A stretch of DNA of 64,000 bases. Origin: Cystobasidiomycetes sp. EMM_F5. Taxonomy: Eukaryota. The translations under genes were made by a program, and so were the position numbers. Location of the stretch: NCBI GenBank assembly GCA_051047955.1, contig JBPGPT010000017.1, forward strand, positions 62,001 through 126,000, in the 5' to 3' direction. The notes beneath the pieces were generated by a model. The model saw only the letters and a program-made list of their open reading frames with translations. It searched no databases and was not told where the DNA came from. Of this stretch, positions 1-64,000 are shown in pieces. Position 1 is the stretch's first letter; every line of letters begins with the position of its first letter.

Positions 1-689
1 ATACACTCGATTCTCCACAGGCCTTCGCACTAGCTACTGAAACCCTGACGTCGGTCGTGACGGAAATGACCAGTACGACAGTCACATACACGACTACTAC
101 GGCAGTAAGTCTAGGCCAGATACAAGCATCTGAGGTCCAACTCGGAGCACGCTCTGCCGAGCATTATCTTGCTGCACGCAAAGCCAAGCCGACTTCAACT
201 ACCGCAACGGACGAAGAAGGCGACGCAGGGGAAAGTACAAGTGGGAGCGCGAGTACTACATCGAGCAAAAAGGGTACTGCTACAGCTGTAAAGAAGGGCA
301 AGAATGTTGCAGTTGAAGATGCAGAACCCGCTACCACGACGGCCGTCCCCAAGAATATCAAGAACAAGGTGCACAAGCCAAAAGTGAAGGTACAAGCCAC
401 AGGAACTGAAACAGCAACGGGCGGAGCTGCTTCCTCGGTGTCATCCGCGTCGACTACTGCTTGGTGGACACCGGCTTCAGGCGAAAACAACGGTCAATGG
501 ACCGGCTCATCTGCCGCGACCACTACTTGGAAACGATCTTTTATCGCCGAGAGCGCAACACTAGAAGCACGGAAGTACAAGCGTAAGCAAAAGAAGAATG
601 CAGCTGCCGCGTCTTTCAAAGTCTCAAGCGCCCTGACCGGAATGGCTGCTCTGATTTTCGGATTCCGAGTTGCCTTTCAGTGCGTGTAG
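1..689 (+). CDS. 3' part of a Ser/Thr/Ala-rich, probably GPI-anchored or cell-surface protein (5' end probably outside the window)
   Basis: Open frame rich in T/S/A ending in a hydrophobic tail (SSALTGMAALIFGFRVAFQCV*); start not defined. Confidence 0.55.
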   Translation, partial: TLDSPQAFALATETLTSVVTEMTSTTVTYTTTTAVSLGQIQASEVQLGARSAEHYLAARKAKPTSTTATDEEGDAGESTSGSASTTSSKKGTATAVKKGKNVAVEDAEPATTTAVPKNIKNKVHKPKVKVQATGTETATGGAASSVSSASTTAWWTPASGENNGQWTGSSAATTTWKRSFIAESATLEARKYKRKQKKNAAAASFKVSSALTGMAALIFGFRVAFQCV

Positions 690-1365
690 ACGCTGCGTAA
701 CAGTAGAATAGAAAATTCGTCTCGAGTCCATCATATGTTGTATATATTGCAGGAAAAGCCTGAGATAGTAAATCGCATATACCGACACATCTCAACTGAC
801 GTTGCGAAATCCCCGCTTTTCGCCTTAGACGGAGTATCAGGAGACCAGGTTCACAATGCTACTGGAAGTGACAATTGTCCCGTGCGATACAGCTGCAGCA
901 CCGAGCCGTGCCTCTGCCTTGCATCGCGCCCGGGCCTCTGGGACATTAATGCCATTCCAAAGGCTGCGAGTCGATCCAGACGAGATCTTGGCCTTCAAAC
1001 CTTCAAACAACTTCAACGCCCAAAGATCTGATGTGAACTGATGGTTGCTCTCGGTCAGCACCCATTGAACATCGCGCTGTCCAACCTGGCGACTTTGGGA
1101 AAACGAGCTCTGACGTCGAACCGCTGACCGGTTTGCAGGCCCCGCGTACGCAATGAGAGCACGACAGACGCGACCACGTCACACAGAGTTTGCGAGGGTC
1201 TGTGAATCGACGCCAGGAATTTTCGCGGTCTGCGGACGAGACGGCTTTGCCCTTTTTGTTTCCCTTCGTCTGCAATCCGCCCTCCCCTGCGCGACACCTA
1301 ATTCTGTGCATCCCCATAGCTACACACACTCACACACCTAATACATCACTTATACACCTGACATT

Positions 1366-2838
1366 ATGATCTCTACACGATTCTCACTCGCCTTGGCCTT
1401 TGTCGCCTCTGCTTCGGCAGCCATCGTACCTCGTCAACTCGAGGCCGTACCAGACTGCGGCATCCGATGCTTTAATAGAAAGCTTGTCGAGCGCCCATGT
1501 GAGTGCTCCTTTTGAAGCTCGTGCTTTGCAACAATCGCTCTCGATAGATAATTGACCGCTCGTACCGTTCAACGGTTTAGGGGGGCCGTGCATCATCGAC
1601 TTCAGAGAGTAGCACATGCTGATCTCATGTTTGCGTCTTTCTCAGCGCTGGCTCCTAGCTGCCAGGCTGGTGACTGGAGCGTACGTTCTCCTGTTACTCT
1701 TACAATTGAACGCCATATACTAATGTTGCATGACTCTGCAGTGCCTCTGCGGTACCCAGAGCTTCCTCCAAGCGTACACCAACTGCTGCAACGATCATTG
1801 CGTGAGTTATCCTGATATGTGGAGCACGCAATGTCTAATCGCTGATTATGCTCTGTTCTACAAGTCCCAAAACGATCTCCCCGCAGCCACTTCCGCAGCG
1901 TCCTCATTCTGCGCCGCTCTTGGTGCCGGTCTGACCATCACGCTCCCTTCGACCACAATCACCGGTACAGGTTCTGCTTCTGCTGCACTCTCATCGGCAC
2001 TTGCTACTTTGTCGTCGGCACAATCGTCCGCTTCGTCTGCCGCTTCGTCCCTGTCATCATCTGCGTTTTCCGTCGCTGCTGCTGCCAATAGCTCGGTAGC
2101 TTCTGCTAGCAGCGCCGCTTCATCTGCCGCCGCCGCTGCCGGATCGTCTGCTGCGTCTTTGTCTTCTCAGATCAGCTCTGCATCCGCAGCCGCTGCTTCT
2201 AGCCTGTCCTCTGTCCGCTCGGCCGTCAATGCTTCCACAGCTGCGTCAGTTATGACATTCTCGCATATATTACTATGCACAGAGCTAATGTCTGTCCATC
2301 TGCAGAATTGCATCGTCCATATCCTCGGCATCAGCTTCTTTTGCCTCGCAAGCTTCTGCAGCCAACGCTTCGGCCGTTTCTGCAATCTCGTCGCTGAGGG
2401 CTATCAACGCTACTGCTACCGATACTGGAGTCATCGCATCTATCTCCAGCTCCCTCGCTGCGTAAGCATAATGCTATATAACGGAGAATGTGCGGACAAG
2501 ACTGATATTCTTGCCCACAGCGCCAGCTCCTCTTTGGCCTCGGTTGAATCAAGCATCTCTTCGGCTGCAAACGCGTCTATGGCTAGCTTCAGCGCTGCAG
2601 CTGCATCTTTGACCTCGTCGCTTGCCGTAAGTCTGATAAGGAGACAAGAGAGAGAGCGTTGTTGACTTTTGTTCTCGAACAGAGCGCCGGCGCTGCTGCT
2701 AGCTCGGCAGCCACTGCGACTCCCACTTCCACTTCCGGTCAGCCAACCGGAATCACTGGTGCAGGTTACTCGCTCAAAGCACCAAGCGCCGTCGCGCTGT
2801 TCGGCGTTGTCGCCGGCTACTTCTTCATGGCGCTTTGA
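1366..2838 (+). CDS. CFEM-domain, Ser/Ala-rich GPI-anchored cell-wall protein (about 7 exons)
   Basis: Signal peptide MISTRFSLALAFVASASAA. Spliced CFEM pattern PDCGIRC..PSCQAGDWSCLCGTQSFLQAYTNCCNDHC..SFC, then S/A-rich stalk and hydrophobic C-terminus AVALFGVVAGYFFMAL*. GT..AG introns, e.g. 1499-1645, 1681-1741. Confidence 0.9.
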
Positions 2839-3508
2839 GGGACAGTACGGACGCTTATACCTATAGACTGTCTTTCTTGATGGGTAATGCTGCAGATATA
2901 CACGACGCACAGGGAAGAGTTTTACCTTATGATATCCTTTCTCCTCTATGAGATGACATCGTTGCTTGTCGTTCATGCCCTTTTCTCTCCGCAATAACGA
3001 TACCGCCGTAATGAACCTCGTCGTTGTCGACACGATTCCACCAAAACGTAGCTGCAATGATTCAGTGATAGTAATGCATATCCTTTACAATGTCCGAGTG
3101 TTCTTGCTGGCCTTTGCTTTCCGTTGCTGCTTCTTGCTCTTGGCCCCATTCCTGTAAGTTACCCTGCCCCGGTTCAGTCGATCACACGTCGGGGTTTCAG
3201 TGGAACAACTAGAGACTGAAGTCGGTATCATGACTGCCTGTACCACTGTATCCTGTACACCACTAAAGATGCCGAGCACATTCTCCTTCGCCATTCTCCT
3301 GTCTGGACTGGTCCTGCTCTGCGCAGGCTGTGCCTGGTGGACTTTGTTTGGGGCAACAGCTGTACGCGTCGGATGGCCACCGTCAGGTTCGAGAGGCAAT
3401 GCAACGCTAGCACCCGACAGCCCCAGCGACGGGAAGCGGGAAGCTCGCGAATGCCCAGAATCTAAAGATGCTGGTAGCGTACTCGCGAATCCTTCGATAC
3501 CATCAAAC

Positions 3509-5065
3509 ATGCCGTCGACCGGATTCAATAGATTGCCGCCCGAAGTCTTACGCGCTATCGCAGAACAGGCCTTGCTGTCAGATATTGAACTACGCGCACA
3601 AGCCAAGAGAGCAAGAGACGTGACCTCCAGCCAGGGCATCGATAATGAGGACACTGCTTGTCTGTCGGAAGTGTCAGGGCACGAAACTTGCTGTTCGGCG
3701 GACGATAACGCCACTGGAATAGCAACGATAGCACCGGACTACCCTCGTCGCCCAGCTTTTGCCCTTGGAAGGTGCAGCAGCGCAAGTGTTGTCACTTGCT
3801 CGACGCTGGCGCAGAGTAAGCGGCGCATTAGAGGATATTCGTCTGCGTTATGTTTGGCTTTGTCAGACAAGACGCTGAGAAACGCTGCTTTGCCGATTAT
3901 ATGGCGGGTGAGAGCAAAAGAGCACTTGCTTGGATCATATCTACAGCCGACTCACTCTAATAATGAATTGCAGGCCATTGATTTTGAAGCGATACCTCGA
4001 GGTTATCATGCTCAAATCGTTGATCTGCTAGCACAAGGGCACGGACGACATGTTCGCACAGCTTCCATTCTCATAGCCCTCCAAGATTGCGTCTCCACAT
4101 CCTCCTCGACACGCGCATTGACAGTACCCACGGCCATTCGCGTACTGGAAGCAATTCCAAACTTGGGATCTCTGGAAGTCACTTTCCTGTCTTCAACGTT
4201 ACCGCCCTTCTATGTCTCGCAGCTTCCTTCTGCTCTTTCAACAGCGATAGGTCGTCACGGAATGTATCTGGGACATTTCGGCATTTCCGCTCGAGATGCG
4301 CCTGCGTCTCCGCCTGCCAATGGTCCGCCAGCTTATCCCGTAAGCTTTCAGCTAGACGAAGGCCTGGTAGCCCGTCTCCTACCTCACTTCTCTCGCCTCA
4401 GATCCCTGACTCTGCATAGGGTCGGGTGCGATACGCTATCAACGACTTCTCCACTCCTCGTAGCCATCCGTTCCCTTACCCGACTCCGGAAACTCGACTT
4501 GCTGGACGTACAGGCACTCAGCGATGCGTGGGCCAGCGGCGACTACTCGCTGCGAATCCCTGAGCTTCAAGATCTCAGCATCGTCTGCTGTCCACGGCTG
4601 TCCTTCGAAGCTCTTGACAGCATTTTACTAGAGCATTACGCCACTCTGCACACTCTGTCACTGTACGACCTTCAGCACATTTCGGGATCATCAAGCAGAT
4701 CATCCAGCGATGTCGCTCTGTACAACCTTCCTAATCTACACAGCCTGTCTCTCGAAGCGCGTTACGACGCAATAGACTACATTAAGCGATTCTCAAGCGT
4801 TAGTGTCCCGCTCAAGTCGCTCAACATCCTACATACATCCGGAATCACCGCAGACGACCTTTGTAGCTTCTTACGTACCCGCTCTCTGAAGCATTTGCAA
4901 ACCCTCACGATCGAGGAACGCGCACTTTCTGAATCGACAAGGCGATCCGATATTGCCAGACTGCGTAAAGCCGCAGCAGACGTTAGTATCAACTTCGTCT
5001 GTGATGAAAATTGCTCGCCCACACATAGAGAGTCAGAGACGCGTCTGCCGGTTGTTATGGCCTGA
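3509..5065 (+). CDS. F-box-like / leucine-rich-repeat (RNI-like) protein
   Basis: N-terminal FNRLPPEVLRAIAE (F-box-like) after ATG 3509; repeated LxxLxL motifs (LRSLTL, LRKLDL, LHTLSL, LQTLTI); probable in-frame intron 3908-3973. Confidence 0.65.
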   Translation: MPSTGFNRLPPEVLRAIAEQALLSDIELRAQAKRARDVTSSQGIDNEDTACLSEVSGHETCCSADDNATGIATIAPDYPRRPAFALGRCSSASVVTCSTLAQSKRRIRGYSSALCLALSDKTLRNAALPIIWRVRAKEHLLGSYLQPTHSNNELQAIDFEAIPRGYHAQIVDLLAQGHGRHVRTASILIALQDCVSTSSSTRALTVPTAIRVLEAIPNLGSLEVTFLSSTLPPFYVSQLPSALSTAIGRHGMYLGHFGISARDAPASPPANGPPAYPVSFQLDEGLVARLLPHFSRLRSLTLHRVGCDTLSTTSPLLVAIRSLTRLRKLDLLDVQALSDAWASGDYSLRIPELQDLSIVCCPRLSFEALDSILLEHYATLHTLSLYDLQHISGSSSRSSSDVALYNLPNLHSLSLEARYDAIDYIKRFSSVSVPLKSLNILHTSGITADDLCSFLRTRSLKHLQTLTIEERALSESTRRSDIARLRKAAADVSINFVCDENCSPTHRESETRLPVVMA

Positions 5066-5312
5066 TGCCCCATCGTCGGCTCGTGCAATGAACTCTTTCT
5101 GTAGTCCTTCCTGCAGTCACTATCAGTCTCTGTTTCTGTAAGCGTCTCCCGCTCCGACTCATAGTCATGTATACTATGCCCGTTACGCATTCATACACGT
5201 TGTTGTGCTACTCTACGTACTCTGTTTAGAACTTAGTGCAATGCTACAAGTATGGATAATCCGTTGCTATCAGGCTCGCCGAGATGACTAAGTGAACACC
5301 CCATCTGCATGT

Positions 5313-6417
5313 TCAGCTGCAAACAGCCGGTAACGGTGGAACTGGCTCGTCCTCAGAGCTCTGCGTCATATCCCACTCCTCCACGTGGAACTTTGATATG
5401 CGGGGAAGTGCTGCCAGTGTTGGTGGTTGCGCTGATATAGTGAGAGGTAGCGGAGGCAGATCCTGCTGCTCCTTTTCTGATATCGCTTGCGGGAATGCCG
5501 CCAGGGGCAAGAGAGGTTTCGTTGCCGACAGCAATTCTTGACTTATGCGATTCTGCGACATTCTCGCAGGAGATACAGGAACTGCTGCATCTATGCGAGA
5601 GCGTTTCTGTGGCGATGTTGGCATACTTAACCTCTGCACAGATGTCGGTCCTTCTAAAATCATACTGTCCGCCTGGCGACTGCTTGTTCGGGATGGAATC
5701 TTGGCCAACACCGCTTGAGTGTCGATGTGACCGCATGTGCCATACAAGCTGGCTGCCGCGGACGCAATGCTTGTGCTCGCAGTAGGCGAATCGGCTTTCG
5801 GGATATCAGCAGCAACAGTTCCGTCGGAGCCGCCGGCTGGTAGATCTTCCCCAACGCATTGCGGCACATCGTATGACATCTCGAGGCCATCGGTCATTAC
5901 GCCGCCATATATACTCAAGGCGTCAAATGCATCATAGTCGGGCATCTCCCGGCTGTGCCTGGTGTGGCCTGCTTGAGGACCTTTGCTCACGGTCCAGCTT
6001 CGTTCGTACCGCGGCGGTATGGTTGGCAATGGTTTCGAGACCTTTCGATGAGAGTCGTTGGGGTACGCAAGTACGGATGCTTGCTGCAACGCGCCAGGAG
6101 AGATGGGCTGTAAAGGATTCGAGTATGGTAAGTCCCCTCTGATAGGGAGGGCGGTCAGCTGAATGACCAGATCAAATGTGTGCAAGCGCAAGATAAAATC
6201 ACCCTAATATCGAATTAGTTGTGGGAGGAGCCGGTTTCCGCTTCAGGCTGGCTTTACGCCCATTCCCGCTAGATGAGCGTGCAAGACCAGTCTGATTCTG
6301 CAGAGGTGCTTGTTCTATCGGATCGACCGCATTTGAGCGTAACTTCAATGACGGCTTCTTGCGTAACGTTAGACCCATGAAGGTTGTGAGTTGCTCAGGC
6401 GTGATACGTGTCTTCAT
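5313..6417 (-). CDS. hypothetical Pro/Ser-rich disordered protein (2 exons)
   Basis: ORFs 6199-6417 and 5313-6191 joinable by a GT..AG intron near 6142-6203; no recognised domain. Confidence 0.55.
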
Positions 6418-6826
6418 GGCAGTCTCTGGCCAGAGCGCACTGGCGATGTCATCGGGAGAAGCAGGCTGCTTACACGATCGCTCGAGATGTTCTGAGGGAC
6501 GGCGAGTAAGTCAAAAGGGATATAACTCGTATGCTGCCACTCACCGAGCCCTTCAAAGTATACAGTGCTCTCGGTCTCGATGACAACGTCAAGTGCCAAC
6601 AGTCTATCCAGGGCCGCCTTTTCTTGCTGAGAATGTTGTCAACTTCTTATATCAAGGATCACGATCTTATCACCCACCTTCAAAGCGCCTTCCCGAGCCA
6701 TGATACTGGCATGGCTGTATTCAATTAAGATTGTCCGGACGGCAGCGGAACGTTCAAAGTCGATGTGCCTTGCAAACTGTGCGTGGTCAGCATTGGAATG
6801 GGTCCAGGGCTGGTCATGAAATCTCA

Positions 6827-7750
6827 CTATTCTGAACGACTCCCATTCAGTTCCCCAGTACGTATGCATTTCTTGCATCCGAAGTGTCGCCATCTCCCAT
6901 TCCGCCTCTGTGGCTTTGCATCAGGCCGATGAGCACTTCTTGCTACAATTCGCCTACCTTTGATCTGAAGCTGGCTGACTGACTTGCGCAAATCAATCTC
7001 AACCTTCTCGACCTCTTCGGCCAAGTCCAGCGCTCGACGGTCTTCCAAGTAACTCAGCCTTTTTTGTTCATCTTGTGCGTCGCTCAAGGCTCTCGCGTAC
7101 ACCTTCTCCACCAGTTCCAAGCGCGACAACGAATCATTTACCGCTTTTGTTCTCTGTTGTATAAATCATCAGCCTGAGTACGTGCAAAGAATACGGTACA
7201 CTGCCCGTCATACCTTCTTGACCTTATCATTCCTAATTTTTCCATCCCTTTCCAGAGGTGCTAACAGGGTGTGTCTTGTGTATGCTTCTAATGCAGAACA
7301 ACCTGCTGCTTTTTCAGCTGCAGATGCCTGACATGACCGCAGGCAATTGTAGAGTCTGTCGAAGTGAGAATTCTTTGAACACCACGCTTTGTGCCAGCAA
7401 AGTATCCTGACGTACGTGTTTGCATCTGGAGCTTGCAGCTGTTGCTGTTGTTGCTTCTCCAACGCCTTACACGTGATTTTCCGTAGCTCGGCCGCGCCAT
7501 CTCGAGAGACGTTGGCGTGTCGCTTCAAGAAATCAGTGGTCCATACTTCCGCATCTGCCGACAACTTGAGATGAGCCTGGAGCGCTGCTACGGCCCGTGC
7601 CGCTTGTGCATGGTGCAGCGGCAGTTGGCACAACTTCCGGCATGGAGCTCTGGCAGGCGCTAGCGGAGCGGCTGCTGGTGTGTGAAAGACAGGTACGTTC
7701 GCCAGCGACAGATGAGTCGGATATCGTCCACTTTGCATGTCCATTGTCAT
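6827..7750 (-). CDS. hypothetical protein with coiled-coil-like C-terminal half (2 exons)
   Basis: ORFs 7208-7750 and 6827-7129 linked by a GTATGA..CAG intron near 7155-7213; no recognised domain. Confidence 0.55.
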
Positions 7751-8015
7751 CAGGAAAGACCAAGACGTTGACCGTTAGCTGTCAATTGCTTGCCGCAGTG
7801 GCAACCCATCAACATCAACAATTTCTCGATCAGGTGCCGAAAGCCAAAAAGTAATCGCGTATATATAGTGCGCGTTGGTAGTGTGCCACCAAAGTCGGGA
7901 TTCCCTCTGAATGTATACAAACATCTCGTGCCAAAGCTTGCAATATCTCTGCAACGGGTGCAGAGAGGATTAGAAGCAAAAATTTGCCAATGCTGTTCTA
8001 GTCGACCAACTCGAT

Positions 8016-9292
<1,277 letters not shown>

Positions 9293-9568
9293 TGTGAGCA
9301 GTCTGCACTTGGATAGCAATAGCGTAATCTGAGACTGGCACTCAAATATCCAGCTGGCTGGGGCGCGTGATCGGTCGCAGCCGACAAGTGGAGAACTTCC
9401 GCCGATACATCCGGCCCTTCTTAACGGCAATCCTTTCACTCATCTGCGCGCACAACCGCTCGACTTTGACAATGACCGCCCCAGTACTTCCATTTCACGC
9501 TTCTTTCCGCCCAACAACGTGCTGAAAGGCTACGGCATCCTCACTTATGACTAATCTGACGAGCCGAC

Positions 9569-11104
9569 CTATCGTTGGCTGCCTTCTGATGTTCCTACAA
9601 TACCCTCTGATAGTCCCTCCGCAACGTTGATTTGAGCCAAAGGCGGCCCAGGAAATTGCATGGCATTCGACCCTACAAAGTACCTTTCTATCTTCTCCAC
9701 TTCGCAGACGACGTCATTCACGATCCTCCCAAAACACTCGGGAAAGGTCATGCAAATTCTGTCAAAGATTTCGGCTGACGCCGCCTCCCTACACGCGATA
9801 AGCTGTTTCGCGTACTGTTCGAGGGCGATATCACAGACTCCGTGGAAGGAAATGCGATGAGCGAGCCTGAACAGCGATTTTGGAGAGGTACCGTGGTCTC
9901 TCTGTATGGGCGTCAACGGCTGCTTAGAATTCTTTATGGGCCGGATGATGACGATGCCCGTGTAGTTCGATAAACGGCGACAGCATAATGCTCGCCAAGT
10001 ACGATATTTCAGACCCTCAATTACGACGTAACGCGTGATCCCAGCAGGGAGGCAGCCAGTATACCATACGGTGTCGCCTTTCGCGCCGAGTCCTTCCCGT
10101 CCGCTACGACCTGAAGACCGACGTCGAAAAGGTTTACGAGTGCTAGCGAGGACCAACTCATCGTCATCGGAATCTTCGTCAGTATTTAAAGTGACGCAAG
10201 CCCTCGCTGTTGCTATCTCAGCTAGCTCTGCGGTCGTCGGACCAGGCGTCACGATCAAGCCATCAAGCTGGTACATTTCGACGGCCGGGTCGACAGTCCT
10301 GTACCATCGAGTTTCTGGCAGCATCGCGAGCAGGCGAAAGTATACAGAAGCAGCATATTGATCTGCCGGCACCAATAGCATTCTATGATTACCGCTTGCT
10401 GACGCAAAGATTAATGCCATTCTCGGTGTAGCAGTGTGATGCAGCGTGATCACTGGAGCTACTGGTGCAGGCAGAGTACATAGCTGGTCGCTCCCTGGTG
10501 GTAATCGAAACCACATGTGGACACTCCAGCAAAACAAGTCTAGGCCTGCGCACGCCTCTTTCGATTCTTCCGGCTTCTTGCCTGATGTTCCTTGTAGATC
10601 AGGTCCATATAGGTAGCTCTTATGCAGGCCACACACGAATGTAGCCGTGCGCAAGCAACCATGAAGCATGGAGAACTTCTCAACCGTCACCGCCCGTCCA
10701 CAGCAGTCTCCTGCAAGTGTGATCGTCCTGCTGACGAGCATACCGCGCAAGGGAAGCTCCAGGCCTGCTGCATCGATGTTATGAACTATGCTAACGTCAC
10801 TGTCCGTTGCATTGGTTGAGGCATTACGCTTCATGCTGATGGTGTCGAGAAGGCTAAAGTCTCTGCCGAAACAGTCAAAGAGCATAGTGGCGTAGGCGAA
10901 TTCAAGGTCTTGCTGCCCGCTCATGGCTTGATTGTCTGCGCTTCCAGCGTTACCTTCTGTCATTCTGAGGGGGCGCTCGACGGATAGTGACACCCGTAGA
11001 TCCTGCTGGCCACACGAAAAGGAGGGGGGTTTCAGTAGCTGCAGGACATCTTTTGCTGGGGCTGATCCGCTGAATCGTAGCCAGCAAGAAGGCGTCGCCA
11101 TCAT
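9569..11104 (-). CDS. hypothetical protein with a degenerate BTB/POZ-associated C-terminal region
   Basis: Long intronless ORF. VVIEGLKYRTWRALC..SPKSLFRLAHRI..ALEQYAKQL resembles, from recall, the C-terminal signature of basidiomycete BTB-like proteins. Confidence 0.5.
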   Translation of the reverse strand: MMATPSCWLRFSGSAPAKDVLQLLKPPSFSCGQQDLRVSLSVERPLRMTEGNAGSADNQAMSGQQDLEFAYATMLFDCFGRDFSLLDTISMKRNASTNATDSDVSIVHNIDAAGLELPLRGMLVSRTITLAGDCCGRAVTVEKFSMLHGCLRTATFVCGLHKSYLYGPDLQGTSGKKPEESKEACAGLDLFCWSVHMWFRLPPGSDQLCTLPAPVAPVITLHHTATPRMALIFASASGNHRMLLVPADQYAASVYFRLLAMLPETRWYRTVDPAVEMYQLDGLIVTPGPTTAELAEIATARACVTLNTDEDSDDDELVLASTRKPFRRRSSGRSGREGLGAKGDTVWYTGCLPAGITRYVVIEGLKYRTWRALCCRRLSNYTGIVIIRPIKNSKQPLTPIQRDHGTSPKSLFRLAHRISFHGVCDIALEQYAKQLIACREAASAEIFDRICMTFPECFGRIVNDVVCEVEKIERYFVGSNAMQFPGPPLAQINVAEGLSEGIVGTSEGSQR

Positions 11105-11905
11105 GCGTGTAAGGCAAAATGTGGTACAAAGAGCTGTCAAGCGATAATATCAAGGTGCTGTCTGTCATGGCTGTGTTCACCTCTCGCGGCAATTTGAGCG
11201 AGGAAGCTGGAAGGGTTCATTTTTGACTGTCCGACGTTGCAAGCAAGGTCACCACGGTCCGACGACCCGAAGGATGCCGTTTCTCCTTGAAGAGTCTGCA
11301 CGGGCCGTGAATGGTCCGCCCGAAGCAGAGTTTGACCGTGTCCTCCGAGTGCGCACAGCATGCCGTTACACTGAATCCGTCCAGAAGCTTTGCGAGTCTC
11401 CACGATTTTTCGACTTCAAAGCTCGTTGGGCGTTGTGAAAGCGTTCGCGTAATTTTCGGTCACGTGGCCATCGACGCGCTCTGAAGCCCAAAGCTGCCTG
11501 GGATTGCAGGACAATGTACTGACAACTGCACGCAGACCCGTACATAGCATACAGCACACTCACTCACAACACAAGCACCTGCTCGCTCTGCCAGCACTGC
11601 CCCGTTCCTGCTAGGGAGGACACCCGCTCAGCAGCAGCGCAGCAACGGTCCACGGCCGCAGCTCGCTCGAGAGAGGCAGTCCAGTCTCAATTTTCGAAGC
11701 AAAATCCTCACTCGTTCATCGATATACACACCTACGTGCAGACATACCCTGCGCACTCGCCTCTGCGCGCACTGTCCGCTCTTTTTGTCCCGGCCTCGGT
11801 TCCCAATTCTAGCGTGTCAGCGTCGTCAAGCGAAATCCAAAGTCCCCTACCTTCACAATTCAAAGCTGCAAGACCTGACGCAGCAACACAACTCCAACAA
11901 ACACA

Positions 11906-14539
11906 ATGTCGAGCTCATCTGCAGTCACTTCAGCTGCTGAATCTACCGTCTGGACTCCGTCGGCCGCCACTTCAAGCGTCCCAAGCTCGGCCACCAACAA
12001 CGACGCGCTCGACTGCACAGACTCGCTCCAACCATGCAACTGCACGGCGGCAGAGACATGCGTACAGATAGGAAGATCTGGAACTACTTGTGCGCGCAAT
12101 ACCTGTGTCCCCCGCAGCAACTCCAGCTCGAGCGACGGCTCTGGATCTAAAGGGAGCATCGGAGCTCTCGCGGGCGAGGCGGTGGGTGGAGTATTGGCAG
12201 GACTCGCTATCATCGTTGCAGTATATTGGTTCTGGTGGAGGAAGCGACAGACCAAAAGCAGGAATGGTGCGGCCAGCGGACCCCGACGAACAAAGCCAAA
12301 CAACCCACTCAAAGAGTTTCGCATCGGGAATGGAAACAGAGAGGTCGGCGAAAAGGATGGCAACGATGACGGTCTTACAGGTCCCGCTGGGCCCGGCGAG
12401 GAAGACGCCATGCCCGTCAAGCGACAGTCTCTCCGCTTTGACCAAGCAAACAACACAAATCAGAACTTGTCGCGTCGTTCTCTGTCTGGCTCGCACATAG
12501 TAGCACCTGCTACCGCTGACAACCCCTTCGGTGACCACAACTCGCTGCCTGGCACTACCGGTCATTCTTCCGAGCACCGCGAATCAACAGCGCCCACAAT
12601 TTCCGAGTTTTCGTTCCGCAGTTCCCAATCCTCAAACATTATCCCCATTGCCTACATCCCGGCTCATTCCGCGTCCAACAGTATTGCAGACATGCACGAG
12701 CAACGCGCTGCATGTGGACACTATTCAAGCAATGGCCGACCATCGTCGGCCATGCCTTCGTCATCTGCCAATATGCTACAAGGTACGAAGGGAGGACGAT
12801 TGGCATCAAGGCACTCTGTAGCTGGTTCCACATCCGAAATTCGGTCGTCGCAAGGCGGAATAGCACGGTCGTCGCGTCTCTCTGTGCCATTCTCCCTGCA
12901 TTCCTCCAACGCAGATGACTCCCTAGTAGTGGGTTCATCTATGTTTGGTAGAAGCGGCCCGGGTGCAACCTTCTCGACGCTATTTGATCGTCGGACTTCT
13001 CGTACAGCTGCACCAGGCAACCGACATTCCGAGCAGTCTCGCGGGCTTGAGGTCATCGCTTCGCCAGATCAGCCTGGGTACGGCAAAGGTGCTCATTCGC
13101 CAACATCAACGACGCCCACCCATACAAAGAGCGGCAGGCCGATTAGACCACCTAGAGCACCGGGACTTGATTTGAAGTTGCCTGAACCGGAGCCTGTCTC
13201 TCCCCCTGCGCCCGTCAGTCCAGGCTACCCGTGGCCTGTCCCCGACACTTCTGCACTATCACCGACTGCTTCGAGTCCGACTGATACGCTGCATCCTCCT
13301 ATGAATGGACGCGGCAGTAAGCGGGGACAGTATAATCGCGAGACTCTTCGTTCCGATGGGGCAAGAGCGTCTGCATATTCCACATTCTCGCAAGCTAGTG
13401 GGTCTACAGCAAGTCATATGTCGTATATACTGGACCCACCTCAGGTGAATCCCTTTCCCTACCCGTCTATGTGGCTAGTTACTGATGTATGCCTTGTAAT
13501 CCAGATCATCACGCCAGTCTCCGCTGGAGTACAGGTCGTGCATCGTGCGGCTGCAAAGTCTGTTCGATTGCCTCCATCTGGATCGGCATCCTCGCTGTCC
13601 TCGCCGAATCCTGCGTCATATGGTATGCTTCCTCCTAGTCCCGCAACATTTGCAACGACTGGTCATAGTGGAGCAGCAAGCTACGCCTCTTCTCCTTTAG
13701 CCCGGGAAGCGTCCTTCCGCAAGGATGTCGCCCAACGAGCGAATGCTACTTCGCCTATGTCCGACAACCCGTTCGACGATGAACAGGCAGTTCGCATCGC
13801 GATGCCATCCAGCGCAGACAATACGCCGGTCATGGCGGATACTCCGACGTTTGCCAACCAGATCAGCGATCATGCAAGTCGTGCTGCTAGTCGGGCAAGC
13901 GAGAGACGAGCATCGGATTTGTCTGTATTCACTAGCAGTTCGGCTGCCCATGGCTACCATGATGCAGTAGACAGCGCGAGAGAACATGACGGAGCGTCTC
14001 GCAGGTCATCATATGCAGGCGGTGCGCAATCTGTAGCTTCTGACGAAGTCATCTTGACTCCTCCAATACGTCCATTTGCGGAGAATCAGTATGCAGCAAG
14101 CGAAGGTCCCAACTCCAGACATACTTCCGCAGCAATGTCGACTCGCTCAGGATATGCTTCAGTCCTCGATGGTATTCCCTTCAACTTATCACTCTCCCCC
14201 GAAGCGAGACATTCACAAGCTTCATCCGCTGGCATGGGCGGAGCGGCGCGAGCGAGCATGGCATCCAGCGCGGCCGACACGGACGGTGGCGATAGACGCG
14301 ACACGACCTACTCACTTTCTTCGGAATGGAATGGCGCTTTCGCAGGAATGCCGATTGCTCTCGGTGGTCTGGTCGAAGAACCCGCAGTACCAGGTCTGCC
14401 AAGCATTTACCTTTCTGGAGCAGCGGCGGCAGCTGCAGGTCTTGGGGAACAACAAAGGTCTTCTCGTGACGATAGGTACTCGACGGACAGCCTTGCAGTA
14501 GCTGCCGCAGTCGCAAGGAGTTTCGATGATCGCAACTGA
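11906..14539 (+). CDS. OPY2: Opy2-like single-pass membrane anchor (HOG/MAPK signalling)
   Basis: Cys-rich extracellular module, one TM helix (VGGVLAGLAIIVAVYWFWW-RKR), cytoplasmic SNIIPIAYIP motif; in-frame intron near 13445-13504. Confidence 0.8.
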   Translation: MSSSSAVTSAAESTVWTPSAATSSVPSSATNNDALDCTDSLQPCNCTAAETCVQIGRSGTTCARNTCVPRSNSSSSDGSGSKGSIGALAGEAVGGVLAGLAIIVAVYWFWWRKRQTKSRNGAASGPRRTKPNNPLKEFRIGNGNREVGEKDGNDDGLTGPAGPGEEDAMPVKRQSLRFDQANNTNQNLSRRSLSGSHIVAPATADNPFGDHNSLPGTTGHSSEHRESTAPTISEFSFRSSQSSNIIPIAYIPAHSASNSIADMHEQRAACGHYSSNGRPSSAMPSSSANMLQGTKGGRLASRHSVAGSTSEIRSSQGGIARSSRLSVPFSLHSSNADDSLVVGSSMFGRSGPGATFSTLFDRRTSRTAAPGNRHSEQSRGLEVIASPDQPGYGKGAHSPTSTTPTHTKSGRPIRPPRAPGLDLKLPEPEPVSPPAPVSPGYPWPVPDTSALSPTASSPTDTLHPPMNGRGSKRGQYNRETLRSDGARASAYSTFSQASGSTASHMSYILDPPQVNPFPYPSMWLVTDVCLVIQIITPVSAGVQVVHRAAAKSVRLPPSGSASSLSSPNPASYGMLPPSPATFATTGHSGAASYASSPLAREASFRKDVAQRANATSPMSDNPFDDEQAVRIAMPSSADNTPVMADTPTFANQISDHASRAASRASERRASDLSVFTSSSAAHGYHDAVDSAREHDGASRRSSYAGGAQSVASDEVILTPPIRPFAENQYAASEGPNSRHTSAAMSTRSGYASVLDGIPFNLSLSPEARHSQASSAGMGGAARASMASSAADTDGGDRRDTTYSLSSEWNGAFAGMPIALGGLVEEPAVPGLPSIYLSGAAAAAAGLGEQQRSSRDDRYSTDSLAVAAAVARSFDDRN

Positions 14540-14797
14540 GAATCTATTCGTACGAAGAAGTGCTCAATAATTCTGGGCTGGCCCAGAGCATCAAATACTA
14601 CCAAGATTCTTCGTCTTAGTCAGTGATCCTGAGATCGTGATAGAACATTCAGCAATTTAGGGGACTATTCAGTAACCTGCAGTCATTGGCCTGTTTTCTT
14701 GCTTGTATACCCCTTCTACATTCTGTAGCTTCGGTTAGAACGAGGATCATGCGTTGAAACCATTAAAAAGGGACAATTATGCTGCGTGTAGAAAAGG

Positions 14798-14803
14798 ACG
14801 CGT
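14798..14803. promoter_or_regulatory. MCB-like element ACGCGT upstream of RAD1
   Basis: Exact ACGCGT about 175 nt upstream of the predicted ATG of a DNA-damage checkpoint gene; single copy, could be chance. Confidence 0.3.
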
Positions 14804-14977
14804 TTCCTCAATTGAGGTGTCTCGTTGTTGTCTTGTTTCTCCTCATGATTACTCGATGCCGTCCATGATCTGGCGGTTCGACCGACAATACCCGTTCATG
14901 CTGCCGCCTATGGTGCTGCACAACTACGCATAATCCAACAGCTCCGTCTCACTGTGCACTTGGTTATCTGAATCGAT

Positions 14978-16638
14978 ATGGCTAGACCCGGCAAAGCCAA
15001 AGCTCGCTCGAGCAGGTCAAACGAAGTCAGTAGACACATACGAACAGACTGCATCAGCTTACTAACCAAAAGCATTGTAGATACTTCGCGCAGAAGGTTA
15101 GCTGATTCATTTGACAGTCGCTTCGCTTGTTCTGAACTTAATGCGACGTCACGCTGTCACCTAGTATCGGATGTCCGGCAGATAGCGACGATACTCAAGA
15201 CAGTCGATATCCATTCGGAAACTGTAAGAAAGTGACCTTTGTTCCTATAAACATGCTAATTGCGTGTTTACGCAGAAATCTATTGTCACAGTCCAGGAAG
15301 ATGGGCTATCATTCAGCGTTGAGGTCGGGCAGACTGTCCTCGCCAGAGCGCATCTACACCATATCAACAACTTTCGAAAGTACAACTATAATCCGCCAGA
15401 TATATCGCTGTTGAACGATGAAGAGACCCTAGATGAAGAACCATCGACTGGCCGAATATTCGAAATATCGCTGACTGCGTTTCTAAATTGCATAAATATA
15501 TTCGGAGACTCTACAGTCAAGCCCATCAGTGCCAAACAAGCGGCAGCGCGGGAACAGTGGAAGAAGCGGCAAAGGAGGGAAGATGAGGATCAGCGGGGCG
15601 GTAGATACGGGCAGGACAGGGAGGATATGAATGATGATGACGATGAAGGGGAAAGGTGGGGCAACAGGCCTCCGAGCATATCAAGCAAGAAGAAAACGGC
15701 AACTGCTATGCAACTATCCTGGGAGGCGGAAGGGTGCCCTCTCGTGTTGATGTGAGCGAGATTGACCAGTTCCTCACGTCTTTGCAAGTCAACTAACGCG
15801 TCATGGCTGTGACACATCTGCATCAATGCAGGCTGGAGGATAATGGCATCGTGACACGATGTGAAATTACGACATTCGATGCTCGACAAATAATCGATCT
15901 ACCGTACGATGATAGCGAGCGAATGCAGAAGCTGATTTTGGCTGTAGGTGAATATTCTGATTACAAAAACCGCAGTCTTCTGATATCTGGCATGCCGGAA
16001 CAGTCAACTTGGCTATCAGAAGCCTTCGCAGAGATCGATACTTCGTCGGAAAGAGTAAGGCTACGGTTTGCTCCTCCTGCTAGCCAGACTGCTGGCCATG
16101 CCCAGACAACAACGGACAACGAAGAAGACGAAGATGAATCGAACTACGACATTTCGCGAGTTAGTCGAGGCAAAGCAGCTTTTGCTATTGACGCAAAAGG
16201 TAGTAATGGATCGGTTTCGGTAAGTCAAAGACTGTCTGAGATTCCTCGCACCCAGATTTGAGAGGCTTTCTGTTCATAGATGGAATACCCGTTCACGCGT
16301 GAGGTGCTCGAGCTGTGTGAGTGCGACCGTAACGTGCGAAACAGGTAAGCAGATCTGTAACGTTCTCAGCTTTGCTATTTTCTGATGTAATGCTCGGCAG
16401 CTATAAATTGTCGCACCTCTCATGCATTCGTGCAGCGTTATCGTACTCGTCCAAAGTCAGCCTGCGCACCGACATCAGCGGGGTCCTGTGCTGCCAATTT
16501 CTAATTGACAGTCCTGACGGCAAGGGTAACGAGCAACCCGGTTTTGTTGAATTTACGGCAGGTTATTTCCAAGACTTTCCAAGGTCCCAGGCTTATCGAC
16601 TCAAATTACAGATCATGCCCCTCAACGACGATGATTAG
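14978..16638 (+). CDS. RAD1: 9-1-1 checkpoint clamp subunit Rad1/Rec1 (S. cerevisiae Rad17 family)
   Basis: DGLSFSVE..ARAHL, FEISLTAFLNCINIFG, GCPLVL..LEDNGIVTRCEITT, YKLSHL..SSKVSLRTDISGVLCCQF, FVEF; about 7 introns; start codon uncertain. Confidence 0.85.
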
Positions 16639-16751
16639 ACTGGACAAGCACGAGGACGGATAGTCCGCACATGTAGCAAACTCAGTTTAGAATAGAAGGA
16701 TGGAGTTTACGACAGGTTACCATCTACGAAATTGACTTAGTCTGGCCAAGT

Positions 16752-17996
16752 CTATAAGCCCAGTATCTGATCCCACGCATTCTTCGGTGATGACCCGCTG
16801 GCGATTGGCACGGTTGGCGTGCTTAATTTCCCACTCGACTGAACGTAGCCGTCAAGCACTTCATCGAACGTGACAGCCGAGACTGGCGCAGCTGTAGCTT
16901 TGGGCGTGACTGCCATGCCACTTCTGATCCATCTGCGGAGCTCGTCTCCCGTCATTGGCTTCTGCGGAGCTGACTTGCTTGCTCCGCCTGCGCCAGCTGC
17001 TTTCTTGACTTTCGACATATCTTTGACGTGCTCGGTCACAGTGGCAAGCTTCTCTGCGCTGCCATCCGGATGCGATACCTTGCCGAGATGCTTCAAGACA
17101 TCTCCTTTGAGCAGTTGCCCTCTTCTGCCGGTAGCTTCAATCTTTGACGCATCCTTTATGCCATTTTCGGCCAGCAGACGAAGTACGGATGGTAATAATG
17201 GTCGAGCGTGTTGAGGGGTGTGCGAGTGCGAATTTGGTCCACTGTTTTCGCTTTGAGGAGCTTTATCTGTGTTAGGGGAAGATGTAGCGTGGGAAGAGGA
17301 TTTTTGCGGGACTACACCATCCTTATCGGCTGTTGGTTGTTGTTTGGATGAAGAGGAAGTTGGGGATGCTGACGCTGCGGAAGATTGTGATTCTTTCGGT
17401 CCGGGAGTTGCTGATTTGAAATCTGCTTCACCTGACGATTTTGGAATCTCGAGATTCGAAATATCGTCCCCCTCTTCAGCTAGCAGAGCTATTGTCTTGC
17501 CAACATCGATGCTTGCAACGTTCTCGTCCACCTGTCATGCCATTCAACGAGGACGATCGAGTGAGCCTAGTCCCCGCCAAAATTATGAGCCATGCCAGCA
17601 TACAATGATTTTACCAACGATGCCGTCGTCCTGTGCTTCGACGTCCACTTCGGCTGTTTTGACGCAATAGCTTAGACTCTTATCTAGATATACTGCGATA
17701 CTTGCACAAACCTTTATCGGTTTCAACGGTCAACAGGACATCGCCAGCACTGAAAGAATCGCCTTCTTTGACCTTCCAAGAGGATATCTTGCCGGAAGTC
17801 ATGGTAGGGCTCATGGCGGGCATGGCAAACTCTGAGACCTTGCGGACATGACTGCTGGATGCGATGCCTAGATTGATGAAAGAACGTCAATACGGCGTTC
17901 AGCGACGGCCCAGGCCAAGCTGTGCGTACTTCTAGCAAGCACGCTGCGCCTGCAGACATGTGCGACTGCCCGCTGCAGCTTTGTTTGCATTGACAT
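16752..17996 (-). CDS. PDX1: pyruvate dehydrogenase complex protein X / E3-binding protein
   Basis: Lipoyl domain [51 protein letters not shown]3-binding domain [30 protein letters not shown]; no acyltransferase domain. Confidence 0.88.
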
Positions 17997-18221
17997 GGTT
18001 CGCTGAATATCGACGTACGGTCAAGGCAAGCAGGTGAATTGTGGTTTGCGATAATTTCTGATATGGAGCAGCTTGTATACATTCATTGTACAACACGGTC
18101 ATGCCATTGAAGACACAGTGCATCATATTCACGGCCATCTCTAGAGATCTTCTGCAATTTGGCTTTATTGACTATTCCTCGCAGTTCTGTTGCCATTTGA
18201 ACGACTGCGCAGCTCTGCACA

Positions 18222-19301
18222 ATGCGCTATGCCGTTCTGGTCACTGGTCCAGCTGGGTCTGGGAAGTCGACCTGCTGCTCGGCGTTGCTGCAACACGCTG
18301 CAGCTGCCGGCCGCAGTATGCATCTCTTCAACCTGGATCCAGCTGCCGAAAGATTCCAGCTGCCAGATCAGACGGTAGTGACGCCGAGCATAGACATACG
18401 AGACCTCATCAGTTTGGACGAAGTCATGGAAGACTTGCAGTTGGGCCCAAATGGCGGCTTGGTGTATTGCTTCGAGTGAGCACGACCTCAAAAGCTGTGA
18501 CGACTAATTTCGGGCTAAAGCTGCCAGGATTTTACTTTGCTTGTTTGCTTATTCAAAGATACCTTCTGCAGAATATAGACTGGTTACAAGAAGCGCTGGG
18601 AGATTTCGAGGACGACTACCTGCTGATAGACTGTCCTGGTCAAATTGAACTATACACGCATATTCCAATCATGCCACGCTTGATTGCAGCTTTACAACAA
18701 GCAAACATCCGTCCTTGCGCGCTATACCTTTTGGAGAGTCAGTTCATGGAAGACAAGAGCAAATTTTTCGCAGGTGTCCTATCGGCAATGTCATGTATGA
18801 TCAACCTCGAGGTTCCACACGTCAATATACTCTCCAAGATGGATCTCGTCAAAAGCGGAAGAGGGGGCAGCGCCAAAATGAGAAAGGACGTGGATCGATT
18901 CCTGGAGACAGATCCTTTGCTCCTCAGGGAAGAAGGCCTTAGTCGAACCAACCCTCGGTTCCAGGCCCTAAACGAAGCTATCGTGCAGCTTGTGAGTCAG
19001 ACCTCCGGCCTGTTATCTGGAGTCTCCGGCCTGTTATCTGGAGTGTTTCCCATATTTAAAGTGTGTCTCGATTATCCTCAGATTGAGGATTTCAACATGG
19101 TTCAATTCTTGCCGCTGGACATTACCGACGAAGACAGTGTTGAATTGATCCTCAGTCATATTGATAACGCTATACAATATGGCGAAGCAGAAGTAGGTAT
19201 TCTCTCCACCCCATATATGATATTGACGTCTGGAATCACGCTCACAGGAACCGAAAGAACCGAAAGACATGGATGTCGGCGATTTTGAAGACGATGTTTG
19301 A
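18222..19301 (+). CDS. GPN3: GPN-loop GTPase 3
   Basis: [10 protein letters not shown]-loop, [51 protein letters not shown]; 3 introns. Confidence 0.93.
19003..19044. repeat. perfect 21-bp tandem duplication inside GPN3 intron 2
   Basis: CTCCGGCCTGTTATCTGGAGT occurs at 19003-19023 and 19024-19044. Confidence 0.95.
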
Positions 19302-20047
19302 ACAGATCGATACGGGCGAGTCAAGGTGTGCATTAGTGCGTGCTCGTGTCCGATTAGGACTGTCGTTGTACATCAATCGCAAGTTAATGTAAGAACATTT
19401 GCTTGGTATTGCAAAATCACAGAGAGGCTCCGACGGCGATTGCCAGCCTTACTGCAATTGGATTTGAGACTTGTTGCCCTCTGAATTCCAAGATTGGCAC
19501 ATCGATGCGAATTATCGATAAATAACCTGTCTTGACGAAACAGGCTATTTAAAGGCCCAACGCGATAGACTCCCGCATTATTCTGTGATGACGCTGAATA
19601 TTCACGAGAATACACTTAGCATGTATATTAGTCGCTCTTCACTGTGTCCGAAAACCTTTAAGCGTGCTCGCCGTGGTCAGCACTTATGTTGCAATATAAT
19701 CACTACTGTTTGTCGGTACCAGTATACGTTAGTGATAAGTAGAGATGCGAAATTATGGGGACATCTGTTCAAAGACGAGACGCGAAAACAACGCGCCAGG
19801 CGATGGTAGCGAAAGCAGCATGGCCAGGGCCAGACTTGTTAATTGTTCTGGTATGAGCGATAGTACTCAGCCTGTAAGTAAGTAGTGCGTGCAGAACACG
19901 GCTTCATAGGTACACTGACTTGAAGCACCAACTCTATTAAACGGAGGTACAAGGCACGAAGAATATGATACTCTGCAGAGACTTCCGGCCGGCCGAAGCG
20001 TGGTAAGGCGGCTTCTGCCAGCTACCGTGGCTGTAGCTGGTCTACAA

Positions 20048-21417
20048 TCAGACGAATTGCTTATCGCCCTGGTCGCCAGGAGTATATGGCGGGTTGTTTC
20101 CAGAATAGAGTCCGTTCATTTCCAGCCCCTGCTGCCTGGCTACTTGCAATTCTGCCTCGGGGTATAGAGTTTTGAGGTTGAACACGAAGCTATGTAGCAA
20201 AGAGCAGCACAATTAGCCAAACTGTTTACTTCTAGCACCAAGATACGCACTAAAGTACGCAGCAAAGCCATTGTGGGAGCGTGTTGAAGACATAAAATAT
20301 AATCTTAGTTGATGCCGCTAGAGGATCAGGATTATGTAGAGCAATGTGCAAGCGATATGCAGCAAAAATGATCTATCGAATCAGACGCACGATGTCAGCC
20401 ATAGGCGCAGATGGCCGTTCAGAGTGCTTACGATCAGCACAGCTTGCACGGCAAGTAGGCCCGTATTCAAGGCGAGCACTCGGGCGCCTATTAGGCTGAG
20501 TGCCACAATAATTGTGAGACCGAGAGCTCCAATTATGAGGGCAGCATTAGCGATTCTGAAATCAAGCGAGTTAGTGTCAAAGCACATTCATCTTCCCCAT
20601 AAAGCTAGCTCACCTCATCTGGATGATAGTGTTTAGCGTATCCTGAGAATCATCTGGGCTGACTTTGATTGACGCGACAATTCCAATTACGAGGGCTGCA
20701 AGCAGAGCCAGTTGAGCCAGCCTCAATGCCCGAGATTGGCGTTCGTAAGCATGAGGCACTCCGTTCTGCTTCTTCCCGATCATGCGGCTGGACAGTAGGA
20801 CGTCAGTGTGGTCAATCTTGTACGATACATTAGGCATTATCTCACACAACGAGCGACGGAATGGGTTCACAGATGAGGACCGAGCCAGCCAGCAAGAATA
20901 CTTGCGAAACCTGTGCAGTCATTCTGTCGTCAGCACCAAACAAAAGACCCCATATTCCGTAAGGCTTACAATAAACAGGGCCAAGCTGGGCTGATTCGTA
21001 AGGCTACTGTCCTGAACGGACAAGGCAGCGCGAATGGCATATCCAACAATTTGCAATTGTATGAACACGGCTGGTCGAATCTGTGGACGTAACGACGCAG
21101 AAAGAGGTCAGACTTGCTGATTTCCAAAAGTCTCGCAGGCATCGCGTTCTGGCGAAATCACGTGAGACGGTGCAGTTGCGGAGACTCACGAGGACGAGTA
21201 ACCGAGACTCTTTCTTCACCAATCGCCATATAGCCAAGGGAAGGAGTCTGTACAAAAGGGTATCAGTCAGCACCACCTCCCATATAGCAGCGCAGTGAGT
21301 AAAGCAGCGGGCTCACGGAGCAAAAGCTGCAGCGAAAATAATTGAAGCCGCAAGATCTTGCGACTTGAGAGGCACACCACCAGTGAGTGCTGGGATCGTA
21401 CCCGAGTATGCCGACAT
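20048..21417 (-). CDS. multi-pass membrane protein (DUF3112/RTA1-like, about 7 TM), many short exons
   Basis: MSAYSGTIPALTGGVPLKSQDLAASIIFAAAFAP; hydrophobic exons ALRLAQLALLAALVIGIVASI and ALIIGALGLTIIVALSLIG; last exon ends QGDKQFV*. Confidence 0.65.
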
Positions 21418-22768
21418 AATTCTAGGCCGTTGTGAGAGGCAATTGTTTATAGATTTCCGTGTCGAAGCTGTCGCGATGCAGTCTGTTGTATGCTGTTGTA
21501 AATGCGAGCAGAGACAGAGGCGATATGCAGGTGATTGTAACGTCGAGAAAGTTACCCGTTCTGAATTGGATTGAGGGAACGAAGCACGTAGGTAGACAAG
21601 CAGATGGTCTCTTGACTTATATATCTTCGACAGGGACTTTGTGCCTTTTTGGGAAGCGGTTCCTAGCCGGACAGCAGCGACGGGTGCCTGAAATGGCTGT
21701 GGAGACGGAGCCGAAGCTCTGTCAGATATACAAAATCCGCTGCTTTTGCTAACGGCTCCGAAGACATAGCGATTGTCATAATGTCGCGTCTTCCTCGGCG
21801 GCTGTGCAATACGTGTCCTTCCGTCTCAACGCCAGGCAATTGGCAGTCAGCGGGCCGGCTATATATAACGATCTACCATGCCGCATTGTATGAAATCGCC
21901 TCTTAATGATACTCTCAGCTTGGTCGTGAAGGTACTCAGAACAGGCTTTGCTAAAAGTGCTGAGAGTAGAATCTCCTGCATATCAAGATCAGTCTGGGTT
22001 CGAGCTGCCGCAAAATGGAATCCGACAGCCTTGATTCAAACCGAGGCCATAGACCACATCCTGGTCTCGTTACAATTGCTTAGACGAAATGTAGAGAGAT
22101 GGAGGTGAAATATTGAGCGCGTCGCGATACATTGGCTCTACGGTGTATGTACCCCTCCGGGTTGCCTGCACGCGATGACTTCTACGGTAGTCAACCAGGG
22201 AAAGAAGAACGCTGTCAAGCATCTCACCAGCTAAAGTGCACATGAGCGGGTAGAACCCAGCCCTCCTTGACCTAGTTGGTCAATTCGCACCCGTTGCGAC
22301 GCGATGTCACGGTGTCGCCAACGGCGACTCGGAGTAAATGTGCGAATGATCCAGCGTTGATCTGTGCAGAATGTAGTAAGCTGTGTACGGGCCTGTGTGG
22401 CTTCGTACTGTGTAGTCAGGTATATTTCCTCAGATTGAAAATCCTTGGGTGTTGCTCGGACCCTTTCGTCCACATTTTGGTTGTGCTTTCTTGTAAATCT
22501 GAAACCAACTTGAACCCAGTCCGACGGCATCAGCGAACTCACTTGTCAGCTTGGCAAGGGTGCATCATCGAGGCGACGGTGTACCAGCTCGCAAGGAGCT
22601 ATCGCAAGGCGACCTGTGTTGGGACACAATTTTCAATTCTTGCGACGAAGTTGGGCATCAGCTAGTCGGACAAATCCAGCCAGTCCTGGGTCCTGAAACG
22701 TAGGGGGGAGAAGCGAGCTGCTGTAGCTTCGCGGTACAGGGAGGTCGCCGCCCAGCTATCAACTCGAT

Positions 22769-25700
22769 ATGGACAGCGGCGCGCAGGCCGAAGTCAACAA
22801 AATTTCACACAATGCGCCAGCGACTCCCAGCAATCCATGGGGCGGACTAACAAGGGTCAATGCGAGCGAAAGCTCACCCACAGCGGTAGTAGGAGGGTCT
22901 GCTGTAGGACGAGCTAGCAGGGCACCGGGCTCGGGCAGAGGCGACAGCTTCAATGCTGCCGTTGGAAATGTTGGTGCTGCAGCTATTGGCGCCGAGCGTG
23001 GAAGCCAGCCAGATTGGTTGGCGCAATCTACCGCATCTAGGCAACAGTACCTTGGTAGCACTCTTGCGTCGGCCGCCGAGCGACGCAATGGCAATCTATC
23101 CTCGCTCGATACTGCCACTCTTCCCCCCGGTAGCAACAAAGCTAATATGCAAGAGAGTCCGGTCTCATTGTCTTACAGTCAATTTCCACAATCTGCGGTC
23201 GTAAATCAGCTCAGTCCGCAGCAATTAGGTGGACTCGGGTCAGCTTCGCAGTCGCAGCAATCACGCTCTTTCTCAACCGGCGCCGTAGGCTCTATAGGAA
23301 GCGAAAGACGAGCGGTCAACGCTAGCATTCCAGATGGAACGAGTTCCGTGCGCTCATCAAGACCGCCATCGCCAGCAATGTCTGCTTCTATACAGTCTTT
23401 ACAATCTTCAATTCTTCCGTCAACCACGACACAACTGCCTGCGTTTCCGCAAAATCCAAAACTACATTCAAACGAAGCGGAGCCGTCCAATAATCTGTCC
23501 TCGATACCTCAGGTTGTCAGTCAGTCGTCGAATAACGAATTGGAGTCCGCTTTCGACGCCATGCTGCGCAGTAGTGTACTGTTTCAGGAGATGCTTGGAC
23601 GGGTTGCAATACTCGAAGGTCATGTGCATACTCTTCTGATGCATGCACTGCCTGCCAACCTCTCGTCCCAGTCACAGCCAAATGGCATTCCCTCCAATGG
23701 ATCCTTCCTGCCAGCTCCCGGAATGACAGCTCAATTTGACGGACTTCCAGCTCGCAGCCCAAGCGTCGTATCATCCAGCGCAAATTTGTTCTTGCCAAAT
23801 ACTCCTGGCGCCAGAAACCACAATCATTTCGCCTCCAGCCAATCTGGGCAAATTACAAATATTCAACATAGCATGACCGAGCCTTCTACGCCAACCACTG
23901 ATAAGGACGTCATCCGGCAACTGTCTGTGCAGCTTTCAGCTCTGGGAAACAACGTCGCACAACTCATGTCACAGCAGTCTGCTCTGGGTACGGGATTACC
24001 CGGCAGTACAGCGGGGCAGACAAACACAACAGCCGTTGTGAACGGTTCGTGGCCCTATGAGTCACCAAATCATACTCAGCCCCAACAGCATCATGGCCAT
24101 GGTCTGCCGCCGCACTTGATAGGTCGCCCTAACCTGTCTGGCCATCGGGCAGCCAGTTACGAAGTTTCCCGGAATAATATGCATCCTCGTGGCTTGTCTG
24201 CCAGTACTGCGGCATACGGTGAAGAGCGCGACATCGGCCGTGGTGTAGGACCCGGAGCGAGCAAGCGCGGTCCACATCATTTGCATGCCCCGACGCCCAT
24301 GGGAATGGGATCCCGACGCCATTCAGCCGATGTCGTTGACAATATGCATGCGGCGGCCGAGGGTCCAGCGGGACAAATTGCAGCTGGCGGAGTTGCAGGT
24401 CATGGCAATCAGTCCCTGATCGGAAAATGGGAGACTCTCGGCGTATCTGGCGACCTGTTGCGCGCCATTGTCAAATATGGTATCGGTCCGCCATCAAAGA
24501 TACAAATGAAGGCCATTCCATGCGTTCTCAGCTCTCAAGATATCGTAGCACAAGCAAGCGCAATACAAGAGCGCATACAATGCTATGTAAGCGATCGTGC
24601 AAGGCTTGAAAACCCTGTAAAGCTGACTCATAGTTCGCTCAGGTCATTCCTGCTCTTCAGCACGTTTATAACAATATCGCCCAGTCTGCCTTGCACAAGC
24701 TTAGCGAGAGTGCCGAGCTGCCAGCACAGCCGGCCAAGGGCGTTCAGGTCCTGATTCTTACTGCCACTATCGACCAAGCTGGCCAAGCCCATCGAATGTG
24801 TTTGGGTCTCGGGCAGTCTCTCGGTATATCTTCCGTGCTCGTCGTAGGCCAGGGTGACGCATCCAACGAACTCAACTCCCTTACCACAAAACCCCCTCAT
24901 GTACTGGTGGGAACGCCCCAGAAACTGTTAGACCTCCTCTCTGTCCGCACAATTCCCATTGACCGGCTGTCTTTGTTCATCATTGACGAAATGGACCAGT
25001 TGATTGCACGTAACTTGTCAGAGTACGTAAACAGCATGGCAAAACTATTGCCGCCACCATCCAGCGGTTCTGGCGACGTCGGAAGTCGCGAGCGCTCTCC
25101 CACGGCGTCGGTATCTAATGGTTACAAGAGTTTCAGAGCTGGTGACGCCCTGTCCTCGTCCTCCTCGCCGACACGATTGGCCGGGCACGAACGCCAGACT
25201 GCCATATTCTCCTGCACTGTACCTCAGGAAGTGCTAACTTTTGCCTCCGCATTGAATTTGCGTGAACCTGTCAGAGTCCTGGTTAGACGTGAGAACAACC
25301 AGGATAATTCCGGTACGTCTACACCGGCAACCAGCCTGCGCGGCATGAAGCATTATTTCCTTTATCTGGCTATGGGTGGAGGCCACCCCGGTGCCAGAAC
25401 TCCCGGAGGCCGACAGGACATGTCTATGGCTACGCGTGACTGGAAACTCGAGGCTTTAGCCGATCTCTGTTCGGATGCGGACTTTACACAGGCTGTGGTA
25501 TACTGTTCCACAATGGATGCAGTTGAGGCCGTATCGTACAAGTTGGCATCTCGCTCGGTAGACGCGCTGGCCTTACACGGAGACATGAGTCACTCGGCAC
25601 GACATGCCATCGTGTCCAAATTTCGGTCCGGAAGTACCTCGAACAGAGGCGGTCTGAAGCGAGTACTTGTCGTCATTGACAGTCTCTCTCGCACGCTGTC

Positions 25701-25990
25701 CGATATTCATCAAGTAGCCTTGGTCATCAATTACGACCTTCCACGCATCGCCGATGATTATATCCATCGGTGAGTAATAGTACCTTCGAACCTCAATTAT
25801 CAGCTCTTGATCTGACTTCCGCCATACCACCAGGGTTGCCTGTGCCGCTGCATCAGGCTATTCCAGAGCCGGCACGGCAATCAACATCGTGTCGAGCTCG
25901 GCAGATATCGATGTTCTCCGCAGCATTGAGTCATTCTATCGATTAAAAATCAATGAGCTTCCGCCGACATTGCAGAATGTAGCGTGGTAA
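22769..25990 (+). CDS. eIF4A-like DEAD-box-fold protein with long low-complexity N-terminus and degenerate catalytic motifs
   Basis: WETLGVSGDLLRAIVKYGIGPPSKIQMKAIP (Q motif), VGTPQKL, FIIDEMD, FSCT, LHGDM, LVINYDLP..YIHR; introns near 24587-24642 and 25770-25833. Confidence 0.85.
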
Positions 25991-26495
25991 TAATCTGGAG
26001 CATTGAGCTCGGCTCCGCATATACAACCTTTTTCTCTCTTATCGCATTTTCGCAATTGGTTAAGCATTATTGGCATCCCGCCCGGACTTAAGCAATGCCT
26101 CACCTATAAAATGGTGTAGATCTGTACAATGAAACGGTGGGGAAATGAGCAACGGATTCCGCACCTGGGTTCTCGGAAGTCACCTTGGATTGGTCTCAAG
26201 TAAGATACCTCGCTCGGAAAGGGGTTCAAGACGCGCATAGGGATGGATGGCTGGATGTATCGCGTATCGTGTAAAAGAAGCTAGTTCAGTAACACCTTGT
26301 AACTACACTCTCGTGGCAAATGTTCTGCTATCGCATACAGGTGGTTCTCGTGATCTTCGTAAGCAATGCTCTGATCCATTCGGACATCCTCCCTCTACGC
26401 CAATGTTTGGCGGCGATATGAACGGCAGATTGGCATGAAAGCTTCACAGCAAATGATGTTTGCATGTTTCGGGCGGCCATGCACACCCTCAATGA

Positions 26496-29400
26496 TTACT
26501 TTTTCTTACTCTTGCTCTTTTTGCGGGTATCCTCATCATCAGAGCCGTCTCGGGCGGCCTTCTTCTTATCTGACTTGGCAGCCTTCTCCTCTTGCTCACT
26601 CCAATCTTCGCCTTCGTCCGACAAATCTTCAGATACGTCACTCTCTGATTGATCCTCGCTAAAGCTGCTCTCAGACTCGCTTTCCTCTTCATCAAAGTCA
26701 GATCCCTATGTACGAGGCGAAGTCACGCAAGTTTAGCTTATGCAGAGGTTTTACAGCATTCTGCTCACCGGATTAAAAGCACTCTCCGCCGATGACTCTT
26801 CATCTTCGCCATCGGTTCCGGCGCCGCCTTCCTGGGTCAGGAAATCCCAGCCGCCTTCCCTGAAGAACTCGTATGGGTCATCGGTAACAGTTTTCATCTG
26901 CAATGTTGGGCACACTTTCCTCAGCATCGGGGAATCTGATGGGAGCACAAACAGGCACATACAATTTGTGCCCAATTAAGATTGAGCGGTCCCTCCGAGA
27001 AAGGTATATCCACCGAATTGAGCCAATCTTTGACCTCCTCCAGGGCCTTTGCGGGAATGGCATTGATATGGATGGGTGGCCGCTTGAAATCTTGCATGAC
27101 GAAAACAAGATCGAAGTTCTGAGCGTTGCATGTACTTCAGTGACGCACATCATAGGGTTTATGCTTCATTCTTACTCTGAGACTGTATTGCACACGTTCG
27201 AGATGAGCGACCTCGACCTCATTGATTGGGATAACAAGCGTAGGCGCTTCGGTCAAATAGACCAGCGCATCCGTAGAAGGCTGAATAAGAACGTTGGATC
27301 GGAAAGGTACACCGCCGAAACCAAGCTCGCGGAAGGGAATGTCAACGTCAAAGCGGCCGTTCGACTACAAGGATGTTCAGATGGCACACTAAATGTTGAA
27401 AATATTTGGCTTACAGCATCTGAGACCTTGTCGGCAAATGTCTTGAATTCCTTGTTCAAGCGAGCGCGGTGACGTAATTCTTCTTGCTCATCTTCTATCT
27501 CATCTTCATCGTACCGTCTTCTTCGTTTCTTGTTACCTGTCTCGTCGAACGATGCTTCCGAGACTTCGCGGTAGAAAGTGATATCCTTTGTCTTCTTTTT
27601 GCCAATGATAATTGGCGACTTAAGGTGGACATGTATCAGGACAATCAACTCGTGATCACAAGGTTGAAAGAATAGATGCTTGACGTTGTTGAAGAGGATG
27701 TCTGACGATTGCGAAATTTAGCAAGAGTCGAGGATACCGCATTGCGGGTCTAAATGCGGTTTTAGGCTTACCCACTTTGTGGTCACTTCTCGCAGAAGAT
27801 GACCACCTGATGCCATTTTGATGGATCTCGACGTCTCCAGCTGATCGCTTGCCTTCAAATCCAGGGCGTAGGGAAGTATCTTGTAGTTTGACTGGCCTCT
27901 TGTGTTCAATCAGATTATCCTGCTCGACAACATCGGCCATCTCGCGCCGTTCCGTTTCTCGCTTTGTTGCGTTCTTCTTTAGATCGGTAATTTCCTTGTG
28001 TATGGCTGCGAAGCGCGCAGAGTCTTGACTACGATACGTGATACCTCTAATGAAGGTAGCAGAGTCGTCTTCAAACGGCGTATCCTCCTTCTTGCCAACA
28101 ATTTGACCAGGTGTCACAAACATGAATCTGATGACTGTGTAGTCACCTTCTTCCTGTTTTACAGCACTTTTGAGGGTGTTGATGTGAAATGGCACCATAA
28201 AGCCACTGATGGGCAAAATGATCGTTTGACGACGATGATCAACCATGATCTGTACAGAGCAGTCAGCACGTGAGACCTGAAGAAAGCATTCCCGCGCCAC
28301 TATACCTTCATGTCTTTGACGTGATCGGGCAGCATGGCCTCGCGGGGGTAACTTTCAAATCGCTTCCAGCGCTTCTTGGTCTCGCCCAAGGCCTTTGCAT
28401 CGTCCGGATCTGCATACTTTTCCAGTCCCGCTTCTCTCCGCTTCTCCATCAGCTCTCGTTGATGTTCCCGTCTTTGTATGGCTGCCTGTTGGTCATCTTT
28501 GTTTTCATTTCGGAGTTTTGACTTCATGATAGCGTTGGACCGTGTCGACTTGGTGGGAGCCTTCTTCTCCTTGCCATTCGGCTTGCTCTTGGTGCTCTTG
28601 TCTTCCCCACCCTCAAAGTAGAAGATGACGTCGTTCTTGCTTTTCGTCCCGTCCGACAAGAATGCGCACCCGTTTTGGCCGGCTTTGACAGTATCCAGTA
28701 GTAATAGCGAGTACACCTGCTTCTTGTTCTTGTCCTTCGGGTCGGGAATATCGCTGAAGCCGAGAGACAGACTGAATATCATGTCCTTCTTGACGGGACG
28801 AGCACACTTGGGGCCAATGACATAGCTTGATTCCCGAAACTCGATACCGACAATGAATCCAAGAGTCTTGACAAAGTACTGCTCCAACTCTGGCTTCTCG
28901 TTGTGGATCTTGCTCACCACGGCAGCGTATGCATCTTTGATAAGTGCCCCAGCATGTAATTGCTGCATGCAGAACTCCTGTAAATCCAGTAGGAAAAGAT
29001 AGTTGGCTTCTTGCGTCTGCGGAGACGTCAATAAGTCAGCACAGTGAACAGGCATCGACTCTACCCTGCGCGCACCGGATGAGGATCGATCAAGAATGTC
29101 CTTGCAACATTCGAACAATATGATTTGTATCGAATACCCATCGAAGCAAGAATGACACCGAGCTTGAGTCGCTGATCATCAGACTGGGCGGAAGACTTGA
29201 GATCGTAGTTTCCTCCAGACTGGATGATGGGGCTGTAGCACCATTCCGAAAAGCCACGATCTATTCTAGATCCATCGCTTGGCTTGAATTTTAGCCAATA
29301 AGCACCATCCTCGAGCTTTGCCTCAATCTGCTCTGCGAGCTTTTCGTGCGTAATCTTTTTGTCCGATTCGATGACATCGCTCATTTGTTCCGTAAAGTAG

Positions 29401-30330
29401 TTGATCATGCGGACAGTCATCTCTGCCGCGCATCTTTGCTTGACCTGCGGAGATGATAATTTAGTTGCCTGGCACCGAGGCATTACCCTGCTTGACCACT
29501 CACAATCTCCTCGCCATCCTTCACTGCCAGTACGCCTGCGAGAACAGCACCCACATCTTTGGCATCCAGATCTGCGTTGCTGTCTTTGAGGAATGTTTGC
29601 CATTCGTCTGTGAATTTACCCTTGAACTTGTCCTTTGGCAGTGTACCTACGGCTCCCTGTAATCCCATCTCAGCACTATCATCGACCATCACTAGACGCG
29701 TAGCACCCTACTCTTTGCTTAACTTCCTCAACTATCCGTTCGAAAAAGCTCTTGTTTTGCGCTTCATCCTTGGCTCGTCCTAATACTTCCACTGTTGGCC
29801 AATCGTCCCCAGATTCTGATTTCGATGTTGGCGGGGTCATCAGTGGCTGTAGGTATTTAGCTGTCACAAGTTTCAACGTCAAAAGACTGCCACGCTTCAG
29901 ATGGGCGATGATCCGGCGTACCTTTTCCACTAGACATAACAAAGATAACTTTGGTCGGCGAGATCACGGTGAGAACGGAGGTGAATTCGTAGCCGAGTAG
30001 CCATGTCTGCAAATGTCGCGCTAAGTCAGCATGCTGGTGGACGTGAGCTATAATAGAGTCTAGAGTTGGTGACTGACCTGCAACGCGGTTGTCTTTTTGT
30101 ATGGATTGTCTTCGTCGTGCGCGCCAGCTATGAGCAGTATACTGCCGACACCATCCAGCGACACCGAGGGGTCGTTCTGGTTATTCTGCAAGCGAGACCA
30201 ATAAGGTCAGTCTGGCGTTCAGAATCTGGCCTACATTCTCCCAAAACACCAAACTCACCCTCCAGCAGTCTCGTATCTGGTCCAGACGCTGGTAGAATAC
30301 GCCAATATCCACGCTGACTCCTTCCGACAT
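26496..30330 (-). CDS. SPT16: FACT complex subunit Spt16
   Basis: [92 protein letters not shown]; acidic C-terminus; many introns. Confidence 0.96.
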
Positions 30331-30717
30331 TGTAGCCGCTGTTCTTTGCGCAGGTGTTTCTCAGGAAGGGCTCCCTAGGACTGCCGCTTGCTTGTTGTGT
30401 GAGCCGCGGACTAGCTGAGCGGCTCTTGTACGATATTCTTATTCTGCTCTGAGACTGTCGTATACTGGCGCCAAGTGCTGCAGTCCACGCCGAGTTGTGC
30501 AGAAGTAAGATGGAAAGAGCGTGTAAAGCTCGGTGGCGATGGAGACGCGTAGTGGGAGTCCACCAAACATGGCCAAGCAGGGAATTATTCAGTATACGCC
30601 TAGTGTGTACGCTACATGTGGAACTATCGTCAATCGAGCATAGAAAACAACGACAAATTACAGTATTCCCCCACGTCGACGGATCTTGAGCAAATGCACC
30701 CCGCATACACACCTTTG

Positions 30718-31838
30718 CTACTGCTGCTGTTGATTCTGCCGCCGCTGAGCAGCTTGAAGTATAGCTTGCCGCCTCTGCTCCAGCTCCCACGCTCCTTCCT
30801 CCTGGCTGACCGGGGTTTTTGGCTTCCGCGAGGAGACCGAACTTTTTGGTCCGTGCCCGGCTTTAGCACTCCCACACATCTGCTCGACCTCCCTCTCATC
30901 CACCTCGTACGCTTCCCCGACTTCGCCTCCTAATCTATGCGCACCGGCTGATTTGGCTTCCTCGAATGCCGTGACTTCCTTGTTCAGCATAGAGTTGAGC
31001 GTCTTGAAATTCTCATCGTGGTCGCCGTACTTGTTGTGCGTCAACTCATGGAGCAGTACCATTCGAGTTGAATTGTACTGTGGTCAAAATCTTGTGTCAG
31101 AGTAAGGGAAGGTTAACGGTATCTTTACACCTACCGACCGCAGACCAGACAAATCATCAGTCATCAGACGTAACTCGACTGATTGACCTGCATTCCGGTT
31201 CAAGCCGAGGAGAGTAGGATCCCGATGTGGGTGCAGCTCAGTCAGTAGTCCGACAGTCCAGCTTCGCCTCTTCATACAGTCTGTGAATTATAGTAGAGTC
31301 AGCGATTATCAATTGGGCCTTGTATAAGGGCGAACTTGCCGAGGACAGCCTCATCCTTGGATAGTTTCTCCAGACGCTCTTTGCGGAGCGATTCGTGTGG
31401 ACAGCCTTGGAGTACCTCTATGCGACCAAAAGCAGCTGCGCCACTGCTAGCAAGGTGATTGAGATCCACGACTGTCTTTCCAGCAGTTGCCGTCTTTCTA
31501 GGCTGTACCGACTGTCTTGAAGCCGCTATACCGAGACGTCTCTGCAGTGCGGCGCCTTGATCTTGCAACGCTTTTATCGAATCGACTCGACTGCCAATGA
31601 CGCTAATCTTGGCAGTGTCGACAATTCCAAGTGCCGATAGTACTTGCTCTGCTTCCGACCCATCGACAGGCAGCGCTCTTCCTTTATATATGATCTTTTG
31701 ACCAGCTGCTGGTATCGACAGTCGTTTCTCCAGCACCTGCCGCAGTTCTGCGACAGAGCCGCTTTTAGTCAGCTCGACACGGATGGATTGCCCAGCATGC
31801 AGCACAGTCAGCGAGAGCAGGTCTGGAGATATTGACAT
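30718..31838 (-). CDS. ubiquitin-like + WLM-domain metalloprotease (Wss1 family)
   Basis: N-terminal UBL (LSIPAAGQKIIYKGR), WTVGLLTELHP..LLGLNRNAGQSVELRL, HExxH motif LLHELTHNKYGDHD; first intron is GC-AG. Confidence 0.88.
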
Positions 31839-32249
31839 AATGGTACAGAGTGGGTCGAGAGATAATGTTAGCTGTCCATGACGGACTTGAGCGCGTTGGC
31901 CGGAACAGAGGGTCCTGGAACAAAGTAGAAATCCGAAAGCCGCGTCATCCAAGGAGACGTTGACTAGGAAGTCAGAAGATTAACGCAGGACATGTCTGGT
32001 ACTCCATATATGCCTTCAATGTCTAATCATTGGCTATCACTCGTTGCAGCGGAATCCGTATGGCTCAAATTGTCAACAACTTGAAAGTGCCTTTCGAACA
32101 GCGCCTGCCTGTGGATCAGTATGAAGCTTCATTGTTATCTACAGAGCCACCCTTGCTCTCAGACACCGTTTTCTGTATAGTAACTCTTGCATGTGCATGT
32201 GTGTACACATACTCCAGCTTTATGTTTTGTCTCTTGATTCCACGCGCAA

Positions 32250-33713
32250 ATGGCATCCGCCGCCAGACATCTGCTAAACCCGCTAGCGACACCTGAACAG
32301 GTTGCATGCACGCCCTCGAGGAGTGATGGAGTCAGCGAGCAGCTCGAGCGAGACTTGCGCGCCTGCAAGTCCGATTCACACGCACTTGTAGGGAGCACTT
32401 GAATTGACGGATCAATTACAGATGGCGCTCTTCTCATTCAGCAAGCTGGAATACAGCTACGCGCTCCTCAAGTCGTCATGACGACTGCTGCAGTCATGTT
32501 TCAGCGGTTCTGGTACGTGAGCAGTATGAAGAATTATGGCGTCAAGGTGTGTGGACCATTCGCCTGGGGCTAGGGGGAAACCGCAAGGACGCCCTAGCTA
32601 CACCGTCGATAAAGGAACGTTGAGGTGCTTTCTCGAATGGCAGCGTTAAATTTGTGCACTACCAACGGAACATGTGCACCCCGTCGACGTTCTTTCTTGC
32701 AAATTCACTCGTATCGGATCCGAATCATCTACATCAAACATGGCCTGCCGTGCCCTCGATTTGGCTTTCAATCCCATGTCTACAAACTCCCCCACGCTGG
32801 ATTTCCTGCCATTTCGCCCAGTAGGACATTGCAGCCGCAGCGCTCTTTCTATCTTCAAAATTGGAAGAACATCCAATAAGAATACGAGATCTCATCAATA
32901 GTTTTGATTATCTCATCAAAAGAGTTCAATGGGAAGCCAGTCAGATAGCTATTGAACGTGCTCGGAGCGTGGCGTCGGGTTTTAATGACGGCAACGAAAA
33001 GCTTACAGCTGGATACGCTGCACCTGCAGTGTTCGTATACGAACCAATGGATTACTTTGCAAAGGAATTTTATGACTTCAAGGATGAAGTTGTGATTGGG
33101 GAATCGCAAATACTAAAGGTACGAAGTCGAAAATAGGAACATCTTGCGGACTCGCCAACTGAGACACTTGCTACAGCGTCTAGGCTTCAACGCGACGGTG
33201 CAAAATCCATACGGCAACATAGTCAACTACCTCCAAGTTCTTAGCTTAACAGACCATGCGACCATACCACAAAAAGCATGGAGTTTTGCCAATGACATGT
33301 ACGTACCACCCTTGCCATTCGGAAATGGCAGGCTGCTGACCCTTCCCTCCAGTCTTCTCACTCCATTACTAGCGATCCATCCGGCTCACGTCATTTCCGT
33401 CGCATGCCTGTATCTCGCCTGCCTGACTGCGTCACCTCAGGTTGTGCTTCCGACAGACCCTGCTCCGTGGTGGGAGCTGTTCGACATCGATGACGAAGAA
33501 GACATATGGACAATATGTCGTTGTCTGCTCGACCTGTATCGGAGATGGACAGGAGACGATGATATTGCGTGGATCTGCCAGATATTTCCTCAGGAGGGCA
33601 ATGGGATGTTGGCGGACGAGCCGGTGCGGAGAAGGAGCATCTGGCGGCAGGCTGCAATGCTGCGGTTGCCAATTATGAAGAGCGACGTGAGAGATTTTTT
33701 GGGCAAGAGCTAA
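32250..33713 (+). CDS. cyclin L-family cyclin (splicing-associated)
   Basis: NPLATPEQVACTPSRSDGV..DLRA|YGALLIQQAG..QVVMTTAAVMFQRFWYVSSMK|DIAAAALFLSSKLEEHPIRIRDLIN, ESQILK|RLGFN; introns include 32365-32421 (GC-AG) and 32547-32824. Confidence 0.88.
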
Positions 33714-34275
33714 GGGAGTAGGTTGCTATAACATGGCATCACACGAGAGGCTTCGGCCAAGGGAAGCGTTGATGTGATATACAACGTGTGATGGCGTTGT
33801 GAGTCAGTGAACTGCAAGTTAATGAGATTCGGCACAACCTTTGATGTCTCGAGCGCCGAGGCCCTCCGCTGGCCGTTGACGGTCATGTCTCACCGCACCC
33901 GAAGCTACCGTCGCCCCTTGTCAACAGACCAAAATGATGGCGTGGGTCGGCCAGAAGATTCCGCGCTGAACTCGAAATCTTAGCATGGCCGGTTGTTAGG
34001 CGACTAATGGCAAACTAATCATTTGGGAATGCATGGCTAATTTAGCGCGTCCTTGCACGCTGGGCCCCAACTAACATCGCTCTCAAAAACATTGACAGTC
34101 GAGCTGGACTCTGCTTCTTACTGTGCCATCCACGACATCCTCTTAACATCACCACTCATTCCTGGTCAACACCGCATTGGCACCTTGTTTGGTCGTACAA
34201 CGCGTTCGAAAACGGACGGCGACAGACGCCCATCACAATACCAGAAGATAGACTGTCTTCATCGCAAATGTCAAG

Positions 34276-35028
34276 ATGCATCATATAGCATTGTCATTTA
34301 CGCTCCTTGGCTTTATGCGCGGTGCTGCCGCCCAGGTCGTTTTGGCAGGTCCAGCAAGCTATACGCCTATCACATCCTCGATGGTCAATCTCATCACCGT
34401 TACAGACGGTCTGCCTACGATGCTCGTCACTGCGCCAGGCACCACTTCAAACAATCCAGCCGTAGCGGTTGCTACAGACGTGTCGTCAACGAGTGCGGTG
34501 GCCTCACCTCCCTCGTCCCTCATTGGGGATGGACTCTCCACTGCCCTCTCTACCACCGCGACCGCAGACGCGCAGACGAGTATATCGGAGTCAACCACCA
34601 CATCGACTTCAGACACAGTCCTTAGCACCGTACCTTCTTCCACCGGTCTCATCACTGCTCCCGGTGCCTCCGATGCATCAAGCTTCATTTCAAGTTCCAG
34701 CACCTCTGCTACCACTGAATCTGCTCCCACGTTGCGCACCTCTGCTCCACAGGCTCAGCCTTTAGACTTTTCGCCAGATTCGACGGGCACTCGACCACTA
34801 GCATCGTCATCCGCGCCGTCAGGCTTTACGTATATCACAGCGACAATGACTATAACCTTTGAGGAGGGATCGTCTACCAGGACGAGCGTGTTTGAGACTG
34901 TCATTCCTACGAAAGCCTTTGATACGCTCCCCCAACCTGCGAGTGGAGCAACACTATCGGTGAAGGCTTTTGCAGTCCAGTCGATGACTATCTGCTGCAT
35001 GACGCTGCTTGCCGTCGTGCTGGTATGA
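34276..35028 (+). CDS. secreted Ser/Thr-rich, probably GPI-anchored protein
   Basis: Signal peptide MHHIALSFTLLGFMRGAAA, T/S-rich body, hydrophobic C-terminus MTLLAVVLV*. Confidence 0.75.
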   Translation: MHHIALSFTLLGFMRGAAAQVVLAGPASYTPITSSMVNLITVTDGLPTMLVTAPGTTSNNPAVAVATDVSSTSAVASPPSSLIGDGLSTALSTTATADAQTSISESTTTSTSDTVLSTVPSSTGLITAPGASDASSFISSSSTSATTESAPTLRTSAPQAQPLDFSPDSTGTRPLASSSAPSGFTYITATMTITFEEGSSTRTSVFETVIPTKAFDTLPQPASGATLSVKAFAVQSMTICCMTLLAVVLV

Positions 35029-35299
35029 GTCTCTGATCAGCCTCTTGCGATCAGTCGTTCACGTAAGTGACAAGACGCAGCAAATCGGGTACAAGATGAT
35101 TATTGATCCTGACAACATTTTATCGGATCTGATGTACAACAGGTACAGTCTGTAGACATCGTGGTCGGCCTACAATGTGCGCAAACATAAAAAAGTCGCG
35201 AAGACTGTTGATAGTTCGAAGATTCAGACTTTCGTGCGAATATAATTGGAACGGAAAGCCAAAGAACCGTAGAGGAGAATCGCCAATCAGCTTGAGGCG

Positions 35300-35300
<1 letters not shown>

Positions 35301-35330
<30 letters not shown>
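35301..35330. repeat. (GAT)10 microsatellite
   Basis: Ten perfect GAT units, 8 nt past the stop of the minus-strand gene ending at 35339. Confidence 0.95.
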
Positions 35331-35338
35331 CGCTCTTG

Positions 35339-36417
35339 CTACTTTGCTGTGCTTGTCGCTTTGCTCCTGCGAGCAGCTGCCTTGGCTGTCGACCAAATTC
35401 GGACAGCCTTGACGACGATACTGCCTTTACTCTTCTTGCGCGCCAAAGCAGACAGTGGGATGCGAGTATGGGGATGGGAGACGCTGCCAAAGATTTTGTT
35501 ATACGGTTTTGGCGCGAGATGGTCGATGAAGGTTTGGGCGCGACTGGGAAGAGGACTGGAAGGAGCGGACATGATGGAAGGACTGGGTGATTTGTGACCA
35601 ATGACAACAATGGAAGCATTTTCCAGGTAATAGTCTCGCTCGAGGTCAATCATGCTGACACCACTATCGACGATCTTCAGGGATGTTGCCGAAACATCCT
35701 CATGATATTCCCGGCCGAAATCCTCGTTGCAAGCTTGAGTGTCTGTCCTCTCCCGACAGCCGAAGGCAGTTTGCGTGGTACTGTCGTCACTGTCATGACT
35801 CTGAAGCCGTCGGCGGTCACAGTCCGGAGCACCCTGTGATTCGCTGCCAGACCTACGCCGATGACCGCATTCCACTTCGTAAAACGAATCCATATATCGC
35901 GGCATGCGTAGCCGTTTCGCTCCCGGACTTTCTGTTCTGCAGAGACTAATGATGGATGCTCCGTCATTATGTGAAGGCTCGGAGGCTTGGATTTCATCGA
36001 TGACAGGATTCTTGGTAACCTCGAGCAGCTCCAGATTTGGATGCTCGTTCACCTCTGCCTCCAGATCGTTCGCTTCGCCGGAAGGGGAGCTAGAAACCTC
36101 GATGAAATGTAGGGATTCGGCATCTCTAGAGTCCAGACCGTCCTCCGTGCCCGCTTCTGGGTAAGTATATCGAGGCCAGCTGCATGCATCCAGCGATAAG
36201 TCTGACCTGTATCCACGATATGAGACATCTCTCGGACTCACATTCGTTGCCCGATGATCTGCTCAAGTTGCCACTCGAGATAATATGGGTCTATGCTTGG
36301 AGCGTACGTATATTCGGAAGGACTGGCTGGCGTATTCAGTCCAGCTAGGGGCAGAGTACTCAGGAGGAGATCACAACCCTTGATCAGTGCGGAAAAAAAT
36401 TTGAGCACGAAGCCCAT
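35339..36417 (-). CDS. hypothetical protein (2 exons)
   Basis: MGFVLKFFSALIKG.. exon joined by a GTGAGT..TGCAG intron (about 36180-36241) to a long ORF ending at 35339. Confidence 0.55.
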
Positions 36418-37285
36418 TGTGTCTGCGTGCGTGTGTGCTGTTTTTGAGCGATTAAGTATAGCGGTGTGGGGTCGCTTTGAGAAGATAATTGGCTTTATGT
36501 GAGAAAGCAGAAGAAAGAGAGAGAGAGTAGACGGACAGCAGTTGAAATGAAACGGCGCAAGGGGGGGGGCCATCCCTTGAGGCGGGTTTGTTGTTGCTTG
36601 TTTTTCACTCATCACGTCCAAGGCGCGTCAAAGTGGCTTGCTGTTTCGCCACTGCTAGGCGGAGAAAGCCCGCCCTGTGACATCCGCACGCCTCCTGTCG
36701 GCATATACAGTTGTACGACGTCAGACTCATCGAGTTGCTTGTCACACGGCGCCAAAGTGCAGGACGGGGTTAGACTTGTCGGCCCATTTGCGTTCCGCGT
36801 GCTTTCTTGCGGTGTCCCCTGACAATTCTCACAGTCAAGATGAAAGGCAGCCTCTGCTTGGTGCTTGCGTAAGGTCAGTGATGCAGTCTGCAAAATCTGT
36901 AAACCGACTTTGCGGAGAAGCATGAGAGCTCGTCCTACAATCGACCGCCAATCTAGCACAGAGGTCAGTATAAGTAGGAGTATCAAGTGATGATAGCTCG
37001 AGCGTCGTCAGCACGTCCTGCAGACATCAGTAGCTGGGAATTCATGGAAGAAAAACAGCAATTCTTGCGGCCAGCATTCAGCCTTTTGGAGGATTCTGGC
37101 TCGAAGTTCCACTGAATGAATAATAGCATGGAGACTGTATCTGTAGACAGCCTTGCTTGCCGTCTTGCTTTCGCGCTGCACCGCATTAGAGATTGCCACA
37201 CGGGATCCCTCCAATCGTCACCAGGCTGTGACTTTGATTTGATCCGACTCGCCCAGCGCTGACCGCGGCTGCTCGGCCAGACAGG

Positions 37286-38820
37286 ATGCCAGCTTCAAAG
37301 GTCAAACGACCGCAGAACCTGCCCAACAAGAAGGTCTCGAAAAAGAAGTGTTAGTTTGGGCTCGTCCGGGATTGCAGTCTGGGCATTGACAGCTGATGCG
37401 CGCCGTGCCGCCAGTTTTCGGACGACACCACGGATTTCTGGCTATCATCGTGGTACGTGCGACTCGCATACGATAGGTCTGCCTTGCTGAATGTAGGTGG
37501 TCTTCAGATATGCGGTTACCTAGTTCCGCCTCTCGCTATTCTGGTCCGCTTTGGAGTTGGCATGTGCGTACTGCATTACAGGTGCTCGATCCTTAATAGA
37601 GAAACTATGCTCAAGGGTACAATGACGCAGTGACTTCTTCATCAATATCATCTTGACCATAGCCGGTGAGCCCAGTCCCGCTTGATACTGCAGGTCAGCT
37701 ACTAACGGTAGTCCAATAGGGTACTTCCCCGGTCATATTCAGTAGGGGACGCTTGTACAGCTTAGCAATACAGATGGCTGAGTCTTCGCGCGTCCCCCAG
37801 CAACTTCTACTGTCAAAATATACGCAACAACAAAGGCAGAGGCAGAACGCCGAAATGGGGTGCGGCAGCCAACATGCAGGATTTGTAGCGTAGATACTGA
37901 TGGTCACCGATCCCACGGTACCGTACAGCTCTCAAGACGGGTCTAGTCCAAGACGACACCGAATACGTCAAGTCTACCCGCCAATGGGGTAACCGCTACG
38001 CTGAGCGCAACACCCGCAACATCTACGACGAAACATCGCATCCCTACGAAGATGAATACGGCAACGCGATCGCACATAATCATACCGGTGAAGATCCTAT
38101 TCCGGCTGATGGATTTATCGAGAGACACGGTCTTCACCCATCACAGCCTGCTGGCGGTCTAGGCGAACATGGCAACGACCTTCTAGAAGGATTGCCGGAT
38201 GAAGATGCTGAACGTCGTCGACGGAGACGCAAGGACCAGAAGAGAGAATACGGATCAGGTCTTCGCGATCAGGACGATTACGAGGATGAGATACGTCGAG
38301 GTGATAACAACGACTCTGACTCTAGACGCAATGGTGGTGGACTGTTGGATGATCTTGATGATCACGATCGCGCTCTCTACGGCGGCAGCAGCAGCAGAAA
38401 TCGAGACAGCACCAACGGTCGACCGGAGCCATCCCGCAACGATAGCACAGGAAGCTTTGGCCTTGGGTCTCGAAAGAAGGGAGGCAAATCTGGCAGGGCA
38501 AAGAAGTCCGAGAGATATGGCCTGGCAGAAGATCATCGCGATGTTGGAGTGTATGGATCAGGCCGAGCACCCAACTCTATCGCCCAGCGTAAACAGCAAG
38601 AACGGGACCGCGCTGAGTTTGCGTCGAATAATCCATACTCATCGTCCGCTGCGTCTGCTACTTCTCCGCGTAATAATGATAGATACGATGTTCGCAATAG
38701 CGAAGATAGCAGACGCAAACCCACAGCGAATGGTGACGAGTGAGTAGATAGACACTTTTTCATGAAATAATCGCTGATGATCAATTCTATTATAGGGACT
38801 TCCTCAATCATCAATTCTGA
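37286..38820 (+). CDS. Pmp3/UPF0057 proteolipid domain protein with long charged C-terminal tail (many short exons)
   Basis: Spliced RHHGFLAIIV|ICGYLVPPLAILVRFGVGI|DFFINIILTIAG|YFPGHIH|NFYCQNIRNNKGRGRTPKW; ends DEDFLNHQF*; includes a 22-nt exon (37720-37741). N-terminal part is missed by the ORF track. Confidence 0.82.
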
Positions 38821-40723
38821 TATTACCGGCAATAGGAAATGGGCAGCGCACAAGTTGTTTGGCGAAGCACAAGAACGGCATGGCATCTGGTGCCAAGCAT
38901 CGCAACCAAGATGGTGCTATATTGTACTGAATGTCAGAGTGTATTGCTACCATGTCAATTCCTGTATCACAACATCGACAACGCTTGCGAAAAGCAGAAA
39001 CTCGGTTCTGCCAGAGATGCCAACTTCCCGCACTTTGCAAGTATCATTGATGTACTCGAGGCCAATTCAGGCTACAGTAGCGACAGGCATTGTATGGAAA
39101 TTGGGCCCGCTCGTTTCTAGACGCAACTTCGCCGGAGGCAGGCGTTTGTGCGGGGTCATGCGCGTGAGATCGACTTGAGTGTGTCCGAGTGGAATTTTTG
39201 CCGTCGAGATAGAGCGCCGCCGATCCCTTTCCCGTATCAGCTTTGGGCTGGGCTGTGAACTCAAGTTCATTGGAGGATACGATGCCGGTCTTTGGCCGGC
39301 TCGCTGTTTGGCACTGAAGTTCGCAACCCTTGTAAGAGGGAAAGCTTGATTGTTGATGAGACTCGCTCGGCGCTCATCTGTGCTGTCTCTTACAGGATTC
39401 GTGGCGACAGCGGGTCTGCTAGTGCTGCCGTCATCAGGCGAGATCTTCGATCCTTGAGGCCGGGTTGCAGAGAAGCTTGCAGTCAACTGGCGGCCTATCT
39501 TACTGGCTGGCACGAAGTCGCCAGTAATAGGGCATTTCTGTACCCAGTTGCCTCGGCTGTCCCGGCGGGGCTTTGTTGCATAATTAACTTCTGGAGGGGG
39601 ACCGTAATCTGATCACTCCGTTAGTCTTGCGTTGTATGCAACCCGCCTAGATCGTGCTCACCCTGGTAAATAAAGCTCTGCCGCAGTGGACCCAAGTCGA
39701 GCCACTGAAGACCGGTGCTTTGTGGTGCTTGGTCTGCACTAGGTCTCATGTTGTGCTTCGTTAGACTGCTCTGATCAGTGTGTTTGAGAGACCGCCAGGA
39801 CGTTCTGTGCCTTGAAGAACAATCCATGCATCGCGTTCCGCTTATGCGGCATCGCCACGCCACCGCTGAAGATGGTCATTCTGCAGACATGGTGCTCGCG
39901 ACTGGCGCGAGTGCGATCCTCACATTCGATCGGCCGTGCGTGTTTAGACGGGTCCAAGCGGCATTAGCGTCCATAGATGGCATCATCGGGCGCACAAACC
40001 CAGCGTACATTATCTTCATGCGAGATGTCCGCGTGCATCAGTTATATCAGAGTCACGGTATTAGCTGCACGGTATCATCGACTCGCGAGTCGTGTTTCTG
40101 CCTGCCACGTCAATTTTGACATCAGGTGGCAGCTTGTCAGCCTGGCTTTTCTCTCGACCATCAGTATGCGGGCATTGAGGAGCATTGCCGTGGAGTTCAG
40201 TGGGCGCGAGAAACTGCTGAGCTCTAGTCTTGCCAGCTATCAGATCTTGACGAGCCGGGACCAGCTACCGAGAGAGGCCTTTCGATGCGACGAAACAGGA
40301 TTGGCGGCACCTTGATTGGATATTCAAAGTATCATGAATGTGACTGACGCTCGCGCTGACGTTGCACAGGCTGACGTGAACGGTCATCTGCTCCTGCTGA
40401 CTGTACCCCATAATGCGCAGCAGGTAGGCATGACGACTCTTCATGACAACCGCAGAAAACTGCTTCTGAAGCGCGACAGTCCAAACAAACGAAATGCTTT
40501 TGATTCTGTCAAGACTGCCGCTGGCTCTGCTCTGACTGTAGTACTACTCTTGAACGGCGCTGGATCGCTAATTAACTTCGCTGGTCGAGGCTGTCTCTAT
40601 CCCGTTTCTTACTCGTATTCTTACACTTAAGGGCGAGTACAGTATATAACGCTGGGTTCTGTCATGTGCTGACTGTAGCGTTCGTCTGTTACAGCCTGGC
40701 GCCATTCTTGCTTAGTTTATAAT

Positions 40724-42805
40724 ATGCTAATTAGAGTTCCGCTCTGCATCGCGATCCTTGCTATTCTCCGCGCTCACGCCATTAAGTCAGCTGGTTCAGG
40801 CGCGCTCTTTTCGTTCCCTGCTAGCTCCGATGCTGTACCTATTTCCTCTGTCAAAGCAGGCCCGCCCATGTCGACTCTCGGAGCACAACAATCGAAGCGG
40901 GGCTCCGCGTTCAGCTCTTCTCCCCATACATTCAAGCTTCACAAGCTGTCGCAATCTCAAGACTCCGCCATTCATCCGCTCATGTATTACCAGCAGCATG
41001 CGGTAGGTCGCTGCCATTTCGCTTACTGCAGCCTCCCGCCAGAGATATCTGCTGAACGTGATCAACAGAATCGGGCCATTGCACGCCATGCGCAAATGAC
41101 TAACCGTAGTCTATCAACCAATGAGCTTGAGATGAACATGAAAACCCGGTGGGCGACACTCGCTTTGCCAGCCGCGGCTGTAAATCTCCGTAAAAAGAGA
41201 AGCTCTTCTTCGAAATCACCACGGAGACGCAAATCCCGTCGGGCTGGACAAGGAGGATCTCAAAACAGCCTGACTATGCCAGTGGTCGGGTCCAATGGGG
41301 CATCTGGATGGTCTCGTAATTCCACCCGTACCAACAGTTCTACCGCAGCCTCAGACGCCGGGCAAGGTTTCTCGGAGACCGAGCTCAAAGCGCTTGCCAA
41401 GAATCTTATTACAGAAGGGCCCGCCGACGTTGGAAATACCCTTGGTCTCGACATACAAGCCAACGACAACAGCTATTTTGCAGAAGTTAAAATCGGAACC
41501 CCTCCTAAATCTTTCAGGATCCTCATTGACACTGGCAGCGCAGATTTTTGGGTGCCAGGTGACGGTTGCGCGACTTGCGGGAATCACCAGACTCTGGGAG
41601 CCAGAGAGTCTAGCACTTTCGCCACCAGCACCCGACCTTTCGAGGTGGTATACGGTTCGGGAAACGTCAGGGGTACGCTCTAAGATTTGATGATGCTGCC
41701 ACATAATATCGCATGCTGATTTGACCTTAGGTATGCTTGTACAGGACACGGTGAATTTAGGCAACCTGACACTGACCGGTCATGTTTTCGGAGCTACCAA
41801 CGTAGAGAGCGAGCAATTTGGAAGTAATGCCGTGTGAGTCGTCTCCTAGTTCAAGATCTCCGATTACCGCTCAGACCTGCACTACGTGTGCCGTAATTCT
41901 TTCAGCCTCTTTGATGGATTGATGGGCACAGCCATCTCCACTCTATCGAACCAGCGTGTACTCACTCCCATCGAAGCACTCGCGAAAAAAGGCTTGGTCA
42001 ATGCAGCCACGATGGGATATGCGATCGGCCGCGTCTCCGATGGCGTGAATGTTGGTACGACAACCTTTGGAGGAGTCAATGCTGGTGAGCAGTGCCCAAA
42101 CGATTGAGTCTACCACATAATTGATGATTGTATGTATGGTGCAGCTCAAATCGCAGGTGGTCAATTACTAGAAGTGCCCAACGTTTCAAAGCTTGGTTTC
42201 TGGGAAGCCGCAATCGGAGCCGTGACTGTTGATGACAATACACTCAACCTCAGTGGACGTACCGCCATACTTGATACCGGCACAAGTGAGTCACAGAAGC
42301 CGTTCATGACCCACACAATGCTTACCCAATATTCCAAGCACTCGCTTTGATACCGCCGGCGGACGCAGCGGCGATACACGCAGCAATCCCTGGAGCCGTT
42401 GCTGGTCCAAATGGACTGTTTTCAGTACCCTGCCGTACCACGTCTCGCGTCGCATTCTCTTTTGGAGGACGGGGATTTGCGATTGAGCCTGAAGACTTGC
42501 TTTTTCAGCCGTTGGATCCCACAGATCTTCAAGGTGACTGTATCAGTTCCATTATGGGTGCTTCATTAGCCGGCAGTACGCAGTATCTTCTCGGCGATGC
42601 GTTCTTGAAGGGCAAATATTTTGCAACCAATGTCGACCACAATGTCATCGGACTGGGCGAGCAATTTGCTCGAACAACGACTCAGCTTCAGCAGATAACG
42701 ACGGACTTCAAAACTTCTGCTAGCGCGCGCACCGCGACGCGGTCAAAGTGGATAAGCGCTATGATGATAGGCCTTGGCTGGACTGTCGCAAGCCACATAG
42801 GATGA
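40724..42805 (+). CDS. secreted pepsin-like (A1) aspartic protease
   Basis: Signal peptide, prodomain, catalytic ILIDTGSADFWV and AILDTGT, YGSG flap, FDGLMG, LLGDAFLK; C-terminus could alternatively end at 42755. Confidence 0.92.
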
Positions 42806-43278
42806 AGCCTCATCAATATTAATCACTTGACGAAGTACCAATAATGCAAGTGAATTTCAGAAGTGACGTAACAGCGCCTTCGTTTGACCAGGGGTTTGCG
42901 AGGAGTTTACCAGGTCGATCTCGAACAACTGATATACTGTGCTAAAATCGTTATGGCGCATTCTACTGAGCAGCGAAAGGCGGCGTTGTTTGTCAACAAG
43001 CTCCAGGCATGAATCTTGGCAGAGAGAGAGAGCCACCAGCAGAGAACAGAGGCTGGTCAGTAGCTGGGCGAGCCAGGGGTGCCGGCAGTGGCAAAACAAC
43101 CAGCCCTCCGTTTTCAGCGCGAAAAACATTGCCCTTGACCAGCCTCCGCCAATTGTTTCCATGACAGACCCACTGCTGATTGCTCTTGACTTCCTTTCAT
43201 CTCGTTACAGCTCAAATCCGTCAGGTCGTCACAATACGAAACAAAGGACACCTCCACCCTACACAGTCATCTACCACG

Positions 43279-44099
43279 ATGCATTCAATCCAGTGCGATA
43301 CCCGCTTGGCAAATTCTTACATCACCGCGGAAGGATCTGTATCCCCGCCTTTGACTGCGGAGAACCTGGAGTCGATGCTTTCCGGGAGCCCGCGACGTGG
43401 CAATGTCACGCCTATCGATGTCGTTGATGACTCTGGACTCAACGCGATGTTTGCATGGGGAGCACTCGCAAGCAAACTCTACACCGTTCTAATGAACGGA
43501 AATCAATACAAGTACATCTCGCGTCTCGTCTTTGCGACACCGCTGACAAGTATTCAACCCATGACAGATCTCGTCGCTGGAACCCGGCATTAAAGCAAGA
43601 GGACGATGATGCATCTGTCGATGAACATTCAGACTACTGTTCATCCACTATCTACAGCAAAACGACGGCCTTAGAACACGCACGCATTTGCGAATTGTTC
43701 GATGCCCTCCCCTTTCGCGACGCTCCATTCACTTCATCGGGCCCTGTAATCACATGCAAGGTGGTGGTCGAAGATCCAGCTATCGCAAGCGCACTCCGCG
43801 CAAAATCCAGACTGTACGACAGCGGTGTCTCAATGCCCGATCTCGAGGATATTTACAATGAACGCCGCACCAAGAAGCTAAACGACCCAGACAACGAGTC
43901 TATTGACTCTATCGATGCTCTGAATGATGCTGCTTCTATGCTTTGTCACCGACCTATTGAAGAAGGCAGTGGTTACATCTTTGGGTACCCCGACGAAATC
44001 CAGCCAAAGAATCCAGGAGCCATTCGTGAAGGTCTCCATTCCATCATGCGCTCCACCAAGTCGATCATCAACAAGACCTTTGCTATGATGAGAAAGTGA
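43279..44099 (+). CDS. hypothetical protein (2 exons)
   Basis: MHSIQCDTRL..QYK joined via a GTACAT..ACAG intron (about 43512-43568) to SRRWNPALK..AMMRK*. Confidence 0.55.
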
Positions 44100-44480
44100 T
44101 TCGGTCTCCAATTCCCACAAATCTGGACCGATGTCTTCAATTTCCCTCTCTCCTTTCATTCTTCGGAATACCCCGCAAGGTCATTGTCACCGCGCTGCAT
44201 CTCCTGAACGTCTTCTGGGCGCCTCACAAATCTGGACCTTGCACACATGGACAGTATCTTTTCGAGCTTCGCTTACAGCTAGTCTTCGTTTCCTTTATTT
44301 AGTAGCATATCATCAATTGTTGTAGGTTTTAGTCTTCATAGCTTGTACAACTCCTGCCTGCAGTGTCGTCTACTCTCTCTCAGATGCCTGCGTCCATTTA
44401 CCAATTTGACGTTCGCTTATCCGAAGACCCTTTGAACTTGTGTCAATCTATGAGTCAACGCAGAATTCGCGCAAGATGAC

Positions 44481-46517
44481 ATGCAAGCATTGCACGATGC
44501 AGCAGTTCAGGCTGGTCCACCATCGAGTACTACCGAGAGAAGCATCGAACGACGCGTTGGAAAGGCTCTGGCCGACGATGATTTACGCGCCGTTGACGGC
44601 ATTTCAAGCAAGCATCGAGCATATCTCGTGAGGTGTGAGTAATTTTTGCAGCTGTATTAGTATCAGCAAATGCTGACAGCGACGTACAGCTGGCTTCTCA
44701 TCGACAGCCGAAGTGTTGTTTACCCCGCTGCAAGCTCTGGGTGACCATATCAAACTACCGACAAGTGAATGCGCCGACATTGTTGCGGCCATTGTAAGAC
44801 ACCGCGCTTCCCTACACACGTCCAAACATGCTGTGGACATCGTTGCACAGCTCGCTCCCAAATGCTTTCACTCGCAAAGCGTAGCGGAACAATTAGGTTT
44901 AAAGCAGGCTCAGCCTACTCCGATGGCATCCAGAATATCACGTCTGTCAACCGGAGACGAGGGCCTTGATCGTGTACTCGGTGGTGGTGTAGTTAGCGGT
45001 GCTCTGACCGAGTTTGCAGGAGAAGCGTAAGTTTGGCTCGGTACATATAGCCTTACGTCCGACGTTCACTGACGCTTCATTTTACGCGTAGCTCCAGCGG
45101 CAAGACAGCCATCTGCCTTCAGCTCTCAGCTCGCTGCCAGCTCCCGCTAGAGCAGGGCGGCTTTGCCGGCTGTTGTGCATATCTTTCGTCAGAGGGTAAC
45201 TTTCCCTCACTTCGACTCGTCGAGATAGCGAATGCTACGATCCCTCTCGATGTCACGGATGTCAATGCTCGACGTGCGGCTGTTCGGTCATTCACAGATA
45301 ATGTCCACCTCATACACTGCTCGGAAATCGAGACGTTGTTACATGCCGTTCGATACAGCCTGCCAGCCCTGATAGAGCGCCAATCCGATGCTGCGCAATC
45401 ATCACATTCCAGTACTCTGCCAGTAAGATTGGTGATGGTCGACTCGATAGCCGCGCCGTTTCGCGGGCAAGATGCCGAGTCTGCGTCGACCGCGCCAGTC
45501 AGTATCGCCACGTCAAGTGCACACACCAGCAAGATTGGAAATGATACGACGAGTAACGGAAATGCTGGACGCAACATGTTTGCAGAACGATCGCGGGATC
45601 TGACTGAAATTGCAAATTGTCTTTACCGACTTGCACAAAAGCACGATTTGGCCGTCGTGATTGTCAATCAAGTCTCGGACGTCTTTACTTCACGTCGCTA
45701 CGAATATCAAAAGGCTTCTCTGGACGATAACGAAGCGGATGAACTGTCGGACGATGGGGATCATACGAATCTTCCGATTGAATACAGGCGATACGGCTAC
45801 GCTTCGAAATTCTTCTCGGGAGAAATGGCTGGCGCCAGTCGTCGTGCTCGTGCAGAAGCGCGCAAGATGGCGGTGTTTGGACTCGCGTGGACCAACTGCA
45901 TAAATACTCGTATCATGCTATCTCGCACGGGCCGCCGGGTGAGGCGAGCCGATGGTCTGGAGGTGTCGGATGAGGAATTGGCACAGCTGGAGATCTCTGA
46001 AGACGCTGCCGAGGTTGGTCCGATGGCTAAAGCAGACATCAACGTCACGCTTCGTGGCGGCACAGAGGAACTTCGAAGAGCAGACGTTGTCTTTGGTCCA
46101 TTTTCGGAAAAGGGCCGTATCGATTACGTCTTTCGCAAGAGCGGTCTCGTCAGTGTTGGTAGATACATTGAAGAGCCCAGACTGCCTTTCGGCATAAAGG
46201 CCAAACACATGACTTCGCGACGTAAGAGCTTGTCTGAAGCGGACAATGATTCACAAGGCGGCGATACGGAATACGGCGAATCACAGTTGTGCGTACCAAG
46301 AGTGACTGATGACGGGAATCGCATTGAGAAGCAGGCATTCGAAGCACAAAGGGTGACAACAAATCCGAACCAGTCATCGTCCATGTTGGACGTGCAAGAC
46401 GATGACGAAGCTGCTCTCTGGGAAGAGTTTAATGACGATGACCCGATTCTCGAGGAGCTGGACTTGCGTGACGCTCATGGACTCACACAAGTCGTGCCGG
46501 AAACGCAAACGTGGTGA
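44481..46517 (+). CDS. RAD57: Rad51 paralog, Rad57/XRCC3 family
   Basis: LSTGDEGLDRVLGGG..LTEFAGEA|SSGKT (Walker A across an intron), QLPLEQGG, LVMVDSIAAPFR (Walker B), VVIVNQVSD, GLAWTNCINTRIMLSR. Confidence 0.88.
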
Positions 46518-46731
46518 CTAGCCTGCGTACCAACGAGTCATGATTCTGAAAAGGCCAGGGGTTTTACATACTTAGCAAATAATAGCAGTGCTGTGTGATT
46601 AGTTCCTCTGCATTAGTCACATTCAAACGCCAAACACCTAAAAGCAGAATTTTTGGCTGTTCCTAGTTTTTGCTTCTGAGCGTCATTACTTTCGCGACAC
46701 GTCTATTTCCCATTCCCACCCACCACCCGCC

Positions 46732-49258
46732 ATGAATCCCAACGCAAGCAACTTCAACTTTAGCGGAGGTGCAGCTCACTTTACGCCAGCCTCAGTGCGC
46801 CAGCCGCAGCAGCAAACGCCCCAAGCTGCACCCGACAACTGGGACGACGATGCAGCATACGGCAGCCAGCAGCAGCAGCCAGGCGTGAATGGGCAGCCAG
46901 CGTACGGCTACTACAACCAGTACGGGCAGCCGCAGCAGGGCTACTATGGCCAGCAGCAGCCTGGAGGCTACGGTGGATATGCAGGACAGCAGCAGCAATA
47001 CCCGCAAGCCCAGCAGTATGGCTACGCTCAGCAGCCGCAGTATGGCAGCCAGTACCCTCAGCAGCAGTACGGCCAGCAAGCGCAGCCGCCTCAATTCTAT
47101 CAAAGGCCAGCTCCGACCCTGCAAAGTCAGCCTGCCAGTCGCGACGAAGCGGGTGTAAGCTCGAGTTCAGCTCAGAAGGCTTCCTCTTCTTTGTCGGATA
47201 AACCAAAAGTCATCAGTCTCGGCGGTGGATCAGCGAAACCGCCTGCGCCTGCACAAACAGAAGCCAAAACTATTTCGTTGGGTTCTTCATCGAAAGCGCC
47301 GGCGAAAGATGACACTACTGCAACATCTCAGAAAGCAGACGAGTCTACGCCAAAGGCAGAAGCACCCTCATCGTCATCCGCCAACACCGCTACTGTATCT
47401 GCATCCACCAATGTCAGCGCCACTCCATCTGCAAAAGCCTCTGCCTCTACTCCTGCCTCGTCCGCATCAGCTGCAAAGAAGGCGAGCGCACCTGCAGCGT
47501 CCTCCTCTTCGTCAAACAGTCTCTCAGTCGGCACTGCAGCGCCAAAAGCAGAGAGGAGTGCCGATGCTATTGCCAAGCAGGTTGCGGCATTGGCGGATGA
47601 AGAGACGATGAAGGATCTATACGGAACAAATACAGATGATTTGGAAGGTCAAAAGGAGCATTTGAATATTGTCTTTATTGGACATGTCGAGTAAGTCTGG
47701 TCAATACGCTTGAGAGGACTGGATGCTAACGTCGATTCAATCAAAGTGCGGGTAAATCTACCATGGGTGGTCAGATCCTCGTACAATCTGGCATGGTGGA
47801 CAAGAGAACGTTGGAAAAGTTTGAAAAGGAAGCGAAAGAAGCCGGTCGAGATTCGTGGTATTTTTCATGGGCACTCGATTCTACCCCTCAAGAACGAGCA
47901 AAGGGCAAGACTGTCGAAGTTGGACGAGCGTACTTTGAAACAGACAAGCGACGATATACAATCTTGGATGCTCCTGGTCACAAATCCTTTGTCCCTTCCA
48001 TGATTTCCGGTGCCGCTCAAGCGGATGTGTCCATTCTAGTCATTTCTGCACGTAAAGGTGAATTTGAAACGGGTTTCGAAAAGGGTGGTCAAACGAGAGA
48101 ACACATTGTGCTCGTCAAGACGGCCGGCGTGCAAAAGATGATTGTCGCCATCAACAAGATGGACGAACCTACCGTACAATGGTCAAAAGAGCGGCAAGTC
48201 GAGAGATCTACATGCGCTCACGCGATCAATTATGACTGATGCGTTTTTTCATCGTCATCTGCAGATACGACGAGATCGTCGGCAAACTCACTCCCTTCCT
48301 GAAAGGCACCGGCTTCAACGTCAAGACCGAAGTCATATTTATTCCTGTATCTGGGTTTGCTGCGGCCAACATCAAAGACCCATTGGACAAGAAGACGTGT
48401 TCGTGGTACGATGGACCATCTCTTCTTCAGCTCCTTGACAATATGCAAATGGCCGATAGGAAGGTCAATGCACCCTTCATGATGCCCATTTCGGAAAAGT
48501 ACAAGGACATGGGTACTGTTATTGTCGGAAAGGTAGAGTCTGGGCGAGTGAGACGCGGAGATACAGTCATCATCATGCCAAACAAGGTATGTCGACAATC
48601 ATCATATTCTGCAGAGTTGCATTAACTAACGCTCGTCTCGACAGAATCAAGTCGAAGTCACAGGTATCACTTCGGAAAACGAGGAGGAAATCCAAGTCGC
48701 ACTTTGCGGTGACAATGTCCGGCTTCGTCTACGTGGCATTGACGATGAGGATATCAATGTCGGTTTCGTCATCACCGATACATTCAAGCCTGTCCATGCG
48801 GTGCAAGCCTTCGAGGCAGAGCTGGCTATTTTGGATCATAAAAATATCATCACTGCTGGCTACTCTGCTGTTATGCATGTGCATACAGTGGCAGAAGAAG
48901 TCAACCTCACCGTGAGCACTCACCGTTCGCGCACATGAGCGCAGCTTGTCTGACTCTTGATTCCATCAAGGCTTTGTTGCACTACTACGACAAAAAGACT
49001 GGCAGAAAATCGAGGAGGCCGCCTCAATTTGCAAAGAAGGGACAGAAGATCCTGGCACTCATCGAATCTGCGGGTCCGGTGTGCATTGAACGATTTGCAG
49101 ATTATCAGCAATTGGGCCGTTTCACTCTACGCGACGAAGGCAAGACTATCGCCATCGGCAAAGTGACAAAGCTTGTCGAACGAAGCGAGGATGTGCCAAA
49201 TGTGGCAACACTCAGCTTAGGCACGGCCGCCGCTACGGCTGGAATCAACGGGGCTTAA
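46732..49258 (+). CDS. SUP35: translation termination factor eRF3 with Q/Y/G/P-rich N-domain
   Basis: KEHLNIVFIGHVD|AGKSTMGG, ERAKGKTVEVGRAYFET, LDAPGHK, NKMDEP, LGRFTLRDEGKTIAIGKV; 4 introns, one GC-AG (48194-48264). Confidence 0.97.
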
Positions 49259-49499
49259 GGCAATTTGTGGACATTCAGTCACCGTCGTTACCGATGTGTA
49301 AATTGTAATATCAGGACAATGAATGCAGTAAAGCATCTGCACGACCGGTTTTCCCTTTTCATGAAGTGATAATGCTTATGCAGCTTTGCGTGTGTTGTAG
49401 TACTGACATTGATTGCTATGAAACATTCTGCGGGTATTCTTTGGCTAAGCTTCTGTCTTCGCCACTGGAGACAAATTACCGCGAGTCGACTCGCCCTTT

Positions 49500-52450
49500 T
49501 TAGTCAGAAATCGATTCGGAGGGATGACAGTAGTCGCAATCATCACCCTTGGTGTTGTCGAGAATATGGTCTCCACCCATGACAGTTCCTTCGGATGTTG
49601 AGGTCTGACCTCTCATCTTCTCCTGACGCGGATTGCCGGCACGCTGGAGGAGAAGATCCAGCTTGCGTCGAATGAGATTCTTCTCGTCTTCAGTACGACC
49701 GTCATTTCCATCCTCGTCGGCAAATCCCCAGATGTTGCTGAAATCCTTGTACGAGTCGGAGCCATCGGTCTGATGAATGACCATGCCCTTGAATAGATTC
49801 TGCACAAGGTCTTGGAGCTCGTCCTGACGGTGCTTCTCCGTCAATTCCTGACACTCTGGACAATTCGGTTCTTGACACTTGACAGTCGTCACAGTCTCCT
49901 CGATGATTGGCGCTCTGACGATAGTGGTATACGTAGTGGTTGTGATAGTTTCGCTAGCGGGATGACGCCTTCCTTCAAATATCTTTTCGATAAGCCCGTT
50001 CTCTGCAGCGTATTTGACCATTTCGCGCTTTTTTAGGCACTCTTGACACTGGCACTGCTGGCCATCTCCCTCCATCGGTCCAAACGGTTGGAGTAGCGAG
50101 ACACTGTCGGTGAATTCGCGACGACCGGTCTTTGTAGTGTTAGGGTCGTCTGAAGGTATCGGTGTCTCCCCAGCAGGATCAGCATAGTCGTAGCGCCACC
50201 CTTGACCGTGATTCTTGAGCGAATGCAAGCGACGGTCGCTCTGGACACATTCATCGCATACATGCGCTTGATACGTCACGAACATATATGGCGGAATGGC
50301 GCTACCAACATTACCGAAAGGCTCGCTTCCAGATTGGGATGTGACAGGGCCTGACTGGGTCGGACCGTCATTTGAGAAGGACGTTGGGTGTGGCATGTCG
50401 TGCCAGCGACTCTTCTTTGCTGCAAGCACTTGTGGCGGTTCAACGCGGTTCATTTGTTGTTCTGGGCCTTGTGTCTGATGACGTAGGATTTCAACCTGTG
50501 GCGCACCTCGAGACGCGCTATCAATCTGCGGCACCTCATGTTGATGACCGCTAGATTGCATATCCCTTGGCCCTCGTGGGCTACTTCCAACGACTGGAGG
50601 CACGTTTGGGAAGGCATGCGCTGTCGATGTAGCTGCTTACAGAGTGGTGTCAGCAATGGCAATGATTCACACGTAGCCCGCTTACCTGGGTCGTTGCGGT
50701 GCGTGTCATGCGTCTCATGTAATGGCGTGGGCGCTGGCTCAGCCACACCCATCCTCTCGCGCTGCTCACGAACCTGACTAGCAGGCAAATCATCACCAGT
50801 AGCATCCGGGCGGAGACTTGATTGAGCAGGGTATTCGATCGCTCCTTCTCTTGCAGCAAGGTCCCGCTGGTGTGCAATCTCGCTTGCCGGCAAATCTTGA
50901 CCCATATTCTCGGGCAATCTATGCTGCTCGTGCGGGATAGCTGCTGCTGCAACATGATGAGGCGTATTGCGAGTCTGTGATGGATTTCCAGAGTCTGCAC
51001 GTCGAGGAGTAGCAATGCCCTCGTCGAACGGAGTCGCTTCCTGTATGGTGGGAGTGGACATGTGCCCTGATGGAGTCTGAGCTGTGAGGCTCTGTCCGCT
51101 GTTGGCATGTCCTAGACCAGCCAAGCCACGCGGGCGGACACTAGAGTCTTCGCTCTGTCTTCCTACCATGTGCATCTGCTCTGTAAAGCGTGACTGCACA
51201 GGCGGGTTCTGTACATCCCGATCGTCATGAATGCCAGTCGTGCCAGGTGAGAGGATCATGCCAGCTCTACGGTCTCCTCGAGTAGGACTCTGTGGAACAC
51301 CTACTCGATTGCCATCATCAACCTCGCTCCATTCTTGGAAAGCTGGGACACCTTCTCGTCTCAGATCTCGCAGATTTGCGTCGTCAGTAGAGAAGCCCTC
51401 GCGTTGGTTTATAGCTTCTTGTCTTGCTGCCACGGGATCTGAGCGCTCTCCACGATGTCTGGTATGATAGACGGGGTTGATAGGCAGTGCCGAAGCTACA
51501 GGCGCGCCTGTAGAAACCCGTTGGGCTGGCGAAGTCACACTTTGTGCAGACGGGAATTCTCGCTGACCTGCGTTCGGCGAGACCTGACCGGCGGTACCCG
51601 AAGTAGGGTACATCTCCTGCTGAGGTGCTTGAGAAGCACTGGTGGTAGGTAATGTCCCGACTGCCGCAGCATATCCACCGCGATCCGGATACTGCACTGC
51701 AGGTACTCCGGCAGTTGGTGCAGCATATACTGGTGCAGGAGCAGTAAAAGCGGCGGGCTGAGTCTTCGGAGCAAATCTCGATCCAGCAGAGGTATCACGG
51801 CTTAGACCAGTGACACCGGTTTGTGGAGCTCCTCGCGGTGGCGAAGAAGCTTCACCACCCAGACCGGTGGCTCGGTAGATGCTGTCGTACTTCGGATCTT
51901 TGGTCGACAGCTTCCTGCCTAGGCTGGTCGAAGCGTTCCTGCTCAAATCTGTCGCATCGCTGCCCCACAGCCCACCACCTCCACCCATGGGAGTATAGAA
52001 ATTTTCAGCTTCGGGTGACGGAGGTGCAGCGTGTGCTGGTAATACGCCGGTCGTCATGTACCATCCTGCAGATTTTGGCGACGTAGAGACGCCCGACTTT
52101 GCCGGCTGGTAGCCCGTGATGTTGCTAGGGGCAATCGACGAAGAGTACTTTGCTGACGGACTGGCTCCACCGCGAGTCAATCGGTTACGACCATCGCTAA
52201 AACTGCTGCTAGTCGGTGGAGACGAGCCATACAGTGCTTCTGCCGCTGCACCGTGGATAATGGATTGAGCAGGCCGGGCTGTGCCTGGAATGGGTATACT
52301 GCTGCTCGGTACTCCGGCATTTGCCCCTCCTCTGGTAGGACTCGTTGGAATGGCAGAGGTGTTCTGCGTCGTGTTTGGCGAGCCGTAAGCATTCTCATTG
52401 CCTACAGACATGCCGCGATTACGCTCGGCGTCTTGCTGTCTGCGTTGCAT
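49500..52450 (-). CDS. large hypothetical disordered protein with Cys-cluster C-terminal region (2 exons)
   Basis: ORFs 50450-52450 and 49500-50603 joined in frame by a GTAAGC..CTGAC..CAG intron near 50633-50685. Confidence 0.65.
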
Positions 52451-53477
52451 GTGGGAATGTGCGTCCGCTGGATGAGGATCGTCGGATCCTACGCTACCTT
52501 CAACGTCTGCAGACTGGGATGCACCTGTGTGACAGTGTTTTCGGATGAAAACTGTACTGTCTGCGTCGCAGCGGGATGCGAGGCTGGAAGGGGTGTGTCA
52601 GATCAGACGCGACAGCTAAACAATGGACGGAAGTAGGTATTTGTATCGACGTAGATGAGGGAAGTGAGCGCAACAGAAACAAGTGACATTCCCGAGAAGC
52701 CACCAAGTGCAGTTTGCGCGTCGGAGTGGCAGCACACAAAGCGACGTCATTTGCAACCATAAATATCCGTTTCCAGAGCGTGCATCACAGGAGAGTGAGG
52801 GATAGACATCAGTGACTGTATCATGAGTTGAAGTGATGAGCTCTTGCTAACTGACCGTGCGATCCTCTGTCTCTTCTGAAGCTTGAAGACGATTCCTCTT
52901 GCACGACCGTTGACCGAAGGCTCGGAGTACTGCGCTTTTGACGAAGACAACCGCAACACTGGGCACTGAATCACAGCACAGATGCAGCGAAACCTCAGCA
53001 GATGTCCAGGAGCACTGTGCAGCTTCAGTTGGTGCAACGTCAACGGAAAGGCTGTTGTATGCATTTGATCGGCAGAAACGCGGGCAAAGCTGGATATGGC
53101 AGGAGAGACTGCCAGGTTTCCGGAAGAGTGCAACAGCGCGATAATCAATGGTCTTTTGCAATTGTGTAGAAGAGCTCTCGCATTACCAACTTATCGCAGC
53201 CTGAGCTAGGGTCGGTTGGATGTGTCGACCAGGCTCTGAAACACAAGTGCTGAGCTCGAGACACTGACATCAGCAGGACTCTAACAGCGTTGCGGCGTCC
53301 AACCTCGCATTGACGACGGCAACACTCCAGAAACTTCCACTGATATCACCGCAGAGCTAGCGCTTGCCGCGGTCTCAGCGTTGGCTCCCCTCAACCGTGA
53401 TTCCTCTCCCCTCCGCTCAACCCTGCTAAATCCCATAACACTTACTAAATCCCATTACAGCGACCTGCACTACAGAG

Positions 53478-54157
53478 ATGTCTGCTGAATACGATTCTAC
53501 TGATGCTGGAGAAACCATTGCGACCGAGGTGGGGCTTTTGCCATGCTGCCGCCCAGCCTACTCGTAATAGATCTAACTCGGCGAATCTTACAGGACGGCG
53601 GTGCATTAGGCTCTCCAGAGTACGCCTCGGACCAGGTCACAAGTAGCGAGGCATGTCCCCTGTCACCTTCTGTACCCTCTTCCATGCCTAACACTTCGCC
53701 TTGTTACCCGTTCACGCGCGCTCAGGCCCCATCTTCGAGCAACTACGATGTCACGAGCTCGGGTGTGAATGATCAGGTGGGTAATCATACACAACAGTAC
53801 GGGTTTCATGCATTCGAACAGATTACTGCAACAGGGCAATTCGTATGAGACACGGGACTATCCCGATATCGCTGGCAGTAATGACGCTTATCATTACGAG
53901 TGAGTGATTTACGGTAAGAGACCTGTGTAGAGTGTACTGAGAATCCCCTACACCTGCTACAGCAATAAGGATGGATCGTCATACGATGCATACCACGATG
54001 GCTCAAACAGTATGCCATTATGCTTCGCCAATCTCGGCTTAAATCTGCTACTGATACGTTCGCTATGCACGCAGACTTTACTACCACTTCCGGAAGCGAA
54101 CGCTACACTTCGGCTGATGGACAGGCGACTTGGTCATCTGGGCAGCAAACACAATGA
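53478..54157 (+). CDS. cassette gene A1: small uncharacterised 'YHY-DN' protein, 5 exons
   Basis: Exons 53478-53528, 53594-53776, 53835-53899, 53963-54009, 54075-54157, all GT-AG and in frame: ..YDVTSSGVNDQ|GNSYETRDYPDIAGSNDAYHYD|NKDGSSYDAYHDGSNN|FTTTSGSERYTSADGQATW.. Confidence 0.78.
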
Positions 54158-54307
54158 CGCATAATCATCCATGATATAGTGACGCTTCGAGTTCTATGAG
54201 GCTCTTTCATGCGTATCACAAACGCCTTTTGCTTGGTATGATTCGACAAGTCATAAAGGAAAACTGCAATCGTGTCAAACTCCTGTCATCCCTGTCGAAG
54301 CCCTCCT

Positions 54308-54994
54308 TTAAAGAGAATCTTGTCTCAAAAGCATTGCCGGCATGAAAGCATCGTTGAGTAGTATGGGCAACTGATTGCCACGGTCTCTATCATTTGACAG
54401 CAGCGGGCTGTCGGAGCGAGCTCGACGAACGTGATAATCGACGGAGAAGTGCGCAGGCTGCCGATAACCTCCATTTGCACTTTGTGATCTGCTAATTGTG
54501 TGAGGGACTTGTAAGTTGGTAGCGCGTTCTCTACCGTTCGATGTTTGGTGCGACGTTGACTTCACGATTGGTGATCTGCTGGGAGTTGGTACCTTTCCAG
54601 ATGGCTTACGCTCGACACTTCGTTTAGGCGCCGTAGACGGAACGACAGACTTACGAGAGGACTGCTGATATGCTACTTGTTTCGTGATTTTGTTGACCAC
54701 GACGCCGTTTTTCTTTTGCTTGAGCCTGAGTGCCAGTGCGTCACACAAGCTCTTTGCGCACATGTCTGTACAGAATATCCAATCATTCGGTAGGATCACA
54801 CCCGCGCTCAACGTGGTTGAAGTCTTGAAGAGATAGTCTTTTGCTGTCCTGGGGCACGACATGCATCGTACTGCCGGACCTCTGGGCCAATTGGCTGATT
54901 TGTTCTCGCACAGCTCTGCATCTATTGCTGCTTGAATAATGTTGCAAAGTGGATGCGAGTGAGTAGCTGTGGGGGCTGAAAGCTGCGAGGCCAT
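54308..54994 (-). CDS. cassette gene B1: intronless basic protein with putative C4 (TRASH/FCS-like) zinc finger
   Basis: RCMSC-x17-LPNDWIFCTDMCA; K/R/S-rich tail; paralog at 57181-57810. Confidence 0.75.
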   Translation of the reverse strand: MASQLSAPTATHSHPLCNIIQAAIDAELCENKSANWPRGPAVRCMSCPRTAKDYLFKTSTTLSAGVILPNDWIFCTDMCAKSLCDALALRLKQKKNGVVVNKITKQVAYQQSSRKSVVPSTAPKRSVERKPSGKVPTPSRSPIVKSTSHQTSNGRERATNLQVPHTISRSQSANGGYRQPAHFSVDYHVRRARSDSPLLSNDRDRGNQLPILLNDAFMPAMLLRQDSL

Positions 54995-55999
54995 CGTATG
55001 CAGCAGAGGAGCTCAATCTCGTGAGCGGGGAGATAGTGATGGAGCGGGAAGAGCAGATCTAGAGACAGATGAATGCAGGCAGATCAGGTAAAGTTAGCGA
55101 TGATGCGACTCCGGCAGTGGCGGGGAGCGAAGCCGTAAGAGTTGAGAGGAAGAGGAGTGAGGAGCCGCCTGCTGCCATAAGGCGGACGCTGTTGCACAGC
55201 GCGCATCGCCGTGGCTGTTTTTGTTCTTGCCACAATACTACCGCCCAAGGTACCCTAGACATACTGTCAGTGATGCCAGCGCCTATCGGTCTGCAGCAGA
55301 AGTGCGCTCAGGATAGAGGGGAGCTGAATGGAGACGACTTCATGAAGTTTTGAACGTATATGTACGCATCGGTCAGCTGCGCAGATTGTACTCACCTGAC
55401 CCGAGTCTGCTGTGTAAAGACGTAAGCCTTCGACGGTAACTCTATTCGAAGTCACTCGGATTATGCGCGGGGAGCAGAGCATTTTGCTCTCGAGAAGTAG
55501 GTCATGGAGGGAGATGGTTGGGCGAAAGCAACTTCAAGTTCTGACGACAACCGAAACATTTTGTGATAGCGCGCCGCTGTAGGTTCGAATGACTGATTTA
55601 ACTCGTTGTACTCAGCCTCCCTGAGTCTCTCGACCGCTGCTGCAACCACACAGACGTCTTTATCTTCGCCGTTGCAGGGTTACGGACGTCCTCACGTGGA
55701 CGTGAAGGACATATGATTGCCCTAGCTGTCTCATGGCTCTTGCCGGTCGACTCATGGTGGTACAGCCTGTAGATTACTGTAGAATGCAACCTGCAGCTAT
55801 CGTAGCAGATAGGGTGGCTCCCGGACGTGCTTTTGTTGAAAATTTGCGGGGCTCCGAACCAGATCACGTGTTGGCAATTAGAGCTCCCATTTTCAGTCGC
55901 ATCCGGGCTTTTGACGATAGCGACTTGGGCTCCTCTGCCCAAAGCCACCCTTTAGCTCACCTCCAATGCACACCTGACGACTCTTTGCTTGACTGCAGC

Positions 56000-56855
56000 A
56001 TGCCGCCAGTAACGCGCTCTCAATCACGGGCTTACAGCGTGAAAACGGAGGAGACGGAGATTGTCGTAAAGCTTGAGGAGATCAAACTCGAACCTACTGA
56101 TGTAGTCGTAACTACGTCCCCACCTGTACATTCTATCATTCCGAATCTTACAACATTATACTGACATTGACGTATTCTCTCCTCTCCTCTGCATTCAATC
56201 TCATCTTACACGCACAGGAATCACCCACGACGGCGCAAGTCGGCCCCGCTATATCTAACCTGAAGGCTATCCTCGAGTGTGCAGATCAGTCTCAGGTACG
56301 GCTTTCACTGACTGCATAAAGAGTTGATGTGCCAACCGTCTCTGTGGCTCGCAGTTTTATCGGACTGAGGTCGTTGAGGAGCCCCCTCCGGTATATTGCG
56401 ACTACCGTGTGCTTGGTAGCTATACGAATCGCCACGTAGGTCGCCTTACCGGCAAAATTTCGATGAACCTGATGAAACGCTCACCAATTTCACAGGGGAA
56501 TCTCGCCGAGAATCGATTTTATCCCACTATTCGCGGAAGTCGCTCATCGTATCATTACGAGTGCGTCTTACTTACTGTCGGCTGATAGCTTCGATCTCAG
56601 CTTAGGGCATTCACAGCAATTTGGACAAGTCACAGTACGACGCCTATCCCGATGGCGTTGATAGTGAGCTGCCGCAGTTGCCCTATGTCGGAATGAAGGT
56701 TCAGGCTAACTTATGACCATCCCGCAGTCTACACGGACCCTCGAGGAGGCTTTCACGTGCGAAAGATGACTGCAGATGGGCGGACACCCTGGATGGACGT
56801 GTGCTCACCACCTCGAATACCGGGTCGCAATCCTGAAGGCACGAGCTGGCAGTAA
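56000..56855 (+). CDS. cassette gene A2: paralog of A1, 6 exons
   Basis: Exons 56000-56125, 56218-56295, 56355-56435, 56496-56560, 56617-56663, 56728-56855: ..DYRVLGSYTNRH|GNLAENRFYPTIRGSRSSYHYD|NLDKSQYDAYPDGVDI|YTDPRGGFHVRKMTADGRTPW.. Confidence 0.78.
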
Positions 56856-57180
56856 TCAGGTCGAGTGATAGTAGCCTTGACAGGACTTGCCTGACACGAT
56901 CACACATTGATTATACAACGCTCTGTTGTGCGTATCACAACGGCTCTTTGTATACTCTCAATCGACTTGGCGCTAAATGACCACTGCACTCGTGTGACCT
57001 TGTGCTGAGCAAAATGTGTTTGGATTTTATTCCCAATATCGCGCCAAGCAAGCCGGCGCCTTGCCAACGTGACGTGAATCATGAAAGAGTTGATTTCTGC
57101 TTTCAACGTCGTCAACGGGAAAAGTGGCCTTTCCAAATCTAATTGACTTATCTGGTCTACTGCTATGAGGTGCTCACGCT

Positions 57181-57810
57181 TCACCAATAGAGACTCGTAT
57201 CTGCGGGAAGGAATTGTGGGAGCACGGCATCGTATCCGAAAGGCTTCAGGAATGATTGTGTAGATTGACGAGGCTCCTGCTGGCCACTCAAAGGCTTGGT
57301 ATAGGTATAGCGCACACTCGAAGGCTTGCGGACTTTTGACTGACCAATTGTGCGATGCAATTGAGCGTTTGTCAACCGCTGTTGCACTAATTCAGCGGAT
57401 TTAGGGATCTTCATGGCAGATTGTATTACAGAAATGTTCTGTAGAGGCTTGTGCGCAGCTTGTGCGCTACCTCTCATTCTCGCTGCCTCTTTTCTCTCCC
57501 TCTCCTGGCGGAACAGCCTTTGATGGGCCCTTATTTTGCACAGGAGGTAGCCAGCCCGCTGCACGGCGCATTTTTTTGTACAGAATACCCATCCTTGAGG
57601 AAGAACGTAAGGTTTTACCCATCCACCGCTAGCGTAGAACTGCTGGTCCTGGGTGCAGTTGGTACAGCTCGAGCAGCGCATCTCCTCGGCACCTTTGGCT
57701 AGCGTTGTCATTGCCTGAAGGTTGAGGGCGCATTTTGTAGCGACATAGAAGATATTCTGCTGCACCACGGGATTGTTGCGATACGCGCCTTCAATATCGA
57801 GCCACGTCAT
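57181..57810 (-). CDS. cassette gene B2: paralog of B1
   Basis: RCSSC..LPQGWVFCTKKCA; intronless; basic tail. Confidence 0.75.
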   Translation of the reverse strand: MTWLDIEGAYRNNPVVQQNIFYVATKCALNLQAMTTLAKGAEEMRCSSCTNCTQDQQFYASGGWVKPYVLPQGWVFCTKKCAVQRAGYLLCKIRAHQRLFRQERERKEAARMRGSAQAAHKPLQNISVIQSAMKIPKSAELVQQRLTNAQLHRTIGQSKVRKPSSVRYTYTKPLSGQQEPRQSTQSFLKPFGYDAVLPQFLPADTSLYW

Positions 57811-58515
57811 GATACAGTGATTGTATACGTGTACGAAGTGAAAGTGTGGACGTTATTGTCGCGGCAGCTTGTCTGCTCTCCTAGAAGTTCGAGAGCTCTT
57901 GGAGAGTGTGGAATTAGTTTGAATGAAAGCAAGATGTGTTCGAGCTCTTCACTTTTTCAACAGTGCGTTGGCACAGCCAGCACCGCAGGTACCGCGATAT
58001 TCAACTGTCGCATGTGAAGGGGGTGAGTGACGGATGAGATATCACACGCACGGAAGCAAGCATTTCGCATCGTCGGGAGTAACTCTCGTAGTCCGGCACT
58101 CACACCGCAATTGCGGCTTGCGGAGACGGGAGACGAACTGGGAGCAATCCGGCAGCTCGTTTGTCGACGGATATCGTTGGCTGTTGGATTCAGCATGAGT
58201 CAAAGCGCTTTAAGCCGTCAGGCAAGCAAAGTCAGGGGATCATGCTGTCCTGTGATATGCGTAGGCCTAGGAGTCTGGCGGGAGCGCTGCAGCTGGTGTA
58301 TACAAGGTCATTCAGCTGTGTCAAATGATGTTCGAACTACCTCACTGCTACGTTAGCCCGGTCAGCGTGAGCCAGCAACCCCCTAGCATACGTAAAAGGT
58401 GACTGTACAGTTTTAGGTGTCGCCCGTTATTTTTGCCACGCTAGCCCGCCTGAACGTGTTGCGAGGTCCGTTTACCCAGAGCCTTGTTGATCTCATCGCA
58501 CTGCCAGGTCGGAGC

Positions 58516-61500
58516 ATGCTTTCATGTTCTGCAAGATACGACGGCGGGCACAACATCGACACTCACCGCGCAGTCTCGCGGTCCACAAGTGAAGTTTCGC
58601 CTGCCAGCGCGGTGCGGTCATCATCCAGTTTCAGCCATATCAGAAGGAGCGACAGCGCCAGGCCTGTGAAATCATTACAAACTACGCCAGAACGACAGCA
58701 GAGGCATGCATACGGTCTGCCACTGTCGACACCTCCATCTGCCGCCGTATTGGCACCTGAAATGCCAGACCCAGCAGTTCAAACCGACAGTCCGTTAGGC
58801 AAATCGCAGGAGCGTGCAAGCAGCTCCCAGGACTATCCAGACAGTCACTCGAGCCATCCGGTACTGTCTCCGTCGGGCTCATCGTCGTCGTCCGCTTCGT
58901 TGCGCTCGTCGGGCAGCAGCAGCCATAGCTCGGAGCACGACAGTGCCGCGACTTCGCTGTCCGCCGTTGGAAGCACTGCTAGCATAACTGCTGCTCCTGG
59001 CGAAGGTGCGACGTCTGTGACGCAATGCGATAGCGCGATGCGGCCAGCGGTCAGCGCTTCCGCCGATCCAGCTTTCAAAGACCCGCCCAGACCAGCAGGC
59101 AGCAGTGCTGGTGTTGCCAGTAACGGTCAATCCACGAGCCCCGAATGGCTGCAGCGTATCAAGAGCTACAGTGCGATTTCGGACAGTACTCATCCGCAAC
59201 GGCAAGCGCAACTGTCAGACTGGGTCACAGGAAGCTCGAAGTCCTCAGCGCCCACAAGAGATGCATTCCAAAGCAGTAAATCAGTATCCCTGCTTACTGT
59301 ATCAAACGACCTTCAAGAATCTGAATCTGAATCTGCCTCACGGAAGAGCGCTCGAAGAGCAAGCTCTGGGTCTGGTGGAATGACGACTCCTTCAGATGAG
59401 CACTTTCGCTATACATTCACCCCTGTTGCATCAACGTCGAGGATGCGGTCAGAGTCGAGCAAAGACGCAACCTCGCCTACAATCGAAGGTCAAGCTGCTC
59501 GCCGGGCTTTTGATCGAAAGTATTCTGCAGAGCAGACGCGACCAGCACGACGCAAAATGCACCGTGTGGATGAAGCGGAGGACCGCCCATCGTCAGACGT
59601 AGCCCACAAAGTCAAGCATGCGATTGCGACTCGTAGCCCTCTTGTGGCTGACCAGCCACATTTGAGCGCGCGCGATTCGACTGCAGCTGCTGTACAGCAA
59701 AAGTTGCCCGATGGCATACTGGGTCAATCACCTCAAGATGCCAAACGCGAGACCATCTCGTCCACGTCGGGCAGTAGTGCTACCAGCGAAACCTTTCGAG
59801 ATCCGGGTGTGACAACAGCTGTACACGAGAAGCCCGCAACCATGAACATTGCCAGTTTTCCAACTCTCCAGCTTTTGCACTTGCTTGCCGAACTTCTCAC
59901 GAGCATCACACAAAAGAACGATGCCTCGCGGTTAGCGGCTGAAAAGGCGACAAGTGACGACCATGCAGATGGTCGAGGCGACGAAGCCGGCTCGAGCGGA
60001 CAGGAGAATAGTCCAGACCCTCAACAGTCTTCGTGGGCACAGAGACGGACGGACCCCGTCACTCCGGCTGTACCATTGTCAACTCCGACCGATGGCGAAC
60101 CGGGTAACGACGACTATCCTTTTCCACGATCAGCCATGTCGTACATGCAAAGTTCTCGTGCCAGTCATACCGACATGACGCGCACAGACGCTCTACGTGA
60201 TAACTTCTCGAGTCCAGCAGCCAGTCCGTCGAGCCGTCTGCGTAGATTGCGGCGGGATGACTTCCGCTGGCAGGAGACAGCCGCCCAGGATTCGCTCCAG
60301 AAGCGTACTATCCTTACATCTGCAGCGGCGGCCCTTGCTATGCCAAACGCCACGCTGTGCTTCCACGCACGCAACATTCCCAGTATCAGCATAGAGAGCT
60401 ACCTGATTCGCATCTCAAAATGTAAGCTTATGCAATGCTTCACGAGACCCGAAAGTGCTAAGCCGTTTCTTCAGATTGTCCGACTACAAATGAAGTATTT
60501 CTGTCTCTACTCGTATATTTCGACCGCATGTCACGGCTACCAGACATGTCACGGGCAGCAATCAGCTTCCTGCACTCTGGCGATTCGCAAGGGCCGAAGA
60601 GTAATGTCTTCGGCACGGACGCTAGCGGAGTCGTCACCAACTTCATGATTGACTCATTCAACGTTCATCGACTTTTAATTGCGGGAGTCACTGTAGCCTC
60701 CAAATTCTTCAGCGATGTCTTCTACACAAACTCCCGCTATGCCAAAGTAGGAGGCTTGCCCCTAGCCGAGCTCAATGCGCTGGAACTACAACTCCTTCTT
60801 TTAAACAATTTTGACTTGCTGGTGCAGGCCGATGATATACAGCGATATGGCGATTCTCTTCTCGAAGGTCGATTGCCACCCCACACGTATTCGCCACCTA
60901 GACTGTCTCGGGTTGACGCGTTGCTACCCGACATTAGCACGAAAGGATCTGCCGCTTCGGAAGTTCCTCTCTCCTTGAGAAGACGTGCAAGATCCGACCT
61001 GAGTAGCAAACTTCATGGGCGGGCACCCGAATTTCAAGTCGGCAGCGGGTCGACACAGCGGGACTTACATGACACTCCTAGTGATGCGGTCTCTGCTCGG
61101 CCGAAAACGTCCTTCAGATCTGCTAGCGAGTCGTCAACGTCTGCAAGCGAATCCAGTACTGTGGTGCCGTCGGAATCTAGTATTGATACCGAGAGAGCAG
61201 GCGATGTCGAGACAGACGAGGATGGAGAGATCGACGCCAAGGACCAGCATCTTCGCCACAACCACGCACTCGAACGAGACGACGATAGCGAGAGCAGCGA
61301 CGGCGACCACGAGATGGAGCGCATGAGCAATCTTCACCCCGGGACATCCCAATCTGCACCGTCTTTGGCGCCCAGCAGTACCATTAGGTTCGAAAACAGA
61401 AGTCATACGCCTACATCTGGTCCGCAGTTGACAGAGTCAATATCGGGCACATCCAACGCTCGAGATCCAGATGGAACACAGCAAGCGAGTACAAGCCGCA

Positions 61501-61724
61501 AAACCAATTCCGCCCGCGCCGCAGAGCTACAATCTTCCCACTCGCGCACTCGAGAGTGGATGTTGCACCAGCAGCAGTCTAACAGGACACTACGGACCGC
61601 AGGCACACTCGAACGTGATGAGGCAACCGATGAGGCGAGCGCCATTACCGAGACAACAGACAGCCAGAGAAGTCCATCCTCGAACGCTGTATCGGCGAGT
61701 GACGATGTCGACATGCAAGACTGA
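58516..61724 (+). CDS. Pho85-type cyclin (Pho80/Pcl6/Pcl7 family) with long disordered flanks
   Basis: CFHARNIPSISIESYLIRISK|YCPTTNEVFLSLLVYFDRM..IDSFNVHRLLIAGVTVASKFFSDVFYTNSRYAKVGGLPLAELNALE; intron 60422-60474; start uncertain. Confidence 0.88.
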
Positions 61725-61942
61725 TTTTTTCGTTTCACTCACACTGAAGCGCTTTCTGCAGTAAATGAATTTAATGCCAACCGAGCGCTAGCGGTCAGAT
61801 AGCCCCATGTAGCATCTCGATGTAGCATAGCCAAGCATTGAAGAGAGAGATCACAAAGCTTGGGACGAGTTTTATCACTTTCGCGAGCAAAGTTAGTTCT
61901 GCAAGAGGTTCCACTTTGTTCTGATGCAAACTTGGGTATTAT

Positions 61943-64000
61943 ATGTCGCACCTGTGCCAGGCAGTCGAGCATGCAGAGACGCAGCTCAGAGGCAGTGGTG
62001 GGATTCGCTCCGTCCATACTCTACGCGTAATGCAAGCTGAGTGGTCGAAAGTAAACAGATGTCGATGCCAAACTCGGGGCTTTGCACGAGTTGGAAACAA
62101 GCTTGCTTGCTGCCGTCGAAGATATCCCGAATATCGATATAGATGCCTTGCGCCCTGCCGTGGTCGTCGTCAAGTCGGCCTTGAAAACGGCTAATGCTCG
62201 CGTGCATATATCGGGTTTGTCGACCGCAAACGCACTGCTCTCGGCCGTGGAAGCAGGACACCATGCAAAAAAAGAGGGCTTTCACAGCATTACTGCATCC
62301 GCCATTTCCACTCTGGTGCCAGCCCCCGGAATTCTCGCTTCCCTTGCTGATCCCAAAGATGCTACGCGTCAATTAGCCTGCCAGATTCTCGTACAGGCTG
62401 GAAAATGCGCGGCAGAGTCGAGCATCGGGTCACATCCCGACGGCCCCAATAGTTCCCTGCTTTCTGAAGTCGACCAACTTGTCAAAGAGCAAGCGTTTGG
62501 AAGCAAGAACGCGCGAGCGAGAGAGCAGGTATGGAATAACTAGCCGATATCTACAATAGTTGACATACGTTCTATGTTATGCAGGCGCTAATTTATCTTT
62601 CCACCCTGAGACGCTCTTACCCCAATCTCCCATTGAAGACATGGACACCTATCCTTGTCGCAACGCTCGAGGATGGCGACACAGTCGTTCGCGAGGTTGC
62701 CAGAGATGCCATCGTGGACATATATACGATGCCGACAGTACCCGCTGCCGCCAAAGCTGATCTGAAGAAAGAGATCATCAAGCAAGGTGTCCGGCGGACT
62801 ACTAGCGATTCCATCATCAAAAGAGTACTTGGCGGGTCGGCTCTAACAACGGGCCTGCCTCGTCCTTCAAGTTCGAGCACGATCGGCTCAACGGACACAG
62901 AGGGTGACACTAGCCGCGCATCATCGTTTGCAGAAGGAAGTGCAGGGCCCTCCAAAGTCTCAAATACATCCCGAACCTCGGGTAGTAATGGCATTACACC
63001 GAAGCCGGCTGGTCGCGGAGATCGCCTACTGAAACAGCCCAAGAACCTCACGCAAGAGGAGATACTGGCTCAAATAGACCGGGATGCCGCCGCCGCTGCG
63101 CCGCCGCCATCGACTGTAGAGACCAACAACACAGTCTCGCCAGTATACATCGCTTCTCCCAGAGATCTGGACCAAGAAGTTGTGGCCATGTGTACTTGCT
63201 TCGAGGGCAAAGAAAGCGAGCACAACTGGCAAGCTCGCGAGAAAGCTATTTATAAATTACGAGGATTTTTGGTCGGCAATGCGCCCAAAGAGTTCGCAGG
63301 AGAATTATTACACGCGGTGAAAACTCTCTCTGAGGGTGTCGTGAAGGCTGTGAGTATCACGATTGCATATCAAACGTCGCTGACCTCCATGTCTCTCCAG
63401 TTGGTCAGTTTACGAACAACCCTAGCCATTGCGACGTGTAGCTTGTTGTCAGAGTCAACGGCAACTCTTGGTGTCGCACTGAGCAGTCTTTACGATCCGT
63501 TCTTCACAGCGCTTATTGGCTTAGCGCCGCTGACCAAGAAAGCCGTCGCCAAGGCCTCACAAGAAGCGGCCGATCAATGGATACGATATTGCGGCTATCA
63601 AGTACGAATCTTCGCTCTGTGACCAAAGCTGATGATACTTACGCAAGCTGCTTCATATAGGGCAAGATGCTCCCGTTATTATCGGCTGGCATGGAGCAGA
63701 AAACTGCACAAGCGAGAGTCTATATCGCCAAGCATATCCTCGTCTACGTGCAGATTCATGCTGACCGCAGCAGAAACCAGCTAGAAGCCTCGGGCGGTCG
63801 ATCCGTGCTTGAGCAGGTTCTACGCAAGGGGCTGACCGACTCTAACACAAATGTTCGGGAGACCTTTCGCTCAATCTACACTGAATTGACGAGGATGTGG
63901 CCGGCGATCTCGACCGCTGTTCATGACTCAGCAGATGCTGCACTTCGGCGGCAGCTCGACAAGCACTTGGCTGACCATGCTGCTTCAGCGAGCGCCAACG
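61943..64000 (+). CDS. STU1: CLASP/Stu1 microtubule-associated HEAT/TOG protein (runs off the window end)
   Basis: DVDAKLGAL, FGSKNARAREQ, LEDGDTVVREVARDAIV, AAKADLKKEIIKQGVR, FEGKESEHNWQARE, SLRTTL, LTKK, KGLTDSNTNVRE. Confidence 0.9.

Follow-up and report, generated by a model that had tools for sequence, protein, structure and literature searches.

A gene that we call A and a convergent neighbour, B, occur twice in tandem within the 64-kb window (the whole stretch of DNA analysed here). The two units are paralogous and collinear, their synonymous sites are at or near saturation, the reading frames of all four genes are intact, as had been predicted, and A belongs to a large fungal protein family. 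The arrangement probably arose when a segment containing two neighbouring genes and their spacer was duplicated in tandem long ago, with constraint on all copies since then, and we infer that no dedicated mechanism linking A to B is involved. The duplicated pair is real, and is a fairly ordinary piece of genome evolution. The locus also brings to light what appears to be a real multi-intron gene (A2) missing from the public annotation, a clean candidate for a 3' regulatory element (a block of ~76 nt between convergent genes) and, through the core of A, a family predicted to fold confidently that has at least several hundred members in Ascomycota and Basidiomycota and lacks both a Pfam model and a known function. 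If A and B were linked in other fungi, the locus would be a useful entry point to this family.

Gene models and paralogy of the two units

The A models were read from the sequence with predicted splicing (Table 1). The A1 product is identical, letter for letter, to an annotated NCBI hypothetical protein (P0003), and B2 is a database protein (P0001). All nine introns predicted in A1 and A2 are 56-92 nt long, with GT..AG borders and a CTRAY-like branch site. The 5' end of A2 is uncertain, with in-frame alternative donors at 56102 and 56108 and a frame open upstream to an ATG at 55733; its 5' exons come solely from our own model. The genome paper describes the public annotation of this genome as ab initio. 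A2 was absent from the results of both the A1 phmmer search and the family profile search, in which the window's other proteins were present, so the gene is apparently unannotated. The neighbourhood consists of housekeeping genes (a Rad51-like gene, a PHO80-type cyclin, CLASP and SPT16). No repeats or mobile elements were found flanking the A/B locus, and tblastn detected no extra A or B copies within the window.

Table 1 Features of the duplicated A/B locus (positions in the window)
Feature	Position	Strand	Description
A1 gene	53478..54157	+	5 exons, 4 introns, 142 aa; model read from sequence, predicted splicing
A1 exons	53478-53528, 53594-53776, 53835-53899, 53963-54009, 54075-54157	+	predicted
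Spacer block, copy 1	54201..54275	+	43 nt past A1 stop, 33 nt from B1 stop
B1 gene	54308..54994	-	intronless ORF, 228 aa, basic, pI 10.0
B1 Cys region	about 54755-54871		
A2 gene	56000..56855	+	6 exons, 5 introns, 174 aa; predicted model
A2 exons	56000-56125, 56218-56295, 56355-56435, 56496-56560, 56617-56663, 56728-56855	+	predicted
Spacer block, copy 2	56920..56995	+	64 nt past A2 stop, 186 nt from B2 stop
B2 gene	57181..57810	-	intronless ORF, 209 aa, basic, pI 9.9
B2 Cys region	about 57565-57681		

The original prediction held that A1 and A2, and likewise B1 and B2, are paralogues in the same order and orientation, and the alignments bear this out. Smith-Waterman scores were 155 for A1-A2 (33 +/- 6 in shuffles) and 95 for B1-B2 (32 +/- 5), and none of 2000 shuffles scored as high in either case, while A-B cross pairs stayed at chance level (879/2000 and 450/2000 shuffles as high). 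In the predicted models, the last three A introns are common to both genes in position and phase (phase 0 before 'GN', 2 inside the D of YHYD|N and 1 after 'DG..'), and the exons between them measure 65 nt and 47 nt in each gene, at exactly the coordinates first proposed. The N-terminal parts could be aligned neither between A1 and A2 (2446/3000 shuffles as high) nor between B1 and B2 (2782/3000). The likeness proposed for the B proteins stood in the Cys region, to which the BLASTP match is confined (15/39 identities over ~39 residues, E 4e-8), and did not stand for the C-terminal 'DA..P..L..SL', since the C-terminal halves scored 37 against 30.8 +/- 5.6 in shuffles (450/3000 as high, not significant).

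Between the convergent stops lies a third region of similarity, a non-coding spacer block whose copies share 70% identity across 76 nt (blastn). Its alignment score of 38 was reached in none of 2000 dinucleotide shuffles (17.2 +/- 2.4) and in none of 2000 random genomic windows (16.7 +/- 2.2). An invariant 12-mer, TGCGTATCACAA, lies at 54210-54221 in copy 1 and at 56929-56940 in copy 2, and occurs nowhere else in the window. Stops and 1-nt indels in the shared frames mark the block as non-coding, and it had no match in Rfam. It has been conserved although synonymous sites are saturated. The distance from the block to the A stop is near-constant, whereas that to the B stop is not (Table 1), and the block most probably belongs to the 3' UTR or 3'-end-processing region of A, where the convergent transcripts would meet. 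It could equally serve B or both genes, which in unit 1 converge at a distance of 150 nt.

The A family, its predicted fold and the B proteins

The A genes had been described as orphan-like, a label that does not hold, for hundreds of fungal proteins belong to the same family as A. A phmmer search with A1 against 1.84 billion representatives returned 15 matches at E<=1e-3, comprising two of the window's own proteins, one low-complexity sequence and 12 small fungal proteins (E 9e-7 to 9e-4, 35-49% identity over residues ~58-141). A profile search then placed 538 of 1420 candidates in the family at E<=1e-3. Names were uninformative (hypothetical, uncharacterized, unnamed) or lacking among the 120 matches listed, and were uninformative in all 20 clusters whose members were looked up. 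The family had no match in Pfam, and a literature search with six of its locus tags found no paper, so no known function can be carried over from it. Judged by sequence, this is a large and unnamed group of cytosolic, pan-fungal proteins of ~80 aa, in which A is a divergent member. Lengths of 71-105 aa predominate among the 120 members listed; A1 and A2 exceed the stand-alone size of about 70-100 aa because of their N-terminal extensions.

A1 (pI 4.05) consists of an acidic, disordered N-terminal stretch of ~63 aa, which is a lineage-specific extension, followed by a beta-meander family domain of ~73 aa (residues ~66-138); the corresponding domain of A2 spans residues ~83-154. In a 12-sequence alignment (A4, which includes A1 and leaves out A2; residue numbers are those of A1), Y68, G74, N76, G79, N80, Y97, Y99, N101, G104, S114 and G122 are invariant. 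By our reading of the alignments A2 retains eight of these 11 residues, lacking G74, G104 and S114. Like A1, it still matches the family HMM, with 45 bits (E 5e-14 in the local set; the HMM includes A1). AlphaFold2 modelled A1 with seven strands and, for most of residues 65-138, a pLDDT higher than 90. The core is thus confidently predicted to be a seven-strand, single-layer beta meander composed of hairpin repeats of the form Y-x-Y-x-N-x-DGS.

B1 and B2 have the pattern C-x2-C-x27-C-x3-C in common. Their sequences suggest basic, mostly disordered proteins with a single putative four-cysteine zinc knuckle or ribbon in front of a basic helix, and B is probably a nuclear factor that binds nucleic acid or protein. 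The AlphaFold2 model of B1 has a mean pLDDT of 44.6 (35-55 over the cysteine region) and contains only two helices, at residues 15-30 and 77-114. Pfam returned no zinc finger for B1 or B2 at E<=10, its sole row being PAP1 to B1 (E 0.29), and PDB sequence profiles gave no match to B; short cysteine motifs often escape such filters.

History of the duplication and competing explanations

Three homology islands (A core, spacer block and B Cys region) are collinear and in the same orientation, offset between the units by 2661, 2719 and 2810 nt. The proportion of synonymous differences (pS) was 0.77 for the A core, 0.66 for the B Cys region and 0.71 for the B local alignment, values at or near saturation, and pN was lower in each case (0.37, 0.48 and 0.56). 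Collinearity and saturation together agree with the old tandem duplication of an A+B unit that had been proposed. In the family tree A1 is the sister of A2 (SH-aLRT 81, a modest support that involves a long branch), and the pair falls within a small subgroup of basidiomycete proteins that also contains sequences from Trametes and Grifola (SH-aLRT 93); the best match of A2 is A1 (score 152 against 118 for the next). The end branches measure 0.23 for A1 and 1.74 for A2; a branch as long as that of A2 could signal relaxed constraint. A history consistent with these data would begin with a segment of ~2.7 kb, containing A, the 3' spacer block and B, that was copied in tandem long ago; A and B would be present twice because they were already neighbours at that time. 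All four genes and the block would since have been retained by purifying selection, A1 staying near the family consensus and A2 evolving ~7 times faster.

Passive co-duplication explains this arrangement without extra assumptions, and the duplication and survival of four copies does not show that A and B are functionally paired. The analysis yielded no support for the regulator/target, toxin-antidote, meiotic-drive or recognition module suggested in the original prediction. That both duplicates were retained jointly, and that the 3' spacer block is conserved, may nevertheless leave some room for coupling in cis. In a functional module, A would bind B or be regulated by it, or the two would be coupled in cis through overlapping convergent 3' ends and the conserved spacer block; mutual dependence would have kept the unit twice, and the two pairs would have co-diverged. 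We consider this unlikely, though worth keeping in view. Both members were kept in both copies despite saturation, and the survival of both duplicates of both genes is less likely under independent loss, which mildly favours some coupling. The stretch between the convergent stops contains a conserved non-coding block, and the unit-1 spacer is so short that 3' UTRs of ordinary length would run into each other. A and B carry opposite net charges (A1 -17, B1 +17, B2 +17), although the charge of A2 is far smaller than that of A1 (-5.2 against -17.3). By analogy, the CPAP G-box and MORN4, weak structural neighbours of A, are peptide-binding platforms in solved complexes; the structural matches are however generic (best Foldseek E 0.019; VIA Z 8.3-8.6, a range called common). 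Neighbours can also co-duplicate without a functional link, most A-family members are ~80-aa stand-alone proteins across fungi, and no B-like gene lies within about 6 kb of the canonical family member at the one distinct, distant metagenomic locus that was compared (L001 and L002 are near-identical). A more specific proposal, which we regard as rather improbable, is that A, the 3' block and B make up an undescribed cis-coupled convergent module in which the block would set reciprocal expression and acidic A would bind basic B; the duplication would have given rise to two pairs that co-diverged and differ in specificity. Were this true, it would provide the first functional handle on hundreds of uncharacterised fungal small proteins.

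Constraint on all copies, as proposed here, would fail if one unit, most likely A2/B2, were decaying or mis-modelled, with A2 a pseudogene or spliced otherwise and its intact frames partly an artefact of picking frame-keeping splice sites. The absence of A2 from both database searches, its long end branch, its three missing invariant residues, a weak first donor (GTACAT or GTAACT) and 5' exons without homology support all point that way. Yet the three homologous A2 exons retain length, phase and canonical GT..AG borders, the match to the family HMM persists, pN is below pS, and an unconstrained frame of 174 codons would be open by chance with a probability of only ~2e-4, (61/64)^174, after saturation; B2, too, is an open frame of 209 codons with its four cysteines retained. 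We judge decay or mis-modelling to be improbable. More remote still is a selfish locus of the toxin-antidote, meiotic-drive-like or allele-specific recognition kind, in which a poison or label and its antidote or reader were duplicated and diversified by conflict. Only the arrangement (paired, duplicated, strongly diverged) speaks for it. The conservation of the A family across Ascomycota and Basidiomycota is a poor fit to a lineage-specific selfish gene, the surroundings are housekeeping genes free of repeats and transposons, and searches for a signal peptide, a transmembrane segment and known toxin domains were negative. Synonymous sites are saturated too, so there is no sign of excess replacement changes.

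Comparison with known systems

The fungal poison-antidote drivers wtf and Spok occupy variable regions, as single genes or as unrelated families. Like them, the A/B locus is compact, duplicated and fast-diverging; unlike them, it has A as a member of a conserved pan-fungal family and presents no testable drive feature. FCS/MYM/TRASH zinc fingers follow the pattern C-x2-C-x19-22-(F)C(S)-x2/3-C, and B1 and B2 retain a CxxC knuckle and a second knuckle of the aromatic-Cys-Ser/Thr-x2-Cys type (W.FCT..C). Their loop is 27 residues long, no Pfam model matched and the structure model is of low confidence, so that a link to these fingers is suggested solely by the motif.

With the CPAP/SAS-4 G-box (TCP10 domain), MORN repeats and the OspA central sheet, the predicted A core shares a single-layer antiparallel sheet, here an antiparallel meander without a hydrophobic core layer. 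The nearest solved shapes were 4lzf_A (best Foldseek match, E 0.019) and 6jle_A (E 0.18), and VIA matched 4bxp_A (Z 8.3, rmsd 3.0 over 67 residues). With only 9-17% identity and scores in the range that VIA calls a common arrangement, the modelled likeness is one of shape and implies neither homology nor function. The family profile also matched PQQ-like beta-propellers (the designer propellers 'Cake' and 'Scone', and 3hxj) through the hairpin 'DG.lYa.NPDGt..w', with a summed E down to 1.8e-16 made up of ~7 bits per repeat, none significant singly. This is a short repeated motif and not a domain-level match, and A, with 3-4 hairpins, is predicted to be an open meander rather than a closed propeller.

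The closest comparison is with the family itself, of which Rhodotorula toruloides RHTO_02000, Penicillium rubens Pc16g06240, Fusarium oxysporum FOXG_00891 and Trametes cingulata KAI0359743.1 are unnamed ~80-aa examples. A1 and A2 differ from it in 63-82 extra N-terminal residues, disordered and mutually non-alignable, and A2 is highly derived. Their cores carry the family pattern Y.(V/I)T.SG.N.QGN.Y..RDY......YHY.N.DGS...(Y/D)..(P)DGS, in the variant YHYDN..GS.(Y/F)D.(Y/F)PDG that they share with the closest family subgroup.

Gene models and paralogy of the two units

Splice models of the two A genes were built from the sequence, giving five exons in A1 and six in A2. The window is eukaryotic sequence with 47-56% G+C and short GT..AG introns. 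The A1 model, made independently, was letter-for-letter identical to a 142-aa NCBI entry, 'hypothetical protein EMMF5_003914 [Cystobasidiomycetes sp. EMM_F5]', found with the open frame over A1 exon 2 as the query. The final three introns of A1 and A2 occupy identical alignment columns (phases 0, 2 and 1) and the exons between them are 65 nt and 47 nt long in both genes, exactly at the coordinates of the original prediction. The 5' end of A2 is less certain than the rest of the model: ATG 56000 reaches the acceptor at 56217 in frame via any of the donors 56102, 56108 and 56126, and the frame upstream of this ATG is open for 89 codons, so far as another ATG, so that the N-terminal extension of A2 could be longer than modelled. 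A2 seems to be missing from public annotation, because it was returned by neither the A1 phmmer search (1.84 billion representatives) nor the family profile search. According to the main text of the article announcing the genome, which mentions no RNA data, genes of the yeast EMM_F5 were predicted with funannotate, and the public models are therefore ab initio; the same text places the strain without a sister taxon among 27 genomes of the class, hence the lack of close relatives (PMC12697161).

Positions of the features in the window and on metagenome contig L002
Feature	Position	Strand	Description
A1 gene	53478-54157	+	
Hairpin, copy 1	54196-54212		ahead of 12-mer
Spacer block, copy 1	54201-54275		70% identity to copy 2 over 76 nt
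B1 gene	54308-54994	-	intronless
Open frame at A2 5' end	55733-56125	+	starts with ATG 55733
A2 gene	56000-56855	+	
Hairpin, copy 2	56914-56931		ahead of 12-mer
Spacer block, copy 2	56920-56995		70% identity to copy 1 over 76 nt
B2 gene	57181-57810	-	intronless
Cyclin-domain region	58516-61724	+	PF08613 in frame 60462-61724
A-family gene on L002	L002:5926-6258		canonical family member

Both duplicate pairs proposed by the original prediction were recovered in Smith-Waterman comparisons, A1-A2 scoring 155 (vs 33 +/- 6 in shuffles) and B1-B2 scoring 95 (vs 32 +/- 5), values that none of 2000 shuffles reached in either case, and similarity of the A-B cross pairs was at the chance level (2000 shuffles). 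The likeness of B1 and B2 is limited to 39 residues surrounding four cysteines (15 of 39 identical, E 4e-8). A proposed C-terminal resemblance of the B proteins ('DA..P..L..SL') did not hold, as 450 of 3000 shuffles reached the score of the C-terminal halves, and shuffle tests of the N-terminal parts found no significant likeness between A1 and A2 or between B1 and B2. No further A or B copy was found within the 64-kb window by tblastn. Synonymous differences between the paralogues have reached or nearly reached saturation (pS 0.77, 0.66 and 0.71), and for this reason dN/dS is not given as a ratio. The three homology islands (A, spacer block and B) run collinearly in the two units, displaced by 2661, 2719 and 2810 nt, which is the signature of one segmental duplication.

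The B proteins are basic (pI 10.0 for B1 and 9.9 for B2, net charge about +17 each), rich in Ser, Thr and Pro, and share C-x2-C-x27-C-x3-C with 'LP..W.FCT..CA', a motif that we take to resemble FCS/MYM/TRASH fingers. Curated Pfam models matched neither protein, and B was placed in no family. Confidence in the structure model was low (mean pLDDT 44.6) and did not warrant a fold search; the only helices in it were an N-terminal one and a long basic one after the second cysteine pair. In searches insensitive for a 39-residue motif, B2 found no protein but itself among the 30 candidates of a word-index search, B1 had no usable match in the Atlas, a PDB sequence profile search gave 0 matches, and a metagenome scan with the B1+B2 alignment gave 216 pattern stretches with 0 confirmed. 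B is not claimed as an orphan, because these searches are weak for so short a motif.

The conserved block in the spacer

The strongest DNA-level match between the units is non-coding and falls within the spacer that separates the convergent stops. Its local score of 38 was reached by none of 2000 dinucleotide shuffles (17.2 +/- 2.4, maximum 32) and none of 2000 random genomic windows (16.7 +/- 2.2, maximum 26). The block is probably under constraint, because neutral DNA at this level of synonymous saturation should not align any more. Its simplest placement would be within the A 3' UTR, since its distance is steadier from the A stops (43 nt in copy 1 and 64 nt in copy 2) than from the B stops (33 and 186 nt). 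A coding reading of the block was ruled out by 1-nt indels and by stops in the shared frames of copy 2.

The whole window, the block included, had no Rfam match at the gathering threshold; at E<=5, the region 54100-57250 gave a single chance-level row. No consistently stable fold was found (single-sequence z-scores +1.0, -1.3, +0.6 and -0.9). Directly ahead of an invariant 12-mer, the consensus of the copies forms a 6-bp hairpin whose GCUCU loop is conserved and in which three pairs differ by compensatory changes, although two sequences are too small a basis for reliance. On its own the 12-mer is weak evidence, with >=2 matches in 8 of 100 shuffles when one mismatch was allowed, and is absent from L002, a metagenome contig carrying an A-family gene.

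Locus context and origin of the arrangement

The A+B arrangement is real, and the collinear islands, the paralogue scores and the pS values bear out the proposed old tandem duplication of an A+B unit. In the best explanation, which we hold to be fairly probable, an old segmental duplication would have copied the two neighbours A and B with their shared 3' region, and all duplicated parts would then have been held by selection, with A2 evolving fast. B1 and B2 each read as one open frame (228 and 209 codons, respectively); that the second unit is decaying or mis-modelled appears quite improbable.

That A and B form a functional or cis-coupled pair is unlikely, though it draws on the retention of both genes in both units, on the conserved block inside the spacer, and on the short spacer of unit 1 (150 nt), in which ordinary 3' UTRs would overlap. 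Against coupling, a metagenome scan with a 4-sequence A alignment returned two loci, on near-identical contigs that amount to one distinct foreign locus, where no B-like gene was found within ~6 kb of the canonical A-family gene, a single and distant data point. Prediction of an A-B complex scored 0.00 in both runs, which carries no weight for or against pairing. The chance of a selfish module is very slight: nothing suggests the toxin, drive element or recognition locus of the original prediction, the cassette neighbours being housekeeping genes and no repeats or mobile elements being found around it. The favoured segmental duplication is a fresh case of a common process; the seemingly unannotated gene, the large unnamed foldable fungal family and the conserved 3' element are by-products worth a note, not the headline.

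A PHO80-type cyclin domain (PF08613, E 1.4e-29) was also detected in the window, and a Ser/Pro-rich open frame of ~700 codons ahead of it weakly matches the beginning of that domain. A single gene may span the region, with an extended disordered N-terminus and either an intron or a change of frame around 60460-60650.

The A family and its predicted fold

The description 'orphan-like' was wrong for A. An exhaustive phmmer search with A1 gave 15 matches at E<=1e-3 (two from the window itself, one of low complexity and 12 small fungal proteins with 35-49% identity across A1 residues ~58-141), and a profile of 12 sequences matched 538 of 1420 candidates at E<=1e-3. The top non-self phmmer match (P0004, 903 aa) has Ser/Ala/Pro-rich repeats and aligns only with the low-complexity N-terminus of A1; this resemblance is compositional and not kinship, and the protein was excluded from alignments. 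The 120 matches listed are mostly 71-105 aa long, come from many ascomycetes and basidiomycetes, and have either no name or an uninformative one (hypothetical, uncharacterized, unnamed); one entry is labelled Acanthamoeba and one Selaginella. Names were likewise uninformative in all 20 clusters whose members were looked up, no Pfam model exceeded threshold for any of the 12 members tested, and six locus tags were not mentioned in the main texts searched (such tags usually appear in supplementary tables). The nearest Atlas clusters, a lead only, were three of 74-84-aa fungal hypotheticals (scores 0.86-0.88).

A tree built from 183 domains joins A1 and A2 as sisters (SH-aLRT 81) and puts them in a small clade (SH-aLRT 93) with proteins of Trametes and Grifola, which share the variant YHYDN..GS.YD.YPDG; the end branches are 0.23 for A1 and 1.74 for A2. 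This placement is provisional, given the long branch of A2 and an alignment of only 73 columns. The L002 gene contains one intron, of 63 nt and in phase 2, which lies two codons downstream of the intron of that phase in A1/A2 (YHYSN-S/DGS vs YHYD/N, slashes marking the introns), and the near but unequal positions may mean that the intron slid or was gained independently. A 386-aa Grifola frondosa protein (P0015) has one complete domain of the A subfamily at ~166-234 and, upstream, an apparent second, partial A-like start ('WEDYYVVVLSGKNAEVYEY'), which suggests tandem A copies fused in one gene model.

AlphaFold2 with the family alignment predicted, with high confidence, a meander of seven antiparallel strands at A1 ~65-138, with residues 1-63 disordered and 56 residues overall at pLDDT >=90. 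The family is large, occurs across fungi and is confidently foldable, yet has neither a Pfam model nor an informative name; it is a candidate for entry as a new domain family. Its ~80-aa proteins (P0005-P0131) carry the repeat Y.Y.N.DGS.YY.NPDGS.YYN.G.G, and the repeated hairpin of PQQ-type designer propellers was matched by the family profile at only ~7 bits per repeat. The solved single-layer sheets closest in shape to the predicted fold are the CPAP G-box, MORN repeats and OspA, with scores at the generic level only (best Foldseek E 0.019, VIA Z 8.3-8.6).
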